Source of the DNA: Candidatus Latescibacterota bacterium
Lineage (GTDB): Bacteria > Latescibacterota > UBA2968 > UBA8231
Assembly (NCBI GenBank): GCA_965248355.1
Contig: OZ252098.1
Coordinates: 5,184,001-5,248,000 of the forward strand
Length of the DNA stretch: 64,000 nt
Direction of reading: 5' to 3'
Shown here: positions 1-64,000 of the stretch, piece after piece
Position numbering within the stretch: the stretch's first letter is position 1
Layout of the letters: the number at the start of each line of letters is the position of its first letter
The notes under the pieces: model-generated
Database searches by the model: none
The model's input: the letters and a program-made list of their open reading frames with translations, nothing else
What the model was told of the DNA's origin: nothing
Program-made: the position numbers and the translations under genes

Positions 1-97
1 ACGCCTGGAGCAGGCGCGCCTGGAGTTGCTGGAGCAATACGGCGCCGTGCCGGACTCGGCCGCCGCCGACACCTGCGAAGAGACGGAAGGGAAGTAG
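1..97 (+). CDS. 3' end of an upstream CDS (partial, product unknown)
   Basis: Frame from base 2 reads RLEQARLELLEQYGAVP...EGK* with TAG at 95-97, 3 bp before the next ATG. Confidence 0.55.
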   Translation, partial: RLEQARLELLEQYGAVPDSAAADTCEETEGK

Positions 98-100
98 GTC

Positions 101-1429
101 ATGGCCTTGATACCCTGGATCCGCATCGGGCAGCCCCTGGAGAACGTGCTCGACGACTACGAGCGCATCCTCGACGCCTGGGAGGCGGGCGGCATCCGCG
201 GCCTCGTCTTCGGGCGGCTCGTCTTCGCCGATGGGCAGGGGGGATTCACGGTGCCCGCCTTCCGCCCCGATCCGGAGCCCTTCCGCCGGCGCGGCCTGGA
301 GCTGGCCCCGGCGGCGGCCGAGCCGGACGCGGCCCGGGAGAAGCAGCTCCACGACATGCTGGACGAAGTGAAGCGGCGCGGGTGGCAGGTGCTCGTGTTC
401 TGTCCCGGCCAGAGCACGCACGGGGTCTCGGGGCCGGCGGCGGAGGATCCCTTCGGCGCCCTCTCCCACGCCGCCGTGTGGGAGGACGTGTTCTCGGCCT
501 TTCCCCAGGCCGACGGCGGGGTCATGGACGGCTGGGCGGAGCTGCCCTACGAGTACGGCGCCGTCTTCCGCGAGCTCGCCAGCGCCGACCGGCGCCGGGC
601 GGAGGCCACCGGCCACGACGCCGACCGCCTCGACAACGGCCGCCGGCAGCTGATGGAGGCGTTCTCGCGGCTCACGCCCCGGCGGGTGCGCTACCACGGC
701 CACCACGGAGTCCTGGCGGCCATGAACCTCTTCGACCTGCGCGAGGACGGCCTCTACTGGCTGCGCTGGCGCCGCGAGGCGAGCCTGGCGGAGGGGCGGG
801 CCTTCCGCGCCGAGCTCGACCGCCTGCCGCGCAAGCTGCTCCTCGGCAACGGCCTGCGCACGGCCATGTTCACCGGCATCACGGGTATCGACTACGCCGC
901 CTGGGACGAGGTTCTCGACCTGATGCTGGTGAAGCACTACTTCTGGCAGCGCGGCTTCGACGGCCTGTACGGGACGATCACCCGCTGGGTGCAGAAGGTG
1001 GGGGAGCTGAACCCGGGGCTGACCGAGGCCGACTGCTTCGCCGTGGTGCGCGCCTGGTTCGGCACCGACCTGCCGGAGGTCGAGTCCACGGCCGACATGG
1101 ACCACGGGTTCCCCCAGGCCTTCTTCGACGAGACCGTGGCCGAGGAGACCCGCCGCGCCCTGGCCGCGGCGAGCCGGCCGGAGAAGGTGCTGCCGTGGGT
1201 GGACACGGGCCGCATGCCCCACCGCGGCGACCCGATGACGGCGGGCGACCTGAAGCGCATTCTCGAGGCCTCGGAGGCGGCCGGCCTGCGGCGCTTCCTG
1301 TTCCACAACCACGGCCACCTGACGGCGGCGGAGTGGAAGGTGATCACGCGCATGTGCGGCCGCGAGTGGGACGAGGACCCCGAGGGCTACTGGCCGCCGA
1401 ACTCGCCGCCCGCGGAGGTCTTCCGGTGA
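101..1429 (+). CDS. Hypothetical protein, possibly glycoside-hydrolase-like TIM barrel
   Basis: 442-aa ORF with host-like codon usage; stop overlaps next start (GTGA); no diagnostic motif recognised. Confidence 0.75.
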   Translation: MALIPWIRIGQPLENVLDDYERILDAWEAGGIRGLVFGRLVFADGQGGFTVPAFRPDPEPFRRRGLELAPAAAEPDAAREKQLHDMLDEVKRRGWQVLVFCPGQSTHGVSGPAAEDPFGALSHAAVWEDVFSAFPQADGGVMDGWAELPYEYGAVFRELASADRRRAEATGHDADRLDNGRRQLMEAFSRLTPRRVRYHGHHGVLAAMNLFDLREDGLYWLRWRREASLAEGRAFRAELDRLPRKLLLGNGLRTAMFTGITGIDYAAWDEVLDLMLVKHYFWQRGFDGLYGTITRWVQKVGELNPGLTEADCFAVVRAWFGTDLPEVESTADMDHGFPQAFFDETVAEETRRALAAASRPEKVLPWVDTGRMPHRGDPMTAGDLKRILEASEAAGLRRFLFHNHGHLTAAEWKVITRMCGREWDEDPEGYWPPNSPPAEVFR

Positions 1430-2136
1430 CCGCGCTCGCCCTGCCGGTGCGCTGGTACCGCGGCGCCGGTTACTACCGGGGCCAGGCGCAGGGGGACGGA
1501 AACGTCCACGGCACCCTGGACCTGGAGCTGGAGCGCACCGCCTTCATGATCGTCGACAGCGACTGCGGCTCCAACGAGCAGGTGGAGGAGGGGATCGCCC
1601 CGGCCCTGGCGGCCGCCCGCGAGGCCGGCCTGCACGTGATCTACATCCACAACGACTTCTCCCTGTGCGACGAGCCCGGCAGCATCAAGCGCGAGATCCA
1701 CGGCACCCGCTGGGGAGATCAGGAGGCCGCCAGGCGCGGAGCCCCGCCGCGCGCCCCCGTCAAGCCGGAGTACTCGCCCTCCATCCGGCCCCTGCCCCAC
1801 GAGCCCGACTTCCCCAAGCGGGAGTGGTCGGGCTTTCACGAGACCCACGTCGACTACCACCTGCGCTGCCACGGCATCCAGAACCTGATCGCCGTGGGGT
1901 TCTCGCAGCGCTCCTGCCTCTACTTCACCTGCGCCGGCGCGGTGGAGCACAACTACCGCGTCATCATGCTGCGGGACTGCACGTCCTCCGCCGAGTATCC
2001 CGACACCGTCGACGAATCCCTGGAAGAGGGCGGGTGGCTGCGCAAGGTGATGCTGCGCAACTTCGAGCACGTGGTGGGCTACACTTCGACGAGCGCCGAG
2101 TTCGCCGAGGCCCTGGAGGCCATCGGCGGGAGGTAG
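1426..2136 (+). CDS. Isochorismatase-family cysteine hydrolase
   Basis: GTG at 1426 overlaps upstream TGA; motifs TAFMIVD, PKREWSGF, LIAVGFSQRSC, VIMLRDCT. Confidence 0.85.
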   Translation: MTALALPVRWYRGAGYYRGQAQGDGNVHGTLDLELERTAFMIVDSDCGSNEQVEEGIAPALAAAREAGLHVIYIHNDFSLCDEPGSIKREIHGTRWGDQEAARRGAPPRAPVKPEYSPSIRPLPHEPDFPKREWSGFHETHVDYHLRCHGIQNLIAVGFSQRSCLYFTCAGAVEHNYRVIMLRDCTSSAEYPDTVDESLEEGGWLRKVMLRNFEHVVGYTSTSAEFAEALEAIGGR

Positions 2137-2802
2137 CTCCCCGCCGGCGATTCCGCCCACCTGGTCGCGGGCGGCCGGTCCCTGCTGCTGCGAAGCCCGG
2201 ACTGCATCCCCATCGACCCCGTCGAGCATGAGCGCGTGCACGCGAAGGCTGCTGCTCCCCAGCGCGCACCGTCATGGCCCATGGTCGGCGCCCGGCGTCG
2301 ACACCGGCGGCCCACACCCAACTCAGACTGACAGAGCACCGCGTCGCCGACCACTATCCGGGTACAGCCCCCGGGCACACCATCGGTCGGCATGGCCTTC
2401 CTCCGGGCCTACGAAGACGCCCGTGGGACCCAAGTCGTGCAAGACCTCCTGGTGGTCCAGATCGGCGGCTATTACCAGGACGCTTCGGAGGCCGCTGCGG
2501 CGACGACCAGCAGGGCGTCTGAGCTATCCCGGCGGGGTGCAAACGCAACGGAGACACCCGACAAGCCTTGAGCACGAGGCGGACGGGGTCTGCAGACGGC
2601 TTCTTTCTTCAAAGGCCGGGTATCGAGGCCACCCGGGACGCACCCAGCCACACGCTCGTCACGGGAAGCGATCCAGTTGCTTCCGTACTCGAGGCGCCGG
2701 CCCTGTCTTTGACCTGAATGCCGGTCTTGGTGAAATTGCCATTCCGAGGCCGAGGAAGGCGGTTCCATCCACTCGGCCACAAGCCCGATTCCAGGACAGC
2801 CG

Positions 2803-3468
2803 ATGACGGACCCCTTGCTCGATCTGGTTGAGGTGCGCGTATTGGGTGCGCTGGCGGAGAAGCAGCTCACCACCCCCGAGTACTATCCCCTCACGCTCAA
2901 CGCCCTGCGCACCGCCTGCAACCAGAAGTCCAACCGCGACCCGGTGGTCGACTTCGACGACAAGACGGTGGTACGCGCCTTCGAGTCGCTGCGGGGCAAG
3001 CAATTGGCTCGCCAGGTCAGTGGCGGCGACCAGCGGGTTCCGCGCTACTATCACCTGCTCTCCGAGTGCCTGGACCTGGAGGTGCCGTCCCTCGCCGTCC
3101 TCTGCGTGCTGATGCTTCGCGGCCCCCAGACCAGCGGCGAGATACGGGGCCGCAGTGGCCGCCTGCATCCCTTGGCCGGTCCGGCGGCGGTGGAGACGGT
3201 CTTGTCCGGGCTGAGGGACCGCGACGAACCCCTGATCGTCCTGCTGCCTCGCCAGGCCGGCCGCAAGGAGAGACGCAACGCCCACCTGCTGGCCGGGATC
3301 CCGGAAGTCCCTCCTGCGGAGGACGGGGGAGCGGAGGAGCCGGCTACCCTCCAGGTGCGGGCCGACAATCAGCGCCTGGACCGGGTGGAACAGGAGGTTG
3401 AGCAGTTGAGGACGGAGGTGGAGGCCCTGCGTCGGGAATTCGGTGACTTCAGGGGCCAGTTCGATTAG
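2803..3468 (+). CDS. yceH: YceH family protein (DUF480/UPF0502)
   Basis: EVRVLGALAEKQLTTPEYYPLTLNALRTACNQKSNRDPV and LMLRGPQTSGEIRGRSGRL signatures; C-terminal coiled coil. Confidence 0.9.
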   Translation: MTDPLLDLVEVRVLGALAEKQLTTPEYYPLTLNALRTACNQKSNRDPVVDFDDKTVVRAFESLRGKQLARQVSGGDQRVPRYYHLLSECLDLEVPSLAVLCVLMLRGPQTSGEIRGRSGRLHPLAGPAAVETVLSGLRDRDEPLIVLLPRQAGRKERRNAHLLAGIPEVPPAEDGGAEEPATLQVRADNQRLDRVEQEVEQLRTEVEALRREFGDFRGQFD

Positions 3469-3493
3469 CCGACAGCACGGTAAGGGGGGACCC

Positions 3494-4390
3494 ATGTCCA
3501 TCACGGACGCACAACTGGCGGAGTACGAGGAGCGGGGCGCCGTCACCATCGACGGCCCCCTCACCGACCGGGAGCTGGACCGGGTGGAGGCGGCCTGGGA
3601 CCGGCTGAAGGCGACCGGCGCCGCGCCGTACGAGGACCCGGACTACGTAGAGGCGATGCAGCACCCGTTCTTCGAGGAGGTGGCGGCGAAGGTGCTGCGC
3701 GCCGGAGCCGTGCATTTCTGGTGGAGTCTGGGGGCCCACGAGCGCGCCCCCGCCCGGCCGCCGTTCGCGGACCCGCGCGAGCAGTGGGCGCGGGGGTGCC
3801 ACACCGACGTGCAGGCCACCTGGTCGGACTTCACGGCCACGCCCCGCCGCATCCGGGTGGAGCTGTGGTTCTGGCTCACCGACGTGCCCGCCCACCGCGG
3901 CGCCATGCGCGTCCTGCCCGGCAGCCACCGGCCGATCATGGAGTACTGGGACCGCGTGCTGACGGACGAGCACAAGGCCATGCTGCCCCGCGTCCACGGC
4001 CTGAGGCCGCCGCCGGTGCCGCCGGAGGCCGCGGCCTTCCCCGAGCATCTGCCGGATCCGGAAGGGGCGCCCTGGATCGAGCGCGAGCCCGTGCCCTGCG
4101 TGGCCCGCCGCGGCCAGGTTCTGGCGCTGTGCAGCAGCGGCCTGCACTCGGCCTGGCAGAACGAGGACCGGGTGCCGCGCAAGGCCATGCTCTCCCCGTG
4201 GGTGGCCGAGGGCGTCCCCTGCGGGCTGCCGAAGGGTCAGCGGGACGGCCTGATGGCCTTCTTTCCCGCCCTCGCGGAACGGCTCCGCCCCGAGCGGTCC
4301 CACCTCGTGCCCGGCGGCTTCGACTGGCTCTTCGAGAGCGACTACGAGCCCAGGTGGCCGGAGACCTTCCTGCCCGGCCATTCGGCGTGA
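3494..4390 (+). CDS. Phytanoyl-CoA dioxygenase (PhyH) family Fe(II)/2OG oxygenase
   Basis: AAGGGGG RBS before ATG 3494; HTD, WLTDV..GAMRVLPGSH and distal H(SAWQN)...R motifs. Confidence 0.85.
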   Translation: MSITDAQLAEYEERGAVTIDGPLTDRELDRVEAAWDRLKATGAAPYEDPDYVEAMQHPFFEEVAAKVLRAGAVHFWWSLGAHERAPARPPFADPREQWARGCHTDVQATWSDFTATPRRIRVELWFWLTDVPAHRGAMRVLPGSHRPIMEYWDRVLTDEHKAMLPRVHGLRPPPVPPEAAAFPEHLPDPEGAPWIEREPVPCVARRGQVLALCSSGLHSAWQNEDRVPRKAMLSPWVAEGVPCGLPKGQRDGLMAFFPALAERLRPERSHLVPGGFDWLFESDYEPRWPETFLPGHSA

Positions 4391-5388
4391 GCCTCAACTA
4401 CGTCCTCCGCCGCTTCGGCGTCTTCCTGCTGATCATCTGGGCCGGGGCCACCATCAACTTCATGATGCCCCGCCTGGCCCCGGTGAACCCCATCCGCGAG
4501 CGCCTGCTGCAGGCCGTCTCCTTCGGGGGCGCGGGCAAGACCGACATGGAGGCGGTGGTGGCCACGTACGAGGCCCGCTTCGGTCTGGACCAGCCCCTGT
4601 GGAAGCAGTACGTGCGCTACCTGGGGGACGTGGCGCGCCTCGACTTCGGGGTCTCCATCGCCAACTTCCCGAGCCGCGCCTCCGACATCATCCTGCGGGC
4701 CCTGCCGTGGACCCTCGGCCTGCTGACCACGGCGACGCTCATCGCCTTCGCCCTGGGCACCGTCCTCGGGGCCCTGCTGGCCTGGCCGCGCTCGCCCGGC
4801 GCCCTGCACTACTTCGCCGCCCCCTTCCTCGCTCTGTCGGCGATCCCCTACTACCTGCTCGGCCTGGTCCTCGTCTTCCTGCTGGGCTTCACCCTGCGCG
4901 CCTTCCCCCTCGGCGGCGGCTTCACATTGGGGACCCTGCCCGGACCGAGCCTGTCCTACGCTCTCGACGTGGTCTACCACTCCATCGTCCCGGCCCTGTC
5001 GATCGTGCTCTCCTCGGTGGGGTTCTGGGCCCTGTCCATGCGCGGCATGATGGTCACCGTGCAGGGCGAGGACTACGTCAACTACGCCGAGGCCCGGGGC
5101 CTGAAGAGCCGCGACATCTTCTTCCGCTACGCCCTGCGCAACGCCCTGCTGCCGCAGACCACGGCCCTGGCCCTGGCCATGGGCTACGTCGTCTCCGGGG
5201 CGGTGCTGGTGGAGGTCGTCTTCGCCTACCCGGGGGTGGGCACGGTCCTCTACCGCGCCGTGCAGACCTTCGACTACTTCGTCATCTACGGCGTCGTGGT
5301 CATGGTCATCCTGGCCATCGCCACCGTCACCCTCATCCTCGATCTGGTCTACCCGCTCCTCGACCCGCGCATCGCCTACCGCCGATGA
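4387..5388 (+). CDS. ABC transporter permease (OppB/DppB-like)
   Basis: GTGA overlap; FGLDQPLWKQY, EAA-like loop EDYVNYAEARGL, terminal YPLLDPRI. Confidence 0.92.
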   Translation: MSLNYVLRRFGVFLLIIWAGATINFMMPRLAPVNPIRERLLQAVSFGGAGKTDMEAVVATYEARFGLDQPLWKQYVRYLGDVARLDFGVSIANFPSRASDIILRALPWTLGLLTTATLIAFALGTVLGALLAWPRSPGALHYFAAPFLALSAIPYYLLGLVLVFLLGFTLRAFPLGGGFTLGTLPGPSLSYALDVVYHSIVPALSIVLSSVGFWALSMRGMMVTVQGEDYVNYAEARGLKSRDIFFRYALRNALLPQTTALALAMGYVVSGAVLVEVVFAYPGVGTVLYRAVQTFDYFVIYGVVVMVILAIATVTLILDLVYPLLDPRIAYRR

Positions 5389-6239
5389 GGCTCTCCCGGA
5401 TCTGCGCGGCGGCTCGCCGCCATCCCCAGCTGACGGCGGGTCTCGCGGTGGTCATCCTGGTCCTGGCCCTCGGTCCCGTGGGATCCCTCTTCGTCGACAC
5501 CGACCAGGCCCGCGTCGGCTCGGCCCTGGCCAACCTGCCGCCGTCGCTGGACCGCCCCCTCGGCACCGACGCGGCGGGGCGGGACCTGCTCGCCGTGATG
5601 GTGGCGGGCACGCCCCTGACCCTGCGGGTCGGCTTCCTCGCCGGCGCCGTGGGGCTCGGAATCGGCATTCTCCTCGGCTTCGTGGCCGGCTACTTCGGCG
5701 GCCTGGCCGACACCCTGATCCGGGGCGCCGCCGACGTGCTGCTCACCGTGCCCGGCCTGCTCTTCCTCGTGGTCCTGGCCACCTCCCTGCGCACGGCCGT
5801 CACCGTGGACATGATGGCCCTCGTGGTCGCCTCCCTGGCGTGGATGGTGCCGACGCGCACGATCCGCGCCCAGGTGCTGTCCATGCGCGAGCGCGCCTAC
5901 GTGCAGGTGGCCCGCCTCTCGGGCATGGGGGACCTGGAGATCATCGCCCGCGAGCTGCTGCCGAACCTGCTGCCCTACCTGGCGGCCAGCTTCGTCAGCG
6001 CCGTGGCCGCCGCGGTGCTGGCCTCCATCGGCCTGGAGGCCCTGGGCCTGGGTCCCCAGAACGAGCCCACCCTCGGCATGACCATCTACTGGGCCCTCTA
6101 CTACACCTCGCTGCTGCGGGGGATGTGGTGGTGGTGGGCGCCGCCCATGGTGCTGATCGTGCTCATCTTCATCGGCCTCTTCCTCGTCTCCATGGGGCTG
6201 GACCGCATCGCCAATCCCCGCATGTGGCGGGCCTCGTGA
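5385..6239 (+). CDS. ABC transporter permease (OppC/DppC-like)
   Basis: ATGA overlap; PLGTDAAGRDLL, RERAYVQVARLSG, ELLPNL. Confidence 0.92.
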   Translation: MRLSRICAAARRHPQLTAGLAVVILVLALGPVGSLFVDTDQARVGSALANLPPSLDRPLGTDAAGRDLLAVMVAGTPLTLRVGFLAGAVGLGIGILLGFVAGYFGGLADTLIRGAADVLLTVPGLLFLVVLATSLRTAVTVDMMALVVASLAWMVPTRTIRAQVLSMRERAYVQVARLSGMGDLEIIARELLPNLLPYLAASFVSAVAAAVLASIGLEALGLGPQNEPTLGMTIYWALYYTSLLRGMWWWWAPPMVLIVLIFIGLFLVSMGLDRIANPRMWRAS

Positions 6240-7231
6240 GCGCCGGGGCCGCGGGCGCGCTGCTGCGGGTGGAGGACCTGCGCGTCCACTACCACACCGG
6301 CCGCGGACCGGTGCGCGCCGTGGAGGGCGTCGGCTTCGAGCTGCGGCCGGGCGAGCGCCTCGGCCTGGTGGGGGAGTCGGGCTCGGGGAAGTCGACCACG
6401 GCCATGGCCCTCATGCGCCTGATCCGGCCCCCGGGACGCATCGAGGGGGGACGGATCCACCTGGACGAGCTGGAGCTGCTCTCCCTGTCCGACGAGCAGA
6501 TGCGGAGGGTGCGGTTCTCGCGCATCTCCCTGATCCCGCAGGGGGTGATGAACTCCCTCAACCCGGTGATGCGCGTGGGCGCCCAGATCGCCGACACCAT
6601 CGAGGCCCACGAGGAGCGGCCGGACCGCGACGCCCTGCGGGAGCGGGTGCGGGGCCTGCTGGGCCTGGTCGAGCTGGACCCGGCCACGGCGCGCATGTAC
6701 CCCCACGAGCTCAGCGGCGGCATGAAGCAGCGCGTGGGCATGGCCATCGCCGTGGCCCTGCGCCCCCAGGTGATCATCGCCGACGAGCCCACCAGCGCCC
6801 TGGACGTGGTCGTGCAGAAGCGGGTCATGGACACCCTCTTCCGGGTGCAGAAGGAGCTCGACGCCGCGGTCCTCCTGGTGGGCCACGACATGGGGCTCAT
6901 GGCCCAGTGCGTGGACCGCATCGGCGTGATGTACGCCGGCCGGCTGGCCGAGGTCGGCCCGGTACAGGGCCTGCTGCAGGAGCCGCTGCATCCGTACACG
7001 CGCCTGCTGGTGGAGAGCCTGCCGTCCCTGGAGAGCAAGGGCGAGTTCCGCGGCATCCCCGGCCTGCCGCCGTCGCTGCTGGAGCCGCCGCCGGGGTGCC
7101 CCTTCCACCCGCGCTGCCCGCAGGTGTTCGACCGCTGCCCCGAGAGCGTCCCGGCCCTGGAGGTCGTGGCCGACGACGACGGGGCCGGCGAGCGCCGGGC
7201 GGCCTGTCACCTGCACGCGTCGGCCCCGTGA
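6236..7231 (+). CDS. ABC transporter ATP-binding protein (OppD-like)
   Basis: Walker A GESGSGKS, signature ELSGGMKQR, IIADEPT, HPYT and C-terminal Cys motif. Confidence 0.95.
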   Translation: MSAGAAGALLRVEDLRVHYHTGRGPVRAVEGVGFELRPGERLGLVGESGSGKSTTAMALMRLIRPPGRIEGGRIHLDELELLSLSDEQMRRVRFSRISLIPQGVMNSLNPVMRVGAQIADTIEAHEERPDRDALRERVRGLLGLVELDPATARMYPHELSGGMKQRVGMAIAVALRPQVIIADEPTSALDVVVQKRVMDTLFRVQKELDAAVLLVGHDMGLMAQCVDRIGVMYAGRLAEVGPVQGLLQEPLHPYTRLLVESLPSLESKGEFRGIPGLPPSLLEPPPGCPFHPRCPQVFDRCPESVPALEVVADDDGAGERRAACHLHASAP

Positions 7232-8289
7232 GCGCGCCCCTGCTCGAAGCGCGCGAGGCCAGCCGGGCCTTCGGCGGCGGCCTCTTCGACCGGCGGCGGA
7301 TCGTCGCCGTGGCCGGGGCCTCCCTGGTGATCCCCGAGGAGGAGCCGGTGGTCGTGGCCATCGCCGGCGAGAGCGGCAGCGGCAAGACGACCCTGGCGCG
7401 CCTGCTGCTGGGCATCCTGCCGCCCACGAGCGGCTCGGTCCGCTACCGGGGCACGGATCTGGGCGAGCTGGACGCCCGGACGCGAAGGACCTTCCGGCGC
7501 CAGGTGCAGGCCGTCTTCCAGGATCCCTTCGAGGTCTTCAACCCCTTCTACCGGGTGGACCACTCCCTGACGGTGCCGGTGGCCCGGTTCTTCCCGGAGC
7601 TGTCGCGCGACGAGCGCCGGCAGCGGATCGAGGAGGGTCTGCAGGCCGTGGGCCTGCGCCCGGAGGAGACCCTGGGCCGCTACCCCCACCAGCTCAGCGG
7701 CGGCCAGCGCCAGCGCATCATGGTGGCCCGGGCCCTGCTCCTCGACCCCAAGGTGATCGTCGCCGACGAGCCCGTCTCCATGGTCGACGCCTCCCTGCGC
7801 GCCACCATCCTGGAGACCCTCTTCCGCATCCACCGGGAGCGCGGCATCAGCCTCGTCTACATCACCCACGACCTGACCACGGCGTACCAGCTGAGCCGCA
7901 CCATCCTGGTCATGTACCAGGGGGCGGTGGTCGAGGTGGGCCCCGTGGAGCAGGTCATCAAGGCGCCGAAGCACCCCTACACGCAGCTGCTCGTGCGCTC
8001 CATCCCGCTGCCGGACACGAGGCGCCGCTGGGGCGGGGACGAGAGCCCGGAGGCTCCGGAGGCCGCTGAGGTCCCGGACGTTGCGGACGAGGCGGGCGGA
8101 CCGGTGCCGGATCCAGCCGGCGGCTGCGCCTTCGCCGGGCGCTGCCCCCACGTCATGGACCGCTGCCGCCGGCAAACCCCGCCGCTGGTGCGCACCGACG
8201 AGGGCCGCGCCGCCGCCTGCTTCCTCCACGAGGACGCCGACGTGCTCTCGGAGGAGCAGGTGGCCGCCCTGTCCCACGGAGGCGGGTGA
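7228..8289 (+). CDS. ABC transporter ATP-binding protein (OppF-like)
   Basis: GESGSGKT, QLSGGQRQR, VADEPVSM, HPYT, GCAFAGRCP. Confidence 0.95.
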   Translation: MSAPLLEAREASRAFGGGLFDRRRIVAVAGASLVIPEEEPVVVAIAGESGSGKTTLARLLLGILPPTSGSVRYRGTDLGELDARTRRTFRRQVQAVFQDPFEVFNPFYRVDHSLTVPVARFFPELSRDERRQRIEEGLQAVGLRPEETLGRYPHQLSGGQRQRIMVARALLLDPKVIVADEPVSMVDASLRATILETLFRIHRERGISLVYITHDLTTAYQLSRTILVMYQGAVVEVGPVEQVIKAPKHPYTQLLVRSIPLPDTRRRWGGDESPEAPEAAEVPDVADEAGGPVPDPAGGCAFAGRCPHVMDRCRRQTPPLVRTDEGRAAACFLHEDADVLSEEQVAALSHGGG

Positions 8290-10109
8290 TGGGCACGGGG
8301 ACTCACCGGGACGGGAGCGGGCGCAAGCCACGGGCCGGGCGGCCGGGCCGCAGGGCGCCGGTCCCGCGATCCTGCCGCCGGCTCCTGCTGGTGTGGGCGG
8401 TCCTGGCCGGCTGCGGCCCGGGAGTGGTCCTGGAGCCGGTGCCCCGGGACCGCACCATGATCCTGATGAATGGCGGGCCCAACCAGTACGCCCTGTTCGA
8501 CAACCAGAACCCCTACATCCCGGGCTCGGACCAGGGCTATCACATGGGTACTCTGCCGACGGCCTTCGAGCCGCTGATCATGTACAACGTCCTCACCGGC
8601 GAGCACGAGAACTGGCTGGCCGAGAGCTGGGAGTACAACGACGCCTGGACGGAGCTGACGCTACGCCTGCGCCGGGGCATCGAATGGGCCGACGGCAAGC
8701 CCTTCACGGCGCGCGACGTGGCTTTCACCTTCGAGCTGCTGCGCGACAACGCCGCGGCGATGGTGCACCTGGCCGACCTGCCCGACTTCTTCGAGGCCGC
8801 CGAGATCGTCGACGACCACACGGTGCGGCTCCTGCTCAACAAGCCGGGCCCCGCCTTCTGGGCCACGACCCTGAGCAGCAACCACGGCATCATGGTCCTG
8901 CCCGAGCACGTCTGGCGCGATGTGGACCCCCTGGAGTTCACCTTCCACGACATCGACGGCGGCCTGCCCCTGGGCACCGGGCCCTACCGCCTGGTCCACG
9001 CCTCGCCGCACCAGAAGATCTACGACCTGCGCCCGGACTGGTGGGCGGCCCGGGAGGGGTTCAAGCCCCTGCCGAGGATCCAGCGGATCATCTACGTGCC
9101 GCAGCAGGAGGAGAGCCAGGCGGCCCAGCTGCTGCTCAGCGACCAGCTCGACATGGCGCCCATCATGCAGGTCCTCACCCTCGAGAGCGTGCTGGAGCGC
9201 AACCCGCGGGTGGTGACCTTCAGCGGCCGGGAGCCGCCCTACGGCTACCTGGACTGGTGCCCCATCGACCTCAACCTCAACTGTTCCGAGCCGCCGTACG
9301 ACGATCCCCAGATCCGCCGGGCCATCAGCATGGCCATCGACCGCGAGAAGGTCGTGCAGCTCGCCGAGTCGGGGGCCGGCGTCGTCGCCCTGCACCCCTT
9401 CACCCCCTACGAGTGGTTCGCGCCCTTCGACGAGGCCCTGCAGGAGATCCTCGCCCGCCACGGGTACGACAACCGGCCTCACCCGGAGGAGGTGGACCGG
9501 ATCATGGAGGGGAAGGGGTATGCCCGGGACGAGGAGGGATTCTGGGTCGACCCCGAGGGGGAGCGTGTCGAGATCGCCATCTACGTGCCCCAGTGGCTGC
9601 GGTCCTACGGTCCGCCCCTGACCCAGCAGCTGCGCGACGCCGGCTTCGAGGCCAACTTCGACACCTCGCCCGGCCTCACCTCGCTCGTGCAGACGGGGGA
9701 GCAGAAGGCCTCCCTCGGCTGCAAGGGGCCCAGCGGCGTGCGCGGCATGGACCCCTACCTGATGCTGTCGTACTACACCTCCCAGTACTACCGCCCCACC
9801 GGGCAACCGGCGCCCCTGTGGGCGACGATCTCGCGGTGGCGCAACGAGGAGTTCGACCGCCTCGTCGAGCGCACCGCGCCCCTGCAGGTGGGCGACGAGG
9901 AGCTCCAGAAGCTGTTCGTCGAAGCCATGGAGATCTGGGTGCGGGAGATGCCCGACATCTTCCTGGCCCAGCTGATCATCCGCTACCCCTGCAACACCAC
10001 CCGCTGGACCGGCTGGCCGAGCTGGCAGGATCCCTACGGCTTTCCGCACTCGTGGCAGTGGGAGCTGCTGAAGACGTTCATCCGGCTGGAGCCGGTGGTA
10101 GAGGGGTGA
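8286..10109 (+). CDS. ABC transporter substrate-binding lipoprotein, family 5
   Basis: Lipobox VLAGC; WLAESWEY...LRRGIEWADGKPFTARDVAFTF; GTGPY; start could be 8286 or 8289. Confidence 0.92.
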   Translation: MMGTGTHRDGSGRKPRAGRPGRRAPVPRSCRRLLLVWAVLAGCGPGVVLEPVPRDRTMILMNGGPNQYALFDNQNPYIPGSDQGYHMGTLPTAFEPLIMYNVLTGEHENWLAESWEYNDAWTELTLRLRRGIEWADGKPFTARDVAFTFELLRDNAAAMVHLADLPDFFEAAEIVDDHTVRLLLNKPGPAFWATTLSSNHGIMVLPEHVWRDVDPLEFTFHDIDGGLPLGTGPYRLVHASPHQKIYDLRPDWWAAREGFKPLPRIQRIIYVPQQEESQAAQLLLSDQLDMAPIMQVLTLESVLERNPRVVTFSGREPPYGYLDWCPIDLNLNCSEPPYDDPQIRRAISMAIDREKVVQLAESGAGVVALHPFTPYEWFAPFDEALQEILARHGYDNRPHPEEVDRIMEGKGYARDEEGFWVDPEGERVEIAIYVPQWLRSYGPPLTQQLRDAGFEANFDTSPGLTSLVQTGEQKASLGCKGPSGVRGMDPYLMLSYYTSQYYRPTGQPAPLWATISRWRNEEFDRLVERTAPLQVGDEELQKLFVEAMEIWVREMPDIFLAQLIIRYPCNTTRWTGWPSWQDPYGFPHSWQWELLKTFIRLEPVVEG

Positions 10110-10141
10110 TCGATCGCGCTGGTCTCGTTCGCTCGAGTCGG

Positions 10142-10169
10142 TTGCACATTCGGGCCGAAATCGTATGGT
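10142..10169 (+). promoter_or_regulatory. Possible sigma70 promoter for the 10231/10671 pair
   Basis: TTGCAC-N16-TATGGT in an AT-richer intergenic stretch. Confidence 0.3.
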
Positions 10170-10230
10170 ATCACAAAGGATGACATGAACCTTGCGGTTT
10201 CTTTCCTAGTCGACTATCGGGGAAGGGAAG

Positions 10231-10674
10231 ATGATTCGCGGCATACTTGGCAGCCTCCAGGAGGTCGGCGGCTTGCTTGTCAAGAGGGGCACGGCCATGG
10301 GGCCGTTGGTCCCGGCGCTTATGCTATGCCCTGTCCTGCTGCTGTTTGCCTGGCTGTTCAGGTCAACATTCGTTGTCAGCGGTTGCCCGATCATCTCAAC
10401 CGGTTTGGCAATCCTGTCAGTGGGGATCGTGATCTTCTACCTGTTCCACTACGCGTCGTTTGCGCAGAGCGACCCTGACAGACTGCAATCGGAGGAGTAT
10501 CGATACGAAACAGCGCGGATGCAGATGATTGCGGCCAAGCAGTTCCCGTATCCGATCCCCGCGGAGAATCTGTCCCTGGATGACCCGAGAGAGAATCCGG
10601 CAGTGCCTGACGCAGGGTCGGAAGAAGACGCGCCACCTGCCTCAACTGATGCAGATGAGGAAAAGCCCTCATGA
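10231..10674 (+). CDS. Hypothetical membrane protein (2 TM, acidic tail)
   Basis: GGGAAGGGAAG RBS; two hydrophobic segments then FAQSDPDRLQSEEY; AT-richer than flanks. Confidence 0.7.
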   Translation: MIRGILGSLQEVGGLLVKRGTAMGPLVPALMLCPVLLLFAWLFRSTFVVSGCPIISTGLAILSVGIVIFYLFHYASFAQSDPDRLQSEEYRYETARMQMIAAKQFPYPIPAENLSLDDPRENPAVPDAGSEEDAPPASTDADEEKPS

Positions 10675-11003
10675 AGCCATATCTCTTTGCATACAGCCAA
10701 GCCTGCCCGCAGGCACATGCGCACGCTGTGCTCAACGACAGCCAGGGTGTCGATACATGGGTCGCGCCGTTTCCCTACGCCGCGATCCTCGTCTCCAGAC
10801 TCAACACCCAGGACCTTAGTGCCATACTTCGCGACCGATTGCCTGGGGTGTGGTTCATGGTGACGGAACTGGATCCCAAAAGCGTCAATGGATGGCTGCC
10901 CGGAAATCTCTGGGAGTACGTGAACGATCCGCAGAAGGCATGGACACGGAACTTGCTCAAGGGACTGTCTTCGACCCGACCCGACTTGACTGCTGCCCGG
11001 TAG
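10671..11003 (+). CDS. Small hypothetical protein, possible Cas2/VapD-like ferredoxin fold
   Basis: ATGA overlap; pattern MKPYLFAYS...W...FMVTEL...NGWLP..LWEYVN; fold call is tentative. Confidence 0.65.
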   Translation: MKPYLFAYSQACPQAHAHAVLNDSQGVDTWVAPFPYAAILVSRLNTQDLSAILRDRLPGVWFMVTELDPKSVNGWLPGNLWEYVNDPQKAWTRNLLKGLSSTRPDLTAAR

Positions 11004-11153
11004 GCGCGGCATCCACTCGCCATTCTCGTCACTGTCCAATGAGGCTATTGCACAGGCGCGGTCGCGCCTTGATGCAATGAATGCAGTGGGAGCCGGTCGG
11101 GCGGGGGGCGGAACGGGTTCGATGGTGGTCAGGCCGCTCTCGGAGGCGGGCGC

Positions 11154-12809
11154 GTGATCCGGTCCGTCCGCATCCGCGGCTTCAAGCGCTTTGGCGAGGT
11201 CGAGTTCCGTCTGCCGGGACACGTGGTCCTGGCCGGCCCCAACAACACGGGCAAGACGACGGTCCTTCAGGCCATCGCGTCGTGGTCCCTCGCACTTCGA
11301 CGCTGGCGCGAGCTCAACGACTTCAGTCCCCGGCGGGGTTATGCGCGGGCGCCCATCGCCCGGCAGGCCTTCGCTGCGGTCCCCCTTCGGAGCTTCGATC
11401 TGATGTGGAAGGACCGCCAATACGGGGGGCGGATCGAGATCGAGATCCGGCACGACGCGGGCTGGTCCGTGGCGATGGAGCTGATCGCCGACAGCACCGA
11501 GCAGATCTACGTCCGGCCCCGGGCGGAGGTCCCCGCGGACAGGCTCCGGGAACTGGATCTCGGGGTGGTCTACGTACCTCCCATGACGGGACTGGAGACA
11601 AACGAGCGGCTCCTTCAGCCCGCCGCCGTAGAGCAGATCCTCGGGCTTGGTCGTCCTGGTGAGGTCCTGCGCAATCTGCTCGTCACCGCGAGCTACGAGG
11701 ATTCCGCCTGGACCGCGCTCCAGGATACCATCGGGAAGCTCTTCGGCTATGAGCTGCTGCCCCCTGATGCCAGCGGACCGTACATCGAAGCCGAGTACAG
11801 AACGGCAGGGGGAGCCCAGCCTCTCGACATCGCCAGCGCTGGCAGCGGGTTCCAACAGGTGCTGATGCTGCTCACCTTTCTCCATACGCAGAAGGGCTCG
11901 GTGCTCCTCCTCGACGAGCCCGACGCGCATCTGCACCTGATTCTCCAGGACGCCATCTACCACGAGCTTCGCACGGTTGCCGCACGTCATCGATCGCAAC
12001 TCGTAATCGCCACTCACTCCGAGGTGATCATCAATTCGGTGGAGCCTCGCGAGCTCTGCGTTACGCTCAACCAGCCGAGGATGATCGCGGACAGCGCTGA
12101 GCAGAGCCGGCTGATCTCCTCCCTCCGCGTTCTCAGCAACACGGACGTCATGGAGGCGCTGGGGGTTCGCGGGATCCTCTACGTCGAGGACTACACGGAC
12201 ATCAACATCCTGCGCGCTTGGGCGTCCACGCTCGGGCACCGGGCCGAGCGGCTGCTCACCACTGAGCTCATGTGGAAGCCGATGGTATTCCAGGCGCAAG
12301 AGGGGCGCCCGGGCATCAGGGCGCGCGATCACCATGAGGCCCTGCAGCTCGTGTGCGAGGGGCTGCCCGGTCTCGAGCTTCGCGACGGCGACGCGAGACC
12401 TGCCGTACCGGACAGCGGGATAAGCGGCGCCGGCCTGCAGCGCCTGCGATGGCGGCGGTACGAGATCGAGAGCTACCTCATCCACCCGCATGCGCTGGCC
12501 CGTTTCGTCGAGACGGAGGTCGGGGCCGGGGCCGGCGGGGCCGCATCGTGCGTCGAAGACATGCTTGCCTACTGGCACGGAGCATTCCCACCGGATGTGG
12601 TGAAAGACCCGCTGGGCGACCACGAATACCTCGTCGAAGCCAAGGCCAGGACCCGGTTGCTCCCTCCCTTGCTGCAGGCGGCGGGTCTTCACGGCGTGAG
12701 TTACACCCGCTATCACGAAATCGCCGCGCTGATGCTGCCCGAGGAGATTCACCCGGAGGTAGTCGAGAAGCTCGATGCCATCTGCCGCGCATTCGGAGTC
12801 GAGCCCTGA
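11154..12809 (+). CDS. ABC/AAA ATPase fused to TOPRIM-like domain (OLD-family-like nuclease)
   Basis: IRGFKRF, Walker A GPNNTGKT, signature-like AGSGFQQ, Walker B LLLDEPDAHLH, IATHS; C-terminal LYVEDYTD, LRDGD, RYEIESYL. Confidence 0.85.
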   Translation: MIRSVRIRGFKRFGEVEFRLPGHVVLAGPNNTGKTTVLQAIASWSLALRRWRELNDFSPRRGYARAPIARQAFAAVPLRSFDLMWKDRQYGGRIEIEIRHDAGWSVAMELIADSTEQIYVRPRAEVPADRLRELDLGVVYVPPMTGLETNERLLQPAAVEQILGLGRPGEVLRNLLVTASYEDSAWTALQDTIGKLFGYELLPPDASGPYIEAEYRTAGGAQPLDIASAGSGFQQVLMLLTFLHTQKGSVLLLDEPDAHLHLILQDAIYHELRTVAARHRSQLVIATHSEVIINSVEPRELCVTLNQPRMIADSAEQSRLISSLRVLSNTDVMEALGVRGILYVEDYTDINILRAWASTLGHRAERLLTTELMWKPMVFQAQEGRPGIRARDHHEALQLVCEGLPGLELRDGDARPAVPDSGISGAGLQRLRWRRYEIESYLIHPHALARFVETEVGAGAGGAASCVEDMLAYWHGAFPPDVVKDPLGDHEYLVEAKARTRLLPPLLQAAGLHGVSYTRYHEIAALMLPEEIHPEVVEKLDAICRAFGVEP

Positions 12810-12847
12810 ACCCGCACGAAGTCCCGGGTATCGGTGGCCGGTGATAC

Positions 12848-13888
12848 ATGGCTGGCCCCGTGAGCGATCCAGGGAAGGCTTGGCTCGCCATGGCGATCGT
12901 CATGCCGATCCTGGCCCTCGCGGGTTCGCGGGGCCATGCCCAGGTTGTGGGCGAACCGAACGCCCACTCCTTCGACACGGTAACGGACCCCCGGGCCATA
13001 GCGATGGGCGAGTCCTCGGTTGCCGACGCCGGAGACCCGGCGTCGGCCTTCTCCTCAAATCCGGCCACCTTGGGGTTCCTGTCGGGGTGGGGTTTCTACA
13101 GCAACTACAGGTCCTTCGACTGGGTCGATGAGGATTGGGGAGTCGAGGACCTGTATGCGTGGAGCCTGGGAGTGGCTTCACCCGCGCCCCTGGGCGGGAT
13201 GGCCCTGGCCCTGAACCGGAGAGAGCACGGCAGATCCAGCGATCTCCGGGTCTACGACCAGACCTTCTACCTCGCCTATGCCGTGTCCTTCGGGAAGGTG
13301 GCGGCGGGATGCGCCGTCGGGTTCTTCAACCGGTTTGCCCATGGGGGGGATTTCGAGCGCGAGTCGAGTTACGTCCCCACCTTCGATCTGGGTGTGCTGT
13401 ACCACGCCGACCGCGGCCTCTCCATCGGCATGGCCCTGCAGAACCTCTCCCCGGAGTACGAGTGGAGAATCGCCTCCGAAGGCCGTGAAGACGAGTACAG
13501 GACATCGCTGCCCCTCTACCTCCGGACGGGGTTCCGGTACGTCCTCGAGCGGCCCTCCACGGGCGGCTTTCCGCCCCTTCGGTTCGTCGCCGCCGGGGAG
13601 TACAGGTGGCTCTACAATCCACCCGACGTCCCGTACGGCTACGGGCCCGGCAGCGGCGGGTTCGGCCTGGAGCTGACCCTCGAGGACTGGCTTTCCCTGC
13701 GGGCGGGACTGGTCGAGTACCACGAGAAGGGGCTGCACGGCCGCTACGGCCTGGGGATCCATTTCTCGCCGGCCGGCGAGCTCCTTCCCCGGAAGGTCAG
13801 GTTCGACTACGCGCCGGTCCGGGTTGCCCCGGCTACTGTGGAGACCGCGAGACTCCTTCACTCCTTCGGCCTGAGGCTGTCCTGGTGA
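12848..13888 (+). CDS. PorV/FadL-like outer-membrane beta-barrel protein, copy 1
   Basis: Signal peptide; PRAIAMGESSVA...SNPATLG; FDLGVLY; GMALQN; LPLYLRTG; terminal aromatic ...FGLRLSW; start uncertain. Confidence 0.75.
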   Translation: MAGPVSDPGKAWLAMAIVMPILALAGSRGHAQVVGEPNAHSFDTVTDPRAIAMGESSVADAGDPASAFSSNPATLGFLSGWGFYSNYRSFDWVDEDWGVEDLYAWSLGVASPAPLGGMALALNRREHGRSSDLRVYDQTFYLAYAVSFGKVAAGCAVGFFNRFAHGGDFERESSYVPTFDLGVLYHADRGLSIGMALQNLSPEYEWRIASEGREDEYRTSLPLYLRTGFRYVLERPSTGGFPPLRFVAAGEYRWLYNPPDVPYGYGPGSGGFGLELTLEDWLSLRAGLVEYHEKGLHGRYGLGIHFSPAGELLPRKVRFDYAPVRVAPATVETARLLHSFGLRLSW

Positions 13889-14979
13889 CGCGGAAGGCGC
13901 GAACCCCGGGGCTGCTGCTGGCGGTCACCATGGCGATTCTGTCCCTCGCCGGCCCGGGGGCGCAGGCGGGGGACGTGTACCCCCCGGACTCCTACTCCTT
14001 CGACACGGTAACGGACCCCCGGGCCATAGCGATGGGCGAGTCCTCCGTTGCCGATGCGGGCGGGCCGGCGGCGGTGTTCTCCTCCAACCCGGCCAACCTG
14101 GGGTTCGTGTCGGGACCCGCCTTCTTCAGCAACTACAGGTCCTTCAACTGGTTCGATGACGATCTGGGCATCGACTATCTGCATGCGTGGAGCGTGGGGA
14201 TGGCTTCAGCCGCTCCCCTGGGCGGGATGGCCCTCTCCTTCAGCAGGAGAGGGCTGGCCACCTCCGACAGCCGGGAATACGACCAGACCTTCTCCTTGGC
14301 CTATGCCATGTCCCGGGGGAACATGGCGGCCGGTGGAGCCCTCAGGTTCTTCAACCGGTATTTCACCGTCGATTGGCAGGATGTCCGGCCGGACCTCGAC
14401 TATAGGTGGAGTTACCAGGCGTCCTTCGATCTGGGCGTCCTGTACCACGCCTGGGGATCCGCCGACGGCCCCCATGGCGGCCTCTCCGTCGGCATGGCGC
14501 TGCAGAACTACTCGTCGGAACATGTGTACAGAGCCACCTCCGAGACCGGCGAGGTCGAGCACAGGACCTCACTGCCGCTGTATCTCCGGACGGGGTTCCG
14601 GTACGTCCTCGAGCGGCCCTCCACGGCCGTCTCTCCGCCGCTGGGATTCGTCGTCACCGCCGAGTACAGACGGTTCCTCAATCCACCCGCCGGGCGCGGC
14701 TCCGAGAGTGACGAAATCCTGAGAGATGACGACTTCGGCGGGATCGGCCTCGAGCTGACCCTCTATCACTGGCTCTCCCTGCGAACGGGCTGGATCAACG
14801 AATACCAGGACCGCCACCGGCTGCACAACCGTTACGGCCTGGGCATCAATCTCTCGCAGGACGGCGAGTTCCTTCCGGGGCAGGTCAGCCTCGACTACGC
14901 GCTGATACGGGTGCCCCGGAACTGGGTTGTCGAGACCACGAGATTCGTCCACTCCTTCGGCCTGAGGCTGTCCTGGTGA
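12966..14979 (+). repeat. Tandem gene duplication (two barrel paralogs)
   Basis: Identical 52-bp blocks at 12966-13017 and 13994-14045; identical 30-bp blocks at 13859-13888 and 14950-14979. Confidence 0.9.
13885..14979 (+). CDS. PorV/FadL-like outer-membrane beta-barrel protein, copy 2
   Basis: GTGA overlap; same motifs as copy 1; shares identical DNA blocks with it. Confidence 0.75.
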   Translation: MTRKARTPGLLLAVTMAILSLAGPGAQAGDVYPPDSYSFDTVTDPRAIAMGESSVADAGGPAAVFSSNPANLGFVSGPAFFSNYRSFNWFDDDLGIDYLHAWSVGMASAAPLGGMALSFSRRGLATSDSREYDQTFSLAYAMSRGNMAAGGALRFFNRYFTVDWQDVRPDLDYRWSYQASFDLGVLYHAWGSADGPHGGLSVGMALQNYSSEHVYRATSETGEVEHRTSLPLYLRTGFRYVLERPSTAVSPPLGFVVTAEYRRFLNPPAGRGSESDEILRDDDFGGIGLELTLYHWLSLRTGWINEYQDRHRLHNRYGLGINLSQDGEFLPGQVSLDYALIRVPRNWVVETTRFVHSFGLRLSW

Positions 14980-15641
14980 TGGGGAGGGCGCGAACCAAGG
15001 GGCCGCTCCTCATGGCCATGGGCCTCGTCCTCCCCATGACCGGCTGCTATTCCTTCGCCATGCACCAGACGGCGCAACGGCTGGCCCCCGGGCAGACATC
15101 GATCACCGCGGGCCTCAGCCGGCAGGCCTTCATCAACGGGGATGACTGGGACTACATCGACGGATTCTCGGTGGTGGACCTGCAGGTCCGTCACGGGCTG
15201 GAGAGATTCGAGATCGGGGGCCGGATCAGCCGGATAAACCTCGAGGACGGATACCAGTTCGTCTCCCTCGACCCCAAGATCTCACTGGTGGAAGATCGAC
15301 TGGCCTTCCTCCTGCCCATCGGCTTGTTCTTCAGCGGTCCCTTCCCCGGCGATGATGTCGACATAGATGTCGCCGAGTCCCTCCAGGTTCATCCCTCTCT
15401 CATCGCCACGATTCCCCTCGGACGGACGGAGACCGAGCTCAACCTGGGGTTGAAGACCATCGTCCTCCTCGACAGCCCGGAGGAGTATCTCACGGGGATC
15501 AATCTGGGATTGCGCATGACCCCCGACGAGGTGACGGGGGGGCCCGCGGTCTTCCCGGAGATCGGACTGTTCACCGACTCGAACGGCAACTACTACTTCT
15601 ACTTCGGCACGGCCTTCTCCTTCGCCTTCGGCGGATCCTGA
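14976..15641 (+). CDS. Hypothetical lipoprotein / beta-strand-rich outer-membrane protein
   Basis: Lipobox-like MTGC; alternating hydrophobic strands; aromatic-rich C-terminus. Confidence 0.7.
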   Translation: MMGRARTKGPLLMAMGLVLPMTGCYSFAMHQTAQRLAPGQTSITAGLSRQAFINGDDWDYIDGFSVVDLQVRHGLERFEIGGRISRINLEDGYQFVSLDPKISLVEDRLAFLLPIGLFFSGPFPGDDVDIDVAESLQVHPSLIATIPLGRTETELNLGLKTIVLLDSPEEYLTGINLGLRMTPDEVTGGPAVFPEIGLFTDSNGNYYFYFGTAFSFAFGGS

Positions 15642-15652
15642 GCGGCGGCTCG

Positions 15653-16432
15653 ATGGGATCCCCAAGGGAGATCGCCGCGGACGCGGCGCGGGAGGCGGGG
15701 ACCCTCCTGCGGGAGAACCTGCACCGCGCGGTCGTGGTGGAGACCAAGGGCCGGGCGGACTTCGTCACCGGCCTCGATCTGGAGGCCAACGACCTGATCC
15801 GGGACCGCATCGGCGCCGCCTTTCCGGACCACCGCTTCCTCACCGAGGAGACGGTCAACGCCCCGCTCTCCGACGAGCCGACGTGGATCGTCGACCCCGT
15901 GGACGGCACCCTGAACCTGGTCCACGGCTTCCCCTACATCTCCGTGAGCCTGGCCCTCGTCGTGAGCAGGAGGCCGGTGGCGGGCGTGGTCTACGATCCC
16001 CTGCGGGACGAGCTCTACGCCGCGTCGGCCGCCGCCGGCGCCACCTGCAACGGCGGCTCCATCTCCGTGGGCGGCGACTCCGAGCTGTCGTCGGCGCTGC
16101 TGGCCTTCGATCTGGCCCACGACGAGGAGGCCGCCCGTGAGAGCATGGACCTGGCGTCGGCGCTGCGCCCCCGGGTGGCGGCCCTGCGGCTGGCGGGATC
16201 GGCGGCCCTGGCCTTGTGCCATGTGGCGGCGGGGCGCCTGGGCGGGTTCTTCCACCACCGCCTCGACCCCTGGGACATGGCCGCCGCCATGCTCATCGTG
16301 CGGGAGGCCGGCGGGTGCGTCACCGCCTTCGACGGCAGCCACGTGACCAGCCCCCGGACAGGACCCCTGGTAGCGGGCAACGCGGCCGTCGTGGAGCAGA
16401 TCAACCTGGCGGAGCAGGAGCGCCTCACTTGA
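15653..16432 (+). CDS. Inositol monophosphatase family protein
   Basis: DFVT, TEE, WIVDPVDGTLN, GSAALALCHVAAG, PWDMAAAMLIVREAGG. Confidence 0.93.
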   Translation: MGSPREIAADAAREAGTLLRENLHRAVVVETKGRADFVTGLDLEANDLIRDRIGAAFPDHRFLTEETVNAPLSDEPTWIVDPVDGTLNLVHGFPYISVSLALVVSRRPVAGVVYDPLRDELYAASAAAGATCNGGSISVGGDSELSSALLAFDLAHDEEAARESMDLASALRPRVAALRLAGSAALALCHVAAGRLGGFFHHRLDPWDMAAAMLIVREAGGCVTAFDGSHVTSPRTGPLVAGNAAVVEQINLAEQERLT

Positions 16433-16443
16433 AGGGAGATCCC

Positions 16444-17673
16444 ATGGATCGGATCCGAATCGCCCTCGTCGGCTGCGGCGGCATGGGCACCCGCCACCTC
16501 TACGGACTCGCCGAGCTGGCCAAGACCCCCTTCGCCAACGTCGAGCTGGCCGCGGTCTGCGACATCCGCCCGGAGAACGCGGAGCTCGCCGCCGGCGAGG
16601 CGGAGAAGCTCCTCGGCTCTCGCCCCCAAGTCTTCACCGACCTGGAGCGGATGGCCCGGGAGGTCCCCGACCTGCACGCCGTCGACGTGGTCGTCGATCC
16701 CAGCGAGCACCACAACGTGGCCTGCCAGGCCCTCGACCTGGGGCTGCACGTCATGGTGGAGAAGCCCCTGGCCATCACCGTCAGGGGTTGCCACCGGATC
16801 ATCGAGGCGGCCCGGCGCAACGGCCGCATCCTGTCGGTGGCCGAGAACTTCCGGCGCGATCCCTCGGCGCGGCTGGTGCGCCACCTGCTGGACGGCGGCG
16901 CCATCGGCCGGCCGTACATGGCGATCTACCACTCCCTGGCGCCGGGGAACGATGTCTTCATCACGCCGTGGCGGCACGACAAGGAGCGGGGCGGCCTGCT
17001 GCTGGACCTGGCCGTGCACTACACCGACCTGATCCGCTACCAGCTGGGCGACATCGAGCAGGTCCACGGGCAGGTCTGCCTGGCCACGCCGGTGCGCCGC
17101 CGGCCGCCCAGGATCGACAGCCCCTACGAGTTCTACCGGCGGCGGCACACCGCGATGGAGGAGGAGGTGCGGGCCACGGCCGAGGACAGCTCCATGGCGA
17201 CCCTGCGCATGGCCAGCGGGGCCATGGTCAGCTGGGTCGTCGGCCTCGGCGGCCACGGACAGTGCGGCGGCCAGGCCATCCTCGGCGGACGGGGCGTGCT
17301 CAAGGGCTTCGGCAACCGCGGCGGGCGGGCCTGCCTGCAGGCCGAAGGCACGGGAGAGAAGGGCCACGAGCAACTGGTGACCGAGGCCCCCGACTTCGAG
17401 CTGGAGCCCCTGGCCGCCCACTTCTTCCCCGAAGGCGTGGCCACGGCCGACGTCGACTGGAAGCTGCTGGCCCTGGAGTACTACGAGCTCGGAGAGGCCA
17501 TCCTCCACGGGCGGCCCGTCGAGGTGGACGGCACCGAGGGGATGAAGGCGGTGGCCGCCGTCTACGCGATCTTCGAGTCGAGCCGCCTCGGCCGCGCCGT
17601 GAGCATGAGCGAGGTGGAGAGCGCCGAGGTCTACGAGTACCAGGCCGGGATCGACGCCGCCCTGGGCCTGTAA
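16444..17673 (+). CDS. Gfo/Idh/MocA family oxidoreductase
   Basis: AAGGGAG RBS; IALVGCGGMG, HVMVEKPLA, GGLLLDLAVHYTD. Confidence 0.92.
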   Translation: MDRIRIALVGCGGMGTRHLYGLAELAKTPFANVELAAVCDIRPENAELAAGEAEKLLGSRPQVFTDLERMAREVPDLHAVDVVVDPSEHHNVACQALDLGLHVMVEKPLAITVRGCHRIIEAARRNGRILSVAENFRRDPSARLVRHLLDGGAIGRPYMAIYHSLAPGNDVFITPWRHDKERGGLLLDLAVHYTDLIRYQLGDIEQVHGQVCLATPVRRRPPRIDSPYEFYRRRHTAMEEEVRATAEDSSMATLRMASGAMVSWVVGLGGHGQCGGQAILGGRGVLKGFGNRGGRACLQAEGTGEKGHEQLVTEAPDFELEPLAAHFFPEGVATADVDWKLLALEYYELGEAILHGRPVEVDGTEGMKAVAAVYAIFESSRLGRAVSMSEVESAEVYEYQAGIDAALGL

Positions 17674-17757
17674 TCCACCGAGCCTGGGGCGAGCCGTCCG
17701 GCAGAAGGCCTCAGGCGTGAGGCTCGACCCTCACCTACACGACCCGAACCTCCGTCA

Positions 17758-18471
17758 CTATTGCAGGGCGCCCGGCAGGCCGCCGAGCCCGGCCTGCACC
17801 ACGATCCACACCGCCCAGAGGATCAGCAGCGGGACCAGGGCCTTGCGCGTGGAGCGGCCGGCCATGACGCCGGTGCCGACGGCCATGACCAGGACCTGCC
17901 AGAGCATGAAGACCTCCAGCCCGGACAGCACCCGGCCCGCGAAGGTGCCGAGCATCTCCTCGGGGAGGAGCAGGCCCGGACCGATGACCACGATGGTCCC
18001 GGTCGCCAGCATGAGGGGAACGGTCACGATCGTCTGGACCACCTTCACCAGGGAGGCGTAGGCGGTCACGGCCAGCATCTGGCCGTAGTTGGCCTCACCG
18101 CCGAGGATGGGGTTGGCCACCAGGAGCATGACGCCCCCGACGAGGAAGAGCCACAGGAAGGAGACGATGGGGATCGACACGAGGGTCATCGCCGGCGCCG
18201 CCGCCTGCATCTGCTCCATCATGGCACGCTGCTCGTCGGTCATCTCTCCGTACTGCTCCTGCATCATCTCGGATCCGGCATCCATGGCGGCGGGCAGGGC
18301 CAGCATCCCGGCCACCAGACCCACCACCACCACCACGAGGGTGGGCGCGAACCAGTCCAGCCAAGCAGACCGCTCCCGGACCGAGGCGAAGGTCGCGCCC
18401 GGGGCGGTGAGGGTGCGGATCATGCGCCCGGCGATGCTGGTGCCCGAATCCTCGTTCATGGGGCCTGCCAT
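17758..18471 (-). CDS. Yip1-domain membrane protein
   Basis: LTAPGATFASVRER..W..P N-terminus and five hydrophobic segments. Confidence 0.8.
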   Translation of the reverse strand: MAGPMNEDSGTSIAGRMIRTLTAPGATFASVRERSAWLDWFAPTLVVVVVGLVAGMLALPAAMDAGSEMMQEQYGEMTDEQRAMMEQMQAAAPAMTLVSIPIVSFLWLFLVGGVMLLVANPILGGEANYGQMLAVTAYASLVKVVQTIVTVPLMLATGTIVVIGPGLLLPEEMLGTFAGRVLSGLEVFMLWQVLVMAVGTGVMAGRSTRKALVPLLILWAVWIVVQAGLGGLPGALQ

Positions 18472-18662
18472 GGCGATCTCCTCTGGACAGGTGGTGCGCC
18501 CAATCTATCGGGCGCCCGCGTGCCGGGCCAGCGGTCCACTGCCCGCGCCGGGAGTTGACCCGGCTACCGCGGGCGACTACCAGTAGCCGGCATGAGCCCG
18601 CTGCTCGCCGCCTGAGAGGGCAAGCAGGAGGTGTGGGACTTCAAAATGAGAGAGGAGAGAGC

Positions 18663-19640
18663 ATGGAATACGTCAAGTTCGGCCGTTCCGGCCTGAAGGT
18701 GTCGCGCCTGGCCTACGGCCTGGGTCTGCGCGGCCAGCAGGACGCCGGCGAGGCCGAGCGCGCCATCGAGCGCGCCGTCGAGCTGGGGATCAACTTCATC
18801 GACTGCGCCAACGTCTACGGCTTCGGGGACGTGTACGAGACCCGCGGCACCTCGGAGCAGGTCCTGGCGCGGGTCCTCAAGCGGCACCGCGACGACCTCG
18901 TGGTCACCTCGAAGGTGGCCAGCCGCGTCGGTGAGGGACCGAACGACGCCGGCCTGTCGCGCTATCACATCCTGCGCGAGATCGACCGCACCCTGGCCCG
19001 CCTCGAGACCGATCACATCGACATCTACATCCTGCACGTGTACGACGACGACACGCCTCTCGAGGAGACCCTGCGCGCCCTCGACGACGTGGTGCGCACC
19101 GGCAAGACCCGCTACGTGGGTGTCTCCAACTTCCAGCCCTGGCAGGTGCTCAAGGCGTTGTGGACCCAGGACCGGCTCGGGCTCGATCCCCTGCTCTGCA
19201 TCCAGAACCCCTACAACCTCCTCAACCGCGAGCTGGAGCGCGAGATGTGGCCGGCGCAGCGGGACCAGGGCTTCGGGGTCATGACCTACAGCCCCCTCGG
19301 GGTGGGCCTGCTCTCGGGCGCCTACACCCCCGGGCAGCCGCCGCCGGACGGTACCCTCTACGCCACCCGCCGCACCGGAGACCTGGAGCTGGATCTCAAC
19401 GAGGCCGGGCACCGGACCCTGGCCGTCCTGCGGGAGATCGCCGACGCCCACGGCCGCACCGTGGCGCAGACGGCGATCAACTGGGTGCTCTCCCACCCCG
19501 AGGTGACAGCCGCCATCACCGGCGGCGACACGGCGGCTCACATGGAGGAGAACGCCGGCGCCGTGGGCTGGTCGATCACGCCGGAGGAACGGGGGCGGCT
19601 CGACGAGGCCTCGGCGGGCCAGGACCGCGTCCTGGACTGA
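18663..19640 (+). CDS. Aldo/keto reductase
   Basis: GAGGAG RBS; GRSGLKVSRL, INFIDCANVYG, DHIDIYILH, RYVGVSN, YSPLGVGLLSG. Confidence 0.95.
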   Translation: MEYVKFGRSGLKVSRLAYGLGLRGQQDAGEAERAIERAVELGINFIDCANVYGFGDVYETRGTSEQVLARVLKRHRDDLVVTSKVASRVGEGPNDAGLSRYHILREIDRTLARLETDHIDIYILHVYDDDTPLEETLRALDDVVRTGKTRYVGVSNFQPWQVLKALWTQDRLGLDPLLCIQNPYNLLNRELEREMWPAQRDQGFGVMTYSPLGVGLLSGAYTPGQPPPDGTLYATRRTGDLELDLNEAGHRTLAVLREIADAHGRTVAQTAINWVLSHPEVTAAITGGDTAAHMEENAGAVGWSITPEERGRLDEASAGQDRVLD

Positions 19641-19763
19641 CCGCCGCCGAGGCGGAGGGACGGAGTAGTGCGCTGAGGCCCTGGAACTGGGGCGCAGCGG
19701 CGACGCTGGGAAGGAGAGAAGGCGGGGCGCTGGAGAAGTCCCGCCTTTTCCTTCACTAAGTGC

Positions 19764-19791
19764 GAACCTTTCGCCCGCCGGCTTCTTCTTG
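19764..19791 (+). promoter_or_regulatory. Possible ECF-type autoregulatory promoter
   Basis: GAACCT-N17-TCTTG about 40 bp upstream of the ECF sigma gene. Confidence 0.25.
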
Positions 19792-19830
19792 TAGAGCGAA
19801 GGACACCTGACCAGAGCGCCGGATGCAAGC

Positions 19831-21168
19831 ATGGACAGCGAAGCCGACTTGGTGCGTCGGTGTCAGAAGGGCGACACCGCGGCCTTTGCCCCGCTCCTGC
19901 GCCCGTACGAATACGCCCTGGCGGCGCTGATCCGCTACCGGATCGGCCACCCGCAGCACGCCGAAGATGTGCTGCAGGAGGTGCTGGTGCGGGCCTGGAC
20001 GCGGATCGGCGCGCTCCAGGAACCGGACAGGATCGGCCCCTGGCTGATGCAGATCGGCCGCAACCAATGCCGCGACTTCTTCAAGGGGGCACAGAGGCGC
20101 GAAGAGCCCACCGAGGGAGCCGCTCTGGCGAGGGCCGTGGACAGGGACTCACTGAGGCTGCATCGACGGCAGCTGCAGCGGGACGAAGCGGCCCTGGCGT
20201 TGGAGCAGGTGCCCCAGCCCCAGCAGCAGGTCGCCCGCCTGCACTACCTGGAAGGCTTGAGCATCGCCGAAATCGCCGCCCGCGGCCAAATGGCCCAGGG
20301 CACGGTCAAACGGCATCTGTTCCAAGCGCGCCTGCACATGCGCCGAAGCATGGGTATCACGGCTCGGGGAAGGAGGCCAGAAGTGCGAAGCCAGGTATCG
20401 AAGAATCAAGAGACCGGACAGCCCTTCCCCCGGCGGCGGCCAGAAATCGCCGTCCGCGAACTGGACGGGGCGCCCTTTGCGGTCGAATGCCCCGAGTTGC
20501 GCTGGTGGCTGGTGGTGCCGCGCCTGGGCGAGGAAGCCCTCCAGGTCACGTACAAGGCGCCCGACTGGCGCCTGGAGGGCGTTGCCCGCATGAGGGTGGT
20601 GCGCCCGGCCGCCGTGGACGGCCTGGAAGGCGTGGAAGTCGGCGTCGAGGAGTGGGACGGAGCGATTGAAGGCTGGCGCGATGCCGGCTGGTCCATGTGC
20701 GCCCGGGAGAATGGGGAGGAGATCCAGTATCTGGCGGTCATCAGACAGCAGGCGGAGGAGATCTCCATCAACACCTATCTGGGCCTGGGCTTCACTGAGG
20801 CCTGGGCGTGCGTGAATCGCCGCATCGAGGACACGGGACGTTTTGTGCGCCAGCCGGATGGCTCGTGTAAACAGGCCCACAGCGCCGACAATCTCGACGC
20901 CAGCGGTGCCGGGCTGTACGAGGTGCGCATCGGCGACAACGTCTTCAACTGTCTACGGGTGCTGCAGCTTGAAGGCTTGGTCACTGAAGAAGACGCGCCC
21001 ATCGACGAGGCTTACATCACCGCCGAGGGCCGCACCGTGCTGATCCGGGACTACGCCCACGACTGCTTTGACGATATCGATCTGGACTGCTCCCATGCCC
21101 TGGAGATCGACGGGCAGACGCTGTACCACTGGACGGACCGGGTGACCGGAGCAGGACTGGGGCTCTGA
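19831..21168 (+). CDS. ECF sigma-70 factor with long C-terminal extension
   Basis: Region 2 (AEDVLQEVLVRAW...WLMQIGRN) and region 4 (LHYLEGLSIAEIA...GTVKRHLFQAR), then ~260 additional aa. Confidence 0.88.
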   Translation: MDSEADLVRRCQKGDTAAFAPLLRPYEYALAALIRYRIGHPQHAEDVLQEVLVRAWTRIGALQEPDRIGPWLMQIGRNQCRDFFKGAQRREEPTEGAALARAVDRDSLRLHRRQLQRDEAALALEQVPQPQQQVARLHYLEGLSIAEIAARGQMAQGTVKRHLFQARLHMRRSMGITARGRRPEVRSQVSKNQETGQPFPRRRPEIAVRELDGAPFAVECPELRWWLVVPRLGEEALQVTYKAPDWRLEGVARMRVVRPAAVDGLEGVEVGVEEWDGAIEGWRDAGWSMCARENGEEIQYLAVIRQQAEEISINTYLGLGFTEAWACVNRRIEDTGRFVRQPDGSCKQAHSADNLDASGAGLYEVRIGDNVFNCLRVLQLEGLVTEEDAPIDEAYITAEGRTVLIRDYAHDCFDDIDLDCSHALEIDGQTLYHWTDRVTGAGLGL

Positions 21169-21260
21169 AGTTTGCAGCCGACGGCCTCCAACCGCCTCAC
21201 TCGCGCCGGCTGATCCTCCTCCACTCCCCCCGACAGGCCAAAGGAGCACCGACAGAACCC

Positions 21261-21289
21261 TTGACCGAATCGCAGGGGATGTGTAGTAT
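21261..21289 (+). promoter_or_regulatory. Sigma70 promoter of the XRE gene (near-leaderless)
   Basis: TTGACC-N17-TAGTAT ending 9 bp before ATG 21299; no SD sequence. Confidence 0.6.
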
Positions 21290-21298
21290 GTACGATAC

Positions 21299-21652
21299 AT
21301 GACACACTTCGGCGCAACGGTCCGCAAGACTCGCGAGAGGCTGCGCAGGCAGGACGCCCGCTTCTCGCTACGTCAGGTCGCCGGTCGGGTGGGTATCGAA
21401 CCGGCTTACCTGAGCAAGATCGAGCGCGGCGACGTGGCGCCGCCCTCGGAAGCCACGACAGTGCGGCTGGCGCGGGAACTCGGCGCGGATCCGGACCTGT
21501 TGCTCGCGCTGGCGGGGAAGGTCTCCGGGGATCTTCAGGAAATCATCCGCAAGCGGCCGGCGCTGTTCGCCGAATTGATCCGACAGCTCAAGGAGGCGCC
21601 GGACGACGCCATCCTCCGGGTGGTTCGCGAGGTGCGAGACGGTGACTGGTAA
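21299..21652 (+). CDS. XRE-family HTH transcriptional regulator
   Basis: FSLRQVAGRVGIEPAYLSKIERG...PPS...LARELG HTH. Confidence 0.92.
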   Translation: MTHFGATVRKTRERLRRQDARFSLRQVAGRVGIEPAYLSKIERGDVAPPSEATTVRLARELGADPDLLLALAGKVSGDLQEIIRKRPALFAELIRQLKEAPDDAILRVVREVRDGDW

Positions 21653-21676
21653 GAACCTTGAGGAGAGAGCGAACAC

Positions 21677-22677
21677 ATGATCACGCTCGAGAACGACCAG
21701 CTGCACTTCCGATTTCCCGACGTCCACGAACAGGCCCACTGCTACGATCTCGTTCCAGCGGACGCTGCGCATTCCGGATGACGGCGAGTCCTACCCTCTG
21801 CCGCCGGGTTTCGGCGATTTCCCGTTGCGGCACATGGACGACTACGCCCCCCGGCTGCCGGAGGAATGGCTCCGCCGCGGCGGAGTGCTCATGCCCATGC
21901 ATCAGGCCGAGGCCATGTGGATGAGTTTCGACTCGCCCTCCGAGGATCTGGGCTATCCGTTCGCAGTCAAGATCGCAACCGGCAAGGTGTGCGCGGTCAG
22001 CGGCGGCGCCTGGGTGGACCACCTGAACCAGGATCCGCAGGACTATGTCGTCCTGCCCGACCAACCCTGGCTCGACGGGTACTGCGTGGAGAAAGGCCTG
22101 ATCCGGCAGTTTGTCGCCATGCCCCTGGGCGAAGGCTACACCGTGGAGGAGCAACTGACCGGCGCCGGCGAGCACGGAGGGGTACAGATCATCGCCTTCC
22201 CGATGAAGCGCGACCGCTATGAAGCGCTTCTCGCGAGTCGAGCTCGGCGCATGGAAAGGGCCTACTCCGTGCCTTATTTGGCGTGTGCCATGCCCATGGG
22301 GCTGGCGCCGGGAGGGAGAATGAGGCAGGAGATCTACGACGATCCCCCATGGCCTGGACGCTTGGGACCAGATGCACGCAAGCCGGTGTTTCGTCACCAT
22401 TGCGAATTCTACGCAGTGGATGGCCATGACGGGCGAGCGCCCGCCTACCGAGCCCCCGACGGCGCGGGAGTACGCCAGAGCCGGGCTCCCGTGGTTCGAA
22501 TACTACAGCGGCGACTCGGAGGCCCTGGAGGGCGCGGAGAAGTACAAGGCTCTCGCGAGCCTCTCCGAAATCGCCGGGCAGAAGGGCGAGAAGCCACCGC
22601 CAGAGAATGAATCACTTGCCGAGACACGCGTGGTCAGACTTCGGAAGCGGAGCGCGCGTCAGGTGCGCGAGTCGTAG
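21677..22677 (+). pseudogene. Conserved hypothetical protein (FQRTLRIPDD family), two frameshifts
   Basis: MITLENDQLHFRFPDVHEQAHC shifts +1 near 21743 to TISFQRTLRIPDDGESYPLPPG...; shifts again at a C run near 22345 (DP|HGLDAWDQ...AGLPWFEYY). Confidence 0.8.
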
Positions 22678-22713
22678 GCGTCAGGACCTGGGACGGTTAC
22701 TACCACTTCTGTC

Positions 22714-24287
22714 GAGGGTGCATTAGGTGATTGTTACGGTTCCGGTGGTTTTGTGGGGTGATCTTGGTGCTGCTGGAAGAGGCGATCGAGGGTACCGTTG
22801 TAGAGGGCGCAGCGCAGGGCCAGGTGGCGTTGCTGTTTTCCTGATACCACCAGGCGCCGGATCGCTTCAGGCGAACATGGCCGATGAAACGATGCGCCGA
22901 TTCGATCGCCCCCGAGCCGATCGGGTAGCCCCCCTTGCGATGGCTGGCGAAGTCGATCTGGTGCAGCCGCTTCTGCAGGTACGTCACGGCCGTGCCGATC
23001 GCCTCTTCGGCCTCGTCCGAGACCGGCTGCATGCGCTGCAGACCCCAGACCACGCCCGTCGCCTCGCCGCAGAACAGGCGCGCCAGCGTCGCTTCCAGCC
23101 AATGGCGGGCGCGCGCCCCATCGGCGCCGTATTGCGCCTCGGCCACCGCGTGCAGGTAGCGGCTGCAATGGTAGTAGTCGAGGATCTGACGGGCCTTCGG
23201 GAACAGCTCTTCCACCCACTTCCAGATCCACGGGGCGCCATCGGCGATCGCACACAAGCGCACCTGGTCCTCCGGGATCAGGCCCGCCTCCTTGACTTGG
23301 CGCAACGCCGCGCCGAAGGCCTGTTCGTCGCCCATCTGGTGCCAGGAGATCAGCTGCTCGATGCGCTCATCGTCGACCAGGTAGAAGCGAAAGCCCTTGG
23401 CCTCGTGGTATTCCCCCTGCCAGCGCCTTCGCCGGGCCCGGCTCTTCTTGCGCCCGGGACGCGTCCCCTTGGCGGTCTCGGGCCGGCTGGGCACGTCGGC
23501 GCGTCGATGGCCAACACCACGATCGGCCGCCACTTGCGGCCGGCGGCCGCTTGCGCAATGCGATCCTGGATGTCGGCCGCCTCCGGACACACCTGCAGCA
23601 CGTCCAACGACCCGGTCTGTTGCAGCACCTCGTGAATCACACTGTCGCTCATCGACGCGTCGGTCAGCTCGTCCAACAGCTTCGAGGCGCGCTGGTGGGG
23701 CATCTCCAGCGCCAGCTTGACCCCGGCCTGCTGCACGTCCCCCTGCTTGCGGTGCCCCGACAGGGCCAAGGCCTCGTCCAGCGGATGGAACCCGTGGTGA
23801 CAGGCCGCGCAGTAGAAATAGGGACGCTCCAAGGTCACCGGCCCCAAGAGCGTCTCCACCGTGCGCGAGCGCGAAGCCCGCGCCGGCAGCAGGCGCTCAC
23901 ACTTGGGGCAAGCCGCCTCTTGTTGCGTCAGCAACGGGCCATGGCGGCGTTCGACAAAGGCCTCCACCAGGGCCGCGGTGAGTCCGGCGCGCTCTTGGGA
24001 CACCGCGTCGGTGATCTCCATCGACGTCGGCGCACAATCCGGGTTGGGTCATGCCCGCTTCCAGCCGATCCAGCAACGCATCCAAAGCTTCATGCGCGCG
24101 ATCTCGGAAGCGCTCCCACAGCTGCCGCTGCTGAAAGGGCGCCAGAGAGAGAATCGCGGTCATCGCTCCCCTCTTTCGTCAAGGCATGGGAGCCGGCCGC
24201 GGGGGAGGCGGCCGCCGACAGCAAGTCACTGGAAAATATACACATACGTCCCGAATTCCCGCTATAACAATCGCCTAAGGTGCCCTC
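22714..24287 (-). mobile_element. ISKra4-family-like insertion sequence (decayed)
   Basis: Imperfect TIRs GAGGGTGCATTAGGTGATTGTTAC (22714-22737) and reverse complement of 24264-24287 (GAGGGCACCTTAGGCGATTGTTAT); flanking TGTC direct repeat. Confidence 0.85.
22734..24163 (-). pseudogene. DDE transposase (ISKra4/UPF0236-like), three frameshifts
   Basis: CPKC...RPYFYCAAC..PLDEAL, AID|ADVP, ADGAPWIW, ILDYYH, YPIGSGAIES, LALRC pieces in different frames (shifts near 24040, 23503, 22828). Confidence 0.88.
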
Positions 24288-24336
24288 TGTCGAGACCCGG
24301 GACCTGCAGGTACATAATACATACTCTCCCCGAAGC

Positions 24337-25095
24337 CTACTTGAACCTTCGAGCCGCTTCCCGCAATTCGATGATTTGCTTCACCTGCTCTCTTGTAGCT
24401 TCGCACCCGAGTCTACGTAGGAAGGAGCTGGCAACAGCGGAATCGGTAATAGCTGCGTTCCCGCTGGGATCAATTACTGAGTCGATGTATCGCACTGAAT
24501 CTACAAGCTGTCTGGTATAGGTTACAAATGCCCCTGCTCTTGGTCGAGTACCGACATGGTTCGCTATCTCCGTGTTGAGTAACCGCTTGCTGATGTGTCT
24601 CAGAACCGAATGAACTGAATCCAACGCCTTTCCCACTTGCTGGAGGTTTGCGGGTGGCAAGGGTTCCGCGTCAGGCATCGTTGCTAGGGAGAGATCGGTG
24701 TGGCTGATGCGCCTGTTTCTCCAGTCACGCGCGAACTTGGCGGCTTCAAGGGCCGCATCCACACGCGACTTCACCTCGGGACGCAGTATTGGATCGCAGA
24801 ACTCGGGTAACATCTGGACGGTCAAGTTGACCTTGCCTGGGCCACTGCGAACGGGATCGGTCAGCCTGCTCACGCGCAGCATCAGGTCATCCCAGAGTAT
24901 CTGCTGAATGTCCCAAAGGAATCCGCCGCCCGTAATTGCATTCAGGAGCTTGAGGTGCTCGACCTTGCTGAACAACACCCGGAACTCCTCGCATCTTATT
25001 CGCCCGGACGCCCAGGCTCTCAACAGTCCATCAAAGGTGGCTCCGAACTCTTCCCCGAGCCGATCCTGGTAATCTCGTCTAGTGGTGTCGCTCAT
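24337..25095 (-). CDS. HEPN-domain protein (AbiU2-like)
   Basis: AAGGGAGG RBS before ATG 25095; LMLRVSRLTDP...NLTV and Rx4H-type motif RDWRNRRISH; AT-richer DNA. Confidence 0.7.
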   Translation of the reverse strand: MSDTTRRDYQDRLGEEFGATFDGLLRAWASGRIRCEEFRVLFSKVEHLKLLNAITGGGFLWDIQQILWDDLMLRVSRLTDPVRSGPGKVNLTVQMLPEFCDPILRPEVKSRVDAALEAAKFARDWRNRRISHTDLSLATMPDAEPLPPANLQQVGKALDSVHSVLRHISKRLLNTEIANHVGTRPRAGAFVTYTRQLVDSVRYIDSVIDPSGNAAITDSAVASSFLRRLGCEATREQVKQIIELREAARRFK

Positions 25096-25150
25096 CTCTA
25101 TCCTCCCTTTAGTACCAACAGGTCGCCTTGCGTAGTAGATGTCCGGCACC

Positions 25151-27190
25151 TCACCCCAGTCCCCTGGGCACGGTGACGCTCCAGCTCTTGTCGAAGTAGT
25201 GGTCCCCGTCGACGGTCACCACCACCTCCGACGAGAAGTGGTAGGACTCCGCGTCGCTTCGCAGGACCTCCTTCGCCTCGACGACGATCTTCTTCTCCGG
25301 ATGCGGCGGCTCGTACACGTACCCGGCCTTCAGCACGGTCTCGGCCGGATTCTTCGGCGACACCGTATACCTCGACCACGCCCGCCCGGGGACGGCGCTC
25401 CCGGTACTGTCCCTCGCCAGTTCGGCGGTCACCGTGCCGGCCACGTGGTCGTGGGTGATCTCGTGCCGATTGGGGGGCAGGTCCTCCATCGTCGCCGGGG
25501 TCCGCGGCGAGGGCTCGAAGACGGCCTCCGGCAGTGACCGGCTTGGCGCCGGCGTCACCGGCAGCACGACCCTGGACGGGTAGTCGCGGCCGCAGTGCAC
25601 GCTGTTGACCGCCGCCAGCGGGGTGGGCCAGGCGTTCTGGAAGTCGGCGCTGGCCACGCTCAGGCGGATGCGGTGGCCCTTCTCGAAGAGGTAGGAGACG
25701 TACTTCATGTCGATGCGCAGCTCGTAGACCTTGCCCGGTTCCATCGGCTCGGGACTCGAGTGCGAGCTGCGGTGGGTCCCGAGCAGGCCGCCGTCGGTCA
25801 GCCATTTCGAGGTGCCGTCCGGGGCGACATCGGTCAGCTTCACGTGGAAGTACGCGGTCTCCGCGCTGGAGGAAACGTGTAGCACCGCCACGGGATTGCC
25901 GGTGACCTCGAGATCCCGCTCCAGCGGCGGGGTGGTCCAGGTCAACGACAGGGCCTCGTCGAGCCGCTGGTCGACCGGCATGGCCCAGGGCATGATCCCG
26001 CCGCCCCAGTAGATGCCGGCGGTGATTCCGACAGCCGGGTTGTAGGTGTACTCCCTCGCGGAATTCTCGCAGTCCGGAGCCTCGGGGCCGAGCTCTCCGC
26101 CGGAGTGGAAGTAGAAGGGGGTATCCCGGTTTCGCGCCGGGGGCCACTCCTCCTCCGATCTCCAGAACCCGGCGTCCTCGAGGTACATGTGCGCCGCCGG
26201 CTCCTTGTACTTGCGCACGAAGATGGAGACCGCCGGCTCATCCATCACCCCGGTCTCCTCCTCCTTCAGCCAGCGGTCGTACCACTTCAGCATCTCGTGG
26301 CGGAAGTCGATCCGGGGACCGGGCAGCGCGTCTTCGGGCCAGTAGTGGCCCCACGGACCAAGCAGGATTCTCTTGGGGACGTCGAGCCGGGAGAACGCCC
26401 GCAGGATCGGGGTGGGGTAGGGATCGGCCCAGCCGCACCAGAACAGCACCGGCACCTCGATGCGGCCGTAGTCCGGCTCCAGGGAACGCTCCCTCCAGTA
26501 GGCTCCCTGAAGCGGATGGGAGATGTAACCGATTCCCCAGGGGACGTTGTTCTCCAGGCGCTCCTGCCACAGCTCCTCCCACAGCGGCCCCGCGATCTCG
26601 ACGTCGGGGGGTGCGAAGTTGCAGGCCGTCATCAACGGCGAGTAGCTGTCGAACATGTAGGGGCGGATCGAGCCGCCGGGGTGGGTCCAGTCGAGGTAGA
26701 CGTCCGTGTTCGAGGATCCCATCACCAGGGTCCTGAGATGAGGCGGCCTCTGGGCCGCCACCTGCCACTGCACGACGCCGCCGTACGACATGCCCCACAT
26801 GCCCACGGCGCCGCTGCACCAGGGCTGGGCGGCGACCCACTCCACCGCCTCGTACCCGTCTCGCCGTTCGCGCTCCGAGTAGATGTCGGTGCTCGAGCCT
26901 CCCGAGTTTCCGGTGCCGCGGACGTCGAAGCAGACGACGGCGTAGCCGCGGCGGGCGAACCAGGCGGGCCCGTGCCGGCGGTGGTCGTACCCGCTCTCGG
27001 AGACGCCGGCTTCGATGCCGGTCAACCGGCGGTAGGGGTGATACTCGAGGATCGCCGGAAACTCCCCGGGCGCGTCGGGACGGGCGACCACGGCCGCCAG
27101 CTCGACTCCGTCGCTCATCGGCATGCGCACCCGGCGGTCCAGTCTCACCTCGTATTCCGGCCGCGATACGGGCCGGCTCGGTCCGTTCAT
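25151..27190 (-). CDS. CocE/NonD family hydrolase (peptidase S15-like)
   Basis: MSDGVELAA, DVRGTGNSGG, nucleophile GMWGMSYGG, GWAD, GPWGH, C-terminal GHRIRLSVAS. Confidence 0.92.
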   Translation of the reverse strand: MNGPSRPVSRPEYEVRLDRRVRMPMSDGVELAAVVARPDAPGEFPAILEYHPYRRLTGIEAGVSESGYDHRRHGPAWFARRGYAVVCFDVRGTGNSGGSSTDIYSERERRDGYEAVEWVAAQPWCSGAVGMWGMSYGGVVQWQVAAQRPPHLRTLVMGSSNTDVYLDWTHPGGSIRPYMFDSYSPLMTACNFAPPDVEIAGPLWEELWQERLENNVPWGIGYISHPLQGAYWRERSLEPDYGRIEVPVLFWCGWADPYPTPILRAFSRLDVPKRILLGPWGHYWPEDALPGPRIDFRHEMLKWYDRWLKEEETGVMDEPAVSIFVRKYKEPAAHMYLEDAGFWRSEEEWPPARNRDTPFYFHSGGELGPEAPDCENSAREYTYNPAVGITAGIYWGGGIMPWAMPVDQRLDEALSLTWTTPPLERDLEVTGNPVAVLHVSSSAETAYFHVKLTDVAPDGTSKWLTDGGLLGTHRSSHSSPEPMEPGKVYELRIDMKYVSYLFEKGHRIRLSVASADFQNAWPTPLAAVNSVHCGRDYPSRVVLPVTPAPSRSLPEAVFEPSPRTPATMEDLPPNRHEITHDHVAGTVTAELARDSTGSAVPGRAWSRYTVSPKNPAETVLKAGYVYEPPHPEKKIVVEAKEVLRSDAESYHFSSEVVVTVDGDHYFDKSWSVTVPRGLG

Positions 27191-27330
27191 GTCCTCTCTC
27201 CTGGTTGGCCTGACCGTGTTCCAGGCTCTCCGCCTTGACAGAGACTCAAGAGAAAGCCCTTGTTTTCCTAGACCCCCATGCTGGCCCTGGTGGTCACCTT
27301 CCTCGCTTCGGCCTGGATCGCCCGAGACCA

Positions 27331-27984
27331 ATGAAGCGCATTCACTATGCAATCTACGTCGGACTGCTTACTGCCATGAGCGCCACTGGTGAGACTCCTT
27401 CTTTCGAGAACGACTACGGCCGAGCCGATATCGGCAAGCCGTGGGAGTCGATGATGGTCAGTCAGGGCCTCGCTGGATGGCACGCCAGTGAAGCTCCCTT
27501 TACGCCTTCCGTATGGCGCCGCGAAGGCGCCGCAATTATCGCCGACACAGGACAGGCCAACCGCGGGCGGCTCATCCAGGGAGATGGGACGTGGGCTGCC
27601 TATGAATTCAAGGTACAGGCCACCAGAGAGAAGGGATTCGCCGGTCCGCAGCTGGTGTTCGGAATCTCGGACGACGGCATTTCATCGTATTTCCTGACAT
27701 ATCTGGCCGGCTGGAAGACCATGGTCATTGTCCGTCGGAACGAGGAGACTCGTGAGGACGTCAAGCTCGATGTCGTCGACTTCGTCATGGACCCTGGCCG
27801 GGAATATGACATTGTCCTCAAGGTCCGGGATCACTCGGTGACGAGCTACGTCGACGGCGTTCTGGTCAATCGGTTGACACTGGCGGAGGCGCCGCGCGGT
27901 GCCGTTGGCCTGGCTGTCTGGGGGAACAACAACTCTGTCGTTCGGTTCCGCGACCCGAAAATCAGGCACTACTACAAGCGATAG
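27331..27984 (+). CDS. Secreted DUF1080-like / concanavalin-fold protein
   Basis: Signal-like N-terminus; GLAGW, W..YEFKVQA, GAVGL...VRFRDPKIR pattern. Confidence 0.65.
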   Translation: MKRIHYAIYVGLLTAMSATGETPSFENDYGRADIGKPWESMMVSQGLAGWHASEAPFTPSVWRREGAAIIADTGQANRGRLIQGDGTWAAYEFKVQATREKGFAGPQLVFGISDDGISSYFLTYLAGWKTMVIVRRNEETREDVKLDVVDFVMDPGREYDIVLKVRDHSVTSYVDGVLVNRLTLAEAPRGAVGLAVWGNNNSVVRFRDPKIRHYYKR

Positions 27985-28037
27985 CCGCAACCACCACTGA
28001 CCAGGGGACACCGGGAACAAGCCCTCTGTTTCTCCCT

Positions 28038-29135
28038 ATGCCCACGGCCCTGTGGAAATGCCTGGCGATAGCCCTGCTCGCCGCTTGCCCCCCAGCTCTC
28101 GCGCTTGACCAGGCTGCGCTCACGGCGCAGCTCGAGGACGCGCGCGCGGAGATGGAGATGCCCGGGCTGCGTGCCGCCGTGCGCTTCCCGGACGGTCGCA
28201 TCATGCGCGCCGCCGTGGGCCTCGCCGACGCAGAGGAGGCCATCCCCCTCGACGACACCGTGGGCATGCCTGGCGGCAGCACCGGCAAGACCTTCGTCGC
28301 GGCGCTGACCATGTTGCTGGTCGAGGATGGTGTGCTTTCCCTCGACGACCCGGCGTCGAAGTGGCTGGGCGACGCGACCTGGTACAGGAAGGTGCCCAAC
28401 TCCGAGGACATCCGAGTCCGCCACCTCCTGTCGCATTCCGCCGGTATCGGCGACTACCCGAGCTCGACCCGCTACCGGCTTGGATCCATCTTCCGTGCCC
28501 TCCGCCACGGCACGATCCGCTTCGAGCCGGAGGAGCTCATCGCCTTCGCCGGACGGAAGCCCCTGTTCCCGGCGGGTGGGGGCTTCTCGTACACGGACTC
28601 CGGCTACCTCGTGCTCGGACGTCTGATCGAGGCGGCCACGGGCCGTGACTACTACGACCTGCTCAGAGAGCGCATCCTCGACCCGCAGGGCCTGCACCAG
28701 ATCGGGCTCCAGGATCGGTCGGTCCTGCCGGATATCACGCCCGGCTACATGCACGGCGCCCGGAACCTGAGGAAGGACGGCACCATGAAGATCGATCCGT
28801 CTTCCGAATGGACCGGCGGCGGGCTCACCACGAACCCGACCATGCTCGTCGAGTTCTACGGCGCCCTGACCGAGGGACGCATCGTGCAGCCGGAGAGCTT
28901 CGCCCGGATGCTGGATGGCGGCTGGCGCGACCCGGCCACGCCCGACTGGCACTACGGCTTCGGCCTTTTCGTGTACGACGGCGGGGCGGCCTTCGGCCAC
29001 GGCGGCCTGTGGCCCGGATACCGCACCCATGTGACGCACTACGCGGCGTCGGGGACGACGATCGCCGTTCAGACCAACCGGGACGGGCGCCTCGACATGC
29101 AGTCGCTCGTGACGCGCATCGCAAAGGAGGAGTGA
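28038..29135 (+). CDS. Serine hydrolase, beta-lactamase/AmpC family
   Basis: Signal peptide; SxxK (GSTGKTF), LLSHSAG, FSYTDSGY, GHGG. Confidence 0.9.
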   Translation: MPTALWKCLAIALLAACPPALALDQAALTAQLEDARAEMEMPGLRAAVRFPDGRIMRAAVGLADAEEAIPLDDTVGMPGGSTGKTFVAALTMLLVEDGVLSLDDPASKWLGDATWYRKVPNSEDIRVRHLLSHSAGIGDYPSSTRYRLGSIFRALRHGTIRFEPEELIAFAGRKPLFPAGGGFSYTDSGYLVLGRLIEAATGRDYYDLLRERILDPQGLHQIGLQDRSVLPDITPGYMHGARNLRKDGTMKIDPSSEWTGGGLTTNPTMLVEFYGALTEGRIVQPESFARMLDGGWRDPATPDWHYGFGLFVYDGGAAFGHGGLWPGYRTHVTHYAASGTTIAVQTNRDGRLDMQSLVTRIAKEE

Positions 29136-29711
29136 TGGGAAGACTGGAACGGGCCGGGCGCGTCATCGTCGCCGAAGGGGGGAGTTGCCCCTCCTTGGAG
29201 CGCCTGAGCAACGGCGACCTGCTGGTGGCCTATCGGGACGACACCCGCGGAAGCTGTGCGTGAGCGTGACGCGCTCCACCGACTGCGCCGGACGTGGCGC
29301 AAGGAGCACACCTTCGCCTACGGCGTCTCGGCGGAGCGGCCGACGAGCGGTTATTGGGCCGTTGATGTCAGAGAGGCGGGCCGTTACCAGATCGAGCTGC
29401 GGCGCTGGCCCACGGAGACCGGCTATGCCCTGACTGCGGGGATAGAAGGCGACGACAGCGGCTGGTACCGCGCCGGCATCCAGCCGAAAGACGCCACGGC
29501 CTACGAAGGCGGGGTCGCCCTCCCCCTCGGCTGGGCCCAGTTGTCCATCGGCGGCCGGAATCTCCAGCAGGAAGTCGATCCTGCCGCCACGAGCGCCTGC
29601 TTCGAGATCGACCTCGTCCCTGGGCCCGACCGGCTCAACGCATCGTTCCACGACCACGCAGAGAGGACCATCGCCCCTTACTATGTGTACGTGCGGCGGC
29701 TATCCAAGTAA
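29135..29711 (+). pseudogene. Chimeric remnant: BNR/sialidase-like N-terminus joined to arylsulfatase-like C-terminal domain
   Basis: MGRLE...PSLERLSNGDLLVAYRD with a broken Asp-box (RSTD.GRTW) across frameshifts, then GYWAVDVREAGRYQIELRRWP...YYVYVRRL. Confidence 0.55.
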
Positions 29712-29761
29712 GGATCAAGGGAACGCATCTCTGCGACACTACACTCGAGGGAGCCTTTTCC

Positions 29762-30709
29762 ATGGCAAGCCAATTTCTCATCGATGGCGACCTCTTCGTT
29801 GAAGTGGTAGACAACAACGACGGAGGGGGGCTCTCGCAGAAACGGGTTGACGAACTCTATCGAGCGAACAAGGCGGGCCGCTTCGACGACATCGCCTTTC
29901 CATTTGAACGGGCCAACGGTTACAACGGGGTGCGCCAGCTCTACAGCCGACGCGGTCCACAGGAGAATATCTTCCGTTCAGGCTTGGCGAGCAGCCTCAA
30001 TTTCGAGTTCATCTATGACTGGACCGGCCGGTCGATGATTCCCCGTTGGCTTGGGGGCAAGCTCGGTACTCCGCCAACGCCGAGCCAACTCACCCGGCTC
30101 GGCGACAACTCGTTACAACTGACGACCTCCATCCCCGAACCGCGCCGCATTGAGGTCAGCACCACCTTCACCCTCGTTCCACCGCACTACATCGACCTGG
30201 AAACCACATGCGTGGCCCACCCCGGCGCCTTCGAGGGGGATTGGCTGGGGCTGTTCTGGGCGAGCTATATCCGAAAGCCCGAGGACAAGACTACCTGTTT
30301 CCTCGGCCGTCCAGAGGAAAAGGGTCCCGAAGAATGGACTGAATCGTTAGCGGAACAGCCAGCGGAGGGGCCCGTCTTTGCGAGTGAAGCGGATACCCTG
30401 GTCGAGGGTGAACCCGATCCGGCGGGGCGCTTGTTCCACAACATCCGCCCCGCCCGATACGTCCACCCGTTCTTCTACGGGCGCTGGCGCAACATGATGC
30501 TCGAGATGATGTTCAAGAGTTCCGAATCCCTTCGATTCGCGGTCGCGCCAGGAGGCGGCGGACTGACGAATCCTGCGTGGGACTTCTCCATCCTCATCAA
30601 GGATTGTCAGCCCTTGACCGAGTATACCTATAGTGCCCGCGTGGTCTTCAAGCCCTTTGTGAGCGGCGAAGACGCCTTGGAAGAGTACCGGAACTGGGCG
30701 GGCGATTAG
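29762..30709 (+). CDS. Hypothetical protein (possibly galactose-mutarotase-like fold)
   Basis: 315-aa ORF with GAGGGAG RBS; GYNG, LNFEFIYD, LFWASYI, NPAWDF blocks; fold call tentative. Confidence 0.7.
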   Translation: MASQFLIDGDLFVEVVDNNDGGGLSQKRVDELYRANKAGRFDDIAFPFERANGYNGVRQLYSRRGPQENIFRSGLASSLNFEFIYDWTGRSMIPRWLGGKLGTPPTPSQLTRLGDNSLQLTTSIPEPRRIEVSTTFTLVPPHYIDLETTCVAHPGAFEGDWLGLFWASYIRKPEDKTTCFLGRPEEKGPEEWTESLAEQPAEGPVFASEADTLVEGEPDPAGRLFHNIRPARYVHPFFYGRWRNMMLEMMFKSSESLRFAVAPGGGGLTNPAWDFSILIKDCQPLTEYTYSARVVFKPFVSGEDALEEYRNWAGD

Positions 30710-31713
30710 CCTCTTGCCTCCGCCAGCGAGACCGTCCTGTGCTCCCTGGCCGAGACCGAGACGGCTTCGGCGATCTCGACATCCAGCAGGGCGTCTTCCG
30801 GAGGATTGCGGGCCTCGATGCGGCCCTCCATGGCATCCAGAAAAGCGGCTGCCTGCCGGACAAACGGAGACGGCTCGCTCTCGAAGGTGCGAACCTCCGA
30901 ACAGCCCCCGCGAAAGACGGTAACTGAATCCTTGCCGGATGGGCTGTCGGCGTTGGGCAGGACTCCGCCCTCGGCGCAGATGAATCGCGGCTGTGGGTCC
31001 GGCATGCCCTCCGGGCCGACGTAACTGGCCGTGGCCGAAGCGAAGGCACCGTTCTCGAATCCGATCAGCGCCCCGCATGTCTCCTCCAGTACGCAACCGG
31101 GAGCCGTATTCCGCATCCGGTTGGCCATGGCGGAGACGGTGGTCGGCCGGCCGAGAATCCAGCGGACGGCATTGAGATAGCAGTAACTCATGTGGGTCAG
31201 CGGCATCCCCCCGCTCGCCTCCTGGTCATAGTACCAGCCGTCCGGGTCGGGGTTCCACAGGGCCATGGTCACGGCCATCACCGGCGCCCCCAGGTGCCCG
31301 CCCGCCACCAGGCGCCGGATCTCCTCCCAGGCAGGGTCGTAGCGGCGCTGGAACCCGGCCTCCACGATGCGACGGTTCCGGGCCGCCAGTTCGACAATAC
31401 GGCGCCCATTCTCCATGCTCGAAGCGAGACATCCGCCTACCAGGAGGTCGTAACCGGCCTCCAATGCCCAGAGGGAGACCTCGTCCTGAACGCGATGCGG
31501 AACCTCGATCAGGATCGCGTCCGGTCGGGCCTCCCCCAATCGGCGAAAGTCATCGCAGAAGACGCCGCACCCCAACTCGGCGGCGCAGCTCTCAGCGCGC
31601 TGCGCGCGCCGGGCGGCGACGCCGCAGATCTCCGCACGGCCGGTCTCCAGGAACGCCTTGCCCCGCGTCCGCGCCATGTTGCCGGCTCCCACGATCGCTA
31701 TTCGGTGTTTCAA
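30706..31713 (-). CDS. Gfo/Idh/MocA family oxidoreductase
   Basis: TTG start overlapping upstream TGA; IAIVGAGNMA, GFQRRYDP, SGG; the usual EKP motif is replaced by GGCL. Confidence 0.85.
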   Translation of the reverse strand: MKHRIAIVGAGNMARTRGKAFLETGRAEICGVAARRAQRAESCAAELGCGVFCDDFRRLGEARPDAILIEVPHRVQDEVSLWALEAGYDLLVGGCLASSMENGRRIVELAARNRRIVEAGFQRRYDPAWEEIRRLVAGGHLGAPVMAVTMALWNPDPDGWYYDQEASGGMPLTHMSYCYLNAVRWILGRPTTVSAMANRMRNTAPGCVLEETCGALIGFENGAFASATASYVGPEGMPDPQPRFICAEGGVLPNADSPSGKDSVTVFRGGCSEVRTFESEPSPFVRQAAAFLDAMEGRIEARNPPEDALLDVEIAEAVSVSAREHRTVSLAEARG

Positions 31714-32885
31714 GGGAAATAGCTGATGCGGTAGATGAGATCGGCCTGGTCGTCTGAGAGCAGCAGGGAACCGTCGGGCATGACGAGAACGTCCACCGGC
31801 CTGCCCCAGCTCGATTGCCCTTGGAGCCAGCCTTCGGCGAAGGGCTCGTAGCCGACCGCCTCGTTGCCGTCCAGCCGCACCAGAGTGAGGCGGTAGCCGA
31901 TCTTGCTGCTGCGATTCCAGGATCCGTGTTCGGCGATGAAGACCTGATTGCGGTACTCCTCCGGGAACATGGCGCCGGTATAGAAGCGCATTCCCAGGGC
32001 CGCCACGTGGGGGCCGAGATTCTGCACCGGCGCGACGAGCTCGCCGCACCCGCGCTTGTCGCCGAACTGAGAATCCGCGATGTCCCTGCCGTGGCAGTAG
32101 GGATAGCCGAAGTGCTGTCCTTCCGCGCTCAGTCTGTTCAGTTCGTCCGGTGGGGAATCGTCACCCAGCCAGTCTCGGCCGTTGTCGGTGAACCACAGTT
32201 CCCCGGTTTCCGGGTGCCAGTCGAAGCCGACGGTATTGCGAACCCCCCGCGCCAGGATGGTGAAGCTTCCACCGGAGTCCAACCTTCCGATGGACGCGTA
32301 GGGATCGCCAGCATCGCAGATGTTGCACGGCGCCCCGACCGGAACGTAGAGCAGGTCGTCGGGTCCGAAGCGGATGAACTTCCAGCCGTGATGGCCATCC
32401 GTGGGGAAACCGTCGTTGACGATCTCAGGCCGGGGTGGGTCGTCGAGGTTCGCTTCGATGTCGGGATAGCGCAGGATGCGGCTGATCTCGGCTACGTACA
32501 GGTCGCCGTCCTTGAAGGCGACCCCGTTGGGTGAGTTCAGGCCGCTGGCCAGGGTGATGACCCGCTCCGCCTTGTGGTCGCCGTCCTCGTCGCGCAGCGC
32601 GTACACCCGGCCCCTGGAGCGGGTGCCGACGAACAGGGTGCCGTCCGCTCCCAGGCTCAGGGAACGGGCGCCGTCTACCCCCGCGGCGTAGACGCGAATG
32701 TGGAATCCCTGCGGCAGCTCAATGCGGGCCAGGCGCGGGTCGCCGAGTGGCGGCGGCGGCTGCTGCGGCGGCGCCACTCCATCCGGCCCCACCCCGTCCC
32801 CGGTTCCCGAGGGCCCCTGGCAGGCGCAGATGACCGCCGCCAACCCGGCGAGAGAGGGGATCAATGACCTGACGCGGACATTCAT
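31710..32885 (-). CDS. PQQ-dependent glucose/sorbosone dehydrogenase family lipoprotein
   Basis: Lipobox ICAC; LPQGF, HHGWKFIRFGPD, GVRNTVGFDW, HVAALG, HGSWNRS, GRPVDV. Confidence 0.92.
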   Translation of the reverse strand: MNVRVRSLIPSLAGLAAVICACQGPSGTGDGVGPDGVAPPQQPPPPLGDPRLARIELPQGFHIRVYAAGVDGARSLSLGADGTLFVGTRSRGRVYALRDEDGDHKAERVITLASGLNSPNGVAFKDGDLYVAEISRILRYPDIEANLDDPPRPEIVNDGFPTDGHHGWKFIRFGPDDLLYVPVGAPCNICDAGDPYASIGRLDSGGSFTILARGVRNTVGFDWHPETGELWFTDNGRDWLGDDSPPDELNRLSAEGQHFGYPYCHGRDIADSQFGDKRGCGELVAPVQNLGPHVAALGMRFYTGAMFPEEYRNQVFIAEHGSWNRSSKIGYRLTLVRLDGNEAVGYEPFAEGWLQGQSSWGRPVDVLVMPDGSLLLSDDQADLIYRISYFP

Positions 32886-32967
32886 AACGGAAGCTCGACC
32901 GTCTGTCCCGGCGGCCCGAGCCGAGAGTATAGGACGTGGTTCACTATTCTGCCTATTGTTCTGCACC

Positions 32968-34287
32968 ATGAAGAATCTGAATCTACGTGTCCGCTACTTC
33001 CAGGACAGCACACCCGCTGATGTGCCGTGCCGCGAGACCGCGTTCATCCGTCGCGAGTTCGATATGCCGCTGGCGATCTCGGAGACCGCGCTGGTACTCG
33101 TCGACGTCTGGAACGTGCACTTCATCGAGAGCTGGATCGAACGCGCGGCGCGGATAACGACCGACGGCATTGTGCCGGTGCTGGACGCGGCCCGGCGGGT
33201 AGGCCTGACGATCGTGCATGCCCCCTCGCCGCCCGTAGCGGAGCGGTATCCGCAGCTCCAACGGCACAAGCCGCCCGAACCGTCGGCCCCCTCGACGTGG
33301 CCGCCTTCCGCTTTCCGAAGCCGGGAGGGCGACTATGCCGTCTATCGCGGTCCTCGCAGTCAACCACCGGGGATCGGCGTGCATTGGGACGAGCTCGCGC
33401 CGCAGCTCTCCGTCTCCCCTGCGATCGATGTGAAGCCCGAGGAGTTCGTGGTCGCCACAGGGCAGCAGTTGCATGAACTGCTGGAGGAGCGGCGCATCCT
33501 GCATCTGCTTTATGCTGGTTTCGCGACGAACTGGTGCGTGCTGGGAAGGGATTACGGCATTCGGGCCATGAAGCGGTATGGCTACAACATCGTGCTCCTC
33601 CGCGATGCCACAACGGGCGTGGAGTTTCCCGACACTTGCGATGACCTGCTCACAACGGAGATCTCCATTCGGGAAGTGGAGCAGCAGTACGGCTTCAGCG
33701 TATCGAACGCCGATTTCCTCGCAGCCATCGAGGCAGCACACCTGCCCATGGAAGCGCTGACGGCGGGACTGGCCAACATTCGTCAGTCGCCCAAGGCCAA
33801 GGGAGTATTGGAACTCATCGTGCGCAGGCCGCAGACGGAGACGCGGGAGGTCCTGGACGAGGGGGAACTCGATCCGGCCGAAGGACTGGTCGGCGACAAC
33901 TGGAAGCAGCGCGGCAGCTCGCAGACCGCAGATGGATCGGCGCACCCGGACATGCAACTCACGCTGACCAGTGTACGCCTGATGGCCCTGGTGGCGCCGG
34001 AAAGGCAGCGTTGGCCTCTGGCAGGGGATCAGCTGTACGTCGACCTGGACCTGAGTGTCGACAACGTGCCCCCCGGGACGCGTCTGTCCGTCGGCGAGGC
34101 CGTGATCCAGATCACGGAGCCGCCCCACACGGGCTGCAAGAAGTACGCCGCTCGCTTTGGGCTGGAGGCCCTGAGATTCATCAGCTCCCCGGAGGCCAAA
34201 CGGCTTCAGCTTCGCGGCGTCAACGCCAGGGTCATCCGCCCGGGGGCGATACGGGTTGGAGACGTCGTAAGGAAGCTGTCGAATTGA
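32968..34287 (+). CDS. Isochorismatase-family hydrolase fused to MOSC domain
   Basis: N-half TALVLVDVW, YAGFATNWCV, LLRDATT; C-half LELIVRRP, EGLVGDNW, AGDQLYVD, PHTGCKK, LRGVNARVIRPGAIRVGD. Confidence 0.85.
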   Translation: MKNLNLRVRYFQDSTPADVPCRETAFIRREFDMPLAISETALVLVDVWNVHFIESWIERAARITTDGIVPVLDAARRVGLTIVHAPSPPVAERYPQLQRHKPPEPSAPSTWPPSAFRSREGDYAVYRGPRSQPPGIGVHWDELAPQLSVSPAIDVKPEEFVVATGQQLHELLEERRILHLLYAGFATNWCVLGRDYGIRAMKRYGYNIVLLRDATTGVEFPDTCDDLLTTEISIREVEQQYGFSVSNADFLAAIEAAHLPMEALTAGLANIRQSPKAKGVLELIVRRPQTETREVLDEGELDPAEGLVGDNWKQRGSSQTADGSAHPDMQLTLTSVRLMALVAPERQRWPLAGDQLYVDLDLSVDNVPPGTRLSVGEAVIQITEPPHTGCKKYAARFGLEALRFISSPEAKRLQLRGVNARVIRPGAIRVGDVVRKLSN

Positions 34288-34289
34288 GA

Positions 34290-34470
34290 GCGGCCGGGGT
34301 CAAGGTGTCGGGGGCGACTCTGCTGCTCGCGCATTTCCTGGCGCATGGCCTGAAAATCACCCGCGCCACTGAACAATTCCGCCATCATCTGGCGCTGCTC
34401 GACGTATAGCGGCTTGAGCACCTCCCGCAGCGCGAGTATCTGCTTGTCGGTCACCTTGAGACCTGCTCCG
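34290..34470 (-). pseudogene. Possible fragment of a helical periplasmic (Spy/CpxP-like) protein
   Basis: LKVTDKQILALREVLKPLYVEQRQMMAEL...FQAMRQEMRE embedded in otherwise non-coding-looking sequence. Confidence 0.35.
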
Positions 34471-34761
34471 GGGCCACGCCGACCCCCATGCCGCCACGCC
34501 GGCCTCCTGGCTGGGCCTCGAGCACCGCGACGCCTGACAAGCAGAGGGCGACAGTCCATACAGCCATCGTGCGAATGCGCATCCTGTGGTTCTCCTTGCT
34601 GGGAGCTTGAGGGAGACTGCAGCGAATTGGACACTCCGTTCCCGCCTTTCATTCCACTGCCGTACCCTGGTCCGGGCGGAGCGCCTGGACTAATGTACTT
34701 CCTGTGTACTTCCTGCCGCTCACACCGACCTTCAGGACACCCGATCGTTCCTACCCCTCCG

Positions 34762-35301
34762 ATGGCACCGCTCCGACTTCTCTATCCGCTCGATGCCGCC
34801 TACAAGCACGCCGGCATCGATCCGCCGAGTGCGCGCGCTGTGGCAGCGGACGAGATTCCGCTGCCATACCGGTCGCTGCTGGTCCACGAGAACGACATGA
34901 CGGTCACCCTGGAGCGCCACCTCGGCGGGCGGATCGTGCTCCGGCCGCTCGGCGTCTTCACGCGGGGACGTTCCTACTTTCGGCGCGTCCTGCTGGTGCA
35001 TGAGGAGGCGGGGCAACCGGTGGAGATGGGGGCGATCCGGATGGAGCTCGACGCGTTCAACGCGACGCTCCGCAGGAAGATCCTCCAGAACGAGATTCCG
35101 CTCGGTCGGATCCTGCGGGACGGGGATGTCGACTACCGGAGCGTGCCGAAGGCGTTTCTGGCGATTACGCCGAACCCTGAAATAATGGGCGTATTCTGGA
35201 TGCGGCAGCCACGCCTGCTGTACGGCCGGCGGACCGAGATGCTCCGGGACGGCCGGAAGGTCGGTGACATCGTTGAAGTACTGCCGCAGGTGATCCGCTG
35301 A
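34762..35301 (+). CDS. Chorismate-lyase (UbiC)-like fold protein
   Basis: PYRSLLVHENDMTVTLE, RRVLL, IPLGRIL, YGRRT, IVEVLP; start uncertain. Confidence 0.7.
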   Translation: MAPLRLLYPLDAAYKHAGIDPPSARAVAADEIPLPYRSLLVHENDMTVTLERHLGGRIVLRPLGVFTRGRSYFRRVLLVHEEAGQPVEMGAIRMELDAFNATLRRKILQNEIPLGRILRDGDVDYRSVPKAFLAITPNPEIMGVFWMRQPRLLYGRRTEMLRDGRKVGDIVEVLPQVIR

Positions 35302-35344
35302 TGGCCGGCGCGATGGTGCGCTACGCGCGCTGGAGACGCGGTCG

Positions 35345-36307
35345 TTGCTCTCTGCGAGGAATCTTCCATTGGCCTGCACAGTAGATGAGAACTATCAAAG
35401 CAAGGCGCGCAAGCCTGACGACTTCGACGCCTTCTGGGATGACGTAAGAGCCCAGGTCGCCCGCGTCGAGCTCAACCCCAGGGTCGAGCCGGAACCGACG
35501 CGCTCGGACGACGAGGTCGAGGTGTTCCAGGCTTTCTACGACAGCATTGACAGCGTGAGAATAGCGGCCTGGTACTGCGTGCCGAGAGGAGAGCGAGGGC
35601 CGCTGCCAGCGATCATTGTAGTCCCCGGCTACCAGAGCGACCCGGGCATTCCCAAGGAGTGGGCGCGGCGGGGCTACGCCGTGCTGGGTGTGGCGCCACG
35701 GGGCAAGCTGCGCTCCAAAGGGCAGTTCGACCCCGGATATCCGGGTCTTCTGACCTATGGGATTGTGGACCGCAACGTGTATTCCTATCGGGGCTTCTAC
35801 GTGGACGCATGGCGCGGCGTCGACTTCCTGCTCTCCAGGGACGAGGTGGACTCCGGCAGGATCGGGGTCAGGGGAGGCAGCCAGGGTGGCGGGCTGACCC
35901 TGTGCACCGCCGCCATGCGCGACGAGATACGAGCCGCCGCCGCGGGAGCTCCGTACCTGACCGGGTTCATGGACGCCATCGAGCTTACCAGCACCTATCC
36001 GTACCAGGAGATCAACGACTATCTCAGGTTGCACCCATCCAGCCGGGAGCGGGTCGAGCGGACGCTGAACTACTTCGACTGCATCAACTTCGCGGATGGG
36101 ATCACCTGCCCCATCATCGTCAACATCGGGCTTCAGGACAACGTCTGCCCCCCTGAGACCGGCTATGCCCTCTTCCGAGGGATCGCGAGCCAGGACAAGC
36201 GACTCTACGCCTACGACGGAGAGGGACACAGCGCGGGTGGGCACGAACACGGGGCGATCGAGAGCGATTTCTTCGCCCGTCATCTTGGCCAGGGGGGATT
36301 CCAGTGA
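35345..36307 (+). CDS. Acetylxylan esterase / cephalosporin-C deacetylase (CE7)
   Basis: KPDDFDAFW, YRGFYVDAWRGVD, nucleophile GGSQGGG, GLQDNVCPP, GH; start uncertain. Confidence 0.9.
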   Translation: MLSARNLPLACTVDENYQSKARKPDDFDAFWDDVRAQVARVELNPRVEPEPTRSDDEVEVFQAFYDSIDSVRIAAWYCVPRGERGPLPAIIVVPGYQSDPGIPKEWARRGYAVLGVAPRGKLRSKGQFDPGYPGLLTYGIVDRNVYSYRGFYVDAWRGVDFLLSRDEVDSGRIGVRGGSQGGGLTLCTAAMRDEIRAAAAGAPYLTGFMDAIELTSTYPYQEINDYLRLHPSSRERVERTLNYFDCINFADGITCPIIVNIGLQDNVCPPETGYALFRGIASQDKRLYAYDGEGHSAGGHEHGAIESDFFARHLGQGGFQ

Positions 36308-37191
36308 CTGAATCCACATATTGGGAGGAGGTTGTGGCGGAACTGGACTCTACGCCAGCGGAGCCTGAAATCGAGGCGATACCGCTGAGGGAGACCGATT
36401 TCGCCACCTTGAGCGGCGTCCGCCTGACCAGCGTCGGCCCCTATCGGCTGTTCGGATACCTGAGCGTTCCGAAAGGAGACGGGCCGTTCCCGGCGATCTA
36501 CTGGCCGCCAAGGTACGCGAGCGTACTGGAGATCATCCCGCAGGGAACGGCGAACGCCGTCCGAGGCCGGTTCGTGACCTTCTCCTTGGCCGGCAGGGGC
36601 CAGCGCAACTCGGACAAGCCCTTCGCGGCGATGTTCCCTGGACTGCTTACCGAGGGGATCGGATCGCCGGCAACCTACGTATTCAGGGGGATAGCCGCCG
36701 ACGCGGTGCGCGGCCTGGAGTTCCTGAACTCGCTCGAGTTCGTTGACAAGACGCGGGTCGTCGCAATCGGCAACGATGTGGCCATGCAGACCCTCGCCCT
36801 GCGGCCGTGGGCCACCCACTTGGTGTGCACGCCCGCCCTGTTCCTCGATCCCCTCAATCTCGCGGAACGCACGCGGGGCTACCCTCTGGAAGAGTACAAC
36901 GACTTTCTGAGAAGCAATCCGTCAGAACGGAATTCAGTGGCGGGAACGCTGTCCCACTTCGACTTGCGCGCCTTCGCGCCCAGGGTAGGGGCGACCACCC
37001 TCATCATGGCGGGCGCTGAAGGCTCGATACTGGCACCGGAAGCGATTCGCCCCCTTGCCGAGACCATCAAAGGCGAGACGACGGTCTACGCCTCTCGGCA
37101 CTCCGGCTACAAGAACGGCCTGTACATGGAGAACTGGGTCGCGGAGAAGCTCGGACTCGACGCTCCGATCCTGCCGGAGCACTGGCGGTAG
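36304..37191 (+). CDS. CE7-like esterase paralog lacking the catalytic GxSxG motif
   Basis: GTGA overlap; GRGQR, FPGLLTEGI, YVFRGIAADAVRGLEFL, LSHFD align to upstream CE7; nucleophile elbow reads AIGNDVA. Confidence 0.8.
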   Translation: MTESTYWEEVVAELDSTPAEPEIEAIPLRETDFATLSGVRLTSVGPYRLFGYLSVPKGDGPFPAIYWPPRYASVLEIIPQGTANAVRGRFVTFSLAGRGQRNSDKPFAAMFPGLLTEGIGSPATYVFRGIAADAVRGLEFLNSLEFVDKTRVVAIGNDVAMQTLALRPWATHLVCTPALFLDPLNLAERTRGYPLEEYNDFLRSNPSERNSVAGTLSHFDLRAFAPRVGATTLIMAGAEGSILAPEAIRPLAETIKGETTVYASRHSGYKNGLYMENWVAEKLGLDAPILPEHWR

Positions 37192-37212
37192 GCCCACCGA
37201 CCGGCCGGCCCC

Positions 37213-38784
37213 TCAATAGGGGTTGGAGGGCATCAGCTCCCAGGCGTTGGCGCTGGCCACGCGAGCCTCGCCGCCTTCGGCGAACACCCGCACCCCGCGG
37301 CCGCCGAGCGTGGGATACACGGCCCGCGCCAGGGCCTGGCGTTCGTTGGCGTAGACCTCGACGATGGAGCGGTCCACGAAGATCCGCAGGCGCAGGGGCT
37401 CGCCCGCCGGCAGCTCCAGGGGACCGGCCTCCACCACCTTGCGGCCGAAGCCGAGGCTGCTGCGGGTGGTGTCGCACTGAAGCTCGCCGGCCTCGGCGTC
37501 GTAGAGCAGGGTGGTCTGCTCGCGGCCGTCCTCCGAGCAGCAGACGCGCACGCCGCAGCGCTTCGCCGATCCCGCCTCCATGGTGATCTCCAGTTCCATC
37601 AGCTCCCGGCCGAAGTCCTCCAGCTCGATCTCCCCGCCGGCGCTTACCGTGAAGGATCCCCTCGAGCGGTGCCGCTGGCGCAGCAGGGCCAGCTCCTCCA
37701 CCGGGGCCATGCGCAGGCCGCCGTCGTCGCCGAGCCACAGGGAGCGGGGCAGCCCGTACATGCCGTTCCAGCCGCTGGGACGCCACACCTCCTCGGGCCG
37801 GTCGTCGAAGATCCAGGCCCACATGATCTGGCGGCCCTGCCCGTCGATGAGGGCCTCGGGGGCGAAGTAGGCGTTGTCGCACCAGGTCATGCGGCCGTGG
37901 CGCTGCGGCCGGAAGCGGTCGCCGGAGGTGTCGTAGGTGCCGATGTAGTACTGGCATCCCTTGTTGTGGGAGATGAACAGCAGCAGGTGCCGGCCGCTCG
38001 CCTCGCCGCCGCTCTCGTTCGACGGCAGGGGCAGGAAGCTGGGGCACATGTTGTCCTCGCTGCGGTCCGTCCACTCCCGCCGCGACTCGTAGAAGGGGTG
38101 CAGGTACTCCCAGCGCTCCAGGTCGTCGGAGACGAACAGGTAGAGGCGGTCCCCCTGCTGCTCCGGCGGGGAGTCGTCGGCGCGGCCGAGCTTGTCGAGG
38201 ACCTGCAGGTTGCCGGTGAGCAGGTACCAGCGGCCGTTCTTCCTCCAGATCTGCGAGGGATCGGAGGAGCCGTAGACCAGCGGCCGCCCTTGGGCGTCCA
38301 CGGTCTCGGTCAGCCCCCGGCCGGTGGAGGCGATCACCGGGTTGGCGGCGCTCTTGGTCCAGGTGTCGTAGTGCTCGTCGTCGGAGAAGGCCAGGCAGAT
38401 GCCGCGCTCCTCCCAGAGCCCCCAGTAGGAGAGGACGGCGCGGCCGTCGCCGTCGACGAAGGCGCCGCCGCTGAAGCAGCCCACGTCGCCCTCGCCGGGG
38501 CCGATGGCGTACGGGTGGTGGCGCCAGTGCAGCAGGTCGGCGCTCGAGACGTGCCCCCAGACGTAGCCGAGATCGGCGTGGTTGTAGAGGTACATCAGGT
38601 GGTAGCGGCCGTTGGCGTAGAAGGCGCCGTTCGGGTCCCCGGGGTGGCCGTTGTCCTCGGGGATGGTGAAGTGGTACCCGGGCCGGTGCGGGTCGGCGAG
38701 CATGCGGTAGCGCAGCTCCCGCGCCGCGTGCAGGACGCGGTCGTCGGCCGGCTGGTCGGCGGTGTAGCGGCTGGGCTCGGTCAT
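37213..38784 (-). CDS. Glycoside hydrolase family 32-like protein
   Basis: GGAGGA RBS; RPGYHF, GDPNG, WGHVSSADLLHW, CFSGGA, SDP, CP, LRIFVDRSIVEVY. Confidence 0.9.
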   Translation of the reverse strand: MTEPSRYTADQPADDRVLHAARELRYRMLADPHRPGYHFTIPEDNGHPGDPNGAFYANGRYHLMYLYNHADLGYVWGHVSSADLLHWRHHPYAIGPGEGDVGCFSGGAFVDGDGRAVLSYWGLWEERGICLAFSDDEHYDTWTKSAANPVIASTGRGLTETVDAQGRPLVYGSSDPSQIWRKNGRWYLLTGNLQVLDKLGRADDSPPEQQGDRLYLFVSDDLERWEYLHPFYESRREWTDRSEDNMCPSFLPLPSNESGGEASGRHLLLFISHNKGCQYYIGTYDTSGDRFRPQRHGRMTWCDNAYFAPEALIDGQGRQIMWAWIFDDRPEEVWRPSGWNGMYGLPRSLWLGDDGGLRMAPVEELALLRQRHRSRGSFTVSAGGEIELEDFGRELMELEITMEAGSAKRCGVRVCCSEDGREQTTLLYDAEAGELQCDTTRSSLGFGRKVVEAGPLELPAGEPLRLRIFVDRSIVEVYANERQALARAVYPTLGGRGVRVFAEGGEARVASANAWELMPSNPY

Positions 38785-39046
38785 CGGCGGTCCTCCGGCC
38801 GAAAAGCTGGCGTCCGCGCCGGGCGGCGTCCACGTGGCGCCGCTGCCCGGGGGAGCCGCGCACCTGGACGCGTCCACCGGGGCGCCGCTCCTCCGCGGCC
38901 CGGGAGCGGTGGCCCGGGCAGGTCCACAGGCGCGCCATCGCTGCGTCCCAGGGGCGGACGGTCTCTCCGCCGTCCGGAGGTTGCCCCGGGCGGGCCTCTT
39001 TCCGCTTGATTCATCCGGCGCCTCCAGACAACGCGGAGAAAATCAG

Positions 39047-40699
39047 ATGAGAAGCGTCCCCCCGAGCCAGACCACCTTCGTGGCCCGCGACCCGGGCCTG
39101 TGGCAGGGCTTCGCCGGCCTGTGCCTGACCCCGGGCGGCCGGCTCGTGCTCGGCGTCAAGCAGGCCTACGGCCACGGCGCCTCGCGCTGGCAGCGGGTCG
39201 TGGCCATGACCAGCGGCGACCGCGGCCGCACCTGGTCGGCGCCGGATACGCTGGCCGAGGGCGACTTCGACCGCGGCCTGCCCTTCGTCGCCACCGGCGG
39301 CCTCTACCTGACCGCCCTGCGCGACGGCCGCGCGCTCATGCACTACTTCTCCGAGGGCTGGCCGGAGCGCCGGCCCACCGCACCCCTTCTCCGCACCAGC
39401 GACGACGGCGGCGAGACCTGGTCGCCGGAACGGCCCATGGGCCGCGGCCTGGAGTGCCGTCAGGACGGCGCCGTCCTCGAGCGCCGCAGCGGCGAGCTGC
39501 TGGTCTACACCGGCCTCAACCGGCTGCTGCGCTCCCTCGACGGCGGGCAGACCTGGGAGCTCTTCGGAGACCCGGTGGTGCCGGAGGGCTGTCCCCTGCA
39601 GCTGGGCGAGGTCTGCCTGGCCGAGGCGGCCGACGGCCGCCTGGTCATCCTCATGCGCGAGAACCACTACGCCAACTTCCCCATGTTCGCCGCCGCCTCC
39701 GAGGACGGCGGGCGCACCTGGAGCCGGCCGCGCCCGTCCCCCTTCATCGGCCACTGGCCGGCGGCCTTCGATCTCGGCGACGGGACCCACCTGCTGGCCT
39801 ACCGCAACGTCGGCGGCCGGGCCAACAGCCTCGTGTGGCGCGGCGACCTCGGCGACCTGCCGGGGTACCAGGTGTCGTCGTGCCGCTATCCGGCCGGGGG
39901 CTCTCCGGCGCGGCTCGTCGACGACGGCCTGTTGCTGCAGACCGACGACGCCCCCGGCGCCTTCGCCCAGTTCTACCTGATGCCGGCCGACGATCCGGCG
40001 GCCCACGTGGTCCTCGAGGCCGAGGTCCGCTGCCTGGGCAACGCCGGGCAGGCCTGCAGCCTCGGCCTGAGGGGCGCCGGCTGGCTGCGCATCTTCCCCG
40101 ACCACATCGACCTGGAGCACATCCCGGGGCACAGCCGCGTGACCGTGACCGGCGACCGCTGGCACCGCTACCGCCTGGAGCTGGAGCGGGGGGTCCTGCG
40201 CGTCTCGGTGGACGGCCGGCAGGTCCTCGGCTATCCGGCCATCGACCTGGCGCCGGTCGGCCACGCTCCGTGCAACGCCTTCGGCTGCAAGTTCGACCAC
40301 CGGGAGCTGCCCCGGCCCGAGCTCTACCCGATGCGGGTCCGCCTGCCCCGGTACGTCCGGGCCGGCAACGCCGGCCGCAGCCTGTGGCGCTCGGTGAGCC
40401 TGGACATCACCGGCAACCGCTGGCTGCCCGACCACCACTACCGCTGGCGCCACGACCGCGACGGGCTCCCCGACGCCTGGCAGGAGGACCGCCTGCTCGA
40501 GCTGGAGCACTGCGTCGACGCCGGCGACTGGGGCAAGCCGGTGCCGGTGGCCTTCGCCGACGGCGAGTGTTTCGTCGTCGACTACTTCGGCAACGGCATG
40601 CCCGTGGGGTTCCCGTCCCTGGCGTGGCTGCAGCCGGACCGCGGCCACAACTGCTACGTGAGGGGCTACCGCTTCCGGCTGGAGGAGGTGGCCGGCTGA
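39047..40699 (+). CDS. BNR/Asp-box sialidase-like protein
   Basis: Four Asp-boxes: SGDRGRTWS, SDDGGETWS, SLDGGQTWE, SEDGGRTWS. Confidence 0.85.
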   Translation: MRSVPPSQTTFVARDPGLWQGFAGLCLTPGGRLVLGVKQAYGHGASRWQRVVAMTSGDRGRTWSAPDTLAEGDFDRGLPFVATGGLYLTALRDGRALMHYFSEGWPERRPTAPLLRTSDDGGETWSPERPMGRGLECRQDGAVLERRSGELLVYTGLNRLLRSLDGGQTWELFGDPVVPEGCPLQLGEVCLAEAADGRLVILMRENHYANFPMFAAASEDGGRTWSRPRPSPFIGHWPAAFDLGDGTHLLAYRNVGGRANSLVWRGDLGDLPGYQVSSCRYPAGGSPARLVDDGLLLQTDDAPGAFAQFYLMPADDPAAHVVLEAEVRCLGNAGQACSLGLRGAGWLRIFPDHIDLEHIPGHSRVTVTGDRWHRYRLELERGVLRVSVDGRQVLGYPAIDLAPVGHAPCNAFGCKFDHRELPRPELYPMRVRLPRYVRAGNAGRSLWRSVSLDITGNRWLPDHHYRWRHDRDGLPDAWQEDRLLELEHCVDAGDWGKPVPVAFADGECFVVDYFGNGMPVGFPSLAWLQPDRGHNCYVRGYRFRLEEVAG

Positions 40700-40980
40700 G
40701 CAGCAGGCGCGCCGAAAAAGCTTGCCGTCCGGCCCCTGAGGTACCATCATTCTGGCGGCCCCGATCTCCGGGGGCCGCCTCGACGGCCGGTCTTCTCCAC
40801 CCGGCGCACGGAGCGGGCCCCCGGGCCAGGGGTCGTGATTCGACGGTGCAAGGGCACGTGAAAACCGATTCTCCGAGACGATTCTTGCCACGGGTGTAAC
40901 GTTCCGGTGGCTCTGCTTTCGGTGACCGTCACTGGAGGTCGAGGCGCTGGGCGCGACACCGACTTCTCAGGGAGGAAGAA

Positions 40981-41307
40981 ATGGCAACTCGAATCATCAT
41001 AGCCCTGATCATACTCGCGGCCCTCGTCCAGGGCTTGGCTCCCGACGCGGTCGGAGGCGGCATCCTGCCCCTTCTCCTCGTCATTCTGGGCCTGGTGTAC
41101 GGGTGGATGGCGGTCGATGCGGAGGACGCCACCGCCTACCTGGTCGTCACCCTCGCCGTGGGCGGGGCGACAAGCATGGACGTGCTGAGCAGCATCCCCG
41201 CCATCGGTGAGTCCCTGGACGCCATCTTCGACCAGGTGGCCATGGCCTTGTTTGCCGGGGTCATCACCATCCTCTGCCAGAGGACGCTCACCCGGCTCAA
41301 AGGGTAG
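40981..41307 (+). CDS. Small integral membrane protein
   Basis: GGGAGG RBS; about four hydrophobic segments in 108 aa. Confidence 0.8.
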   Translation: MATRIIIALIILAALVQGLAPDAVGGGILPLLLVILGLVYGWMAVDAEDATAYLVVTLAVGGATSMDVLSSIPAIGESLDAIFDQVAMALFAGVITILCQRTLTRLKG

Positions 41308-41391
41308 AGACCTCGGGCGCGCAGGCGGGGCCGCCGCGGAGATCCGATCGGATTCCCGCCCGGGTCGCCGCTTCCCCTTCATGAGAGATAG

Positions 41392-41425
41392 AAAGGCCGC
41401 CGGGCGCGGAACCCGGCGGCCTTTT
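41392..41425 (+). terminator. Intrinsic terminator (possibly bidirectional)
   Basis: AAAGGCCGCCGGG-CGCGGAA-CCCGGCGGCCTTTT perfect stem with T tail. Confidence 0.8.
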
Positions 41426-41454
41426 GCGTGATGACCGCGACGGGAGCCAGGAAG

Positions 41455-41733
41455 ATGCCGCAGCGCAGACAGAAGGTGATGATCCTCTACCTGTCCTACT
41501 CGGCCCTCGACAGCCCCGTCAAGGGATGGACCTTCTACGACGGCACCGGCCGGGAGCACCACACCACCGGCGACAGCACCGAGCCCCCGTACGCCACCGG
41601 CCTCGAGGCCCTGCGCGACGGCTGGCGGGTGATTCAGTTCCCGCAGCTGAACCCGCCCTATCCGGGCACCGAGTACACCACCTCGTTCCAGAAGAACGAG
41701 TTCATCTTCGAGAAGCTGGAGGAGATCGACTGA
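41455..41733 (+). CDS. Small hypothetical protein coupled to a PhyH gene
   Basis: RQKVMILYL...GWTFYDGTG...PPYATGLEALRDGWRVIQFP; stop overlaps next ATG. Confidence 0.75.
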   Translation: MPQRRQKVMILYLSYSALDSPVKGWTFYDGTGREHHTTGDSTEPPYATGLEALRDGWRVIQFPQLNPPYPGTEYTTSFQKNEFIFEKLEEID

Positions 41734-42599
41734 TGGTGGACAAACGATACCTGCTCGGCTCGAAACAGATGGCCGAGTTCGTGGCCCGCGGCGTTCTGCA
41801 GTTCGACGAGATCGTGCCGGAGGAGATCAACCAGGCCGTGATCGCCGAGATCGACGGCGACGGCATCGCCAGCCAGCCGGCGGGCACGCCGCTGTCGAAG
41901 TGCTATCCCCAGCCATCCCCCATCGGGCGCATGCTCAGGATGCCCCAGATCCACGGGATCGTCCACAGCCTGGTCGGCCCCGACCCCCTCTTCGACCACC
42001 AGGCCGTCCACGTCCGTCAGCCCAGGGAGGGCCACGCCCAGGGCCTGCACGGCGACTCGATCATCGACACGCGCATGCACTTCGACATCCAGCTCATGTA
42101 CTTCCCGCACGACGTGCCCCTGGAGATGGGCGGCACCATGCTGCTGCCGGGAAGCCACTTCCGTCGCGTCAACGAGCTCGACGTGGGCCGCTACCAGAAC
42201 TTCCTCGGCCAGCTGCCGATGGTCTGCAAGGCCGGGACCCTGGCCGTCGTCCACCACGGCATCTGGCACTGCGGCCGGCAGAACAAGACCGACCGCGTCC
42301 GCTACATGTTCAAGATCCGCCTCAACCCCGCGGTGCGGCAGCTGCGGCTGTGGAACACCAACGACCTGGAGCAGGGCGGCGGCCCCGAGATCATCTACGG
42401 CGGGTCGAGCCACGGCGACGCGGGGGTCGCCACGATCCTCAACAGCCAGGAGCCCTGGTTCGAGGCCGCCGACGGACGCCTGGAGATCGTCAACCGGATC
42501 AAGCTCTGGCGCTTCCTCACGGGGGACGACAACTTCGACGCCCACTACTGGCTGACCAGGCTCGAGAACATGCCGGAGAACCGGGTCGAAGCGGCCTGA
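41733..42599 (+). CDS. Phytanoyl-CoA dioxygenase (PhyH) family protein
   Basis: LHGDS, YFPHDV..MGGTMLLPGSH, HHGIWHCG..N...RYMFK. Confidence 0.88.
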   Translation: MVDKRYLLGSKQMAEFVARGVLQFDEIVPEEINQAVIAEIDGDGIASQPAGTPLSKCYPQPSPIGRMLRMPQIHGIVHSLVGPDPLFDHQAVHVRQPREGHAQGLHGDSIIDTRMHFDIQLMYFPHDVPLEMGGTMLLPGSHFRRVNELDVGRYQNFLGQLPMVCKAGTLAVVHHGIWHCGRQNKTDRVRYMFKIRLNPAVRQLRLWNTNDLEQGGGPEIIYGGSSHGDAGVATILNSQEPWFEAADGRLEIVNRIKLWRFLTGDDNFDAHYWLTRLENMPENRVEAA

Positions 42600-42654
42600 G
42601 GACTTCACCCGCGACCGGGGTCCGCCTCGGTCCCGCCCAGGCGCGCAGGGCTTC

Positions 42655-43857
42655 TTGAAGAAGTCCACGCTCGTCATCCTGGTCAGCGCGGTCATCGTCG
42701 CCGTCTCCATGGGGGCGCGGCAGTCCTTCGGCCTGTTCCTGCAGCCGGTGACGGAAGCGCTGTCGACGGGCCGGGAGACCTTCAGCCTCGCCATGGCCCT
42801 GCAGAACATCCTCTTCGGGCTGCCGATCGCCGGGATCCTCGCCGACCGCATCGGCCCGCGCCGGGTGGTGGCCGGGGGAGCCCTCCTGTACGCCGCCGGC
42901 TTCGCCCTCCTCGCCGTCGCCAGCACCCCCTGGCTCACCTTCCTCTCCCTCGGGGCCCTGGTCGGTCTCGCTCTCAGCGCCACGTCCTACGTCGTCCTTC
43001 TCGGCGCCGTGGCCCGCGTCGTACCTGCGAAGAAGAGAGCCGCCTCCTTCGGCATCGTGACCGCGGCCGGCTCCTTCGGCACCTTCGCCATCGTCCCGTT
43101 GATCCAGTGGCTGATCAACACCCTGTCCTGGCAGGCTACCTTGTTGTACGGCGCCGCCGTCGTCGCGGCCATCGCCCCCTTCGCCCTCGGATTCCCGCCG
43201 GCATCGGAAGCTCCCGAGGGCACCCGCGCCTCCGACCTGGAGAATGACTTCTCCCGACTCCTGTCACGGGCGAGCCGGCATTCGGGCTACCTGCTGCTCA
43301 ACGCCGGATTCTTCGTCTGCGGCTTCCACGTCGCCTTCATAGCCACCCACCTGCCGGCCTACCTCGGCGACCACGGGCTCCCCGAGATGGTCGCGGCCAC
43401 GGCCCTCGCCCTGGTCGGGCTGTTCAACATGGGGGGATCCTGGCTCTTCGGCCGGCTCGGCGACCGCTACCGCAAGAAGTACCTGCTCAGCTTCCTCTAC
43501 ATCGCGCGGGCCCTCGTCATCAGCGGTTTCCTGGTCGTGCCCGTCACCACCGCCACCGCCCTAATCTTCGCCTGCGCCATCGGCTTCCTCTGGCTGGCGA
43601 CCGTGCCCCTCACCAGCGGCATGGTGGCCCAGATCTTCGGACCGGCCAGGCTCTCGTCTCTCTACGGGATCGTCTTCTTCAGCCACCAGGTCGGCGGCTT
43701 CCTCGGGGTCTGGCTCGGGGGCCGCATCTACGACGCCACCGGGTCGTACGATGCCGTCTGGGTCGGGGCCATCGTTCTGGGGGTCGCAGCCGCGGTCGTC
43801 CACCTGCCGATCAAGGACATGGCTCTGGGGGAGGTGCCGGAACCTGCCTCGGCCTGA
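42655..43857 (+). CDS. MFS transporter
   Basis: Motif A GILADRIGPRRV and GRLGDRYRKK; GFFVCGFHV; FFSHQVGGFLG; many TM segments. Confidence 0.93.
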   Translation: MKKSTLVILVSAVIVAVSMGARQSFGLFLQPVTEALSTGRETFSLAMALQNILFGLPIAGILADRIGPRRVVAGGALLYAAGFALLAVASTPWLTFLSLGALVGLALSATSYVVLLGAVARVVPAKKRAASFGIVTAAGSFGTFAIVPLIQWLINTLSWQATLLYGAAVVAAIAPFALGFPPASEAPEGTRASDLENDFSRLLSRASRHSGYLLLNAGFFVCGFHVAFIATHLPAYLGDHGLPEMVAATALALVGLFNMGGSWLFGRLGDRYRKKYLLSFLYIARALVISGFLVVPVTTATALIFACAIGFLWLATVPLTSGMVAQIFGPARLSSLYGIVFFSHQVGGFLGVWLGGRIYDATGSYDAVWVGAIVLGVAAAVVHLPIKDMALGEVPEPASA

Positions 43858-43885
43858 GCAGCCGGAAGTGTGCCCGGCCCGGCCT

Positions 43886-44008
43886 CTACCCTGCCCCCGT
43901 GTCCGTCTCCGTCGCGCCCAGCCGCTCCGCGACCCGCGTGAACTGCTCCAGCGCCTCCAGAGCCTCACAGATTGCCAGACAGCCCACAGGGGCGACAGAG
44001 ATGGTCAT
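43886..44008 (-). CDS. 40-aa mini-ORF ending in a copy of the HsdM C-terminal helix
   Basis: MTISVAPVGCLAICEALEALEQFTRVAERLGATETDTGAG*; its ATG overlaps the upstream TGA (ATGA). Confidence 0.35.
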   Translation of the reverse strand: MTISVAPVGCLAICEALEALEQFTRVAERLGATETDTGAG

Positions 44009-44325
44009 TCGCTTCTCCCCTGTTCGCTTATCCCCATATCAGCCCATTCCTTAACGGAGAATTGGTCCGTTCTCGGAGGAGTCCGCAGTAGCCGCCTTCT
44101 TGATATTCCCCTTACGGCTTCTTCTACAGCCTCTACGCTATGCCCGGTATCCGCTGCTATCTTCTTCTTGTGAGGAAAGGGCTTTCCCTCAGCGTCCTGC
44201 TGCTTGAGAAGCTCCAGAACCTTTTCCGTCAAATCCTCTGCTTCCGTCATATCCTGTGCGTCTCCCTCCTTCTCCTCTGCGTCCTGCTGCTTGAAGAGCC
44301 GCAAGAATCTCTCAATCAAACCCAT
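44005..44325 (-). CDS. Small hypothetical protein, possible HTH
   Basis: GGGAGG RBS; AT-richer; internal KQQDAE repeat; KKKIAADTGHSVEAVEEAVRGI is HTH-like. Confidence 0.6.
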   Translation of the reverse strand: MGLIERFLRLFKQQDAEEKEGDAQDMTEAEDLTEKVLELLKQQDAEGKPFPHKKKIAADTGHSVEAVEEAVRGISRRRLLRTPPRTDQFSVKEWADMGISEQGRSE

Positions 44326-44451
44326 TGGGTAAGCCTCCCTTTCCGTTTACGAAGCTACTTCAAACTCCTCTAAGGCTTCGGTAGCCGCCTCCAGCCGTGC
44401 CTGCCAGTTGCTGGTGACGCGCAAGGCCGGAAGCGGGCCCGGGCCCGGCCT

Positions 44452-45957
44452 CTACCCTCGCCCCGGTTCCGCCTCCGCCTCGCCCAGCCGCTCCGCGATC
44501 CGCGTGAACTGCTCCAGCGCCGCCTCGAGGTCGTCGGCGATCTCGGCGGCGATGACGTCGGGGGCCGGCAGCGAGTCGGTGTCGGTCAGGCTCTCGTCCC
44601 TGATCCAGAACAGGTCGAGGCTCAGCTTGTCCCGCTTCTGCAGCTCGTCGTAGTCGTAGCAGCGCCAGCGGCCGTCCGGGTTGTCCTCGCTCCAGGTCTC
44701 GGCGCGCTCGTGCAGGCGGCCGGGCTTGTAGCACTCGACGAAGTCGTCGAAGTCCTCCCGCCGGATCGGCTTCTGCTTCAGCGTGAAGTGCAGGTTGGTG
44801 CGCAGGTCGTAGATCCACAGGCGGTCGGTCCAGGCCTCGGCCCGGCCCTCCTTCTTGTCGAAGAACACCACGTTGGCCTTGACGCCGGGCGAGTACCAGA
44901 TGCCGGTGGGCAGGCGCAGCAGGGTGTGGACGCGGCACTTCTCCAGCAGGTTGCGCCGCACCCTTTCTCCCGCACCGCCCTCGAAGAGCACGTTGTCCGG
45001 CAGCACCACGGCGGCGCGGCCGTCGATCGTCAGCAGACTGTAGATGTGCTGCACGAAGTTGAGTTGCTTGTTGCTGGTGGAGGTCCAGAAATCCTCGCGC
45101 ACGACGACCGAGTCCTCCTTCTCCGTGTCGCCCTCCTCGTTCACGAAGAGCAGGCTCTGCTTCTTACCGAAGGGCGGATTGGCGAGGACCATCGAGTACT
45201 CGCGGCCCCACGGTGCGGAGAGGCTGTCGTGGCCGGTATGCACGACCACTTCCTCGCCGCCGATGCCGTGCAGGTAGAGGTTCATGGCGCACATGCGGCC
45301 GACCTTGGCCGAGATCTCCATGCCCTCCACCAGATCGGTCTGGAGAGCCCGCTTCTCGTCGCCGTCGAGGCCGCTCTCGTACCGGTCCAACACGTACTGG
45401 TAGGCGTTGCACAGGAAGCCGCCGGTGCCCGCCGCCGGATCGCAGATACGGTCCCCGGGCGCCGGCTGCATGACCTCGCACATGGCCTGGATGACCGGGC
45501 GCGGGGTGAAGTACTGGCCGGCGCCGCGCGAGGACTCCTGCGCCGAACGGGAGAGCAGTTCCTCGTAGATCGTGCCCTTCACATCCACCGGCAGCGACAG
45601 CCAGTCCACCTGATCGAGGAGGTTGGCGATTAGCTGCTTCAGGCGCGCCGGGTTGCGGATCTCGCAGCGCGCGCCCCTGAAGATGACCCCGAGCATTCCG
45701 CGCTCGGCCCCCAGCGTCTCCAGGCTCTTGCGGTACTGGTCCTCCAAGGCCGCGCCGTCGAGCGGCAGCAGCGCCTTCCACCCAAGCTCCGGGGGAACGA
45801 GCGTTTCGCGCTCGTAGGGCGGCTCGGTGAGCTGGTCCGCCATCTTGAGGAAGAGCAGCAGGGTGAGCTGCTCGACGTACTCGAAGCAGGAGAGCCCGTC
45901 GTCCCGCAGGACGCCGGCGTAGTTCCAGGCCCGCTTGCCGATCTGGGAGGCGTCCAT
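44452..45957 (-). CDS. hsdM: Type I RM N6-adenine methyltransferase subunit
   Basis: YVEQLTLLLFLKM, GAGQYFTPR, motif I DPAAGTGGFL, motif IV LANPPFG, LPDNVLFEGG, LRLPTG. Confidence 0.96.
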   Translation of the reverse strand: MDASQIGKRAWNYAGVLRDDGLSCFEYVEQLTLLLFLKMADQLTEPPYERETLVPPELGWKALLPLDGAALEDQYRKSLETLGAERGMLGVIFRGARCEIRNPARLKQLIANLLDQVDWLSLPVDVKGTIYEELLSRSAQESSRGAGQYFTPRPVIQAMCEVMQPAPGDRICDPAAGTGGFLCNAYQYVLDRYESGLDGDEKRALQTDLVEGMEISAKVGRMCAMNLYLHGIGGEEVVVHTGHDSLSAPWGREYSMVLANPPFGKKQSLLFVNEEGDTEKEDSVVVREDFWTSTSNKQLNFVQHIYSLLTIDGRAAVVLPDNVLFEGGAGERVRRNLLEKCRVHTLLRLPTGIWYSPGVKANVVFFDKKEGRAEAWTDRLWIYDLRTNLHFTLKQKPIRREDFDDFVECYKPGRLHERAETWSEDNPDGRWRCYDYDELQKRDKLSLDLFWIRDESLTDTDSLPAPDVIAAEIADDLEAALEQFTRIAERLGEAEAEPGRG

Positions 45958-45964
45958 GCAGTGC

Positions 45965-46360
45965 TCAGGCCGTGAGGGCCAGTGGATGCCCGATGAGCTG
46001 CCGGTCCGTGGTGAGGAGCCTGAGATTCTCTTCCTGGGCCTGCACGAGGAGCAGCTCGTCGAAGGGATCTCTATGGGAGAGAGGGGTCTGCAGCTCGCAG
46101 GCGGCGTGACGCTCGGTCAGGGGCAGGAAGGTTATGTCCAGCCCCTCGAGAGCGGCGACCACCTCGCCGGGATCGAAGGGACTCTTGCGCTCCCCGGACG
46201 CCCGCAGAGCCCGGTACTTCAGCCGCATCTCCCAGATCGACACGGCGCTCACGTGCAGTTGCACCCCGTGCTCATCGAAGAACTGTCGCAGCTCATCCGA
46301 GAACCGTCCCTGGGCTTCCATAAGGCCATACAGGTAGAAAGTATCGAGGAGGACACGCAC
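45965..46360 (-). CDS. vapC: PIN-domain (VapC) toxin
   Basis: VLLDT, VSAVSIWE, HRDPFD, LLTTD: acidic PIN residues present. Confidence 0.92.
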   Translation of the reverse strand: MRVLLDTFYLYGLMEAQGRFSDELRQFFDEHGVQLHVSAVSIWEMRLKYRALRASGERKSPFDPGEVVAALEGLDITFLPLTERHAACELQTPLSHRDPFDELLLVQAQEENLRLLTTDRQLIGHPLALTA

Positions 46361-46374
46361 CGGCCGTCTCCCGC

Positions 46375-46656
46375 CTATTCCTCGTCCTCAAGTCCCAGCA
46401 CGCGGCGGCTGAGGGCAGAGTCGTGAAAGGCCGCCATCATCGCCTCCACTTCCTCCGGCGGCGCGTCCTTGATCCCGAGGCGGCGACGGTTGGCGTTCAG
46501 CCGGTCCCAGTCAAAACCGCGGCGCTGCTTCCGTTCACAGCGCACGAGTTGAACGGCCGGCTCGCCCTTCTTGGTTATGACCACCCGTTCGCCGTTCTCG
46601 GCTGCGGTGACCAACTCGGCGAGGCGGTCCTCCGCCTCGTGCAAGGCTAGTTCCAT
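46375..46656 (-). CDS. Phd/YefM-family antitoxin, copy adjacent to vapC
   Basis: LHEAEDRLAELVTAAENGERVVITKKGEPAVQLV; GGAGGA RBS. Confidence 0.9.
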   Translation of the reverse strand: MELALHEAEDRLAELVTAAENGERVVITKKGEPAVQLVRCERKQRRGFDWDRLNANRRRLGIKDAPPEEVEAMMAAFHDSALSRRVLGLEDEE

Positions 46657-46718
46657 GGTCCATCCTCCTGGATGTGTGATGGTGCAGTCGGGCCCTCGGA
46701 ATGCGCATGTCCGGCCGC

Positions 46719-47000
46719 CTATTCCTCGGCCTCAAGTCCCAGCACCCGGCGGCTGAGGGCGGAGTCGTGAAAGGCGGCTATCATCGCCTCGGCTTCTTCC
46801 GGAGGGGCGTCCTTGATCCCGAGTTCGCGACGGATGTCGTTCAGCCGGTCCCAGTCAAGACCACGGCGCTGGATTCGTTCACAGCGCACGAGTTGAACGG
46901 CCGGCTCGCCCTTCTTGGTTATGACCACCCGTTCGCCGTTCTCGGCTGCGGTGACCAACTCGGGGAGGCGGGTCTTCGCCTCGTGCAAGGGTAGTTCCAT
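46719..47000 (-). CDS. Phd/YefM-family antitoxin, second copy
   Basis: LHEAKTRLPELVTAAENGERVVITKKGEPAVQLV; same length (93 aa) and highly similar to the other copy. Confidence 0.9.
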   Translation of the reverse strand: MELPLHEAKTRLPELVTAAENGERVVITKKGEPAVQLVRCERIQRRGLDWDRLNDIRRELGIKDAPPEEAEAMIAAFHDSALSRRVLGLEAEE

Positions 47001-47042
47001 GGTCCATGTTCCTGAATGTGATGTCGGGTGCTGGTACGCTGC

Positions 47043-48737
47043 CTATTCCTCTTCCTCGAGTCCCAGCACTTGGCGGCTGAACGTCGGATCGTCGAATTCC
47101 TTGGGCCACCTCTCTTCGTCTCCCTTGGTTCCGAGACGACGGCGGTCGGTCTCCAGCTTCTCGAAGTCGATGCCGCCACGCCGTTGCGAAGTCCGGGAGC
47201 GACCCCGCCGCCGCGTCTTGCCGCCGGCCCTTGCTGACCGCTTGGCCGCGGCCGCGCTTCTTTCGCGTGCTTGCCGTTCCGAGGCGATGCGCTCCAGGAG
47301 GGTTGAGGCGGGTTCGTCGTTCGGATCCTGAGGCACGAGCTTGCCGCTGAAGGCGTGCTTCAGGATGGCTTGGCGGAGGGACTGGGCTCCATGCAGCTTG
47401 GCTTCGATGTCGGCTTCGAGGCGGTCTATGTTGGAGAACTGGCCTTCCACGGCTTCGACGATGGCAAGCTGTTCGGCAAAGGACGGCAGTGGTAGAGCCA
47501 GTGTGCGAAGGATTCGGTTGTTGATGTTCTTCTGGGCGGTTGCAGGTGCATAGACAGAAATCTGATCTCTCGCACTCTGGACAAAGAGTTCCACGTACTG
47601 CACTGAGACGAGCGATGGGTCAAAGAGGACCCCAACGATGCTGTCAGGAAAGCATGCTGGGTAGGCTAGAATGGCTGTCTCCGCAATGTTAGCTGCAATG
47701 GTTATGCACAACGTCTCTGTCGGCCAGAGGCGACTCTGCTTCAGGCCTTCCTCACTATAAGTCTGAGTATGCTGCCGAAGATACCGGTCGGCACCCCTTA
47801 TGTCTCCTGTCTGGACGAAAGGATAGGGTCCGCCATAGAGGAACTCTGCGTTCCGAGGTCGATGTCGCGACCGTCCACGGTCGAGCTTCCCCAGTTGATC
47901 CAAGGAGCCCCAGCACCACCCTTCCGGCAGCGGCGGGAGATCGGCGGTGTCAGGTGCGACCGGTTCCTTGTATCTGGTTTTCCAATTCTTCGGCGGCGTC
48001 TTCCCCTTCTCCTTGAACTTGCGGATCTGATCTTTCTCCCAGCGCCGGCGGCGCTCGACGAGAATCCGCTTCAGAAACTCCTCGGCGGGCTCGGCCGGTG
48101 GATTCCGCCGCCGCACCTCAGCGGTGAGCGATCCTTCGACCGCGGCCTTCAGCACCGAGGCGCGATAGAGTTTCAGCTGTTCTTGTGTCCGTTCCAGGGC
48201 CGCGACGCCGGCGTCGAGATCGGAGAACAACTCTTCAAGAGTATCTGCGATCCGAGTTTGTTCGCTTGCTGGGGCAAGCGGAAACCTGAAGTGGCGAAAC
48301 GTCTCTGCCCGGACGCGCATGAGAGAACCACCAACCCCGGAAGCATTGCCGGCGGCATAATCACGGACGATGTCCTGGCGTAGAAACCAAGCGAGGTAGC
48401 GTGGTTCGATCTGTGAGAGGGGGAAGAAAGGAATCCATTCGGTGGAGGCGACTTTGGGATAGTCAGAGTGAGCCCCTGTCACCCAGACTCGGTTGATGCG
48501 AGGGTTGATCTTGCATAGCAAGACCGTTCCGGACTCCACAGTTCGCTTGTTCGATCCAATAGTACTTCCCGGCGTGATTTCCGGCATGCCGTGCTCGTGG
48601 CTCGGGACACTGTAGAGTTCGAACATGGCATCAGGCGTCAGAGCAGGATTAACGCCTCGGGCAAGGTCCATCTGGACGGCGCCAAGTGTCGTTTCTGCCC
48701 AGCCCGGTGGGAGTTCTGACGTGTCCCATTCGTTCAC
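47043..48737 (-). CDS. hsdS: Type I RM specificity subunit with C-terminal antitoxin-like tail
   Basis: GTG start after GAAGGAAAGG (ORF open from 48785); LPPGW, PLAPASEQ, SVLKAAVEGSL, LPEGW, PLPSFAEQ, LRQAILKHAFSGKLVPQDPNDEPAS; two AT-richer target recognition domains. Confidence 0.95.
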   Translation of the reverse strand: MNEWDTSELPPGWAETTLGAVQMDLARGVNPALTPDAMFELYSVPSHEHGMPEITPGSTIGSNKRTVESGTVLLCKINPRINRVWVTGAHSDYPKVASTEWIPFFPLSQIEPRYLAWFLRQDIVRDYAAGNASGVGGSLMRVRAETFRHFRFPLAPASEQTRIADTLEELFSDLDAGVAALERTQEQLKLYRASVLKAAVEGSLTAEVRRRNPPAEPAEEFLKRILVERRRRWEKDQIRKFKEKGKTPPKNWKTRYKEPVAPDTADLPPLPEGWCWGSLDQLGKLDRGRSRHRPRNAEFLYGGPYPFVQTGDIRGADRYLRQHTQTYSEEGLKQSRLWPTETLCITIAANIAETAILAYPACFPDSIVGVLFDPSLVSVQYVELFVQSARDQISVYAPATAQKNINNRILRTLALPLPSFAEQLAIVEAVEGQFSNIDRLEADIEAKLHGAQSLRQAILKHAFSGKLVPQDPNDEPASTLLERIASERQARERSAAAAKRSARAGGKTRRRGRSRTSQRRGGIDFEKLETDRRRLGTKGDEERWPKEFDDPTFSRQVLGLEEEE

Positions 48738-48821
48738 GCCGTCAACCTTTCCTTCAATCTCCTCACCAATCAGCTGACAACGCATATCGATCTGTCCGAA
48801 CCATGTGATCGGCGGTCAACT

Positions 48822-49442
48822 TCACGAAGCCGGTGGCAGATCGTCAAACCCGACTACGGAGGATGATATGGAGGCCCGTTCTCTGCCCGGGAGCGCCTGG
48901 CGGCGGCGCCCGCGGCGCGGATAGGCTTCGGCATACAGCGGCGCAGCCCTGATCTGCTTCTCGGTCAGCATCGGGTAGGCCGCCTGGATCTCGGCAACCG
49001 GGTCGCCGTTGGCGAGCATGGCGGCGATGTCGTGGATCGGGATGCGCGTGCCCATGAAGCAGGGCGCGCCTCCAAGCACACGGTCGTCGACCTCGGCCAT
49101 CTGCCTGGCCCGCGCCAGCCTGGCGACGCCGCGACGCACGTCCTCCGCCAGCGCCCGCACATCGAGCGAAAGGGCTTCGTCACGCACGGCCTCCGCTGCC
49201 GGCTCGTCGAGCAGACACCGGATGAGGCGGCGGCGCCCTTCCCGCGTCAGGACAGGCCCCATCTGATAGGCCAGCTTCAGCCCCACGAGGCCGGCGCCGA
49301 GAACGACGCGCGCGCCGTTGCGGGTCTCGACCGCATCCGCCAGCAGACCCGCGTCGATGATGCGGTGCACCTGCTTCAGGGGGACACCGGTGACGCAGGC
49401 CGCCTCGTTCGCGGACCAAGAGTGCTTATATGTTTCCACCAT
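48822..49442 (-). CDS. HTH plus DUF433-domain protein (antitoxin-type)
   Basis: WSANEAACVTGVPLKQVHRIIDAG; VLGGAPCFMGTRIPI...EIQAAYPML. Confidence 0.85.
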   Translation of the reverse strand: MVETYKHSWSANEAACVTGVPLKQVHRIIDAGLLADAVETRNGARVVLGAGLVGLKLAYQMGPVLTREGRRRLIRCLLDEPAAEAVRDEALSLDVRALAEDVRRGVARLARARQMAEVDDRVLGGAPCFMGTRIPIHDIAAMLANGDPVAEIQAAYPMLTEKQIRAAPLYAEAYPRRGRRRQALPGRERASISSSVVGFDDLPPAS

Positions 49443-49522
49443 AGTGGAAGGATTATACCCCGCCGGAAGGCAGCCGGCAAGGTGCCATCACCCGTGGACC
49501 TGCGGTGCGCTTGACCGGGCCC

Positions 49523-52378
49523 TCACGCCGCCAACCTCTCGTTCAGTTCCGCCATCAATGGCTTCAGTTCCTCGCGAAATAGCGCGTGAGCCCGCCCCAG
49601 GCTGCCCTGCTGTCCGAACCATCCAGCCTCGAAGTCTTCCCGCTCGATGGCGAGGCTGGTGGCGATATGCTCGGCCATGCGATCGAGCCATTCCCGCTGT
49701 TCGGCGGTGAAGGCGTTGTCCGCGTCCCGTGCCCGCAGCCAGGCCTGGTAGCGCTCGTGTAACTCCTTCCGATATGGGGCAAGTCTCCCGCTCGGGATCA
49801 GGGCGTGGCGCACGAGGTTGACGAGATCCGCGAGTTGGAATCCGCCTTGCCCCTCGACCTTGTCCGCCTCCACCGCCTCGAAGGCGCGCCACAATTGGAC
49901 GGGGGTGGCGGAGATGGGCGGCCGGACCAAGGCATCCTTCAGATCCCGCAGGTCCTTGAGCGACAGGTTGAGCGGCCGGGTTCCGGCGTAGAGCACCTGG
50001 AGCGCGGTCAGCTCATCCTTGTGTTCCTCGATCCAGGCGCGGAAGTCCTGCACCTTGGCCCGCGCCTTGTCGACGGCGGCGGCGTCGAAGCCGGAGTAGA
50101 GCACGTCGTCGATGGTGTGGCGGTCGATGGTCTGCTCGTTCTGTTGGCGGATCTCCAGGATGCGGCGGCGGAAGGCGGCGTTGAGGAAGGGGGTCGCCGC
50201 TTCCCGGGCGAGCTGCTTGCCGGCCTGCTCGATCTCCTCCTCGGTGGGGTGTTCTGTCCCGTGCTGCTCCTGGGCAGCCTTGAGCTGGGCCTCGGGGTCA
50301 CAGGCGTTGAGCAGATCGCGGGCGAGGTCGGGGAAGGTCTTGCCATCCGCCAGGCCCTTCAGCTCGGTGAGTTGTTGCGGCGTGAACTCCCTCTGCAGGC
50401 GGGCGAGCCGGCCGGCGAGCGTGCTCAGGGCGTCGGGATCGATGCCGCCCCGTGCGATGTAGCTGAGCACCTGCTCCAGGGTTCTCGACGGCTGGCGGTT
50501 CAGGGTCCGGGAATCGGTCTTGTCCTGCTCGCACACTCCCACCGCGTCCACGACGATGAAGCGGTCCTTGCCCTTGGCGCTCGGGGTGACGGCGCGGAGC
50601 TTGTCGGTCGAGATGACGCGGACTCCCCGGCCCTTCATCTGCTCGAAGAAGCCGGCCGACCTCACGTTGCGCATGAAGAACACGCACTCGATGGGCCGCA
50701 CGTCGGTGCCGGTGGAGATCATGTCCACGGTGACGGCGATGCGCGGGAAGAAGCTGTTGCGGAAGTTGGCGAGGATCTCGTCCGGGGTGAGGCTGGCGGT
50801 CTTCACCCATTCCGTCACCTCGGTCTCGGTGCCGTCCTCGTCGGTCACCGTCTTTGTGACCTGGGTGAAGCCGGTACGGTAGGTGATCTTCTGGCAGAAG
50901 TCGTTGCCCTCGCCGAACTCCTCGCGTGCGACGCGGACGATGTCGTCGGCGTGGGAATCGTCCTTGGCGAAGATCAGGGTCTTCGGCACCTCGTCGCGGT
51001 CCGGGAAGGCCTCCGGCAGCACCCCGTCTCGGAACTGCCGCAGCACCGTGCGGATCTGGCTCTCCGAGACCACGTCGCGGTCGAGCTGGTTGGCGGTGTA
51101 GGTGAGATCCTGGTTGAGCAGTTGCAGCCGTTCTCTGCGTGTCAGCCGGTTGCGCATGTCTACGTAGAGGCCGGTCTCATCGGCGGCGATGGTGGCGCCC
51201 TGCTCGGTGACCGCTGTCTGGATACGGTACACGTCGAAGTCCACGTTCACCCCGTCGACCACCGCCTCGTCATGGCCGTACTGCATGACGAGGTTCTGGT
51301 TGAAGAAGGCGATGGTGCGCCCGGTGGGGGTGGCGGTCAGGCCGATGAGGAAGGAATCGAAGTAGAGGAGCACCCGGCTCCAGAGGTCATATATCGAGCG
51401 GTGGCACTCGTCGACGATGATGAAGTCGAAGAACTCCGGCGGCACGGTAGCGTTGTAGGCCACGTCGGGGGGTTCGCCGCGCCAGGGCCCCGCGGACTCG
51501 AAGCCCGAGCCTTCCTCGTTGTCTGAGTCGTAGTCGGGTTCGCCTCGCAGCATCGAGTAGAGCCGCTGGATGGTGGTGATGACCACGTTGGCCGCGGGGT
51601 TGATCGAGTTGGCGGTGAGGCGGTGGACGGTATACAGCTCCGGGAATCTGCGCGGGTCGTCAGGCGGCGTGAAGTTGGCGAACTCGTCCTCGGCCTGCTT
51701 GCCGAGATTGGTGCGGTCCACCAGAAACAGGATGCGCTTGGCGCCGCCGTGCTTGAGCAGGCGATAGACGACGTTGACCGCGGCAAAGGTCTTGCCCGAC
51801 CCGGTGGCCATCTGCCCGGTGGCCATCTGGATGAGGGCCCGCTGATCGGCCTTGGCAAAGGACCGTTCGAGGTTGCGGATGGCGCGGGCCTGGACCGCCC
51901 ACAGGCGGGACTCGTCCAGGGGCGGCAATTCTCTCAGCTGCGCGCGCAAGGACGCGGGCTGCGTCATCCACGCCTGCAGCGTCTGGGGCCTCGGGAAGTT
52001 GAAGACCGGGCGGCTCCTCGGCACCGGGTCGAGCCCGTTCGTGAAGTAGGCTACGGACCCGTTGGCCTCGAACAGGAAGGGCAGGGGGATGCGATACACG
52101 GGGAGAGCTTCCGAAACGCCCGCGGCATACTTCGCCGACTGCGCCTCCACGCCGGTCAGGGTTCCCTCTGGCTTGGCTTCGATGGCGCCGGCGATCGTGC
52201 GGTCCACGTAGAGCAGGTAGTCGGCGGTGCCGAACCCGGGCTTCATCGGGAACTCGCGCACGGCGACGCCGGGGCCCGCGGAGAGGTCGAGCTCCTCCTG
52301 GTCCTGGACCAGCCAGCCCGCCGCCTCGAGGTTCGCGTCGATATCGCGGCGGGCGCGTTGCTCGGGAGTATCGCTCAT
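49523..52378 (-). CDS. hsdR: Type I RM restriction subunit (EcoAI/EcoEI-like)
   Basis: Nuclease motif ADYLL...IEAK, MATGSGKT, LFLVDR, DECHRS, GLTATP, TGTD, QMKGRG. Confidence 0.95.
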   Translation of the reverse strand: MSDTPEQRARRDIDANLEAAGWLVQDQEELDLSAGPGVAVREFPMKPGFGTADYLLYVDRTIAGAIEAKPEGTLTGVEAQSAKYAAGVSEALPVYRIPLPFLFEANGSVAYFTNGLDPVPRSRPVFNFPRPQTLQAWMTQPASLRAQLRELPPLDESRLWAVQARAIRNLERSFAKADQRALIQMATGQMATGSGKTFAAVNVVYRLLKHGGAKRILFLVDRTNLGKQAEDEFANFTPPDDPRRFPELYTVHRLTANSINPAANVVITTIQRLYSMLRGEPDYDSDNEEGSGFESAGPWRGEPPDVAYNATVPPEFFDFIIVDECHRSIYDLWSRVLLYFDSFLIGLTATPTGRTIAFFNQNLVMQYGHDEAVVDGVNVDFDVYRIQTAVTEQGATIAADETGLYVDMRNRLTRRERLQLLNQDLTYTANQLDRDVVSESQIRTVLRQFRDGVLPEAFPDRDEVPKTLIFAKDDSHADDIVRVAREEFGEGNDFCQKITYRTGFTQVTKTVTDEDGTETEVTEWVKTASLTPDEILANFRNSFFPRIAVTVDMISTGTDVRPIECVFFMRNVRSAGFFEQMKGRGVRVISTDKLRAVTPSAKGKDRFIVVDAVGVCEQDKTDSRTLNRQPSRTLEQVLSYIARGGIDPDALSTLAGRLARLQREFTPQQLTELKGLADGKTFPDLARDLLNACDPEAQLKAAQEQHGTEHPTEEEIEQAGKQLAREAATPFLNAAFRRRILEIRQQNEQTIDRHTIDDVLYSGFDAAAVDKARAKVQDFRAWIEEHKDELTALQVLYAGTRPLNLSLKDLRDLKDALVRPPISATPVQLWRAFEAVEADKVEGQGGFQLADLVNLVRHALIPSGRLAPYRKELHERYQAWLRARDADNAFTAEQREWLDRMAEHIATSLAIEREDFEAGWFGQQGSLGRAHALFREELKPLMAELNERLAA
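51800..51829. repeat. 15-bp perfect tandem duplication inside hsdR
   Basis: CCCGGTGGCCATCTG twice, giving QMATG-QMATG-SGKT. Confidence 0.9.
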
Positions 52379-52567
52379 GTCACTTTGGGCCAGGGCCTGC
52401 GCAAGGGCTCGGATATCGTTGAGGATCTGCTTCGGACACCTGATCTATAATGGTCCACCGATACACTTGGTCAACCCGGGTCGGCCCCTGAGCCCGGACC
52501 CCCGCCCTTGCATGGCCGTCCTCCCCGGGGTAGTCTTGCCCGCCCGGAATCCAAACGGAGAAGAAGG

Positions 52568-53560
52568 ATGAACAGAGTGCGCATGGCCCAGCTGGGCACC
52601 GGCCACGGCCACGCGGCGGGCAAGATGCGCTCCATGAGGAGCAGCCCTCAGGTCGAGGTCGCCGGAGTCTGCGAGCCCGACGAGGAGGAGCGGCGCGGGG
52701 CCGAGAGCAACCCCGTGTACCAGGGCCTGCGCTGGTACGAGAGCGCCGAGGAGATGCTCGGCGACGACAGCATCGACGCCGTCGCCTCGGAGGGGCGCAA
52801 CTCCCAGAGCCTCGATCAGACCGGGCAGATCGTCGCCGCGGGCCGGCACGTGTGGTACGACAAGCCCGCCGGAGACGACTACGGGCAGTGGCAGCGCGTC
52901 CTCGACCACGCCCGCGAGCAGGGCCTGCACGTGCAGATGGGGTACATGCTGCGCTACAACCCGATCTTCGCGCAGGTGACGGAATGGGCTCGCTCGGGGT
53001 TCCTCGGGGACGTCTTCGCCGTGCGCGCCCACATGTCGACCAGCGTCCCCGCCGAGGCCCGCGAGCGCATCTCCGAGGCCCATGCCGGCGGCGTCCACTA
53101 CGATCTCGCCGGCCACATGCTCGACCTGATCGTCTGGATGCTGGGCCGCCCGACGCGTGTGACCGCCTTCCTGCGCAACGACACGGGACAGGTCCCCGCC
53201 TTCAGCGACAACACCCTCGGGGTCTACGAGTTCGACCGGGCCATGGCCATCGTCGACATCGCCGCCATGGAGACGGCGCCCATGGCGCGCCGCTTCGAGG
53301 TCTACGGCACCCGGGGCAGCGCCATCATCCTGGAGCCCTTCGAGCCGGGCCACGCCGTGCGGCTCTGCCTCGACGAGGATCGCGGCGGCTACCGCAAGGG
53401 CGAGCAGATCGTCGAGCTCGAGGGCCGTGATCGCCAGAGCTGCTACGACCAGGAGCTGGCGGCCTTCCTGGCGACGATCGCCGGCGACCAGGAGCCGGAC
53501 CGGCCCTGGGAGCACGAGCTGCTGGTGCAGGAGACGCTCCTGAGAGGGACCCGCGGCTGA
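52568..53560 (+). CDS. Gfo/Idh/MocA family oxidoreductase
   Basis: AQLGTGHGHA, HVWYDKP, GYMLRYNP, GGVHYDLAGHMLD. Confidence 0.9.
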   Translation: MNRVRMAQLGTGHGHAAGKMRSMRSSPQVEVAGVCEPDEEERRGAESNPVYQGLRWYESAEEMLGDDSIDAVASEGRNSQSLDQTGQIVAAGRHVWYDKPAGDDYGQWQRVLDHAREQGLHVQMGYMLRYNPIFAQVTEWARSGFLGDVFAVRAHMSTSVPAEARERISEAHAGGVHYDLAGHMLDLIVWMLGRPTRVTAFLRNDTGQVPAFSDNTLGVYEFDRAMAIVDIAAMETAPMARRFEVYGTRGSAIILEPFEPGHAVRLCLDEDRGGYRKGEQIVELEGRDRQSCYDQELAAFLATIAGDQEPDRPWEHELLVQETLLRGTRG

Positions 53561-53618
53561 CCGCGGGTCCGCTTCCCGGCGCCCGCCGGGAGATCCACAC
53601 GCGACAGGGAGGACGCAG

Positions 53619-54557
53619 ATGTCGAGCCGCCGGGTCTACTTCAACGGGGAGTTCGTCGCCGAGGACGAAGCCCGCATCTCCATCTTCGACTCGGCCCTGA
53701 TGTTCGGCGACATGGTCTTCGAGATGACGCGCACCTTCGGGCAGGAGCCCTACCGGCTGCGCGATCATCTCGAGCGCCTCTACGCCTCCATCGACTACGC
53801 CGAAATCGACCTGGAGATGACCATCGACGAGATGGAGGAGGCCACGTACGCCACCATCGAGCGCAACCGCGAGGCCCTCGGCGAATACGACTTCCAGATC
53901 ATGCACGACGTGACGCGCGGCGTCCTCGGGCTCTACGCCGAGCTGGTGCCCGAGGGGGACAGCCCCCTCGTGACGATCAACGTCATCCCCCTGGTCCGAC
54001 ACATCGGGGGCATGGCGGAGAAGTACGAGTCGGGAGCCCACTTCATCATCCCCCAGCAACAGTCGGTGCCGGCGCGCTACATCGACCCGAAGGTGAAGAG
54101 CCGCAGCCGCATCTTCTACAAGCGCGCCGAGCTGCAGGTGGGCCGCATGGAGGAGGGGGCCATGGCCCTGCTCACCGACGAGCGCGGCTTCGTCACCGAG
54201 GGCACGGGCAACAACTTCTTCATGGTCAAGGACGGGCAGATCCTGACGCCCCGGCCCCACGACATCCTGCGCGGCATCTCCCGCGGCGTCTGCATGGAGC
54301 TGGCGGAAAAGCTCGGCCGTCCCGTGGTCGAGGCCGACCTGGAGCCCTACGACGTGCGCGCCGCCGAGGAGGCCTGGTTCACGAGCACCACCATCTGCAT
54401 GGTGCCGGTGACGCGCTTCGACTTCCGCCCCGTGGGGGACGGCCGTCCCGGGCCCGTGTACCGGCAGCTCCTCGACGCCTGGTCGGCCGAGGTGGGCGTC
54501 GACATCTCCGGCCAGGCGCGGGAGTACGCCGAGCGGGCCCGGACCTGGATCCCCTGA
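53619..54557 (+). CDS. Aminotransferase class IV (IlvE/Dat/PabC-like)
   Basis: VYFNGEFV, ISIFDSALMFGDMVFE, HLERL, KVKS, TEGTGNNFF, ILRGISR, EAWFTST. Confidence 0.92.
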   Translation: MSSRRVYFNGEFVAEDEARISIFDSALMFGDMVFEMTRTFGQEPYRLRDHLERLYASIDYAEIDLEMTIDEMEEATYATIERNREALGEYDFQIMHDVTRGVLGLYAELVPEGDSPLVTINVIPLVRHIGGMAEKYESGAHFIIPQQQSVPARYIDPKVKSRSRIFYKRAELQVGRMEEGAMALLTDERGFVTEGTGNNFFMVKDGQILTPRPHDILRGISRGVCMELAEKLGRPVVEADLEPYDVRAAEEAWFTSTTICMVPVTRFDFRPVGDGRPGPVYRQLLDAWSAEVGVDISGQAREYAERARTWIP

Positions 54558-54583
54558 CCCGTCAGGCAGAGAGGGGCGGCCCC

Positions 54584-55804
54584 GTGGGGGAGTCCCGCTA
54601 CGAGTTCGAGCCCTTCCGCCCCGGCGCCTTCGAGGTCCCCGTGACGCGGGTGACGCCGAGGGACGGTCCGTATGTCCACACCTACTACGACATCTGCCCT
54701 TTCAGCCCCTCCCAGCGCTACCTGGCCGCAACGCGACTGCCTTTCCAGGACCGAGTGCCCGTCCTCGGTGACGAGGCGCAGATCTGCGTCATCGACCTGC
54801 GGGAGCAGTCCATCCGCACCGTCGCCACCACCCGCTGCTGGGGCTTCCAGACCGGGGCGCTGCTGAACTGGGGAGCCACCGACCGCCGCCTCTACACCAA
54901 CGACGTCGTCGACGGCGAGGCCCGTTGCGTGCGCCTCGATCTCGCCTCCGGGGAGAGGACGGTCTTCGCCGGGCCCATGTACCACATCGCCCCGGACGAG
55001 TCCTGCGTCATCGGGTTTCCCCTGGAGCTGCTGGACGCCACCCAGCCGGGGTACGGCGTGCCCTGCGCCGATCCCCTCCACCCCCGGCGGCTGCCCCCCG
55101 GGGCGGCCTCCGACGAGGGCCTCTGGCGCACCGACCTGGCCACGGGCGAGCGCACCCTGCTGGTGAGCCTGGCGGAGGTGGCCGCGCGGCTGCCGCGTCC
55201 GCTGCCCCGGGAGGACGGCACCTTCTACTTCTGGCACTCCAAGTTCAACCGCCAGGGCACGGGCATCATGCAGGTCCTGCGCTGCCTCTTCCCGGACGGC
55301 TCGGGGGGGAGGAACCCGGCCACCTTCGCCATGGACGCCGACGGCGGCAACCTCCGCTTTCTGCCCTTCGACTCTCCCTGGAACGCCGGCGGAGGGCATC
55401 CGAACTGGCACGGGGACGGAGAGCACGTGGTCCGCAACGTGGAGGAGGGGGGCGCCATCCGCTACTGCCAGGTGCGCCGCGACGGCACCGGCCGCCGGCT
55501 GCTGAGCGATACCCTGGAGGGGGGCGGCCATCCGAGCGTGGAGCCCTCGGGCCGCTACTTGATCACGGACTACCTCGCCGGCAAGGTTGGGCAGGAGGTG
55601 GTGCTGCGTCTCGCGGATCTCCACGCGCAGGAGCAGCGCGGCCTGTGCTCCCTGCCGACGATCGACCAGCGCTCCCTGGAGCAGCGGCCCCTGCGCCTGG
55701 ACGGCCACCCGGTCTGGAGCCGGGACTACCGGAAGGTCTGCTTCCAGGCGGCTCCGGAGGGGGTGCGTCAGCTCTTCGTGGCGGATCTGTCCGGGATTTT
55801 CTGA
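54584..55804 (+). CDS. Beta-propeller protein (oligogalacturonate-lyase/TolB-like)
   Basis: YYDICPFSP, WGFQTGA, GGHPNW, GGHPS, RLDGHPVWSRD repeats. Confidence 0.7.
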   Translation: MGESRYEFEPFRPGAFEVPVTRVTPRDGPYVHTYYDICPFSPSQRYLAATRLPFQDRVPVLGDEAQICVIDLREQSIRTVATTRCWGFQTGALLNWGATDRRLYTNDVVDGEARCVRLDLASGERTVFAGPMYHIAPDESCVIGFPLELLDATQPGYGVPCADPLHPRRLPPGAASDEGLWRTDLATGERTLLVSLAEVAARLPRPLPREDGTFYFWHSKFNRQGTGIMQVLRCLFPDGSGGRNPATFAMDADGGNLRFLPFDSPWNAGGGHPNWHGDGEHVVRNVEEGGAIRYCQVRRDGTGRRLLSDTLEGGGHPSVEPSGRYLITDYLAGKVGQEVVLRLADLHAQEQRGLCSLPTIDQRSLEQRPLRLDGHPVWSRDYRKVCFQAAPEGVRQLFVADLSGIF

Positions 55805-55891
55805 ACGCTACCGCGGCGCTCGGCCGCCATGAGGGGGATGCGCCAACTCTGTCCGCCGACGGTAGCGCGACGGCAGACCGCGCGCGGGCCC

Positions 55892-58603
55892 TCAGCGGCT
55901 GTGCTGCACCCGCACCTCGCGCACCCGGGGGGTGCAGCCGCCATTGACCGCCCCCAACGCCAGCCGGTACTGGATCCACCGCCCCCGCGTGGCCCCCTCA
56001 GGCACCCCCTCCCCTCGTTCCAGCCACTCCTCCTGCCGGCCGCTGGTCCACGGCGCCGTCTCCAGCCCCTCGGGTGAGGAGGCGCTGCGCAGCTGGGCCC
56101 GCACCCAGGTCTTCGGCGGCAGCTCCGCCTCCCAGTCCAGGCGCCGCACCCGCGCCCCCTCGGGCAGGTGGTACGGCTCGGAGACGTAGTACTCCTGCTC
56201 GGAGTTGTCCGTCATGTTGCGGGTCTGGGCGAAGGCGAGGTCGTGGGGTCCCGAGGTGGGCAGGCGGGTGCAGCGTTCCTCGGAGAACCCCTGCGGGCCG
56301 TTCCAGTAGACGAAGGATTCGCCCACGTGATCGCCGAAGGTCTTGTGGTTGGCGATGGCGATGTCCACGTAGCCGTTGCCGTTGAAGTCGGCGGCCAGGC
56401 AGCCGGCCGAGGAGTGGGCCCGGAGCCGCGTGAAGTCGCCGGGGCGGAAGCCGGTCTCGCGGTTGCCCCAGTAGATGAGGGCGTCCACGTCGCGCTCGAC
56501 GGTGCTCGTGTACCCGCAGCAGAGCAGGTCGGGGACGCCGTCGCCGTTGAAGTCGGCCACCGCCACCCGGTGCCCGGTGTTGCAGGGCAGCTGCGTCTGG
56601 CGGTCGGCGCGCAGGCCCTCCGGACCGTTCCAGAAGATGTGGTTGAAGGAGTCGTGGGGCTGGCCGAAGGTCGGCTTGCCGCCGCCGAGCAGGAGGTCGG
56701 GCCAGCCGTTGCCGGTGAGGTCGTGGGCCACGGGGTAGCCGGAGATGTTGGAGGTGGGCAGCGTCCACCTCCGCTCGGTGCTGAACCCGTCGGGGCCGCC
56801 GCGCAGGATCACCAGGCGGTTCAGGCCGGTGCCGGAGATGACCAGGTCCAGCCAGCCGTCGAGGTCGAAGTCGGCCAGGGCCAGCCGCCGCGGCGGGATG
56901 TAGTCGCCGGGCCCCTCCAGCACCGTCAGCACCTGCGGCGAGTCCAGGTCGAAGCCGCCCGGAGCGCCGCGGTAGATGTGGATCTCCGGCCTGTGGAAGT
57001 GGGAGATCACCAGGTCGAGGTAGCCGTCGCGGTCGAGGTCGGCCATGGCGGCGAACCAGCCGTAGCGCGTGGGGATGACCAGGTCGGGATCGTTGCGGAA
57101 GCCGTCCGGCCCGCCGCGGTAGAGGTAGGAGCCGGCGTCGAGGTGGATGGCGTTCTCCCAGCTGTTGATGAACAGGAGGTCCGCCCAGCCGTCGTCGTCC
57201 ACGTCGCAGGCCAGGGCCCCGGCGGTGCCGGGGCTGCGCAGCTCGGCGCGGCGTTCGGGCGAGAACCCGTCCGGCCCGCCGTAGTAGAGGTAGCTGTCCA
57301 CGGCCTGGTCGGCGCGCCGGCCCTCGGCGTTGGCGAATACCACCTGGGGCAGGGGATCGTCGGAGAACCGGGCGGCCAGCACCCGCCGGGCGCCGTGGAC
57401 GGGCAGCCGCACCGGCTCGCCGAGCCTGCGGGCGCCCCCGGCGAAGGCCAGGGAATCGACGCTGAAGAGCCGGGCCGTCCGCTGCTGGCAGATCACCAGA
57501 TCGCTGGCGCCGTCGCCGCTCAGGTCGGCCAGCACCGCGTCGCAGGCGCGGTGGCTGGGCACCGCCAGGCGGGCGTCTTCGGAGAACCCGCCCTCGCCGC
57601 CGAAGTAGAGCCAGCTGCACTCGCTGCCGCCGTCGATGTCGCGGCAGGCGAAGGCCAGGTCGGGCCGCCCGTCGCCGTCGAAGTCGCCGGCGGCCACGGA
57701 CAGGGCGTTCCGGCAGGCGAAGGCCAGGGGCCGGCCGAAGGCGCGGTCCTCGACCACGGGCACCAGGAACTGGGACGGGCCGCCCGCCACGAAGAGCAGC
57801 CGCTCGCCGGCGATCTGGAGCGTGATCGCCACCGGCGCCACCGGCCCCACCCGCTCCTCCTCGGAGAGCAGCTCGGTCTCGGCCAGGCCGGGCGGCTCCC
57901 AGCCCTCCGGCGCCGGCACCTCCGTGCAGCGGTCCGGATCGATCCCGTTCTCGCCGCCCCAGTAGATGCGGGGCGGCCGGTCGCCGGCGGTGACGATCAG
58001 TTCCGCGAAGCCGTCGCCGTCCAGGTCGGCGGCCCCGAGCTGCACGCCCTCGATCCCGGTGTCGACGTACCTCTTGGCCTCGATGCCCAGCTCGGTCTGA
58101 TGGAACAGGCGCACTTGGCCCTCGGTCATGAAGGCCAGGTCGATCCGTCCGTCGCCGTCGAAGTCGCCGGCGGCCACGGAGGTGCACTTGTGGGCGGGCA
58201 CCAGCGTCTGGTAGCGCTCGCTCAACCCCTCGGGCGAGCCGAAATAGATGTTGGCGTTCAGGCGCCCGGCGTTGCCGCTCTTCTCGTTGCCGATGACCAG
58301 GTCGGCGTAGCCGTCGCCGCTGATGTCGGCCACCGCCGCCGTGGGGCTGCCGCCGGCGGGCAGTTCCGTGAGGCGGCATTCCCCGAAAACGTCGTGATAC
58401 ACGAAGGCCGGCGGCGCCTCCATGTGCACCTGGGCGTTGCAGAACAGCAGGTCCACGTAGCCGTCGCGGTTGAAGTCCAGATGGTGGATGCGCTGCAGAA
58501 CGCCGGCGCGCGAGACGTAGAGGTTCTGTCCGGCGTTGCCGAAGGTCCCGCGCCGGAAGGCCTCGAAGCCGCGGGTGACCCAGACGTCGTCGTGTGGTGG
58601 CAT
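55892..58603 (-). CDS. FG-GAP/VCBS-repeat protein
   Basis: More than ten DxxxDGxxDL repeats (DFNRDGYVDL, DFDGDGRIDL, DLDRDGYLDL and others). Confidence 0.9.
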   Translation of the reverse strand: MPPHDDVWVTRGFEAFRRGTFGNAGQNLYVSRAGVLQRIHHLDFNRDGYVDLLFCNAQVHMEAPPAFVYHDVFGECRLTELPAGGSPTAAVADISGDGYADLVIGNEKSGNAGRLNANIYFGSPEGLSERYQTLVPAHKCTSVAAGDFDGDGRIDLAFMTEGQVRLFHQTELGIEAKRYVDTGIEGVQLGAADLDGDGFAELIVTAGDRPPRIYWGGENGIDPDRCTEVPAPEGWEPPGLAETELLSEEERVGPVAPVAITLQIAGERLLFVAGGPSQFLVPVVEDRAFGRPLAFACRNALSVAAGDFDGDGRPDLAFACRDIDGGSECSWLYFGGEGGFSEDARLAVPSHRACDAVLADLSGDGASDLVICQQRTARLFSVDSLAFAGGARRLGEPVRLPVHGARRVLAARFSDDPLPQVVFANAEGRRADQAVDSYLYYGGPDGFSPERRAELRSPGTAGALACDVDDDGWADLLFINSWENAIHLDAGSYLYRGGPDGFRNDPDLVIPTRYGWFAAMADLDRDGYLDLVISHFHRPEIHIYRGAPGGFDLDSPQVLTVLEGPGDYIPPRRLALADFDLDGWLDLVISGTGLNRLVILRGGPDGFSTERRWTLPTSNISGYPVAHDLTGNGWPDLLLGGGKPTFGQPHDSFNHIFWNGPEGLRADRQTQLPCNTGHRVAVADFNGDGVPDLLCCGYTSTVERDVDALIYWGNRETGFRPGDFTRLRAHSSAGCLAADFNGNGYVDIAIANHKTFGDHVGESFVYWNGPQGFSEERCTRLPTSGPHDLAFAQTRNMTDNSEQEYYVSEPYHLPEGARVRRLDWEAELPPKTWVRAQLRSASSPEGLETAPWTSGRQEEWLERGEGVPEGATRGRWIQYRLALGAVNGGCTPRVREVRVQHSR

Positions 58604-58612
58604 GAAGGTCCT

Positions 58613-59971
58613 CTAGCCGATGGCGAAGGAGTAGAGACGGGCCGATCGCAGGTAGAGTTTGAGGCGCACCGGCCGGCCCTTCAGTGCGTCGAGCTGCTGA
58701 TGGGCGCGCCAGGTGACGCGGTGGCGCACCGAGTCGCCGTCCACGGGGGCGCAGTCGATCTTGCGGTAGCCGGCCAGCTCCCGGCCCTCCGGGTCGAGCA
58801 CGGCCACCGCCGCCTCGCCGCCGCGGGCGTCGATGTTGAGGAGCAGCGGCCCCCCGGCGCAGAGGAAGGGCCGGGTGAGCACGGTGCCGCCGGACTCGCC
58901 GGCGTCGACGGAGACGAAGCCGTCCTGGCGCAGGCGGGCCAGGCAGATCGTCCCCACGCCTCTCCCCGTTCCGTGCTCGGCGTCGTAGGCGCCGTAGTAG
59001 AACCACAACTCGTCGCCTACCGTGACGGGGTCCTTGGCCGTGAACACCATCCCGCGGTCGACGCTGCCCGGCGGGCCCAGGGGGAGGAAGGGCCGACGGT
59101 CGCCGAGGCGCTCCCACCGGCGGCCGTCGCGGCTGGCCGCCAGTTGCACGTCGATGCGGCCGCCCTTGCGGCTCGGCGCTTCCTCCGGATAGGCGTGGAA
59201 GGCCCAGGGCAGGCCCAGGTAGAGCCCCTCGTGGAGGAAGACGGACATGCCGTAGATCTCCAGGCCCGGCGGATCCTCCCCATCCGGGGCGAGGACCACC
59301 TCCGGCGCCGACCAGCTCACGAAGTCCTCGCTCACCGACCGGCCGATCACCCGGACGACGCCCTCGCCGGAGCGCTCCACGGCGCGGGGATAGGCCACGT
59401 AGCGGCCCAGCGCCTCGTCCCAGCCCAGCAGGTTGTGGGTGTCGCCCGTCTCCCGGATCACCGGGTTGCCGCCGTACCGGGTCCAGTGGAGGCCGTCGGG
59501 GGAGAACGCCACCGACACGTGGGCCACCCCCCGCTCCCGCTTTACCGTCCGGTCCCAGTAGAGCATCTTGTAGCGCCGCTCCGGGTCCGGATCCCGCGGG
59601 TCCTCCATCACGTTGGGCAGGCAGACCTCGTCCAGCACCACGTTGTTGTCCTTGTTCCCGCCGACGTCGACGATCCCCAGGGCCGGCTTCTCCCAGAAGA
59701 CCCCGTCTCGCGAGGTGGCGTACGAGGCGACGTAGGGCGTGGGGCCACGGCCCTGGTACCACATGCGGAAGAGGCTCTCCCCGGGATCGAAGAGGACGGC
59801 GCCGTAGATGGTGACGGCGCGCTCCATGGGGAAGGTGGGATGGATGACCGGGTTGCCCACGTACTTCGCCGGCTGGTGCATGACCCGCTCGACGCCGCCG
59901 CTCTCCTCCACCACCTGGTCATCGATGAAGAGCTGGCGGCGGCCCTCCAGATCGAGCGGGGCGCCGGTCAT
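58613..59971 (-). CDS. Glycosidase-like five-bladed beta-propeller protein
   Basis: RQLFIDD, YATSRDGVFWEKP, SPDGLHW, SRDGRRWER, ELWFYY, LRQDGFVS, ARLYSF. Confidence 0.75.
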   Translation of the reverse strand: MTGAPLDLEGRRQLFIDDQVVEESGGVERVMHQPAKYVGNPVIHPTFPMERAVTIYGAVLFDPGESLFRMWYQGRGPTPYVASYATSRDGVFWEKPALGIVDVGGNKDNNVVLDEVCLPNVMEDPRDPDPERRYKMLYWDRTVKRERGVAHVSVAFSPDGLHWTRYGGNPVIRETGDTHNLLGWDEALGRYVAYPRAVERSGEGVVRVIGRSVSEDFVSWSAPEVVLAPDGEDPPGLEIYGMSVFLHEGLYLGLPWAFHAYPEEAPSRKGGRIDVQLAASRDGRRWERLGDRRPFLPLGPPGSVDRGMVFTAKDPVTVGDELWFYYGAYDAEHGTGRGVGTICLARLRQDGFVSVDAGESGGTVLTRPFLCAGGPLLLNIDARGGEAAVAVLDPEGRELAGYRKIDCAPVDGDSVRHRVTWRAHQQLDALKGRPVRLKLYLRSARLYSFAIG

Positions 59972-60011
59972 GTCGTTGGCCGGTGCGTCCGCCGGCCGGG
60001 CGCCGGACGAC

Positions 60012-60776
60012 TCAAGCCTGCACCGAGTCGGGCCGCCGTCCCACGGAGGGCGGGGCCATGATGCGGACCTGCTGCTCCGTGGCCCCGGGATAGTCGGCGG
60101 GGTCGTAGTAGGTGTCGCTCCAGGAGGAGTGGCCGGGGCTGTACTTGTAGAGCAGGGCCCGGCGCTCGTGGCCGGCCGTCCAAGGAAGCGTGCCGTGGAT
60201 CAGGGCCTCGGTGAAGATGATGACGTCGCCCGCCTTCGCCGGCGGCTGCCGCACGTAGTGGGCGGGGCGCTCGAAGCGCATCACCTCCCGCGGCACGCCG
60301 GAGCGCAGGTTGGTCTTGTGACTCCCCGGGATGCAGGCGAAGCCGCCGTCCCCGGGACCGCAGTCGCTCAGGTTCCAGGTGAAGACGGTGAGGCCGGTGC
60401 GGATCGTGCCGTCGGGGTAGTACCGGTACCAGTGATCGCCCTCCCCGGACTGGGGCGCCGGACCCCCGTGCAGGTTGCCGCGGGAGGCGCCGGGGCGCAT
60501 GAAGATGCAGTAGTCGTGATCGATGCGGAACTTCGGCCCCAGGAATTCCACCAGGTACGGGAGGATGCGGGGATGGTCGATGAGGTCGCGGAAGGCGGGC
60601 CCCCATTGCGAGACCTTGCTGGTGCGCCGCAGGCCGGCCTCGTCGGGCTCGCCGGTCCAGACCTCGTCGGCCAGCTCGTTCAGCCGCTCCACCTCCCGGC
60701 GGCCGAGCAGGCCGGGCACCACGAGGTATCCTTCGAGATCGAACTGGAACTTCTCCTCCAGGGTCACGCCTGCCAC
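60012..60776 (-). CDS. Phytanoyl-CoA dioxygenase (PhyH) family protein
   Basis: EKFQFDLEGY, LIDHP, LHGG, GGFACIPGSHK, EALIHG, RRALLYKYSP; GTG start at 60776 or 60767. Confidence 0.88.
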   Translation of the reverse strand: MAGVTLEEKFQFDLEGYLVVPGLLGRREVERLNELADEVWTGEPDEAGLRRTSKVSQWGPAFRDLIDHPRILPYLVEFLGPKFRIDHDYCIFMRPGASRGNLHGGPAPQSGEGDHWYRYYPDGTIRTGLTVFTWNLSDCGPGDGGFACIPGSHKTNLRSGVPREVMRFERPAHYVRQPPAKAGDVIIFTEALIHGTLPWTAGHERRALLYKYSPGHSSWSDTYYDPADYPGATEQQVRIMAPPSVGRRPDSVQA

Positions 60777-60815
60777 TAGCCACCGTCCGCCCCGCGCGGC
60801 GCGGGAGATGAAGAG

Positions 60816-63164
60816 ATGACGAAAGAGATCACCGAGGCCGACCTGCAGGCCGCCCTGCCCGATGTGACGTCGCCCCTGTCCCTGCCCGGACTGCGAGAGC
60901 CGGTGCAGGTCTTTCGAGATGCCTGGGGCATCCCCCACATCCGCGCCTCCAACGAGTGGGACCTGTTCTTCGCGCAGGGATTCGTCACCGCCCAGGACCG
61001 CCTCTGGCACATGGACGCCGACCGCCACCAGGCCCTCGGCCGCTGGTCGGAAATCGCCGGCGCCGCCGGCCTCGAGCGCGACCGGCTGCTGCGCGCCGCC
61101 GGCATGGGACGAGCGGCCCGGCGCGATCTCGAGGCCTGCAGTCCGCAGGCCCGCGACATGGTCCGCGCGTACGCCGAAGGCGTCAACGCCTTCATCGCCA
61201 CAACGGATTCCCTGCCGGTGGAATACGCCCTGCTGGAGAGAGAGCCGGAGCCGTGGGAGGACTGGCACTGCGCGGCGGTGTACAAGATCCGCAACACCCT
61301 GCTCGGGACGTTTGAGGCGAAGCTGTTCCGCACGCGGCTGGCGGCCCTGGGCCTGGCGGAACCACTGGCCAAGCTAATGAAGGGGTATCCGCCCGGCAAT
61401 CTGCTCACCGTCCCTCCCGGGGCGGAGTACGAGGGGCCCCTCCTGGACGGCCTGGAGAGTCTCGACGCCGCCGTGCGGGAGGCCAACTGGCTCGGCGAGA
61501 TCGAGCCCGGTTCCAACGGCTGGTCCATCTCCGGCGGGCTCACGGCCTCGGGCGCGCCCCTGGTGGCCGGCGATTCCCACCGCGGCCTGGACGTGCCCTC
61601 CGTCTACTACCAGGTGCACCTGGCATGTCCCACGATTCACGTCATCGGCCACTCGGTGCCGGGCATGCCGGGGGCCCTCCACTTCTGCCACAACGAGCGC
61701 GTCGCCTGGGGCATGACCCACGGCGGCGCCGATACACAAGATCTGTTCATCGAGCGTTTCCGCGAAATCGCCGGGGGCCTGGAATACGAGTTCAAGGGTG
61801 AGTGGCTGCCCGCCGAGGTCCGGCGCGAATCGATCGAGGTCCGCGGCGCTCCGTCCGAGCCCATGGAAGTCACCACGACCCATCACGGACCCGTGATCGC
61901 CGGGGACCCGGCCGCCGGGTACGGCATCGCCATCGGCGACCCGGGCCTGCGGGAAGGCACCGCGTGGCTGGACGCCGCCCGCGACGCCATGAGGGCGGAG
62001 AGCGTCGCCGATCTGCACCACGCCTTCCGCAACTGGACCGACCGCGTCAACAACTACGCCGTGGGCGACGTGGAGGGGAACTTCGGCTACCTGCACGAGG
62101 GGCTGATCCCCGTCCGGGGCGAGGCCAACGGCTGGCGGGCCGTGCCGGGCTGGAGCGGCGACCACGAGTGGGACGGCTACATACCCCACGACGAGCTGCC
62201 CAAGGCGCTCAACCCTGAGTGCGGGTACACCGTCACCTGCAACCAGCGCGTCGCCGGCCACGACTATCCCTACTACGTGGGCCTGAACTTCTCCCACGAC
62301 TTCCGGGCCCGCCGGGTGCAGGCCCATCTGCTCGCCCTGCAGCCCGGTGGCGCTACCATCGACGACATGGCGGCCATCCACGCCGACATGATCTCCAACC
62401 CCGCGCGGGTGCTCTGCGGGGTGGTGGGCTCCGTCGAAGGACTGGAAGGCCGCACCGCCGAGGCCGCGCAGGTCCTGATAAACTGGGACGGCCGCGTCGA
62501 CCGCGATCAGGTGGCGCCCACCATCCACGCGGAAGTGAGAAAGCAGATGATTCTGCGCGTGGTGGAGGAGCTGTTCGGCGAGGCGGCGGCGGAGGTGCTC
62601 TCCGGCGCCGCCGGATCCGACTCCGTTCTGCGTGAGACGGTGCTGGCCCTGCACCAGGCGATGGAACGGAACGACCCGTGCGCGCTCCCCGTCTCCGTTG
62701 GCGACTGGAGCAGCCTCGTCGTCCCGGCGCTGGAGAGAGCCGTCGACGCCCTCGCCGAAGAGCTGGGAGAGGAGATCTCCACCTGGACCTGGGGCCGCCT
62801 GCACCGCACCCGGCCGCGCCATCCCTTGTCCGACGCGTATCCCCAGTGCGCCGAGTGGCTAGATCCGCCGTCCCTGGCCGTCCACGGCGACTCCGACACC
62901 CCCTTGGCGGGAAGCTTCCCGCCCAAGGGCCCCTTCACCGTCACCGGTCTCTCCGTCAACCGCTACATCCACGATCCCTCCGACTGGAGCCGCTCCCTCT
63001 GGATCGTGCCCCTGGGGGCCTCCGGCCACCCGGGCAGCCCCCACTACGCCGACCAGGCGAGAAAGTGGGCGGACCTGGAGTACATCCCGCAGCTGTGGGA
63101 GTGGGCGCGGATCGAGGCCGAGGCGGAGTCGGTGCAGGTGCTCAGGCCGGGGGCTCGCGGGTAG
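60816..63164 (+). CDS. Penicillin acylase family Ntn-hydrolase (peptidase S45)
   Basis: RDAWGIPHI, AQGFVTAQDRLWHMD, nucleophile GSNGW, DSH, GASGHPGSPHYADQ. Confidence 0.94.
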   Translation: MTKEITEADLQAALPDVTSPLSLPGLREPVQVFRDAWGIPHIRASNEWDLFFAQGFVTAQDRLWHMDADRHQALGRWSEIAGAAGLERDRLLRAAGMGRAARRDLEACSPQARDMVRAYAEGVNAFIATTDSLPVEYALLEREPEPWEDWHCAAVYKIRNTLLGTFEAKLFRTRLAALGLAEPLAKLMKGYPPGNLLTVPPGAEYEGPLLDGLESLDAAVREANWLGEIEPGSNGWSISGGLTASGAPLVAGDSHRGLDVPSVYYQVHLACPTIHVIGHSVPGMPGALHFCHNERVAWGMTHGGADTQDLFIERFREIAGGLEYEFKGEWLPAEVRRESIEVRGAPSEPMEVTTTHHGPVIAGDPAAGYGIAIGDPGLREGTAWLDAARDAMRAESVADLHHAFRNWTDRVNNYAVGDVEGNFGYLHEGLIPVRGEANGWRAVPGWSGDHEWDGYIPHDELPKALNPECGYTVTCNQRVAGHDYPYYVGLNFSHDFRARRVQAHLLALQPGGATIDDMAAIHADMISNPARVLCGVVGSVEGLEGRTAEAAQVLINWDGRVDRDQVAPTIHAEVRKQMILRVVEELFGEAAAEVLSGAAGSDSVLRETVLALHQAMERNDPCALPVSVGDWSSLVVPALERAVDALAEELGEEISTWTWGRLHRTRPRHPLSDAYPQCAEWLDPPSLAVHGDSDTPLAGSFPPKGPFTVTGLSVNRYIHDPSDWSRSLWIVPLGASGHPGSPHYADQARKWADLEYIPQLWEWARIEAEAESVQVLRPGARG

Positions 63165-63314
63165 CCGCGCCTTCCAAGGGATTGGCGGGATGGATGCCCC
63201 GCTGGGGCAGCACAAAGTGGTCGTCTTCAGCCGCCCCTTGGGTATATTCCCGTGTGAACGAGAACCTGTCTCAGATTATGGCACCGGACCCGCATAGCAT
63301 CTGAGGCGCCCCTG

Positions 63315-64000
63315 ATGCCACTGCCGATCCTTCCAGCCATCCTCCTGGGCCTGACGGCGCTCGGGATTCCCGCAACGGCGGAGGAGACCGAGTTCCCCTT
63401 CGCCGCAGGAACCGACCGCGCCGGCCGGGCTCAGGCGGTGAGCGATGCCGCCGGCCGGGTGATGATCGAGTCGCCGGAGTTTCCTCGCGGCGTATGGGTG
63501 CATCTCGCAGACGAAGCGGGGCAGGCGCTGGCCGGCATCCAGGTGGAGTTTCAGGGCCGGGCCGACAGCCTGGTGGCCATCTGGTGCGTCGACCCGTCCG
63601 GCCTGCGGCAGGAAACCGTTCTCTGGACCCGCCCCGGGGCCGACACTCGGCGCCTGGCCCTCCAGGACGCGGACCCAGCTGGCCTGACACCGGAGCTCAC
63701 CTCCATCGACTGGCGCATCGACCCGGGCGCCGAAGAGTTGCTGGACCGGGTGGAAGGGCCGGAGCTCGTCGGGTGGGAGGCGGCGACGGCCTTCCTGCAG
63801 GAGCGTTGGCGGGGGCGCACGGGGCGAGTGGTGGTGCAGGTCGACAGCAGTACCGCCCTGGCGGTGGACTTGGCTCACCCTGAGGCTGTAACCCGGCTGG
63901 TCGATCACCTCCAGGGCCAGGTCCAGTCAACGCTGGGAGGTGCGAGACCCTTTGTCGGACAAGTACTCCTGCGTCCATACGCGTTTGGCGGGGACCTGGC
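63315..64000 (+). CDS. Secreted hypothetical protein (5' part, runs off the window)
   Basis: MPLPILPAILLGLTALGIPATA-EE signal peptide; frame open to the end of the window, so absent from the ORF track. Confidence 0.75.
   Translation, partial: MPLPILPAILLGLTALGIPATAEETEFPFAAGTDRAGRAQAVSDAAGRVMIESPEFPRGVWVHLADEAGQALAGIQVEFQGRADSLVAIWCVDPSGLRQETVLWTRPGADTRRLALQDADPAGLTPELTSIDWRIDPGAEELLDRVEGPELVGWEAATAFLQERWRGRTGRVVVQVDSSTALAVDLAHPEAVTRLVDHLQGQVQSTLGGARPFVGQVLLRPYAFGGDL

Follow-up and report, generated by a model that had tools for sequence, protein, structure and literature searches.

Toxin genes in type I restriction-modification loci

PrrC combines an ABC-ATPase-like N-terminal domain with an anticodon-nuclease C-terminal domain. 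In the excerpt of PMC12707154 that deals with PrrC and EcoprrI, the gene of a latent RNA-targeting toxin lies in the locus of a type IC restriction-modification (RM) system, and the RM complex keeps the toxin silent. The locus described here is similar in that a gene for a putative toxin of this kind is found in a type I RM locus. The components are different: PrrC belongs to another protein family, and it is the RM complex, not an antitoxin, that masks it. The present system comprises a PIN-domain VapC and a pair of ordinary Phd antitoxins; contact with the RM complex is proposed to run through an antitoxin module on the specificity subunit HsdS.

Toxin-antitoxin (TA) modules within type I RM operons are well documented. 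In Mycobacterium tuberculosis, the gene order is presumably hsdS-vapBC42-vapBC21-hsdM. An excerpt of PMC7517352 places vapBC21 of this species beside hsdM and hsdS.1, and one of PMC12255303 reports DarTG2 of EPEC at a site between hsdS and hsdR. A coupling of PIN-like toxins to hsdM/hsdS has also been described (PMC5499597). No direct interaction of TA proteins with RM proteins had been shown at the time of the latter study (PMC5499597). The present locus resembles these operons in having a TA pair among RM genes, with which it is probably co-transcribed. However, TA and RM components are separate polypeptides in the described cases, whereas here part of an antitoxin is covalently included in HsdS.

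Modular type II antitoxins, in which a DNA-binding domain that varies at the N-terminus is combined with a disordered, toxin-specific domain at the C-terminus, provide another comparison, since the same C-terminal module is found behind Phd, XRE-HTH, ParD-RHH, and FitA-RHH domains. In the present case, by contrast, an enzyme subunit of 533 residues, which has a DNA specificity of its own, takes the place of the N-terminal partner. Because this partner is not a DNA-binding repressor, the fusion should be unable to autoregulate a TA promoter in the usual way. A literature search of titles and abstracts, which is no proof of absence, found no description of an HsdS-antitoxin fusion. An HsdS carrying the presumed toxin-binding module of a neighboring antitoxin would represent a testable connection of TA with RM systems.

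The hsdS gene and its operon

The window analyzed in this study is a 64,000-nucleotide stretch from a Candidatus Latescibacterota bacterium. Its type I RM locus is encoded on the minus strand in the order hsdR, a DUF433 gene, hsdS, phd-1, phd-2, vapC, and hsdM. The hsdR gene (49523..52378) encodes a restriction subunit of 951 aa that matches Pfam ResIII (E 4.3e-33) and EcoEI_R_C (E 1.1e-29); its NCBIfam matches to the type I endonuclease PRK11448 (E 8.4e-97) and to the EcoAI/FtnUII family (E 7.8e-48) are both under the curated cut-offs. The methyltransferase subunit HsdM (44452..45957; 501 aa) matches N6_Mtase (E 4.3e-60) and HsdM_N (E 1.5e-5). Between hsdR and hsdS lies a gene for a DUF433-domain protein of 206 aa (48822..49442; Pfam DUF433, E 3.6e-17). 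In a DUF433-PIN_10 pair, DUF433 has been described as the antitoxin (PMC5499597); no PIN partner adjoins the DUF433 gene in this operon. Just upstream of it, a sigma-70-like promoter match on the same strand (TTGCCG-17-TATAAT; 49452..49480), which is a match to the consensus only, is the single promoter-like site in 45800..49600 (mean of 0.4 in shuffled sequences).

The hsdS open reading frame (48785..47043) encodes 580 aa and matches Pfam Methylase_S (E 4.8e-16). Its body, residues 1-501 (47283..48785), consists of TRD1, a central conserved region, TRD2, and a distal conserved region. Methylase_S was detected in two stretches, and PADLOC assigned Specificity_I (E 8.6e-91). The AF2 model (mean pLDDT 83.1) contains two globular domains and long helices at residues 173-217, 234-259, and 436-478. 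Pfam, PADLOC, and AF2 thus describe two target-recognition domains with conserved helical regions between them, as in type I RM specificity subunits, and hsdS, hsdM, and hsdR are all encoded on one strand. After the usual HsdS end (..LVPQDPNDEPASTLLERIA), the protein continues with a basic linker of 32 residues (502-533, SERQARE..SRTS; 47187..47282), which is also present in tail-less relatives, and then with 47 extra residues up to the stop codon at 47045..47043. These residues, 534-580 (QRRGGIDF...LGLEEEE, encoded by 47186..47046; 47043..47186 with the stop codon), are homologous to antitoxin C-termini in BLASTP and MAFFT alignments. A sequence-only reading of this DNA had proposed that HsdS is fused in frame to the C-terminal half of a Phd antitoxin, and the open reading frame and the alignments confirm it. 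In the window sequence, no ATG, GTG, or TTG is found in frame at the start of the tail; therefore, the tail can be produced only as part of HsdS. The in-frame fusion is genuine. It is no product of faulty assembly, because the same junction is found in 11 other HsdS sequences that come from separate records with different flanks and TRDs. These sequences already contradict the idea that the true hsdS stop lies before the tail and was lost through an assembly error or a frameshift, which is hardly credible, and they show that the fusion is not confined to this assembly, a point that the sequence-only reading had wanted checked.

Two antitoxin genes follow hsdS. A 42-nt leader (47001..47042), one frame of which reads ..HHIQEHGPWN, precedes phd-1 (46719..47000), which encodes a full-length Phd/YefM-type antitoxin of 93 aa (Pfam PhdYeFM_antitox, E 3.4e-9; NCBIfam phd_fam, E 2.2e-8). 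Its tandem copy phd-2 (46375..46656; 93 aa) matches the same Pfam model at E 8.4e-7 and 29.1 bits, just below the 29.8-bit cut-off. The two proteins are 87% identical, as expected from a duplication. The tail aligns with the C-termini of both (39% identity to Phd-1 and 41% to Phd-2 by MAFFT) and is far more diverged from them than they are from each other. A 43-nt direct repeat (family D2) is found at the stop codons of phd-2 (46370-46412), phd-1 (46714-46756), and hsdS (47038-47080) with 86-93% identity. The protein alignment, the divergence of the tail, and the DNA homology around the three stop codons had all been noticed earlier from the sequence and stand as described.

The vapC gene (45965..46360; 131 aa, GTG start) begins 14 nt past the phd-2 stop, so that the antitoxin gene is directly upstream at close spacing in the layout of type II TA systems, and hsdM starts 7 nt past the vapC stop. 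Thus, a type I RM locus harbors a toxin gene, as with PrrC-type guardians, and here it is tightly packed between hsdS and hsdM. VapC matches Pfam PIN (E 4.9e-9) with 37.3 bits against a cut-off of 23.6 bits. Residues E44, D98, D101, and D119 are invariant among 82 homologs and D6 nearly so. The AF2 model (pLDDT 95.9) is a confident PIN fold, and the best Foldseek matches in the PDB are the VapC proteins of Shigella, Salmonella, the F plasmid, and Rickettsia (TM 0.55-0.65; E 2e-5 to 4e-4). Searched by sequence, the PDB gave no match to the VapC profile at E<=0.01 and only chance-level matches to Phd-2 (best E 0.21). With a predicted PIN fold and conserved acidic active-site residues, VapC is, judged by sequence and model, an intact PIN toxin. 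It shows no homology to PrrC or RloC; Pfam PIN was its only domain match, and PADLOC gave none.

The tail as a portable antitoxin module

In a single pairwise BLASTP comparison, the last 65 residues of HsdS matched Phd-2 with 25/56 identities (E 2e-10). The Pfam and NCBIfam Phd models span residues 3-38/74 of Phd-1, and the tail aligns only to residues 44-93. Since Pfam also finds no Phd match in HsdS, the tail, which does not include the Phd/YefM N-terminal fold, is an antitoxin fragment and not a member of the family. Free-standing antitoxins from two metagenome-assembled genomes are closer to it: the tail is identical at 33 of 46 positions (72%) to the C-terminal half of an antitoxin from a Boseongicola genome (L002) and has 61% identity to that of a gammaproteobacterial one (L003). 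Both are full antitoxins, and the gene directly downstream of each encodes a VapC that shares 64-65% identity with that of the window (64% for L002). These Phd-VapC pairs belong to the same subfamily as the tail and VapC. They form two-gene modules of the ordinary kind, and RM genes are absent from their vicinity; the L003 pair is situated among cas genes. In a plasmid collection, all VapC relatives were below 40% identity (366 records), and annotated VapC stood beside Phd/YefM. A candidate from a Bdellovibrionales genome (L004; 43% over 28 residues) was rejected as spurious, as the match lies in no antitoxin-like open reading frame, and the top scores of an ESM Atlas search with residues 520-580, 0.76 and 0.75, fell under the threshold for a lead.

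A profile search with the tail against 1.84 billion representatives retrieved 70 proteins at E<=1e-3, 67 of them no longer than 146 aa. The module occurs behind a Pfam-confirmed Phd domain (P0009), an HTH_3/XRE-HTH domain (P0012), a ParD RHH domain (P0031), and FitA-like RHH domains (P0044, P0047); in these four other architectures its start coincides with the GGIDF boundary seen in HsdS. Of the 47 positions of the window tail, 34 carry the family-majority residue. At least 40 of 51 free antitoxins concur at 17 positions, and the tail agrees with them at 16 of these. On these alignments, the tail is a copy, close to consensus, of a portable antitoxin C-module; by the same comparisons it is not a decayed copy but a member of a separate 'short' subtype. 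In two further proteins (P0020 and P0029), N-terminal pieces of HsdR are joined to antitoxin C-modules.

All 12 full-length tails (the window, P0001-P0008, P0206, P0213, and L001) are open to the same stop. Tail-bearing HsdS proteins combine 4 TRD1 with 6 TRD2 clusters in 11 ways, the division into three tail sub-types does not follow the TRD2 types, and the fusion is kept across three backbone sub-lineages. This RM family thus carries the fusion in its constant framework, retained through many TRD swaps. The tail-bearing sequences are all close relatives (tail identity of at least 74.5%); therefore, the persistence of the open frame is only moderate evidence. Six of the 120 closest HsdS proteins are tail-less and end in ..S[QPK]H[QE]E..PW[NS]. 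A stop codon before the tail in related genomes, which the sequence-only reading had counted against a role for the fusion, is accordingly found in close relatives, while the 11 other HsdS keep the tail open.

The C-terminus of the tail-less proteins (..SRTSQHQEHRPWN) resembles the phd-1 leader read in another frame. Because the closest tail-less HsdS end in a peptide matching this leader, the comparison suggests that the fusion may have arisen by an in-frame deletion that took out the hsdS stop and the DNA-binding half of an antitoxin. The ancestral operon would have been hsdS, phd, (phd), vapC, hsdM, and the start of phd would have overlapped the stop of hsdS. Deletion of this stop and of the DNA-binding half of the first phd would have joined ..SRTSQ to RRGGIDF.., and the product would then have entered the constant framework of the RM family and been retained while target-recognition domains were exchanged.

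Across 11 tail-bearing HsdS, pairs are on average 86% identical in the tail, compared with 78% in the distal conserved region and 68% in the linker. The linker is the least conserved segment of HsdS and has two in-frame indels, whereas the tail has none. Tail-variable columns are weakly enriched in family-variable columns (Mann-Whitney p = 0.069). Changes at family-conserved positions include W27R and L41P in P0007 and P0008; the tail of L001 has R17P, and the fragment P0014 has lost the last 9 tail residues. L001 is the closest genome, with 91%, 93%, and 84% identity to HsdR, HsdM, and the DUF433 protein of the window, respectively. The two tails differ by 4 non-synonymous and 0 synonymous changes in 47 codons. 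The probability of 4/4 non-synonymous changes is approximately 0.013 under an hsdM-like omega of 0.14 and approximately 0.37 under neutrality; therefore, this pair gives no sign of protein-level purifying selection on the tail. The phd copies show an omega of 0.22-0.35 against L001. Neighboring genes have a pS of 0.17-0.40, and given that of hsdM (0.217), the probability of 0 synonymous differences in the tail is about 5e-4 for this one genome pair. The longest exact DNA match to L001 in the RM locus (90 nt, 47127..47038) also lies in the tail and extends slightly beyond the stop; the flanking genes contain exact runs of 92-107 nt.

In the AF2 model of HsdS, whose body is predicted with confidence, no secondary structure is assigned after residue 520, and pLDDT is below 50 at residues 529-540 and 546-580, which may be partly due to the few aligned rows there. 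The tail is thus predicted to be disordered and to extend as a free coil from the distal end of the HsdS coiled coil. The predicted disorder is consistent with the statement, in an excerpt of PMC4803016, that toxin-binding domains of antitoxins are unstructured until bound.

Possible roles of the HsdS-borne module

We consider it best, with a probability of roughly one half, to read the deletion-born tail as an HsdS-borne putative auxiliary antitoxin for VapC. The specificity subunit of a type I RM system would then carry the complete toxin-neutralizing module of a Phd-type VapB antitoxin as a disordered peptide hanging off the end of its coiled coil. The tail would still bind VapC, as an auxiliary antitoxin unable to bind DNA, and part of the VapC pool would be held on HsdS or on M2S1/R2M2S1 complexes. 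Neutralization of the toxin would depend in part on a continued supply of HsdS, which would favor retention of the RM operon and buffer VapC. The profile matches, the shared GGIDF boundary, and the antitoxin-VapC pairs of L002 and L003 argue for a toxin-specific module. The two intact Phd copies, which could neutralize VapC alone and would make the tail redundant, count against an auxiliary role; so do the L001 locus, which keeps the tail though tblastn found no vapC within 20 kb (E<=1e-3), the purely non-synonymous tail changes, the substitutions W27R, L41P, and R17P, and the loss of the end in P0014.

Much of this evidence is also what would be expected if the same in-frame deletion had left a neutral scar, a harmless disordered C-terminal appendix with no present role in a clade too young for decay. 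The sequence-only reading had offered this as its alternative, and we regard it as possible and nearly as likely as an auxiliary antitoxin. It gains from the intact tail of L001 with vapC absent from the locus, from the radical changes at conserved W27 and L41, from the redundancy of the tail beside two full Phd copies, from the tail-less sisters that function with the same linker, and from P0020 and P0029, which look like further deletion chimeras from similar loci. However, a scar would not readily explain why the tail is better conserved than the linker and free of indels, why all but one of the most conserved family positions are retained, why the junction coincides with a natural module boundary, why the longest exact match to L001 in the RM locus lies here, or how the fusion survived so many TRD combinations and backbone sub-lineages. 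The synonymous identity of the tails points in another direction, namely that DNA is conserved and not peptide. The 3' tail sequence would then serve the downstream phd-phd-vapC-hsdM genes as a promoter or operator, or act as a recombination anchor for hsdS allele swapping, and the open frame would be a by-product. The exact run ending just past the stop agrees with this, as does the requirement that TRD2 exchange must cross over upstream of the tail. We nevertheless find it very unlikely: the tail region contains no promoter-like or terminator-like site, the conserved 90 nt have neither an RNA structure signal (fold z = +0.37) nor an Rfam match, exact runs of similar length occur in the flanking genes, and the argument rests on one genome pair.

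The sequence-only reading had gone further and proposed that HsdS tethers VapC and releases it when the complex fails. Its premises held, as the fusion is real, in frame, and antitoxin-derived, and stands beside phd and an apparently intact vapC in a type I RM operon. It is doubtful, though, that the HsdS module holds VapC on the RM complex so that the toxin would be freed once the complex is lost, degraded, or inhibited, or once the hsdS allele is lost. A guard analogous to PrrC, with VapC parked on the complex through the HsdS tail and freed as an abortive-infection nuclease upon anti-restriction inhibition or degradation, is improbable. RM guardians are established, since an excerpt of PMC12707154 describes PrrC with EcoprrI and PARIS as such; the position of vapC in the operon fits, and the tail would be a plausible physical tether. 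Against this, the two free and presumably labile Phd antitoxins would still hold VapC, a pool bound to HsdS would buffer toxin release and not trigger it, VapC is unrelated to PrrC, and L001 has the tail without vapC. DNA mimics such as Ocr and ArdA target the DNA-binding groove, and in the AF2 model coupling of a predicted free-coil tail to this groove is not evident. We consider the auxiliary-antitoxin role more likely than a release of VapC from the complex triggered by phage.

If the auxiliary-antitoxin reading is correct and the tail binds VapC, a gene-fusing deletion alone can make a defense enzyme 'addictive' or guarded. If HsdS holds VapC and frees it when the complex or the allele fails, the locus would be a guard or addiction device built from TA parts, and a TA system would for the first time be seen in direct physical connection with an RM enzyme. 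If the tail does not bind, it would be a clean case of deletion scars persisting in the constant framework of a fast-shuffling RM family, and a caution on inferring function from domain fusions in defense islands. The close tail-less relatives offer a natural comparison between full-length and tail-less HsdS. Some HsdS and VapC sequences come from contigs of equal length, a hint, too weak to count as evidence, that each pair shares a contig: the tail-bearing P0004 and the VapC P0107 (both 11,896 bp), the tail-less P0217 and the VapC P0085 (both 4,940 bp), and the tail-less P0205 and the VapC P0093 (both 4,286 bp).

An antitoxin module at the end of HsdS

Seven closely spaced genes on the minus strand likely form one operon: hsdR (52378..49523; ResIII and EcoEI_R_C domains, EcoAI-family by NCBIfam, below the cut-off), a DUF433 gene (49442..48822; 206 aa, the first 110 or so matching no known family), hsdS (48785..47043; 580 aa), phd-1 (47000..46719), phd-2 (46656..46375), the PIN-domain gene vapC (46360..45965), and hsdM (45957..44452). 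The gap between phd-2 and vapC is 14 nt, that between vapC and hsdM is 7 nt, and the sole promoter-like match of 45800..49600 sits immediately 5' of the DUF433 gene. Within the 64-kb window, none of the seven has a second copy.

Beyond the point where HsdS usually ends come a basic linker of 32 residues (502-533) and then, in the same frame, a tail of 47 more (534-580; 47043..47186, minus strand, stop included). The sequence-only reading related this tail to the adjacent Phd C-termini, and the alignments agree: the C-terminal half of both Phds is matched at 39-41% identity (BLASTP E 2e-10 against Phd-2). The homology it noted around the three stop codons is a 43-nt direct repeat of 86-93% identity, and the tail is indeed more diverged than the Phds are from each other (87% identical). 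No in-frame start codon before the tail was found in the window sequence; therefore, the tail peptide could be made only as part of HsdS.

Of 683 candidates in a search with residues 500-580, eight reached E<=0.01, and every one of them ends in the tail. When the distal conserved region, which precedes the linker, was used instead, 10 of the best 120 of 2,856 matches fitted the tail HMM: the same eight, P0206, and P0213. A one-genome-per-species scan added L001, a MAG of Candidatus Latescibacterota that shares synteny with the window (identities of 91% for hsdR, 84% for DUF433, and 93% for hsdM). The fusion, which might have been unique to this assembly, thus recurs in 11 further sequences; the same tail in other HsdS proteins and in L001 rules out an artefact and shows that the fusion is real and conserved. 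The 12 tail-bearing sequences comprise 4 clusters of the first target-recognition domain (TRD1) and 6 of the second (TRD2) in 11 combinations, and the three tail sub-types (..QVLGL.., ..KVLG[LV].., and ..RVPGL..) cut across TRD2 types. The tail is therefore part of the RM family's constant framework and older than much of the TRD shuffling.

The tail as a predicted VapC-type module and its probable origin

Against 1.84 billion representatives, the tail profile gave 70 matches at E<=1e-3, 67 of them no longer than 146 aa. The same C-module stands behind at least four Pfam-confirmed DNA-binding domains, namely Phd (P0009), HTH_3 (P0012), ParD-type RHH (P0031), and FitA-like RHH (P0044 and P0047), and in all of these it starts at the ..GGIDF.. 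boundary seen in HsdS. This matches the known build of type II antitoxins, described in PMC4803016 as modular, with a toxin-binding domain that is disordered until bound. In L002 (a Boseongicola MAG) and L003 (a gammaproteobacterial MAG), the gene for a complete antitoxin immediately precedes that for a VapC 64-65% identical to the one of the window, with no RM genes nearby. With the L002 antitoxin the tail shares 72% identity, far more than with Phd-1 and Phd-2, whose "long" subtype carries an insertion of four residues. Of its 47 residues, 34 are the majority choice of the family, and of the 17 positions on which 40 or more of the 51 free antitoxins concur, it matches 16. By these comparisons, the fusion places on HsdS a predicted VapC-type toxin-binding module that is complete and well preserved.

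Besides the RM genes, this operon includes genes for two Phd antitoxins and for an intact VapC. The latter looks functional: its acidic residues are conserved in 82 homologues, its predicted fold is confident (pLDDT 95.9), and its best PDB fold matches are VapC toxins. AF2 predicts HsdS with a mean pLDDT of 83.1, confidently for the body and helix 493-520; past residue 520 no secondary structure is assigned, and pLDDT falls below 50 at 529-540 and 546-580. This fits an exposed, disordered antitoxin module, as weak evidence because few alignment rows cover that part.

Six of the best 120 matches (P0199, P0200, P0201, P0205, P0210, and P0217) share the linker, lack the tail, and end in ..SRTSQHQEHRPWN or similar. 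In another frame, the 42-nt leader before phd-1 reads ..HHIQEHGPWN.., and CC-ATG-GAA-CTA-G gives P-W-N-stop in one frame and the start M-E-L in another. From the protein ends alone, we infer that the hsdS stop overlaps a phd start in the tail-less relatives. The fusion probably arose by an in-frame deletion, which would have joined HsdS ..SRTSQ to RRGG.. of the first phd. Separately, in two short predicted proteins an N-terminal piece of HsdR is followed by an antitoxin C-module; P0020 resembles window HsdR residues ~66-118 and P0029 the first ~23. Either large deletions in decaying RM-TA loci or chimeric assemblies could account for them, and such events seem common at these loci.

Constraint on the tail and its possible role

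Our favoured reading, at a probability of about 0.5, is that the tail can still bind VapC and serves as an auxiliary antitoxin carried by HsdS. Mean pairwise identity across 11 tail-bearing HsdS (P0001, a near-duplicate of the window's, is excluded) falls from 86% for the tail to 78% for the distal conserved region and 68% for the linker; in-frame indels number two in the linker and none in the tail. The longest exact run shared with L001 within the RM locus, 90 nt (window 47127..47038; L001:10051-10140), runs from tail codon 21 through codon 47 and the stop to 5 nt past it. These observations argue for constraint. Nearly as likely is a neutral scar, that is, a tail without a present role. The window and L001 tails differ by four non-synonymous and no synonymous changes, an outcome unlikely under the hsdM omega of 0.14 (probability about 0.013, by our own arithmetic) and unremarkable under neutrality (about 0.37). 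The substitutions W27R and L41P in P0007 and P0008 and R17P in L001, and the loss of the last nine tail residues in the fragment P0014, also count against constraint, as does the non-significant lean of tail-variable columns toward family-variable ones (p = 0.069). Neighbouring hsdS segments show pS of 0.31-0.36; given the hsdM pS of 0.217, zero synonymous change in the tail has a probability of about 5e-4, pointing to recent exchange of the segment or to DNA constraint. No promoter, RNA fold, or Rfam family accounting for the conservation was found by scan.

The L001 locus has no vapC, and its second phd abuts hsdM. Relative to the window, it carries a 1.36-kb insertion (L001:10480-11850) between the phd genes, with ORFs of 105 aa and 329 aa; the longer one has no Pfam match and resembles the PADLOC candidate defence protein PDC-M14B over its N-terminal 130 residues only (E 2.7e-10). 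The tail and both phd genes are intact (phd omega 0.22-0.35); therefore, either vapC was lost recently or the antitoxin parts have a role beyond neutralising this VapC.

The sequence-only reading proposed a PrrC-like guard, with VapC held via the HsdS tail. Guardians such as PrrC are established (PMC12707154), and toxin-antitoxin modules within type I RM loci are known as well: DarTG2 (PMC12255303), PIN-like toxins coupled to hsdM/hsdS (PMC5499597), and vapBC21 beside hsdM in M. tuberculosis (PMC7517352). Such a guard is possible though improbable here, and some features speak against it. No covalent antitoxin-HsdS fusion was found among the titles and abstracts listed by literature searches, which is not proof of absence.

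Other features of the locus

In the N-terminal DNA-binding half, the two phd copies (46719-47000 and 46375-46656) are separated by one synonymous and seven non-synonymous changes (omega about 2.4), in the C-half by 8.5 of each (omega 0.27). On these small numbers, partial gene conversion may have been followed by divergence in specificity between the DNA-binding halves. The phd-vapC pair of L003 (L003:1-14169) lies in a defence island, with Cmr2/Cas10 and Cmr1 genes and an AAA-ATPase/PD-(D/E)XK protein on one side and a Cas_GSU0053 gene on the other.

The DUF433 gene lies between hsdR and hsdS, is conserved in L001 (84%), and has no PIN-like partner beside it. DUF433 is described as the antitoxin of a DUF433-PIN_10 pair (PMC5499597); here the protein might rather be an orphan antitoxin or an operon regulator. 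The promoter-like site is just upstream. G+C is 0.54-0.58 at 47500-47899 and 48300-48699, the two hsdS TRDs, versus 0.65-0.69 around them, which fits TRD import by recombination. About 480 nt downstream of hsdM, tblastn detects a 62% echo of the protein's final 29 residues (43889-43972, minus strand; E 5.6e-4). In between lies a 106-aa ORF (44325..44005) that belongs to no known family and is 84% conserved in L001; the echo may reflect a short duplication on either side of it.
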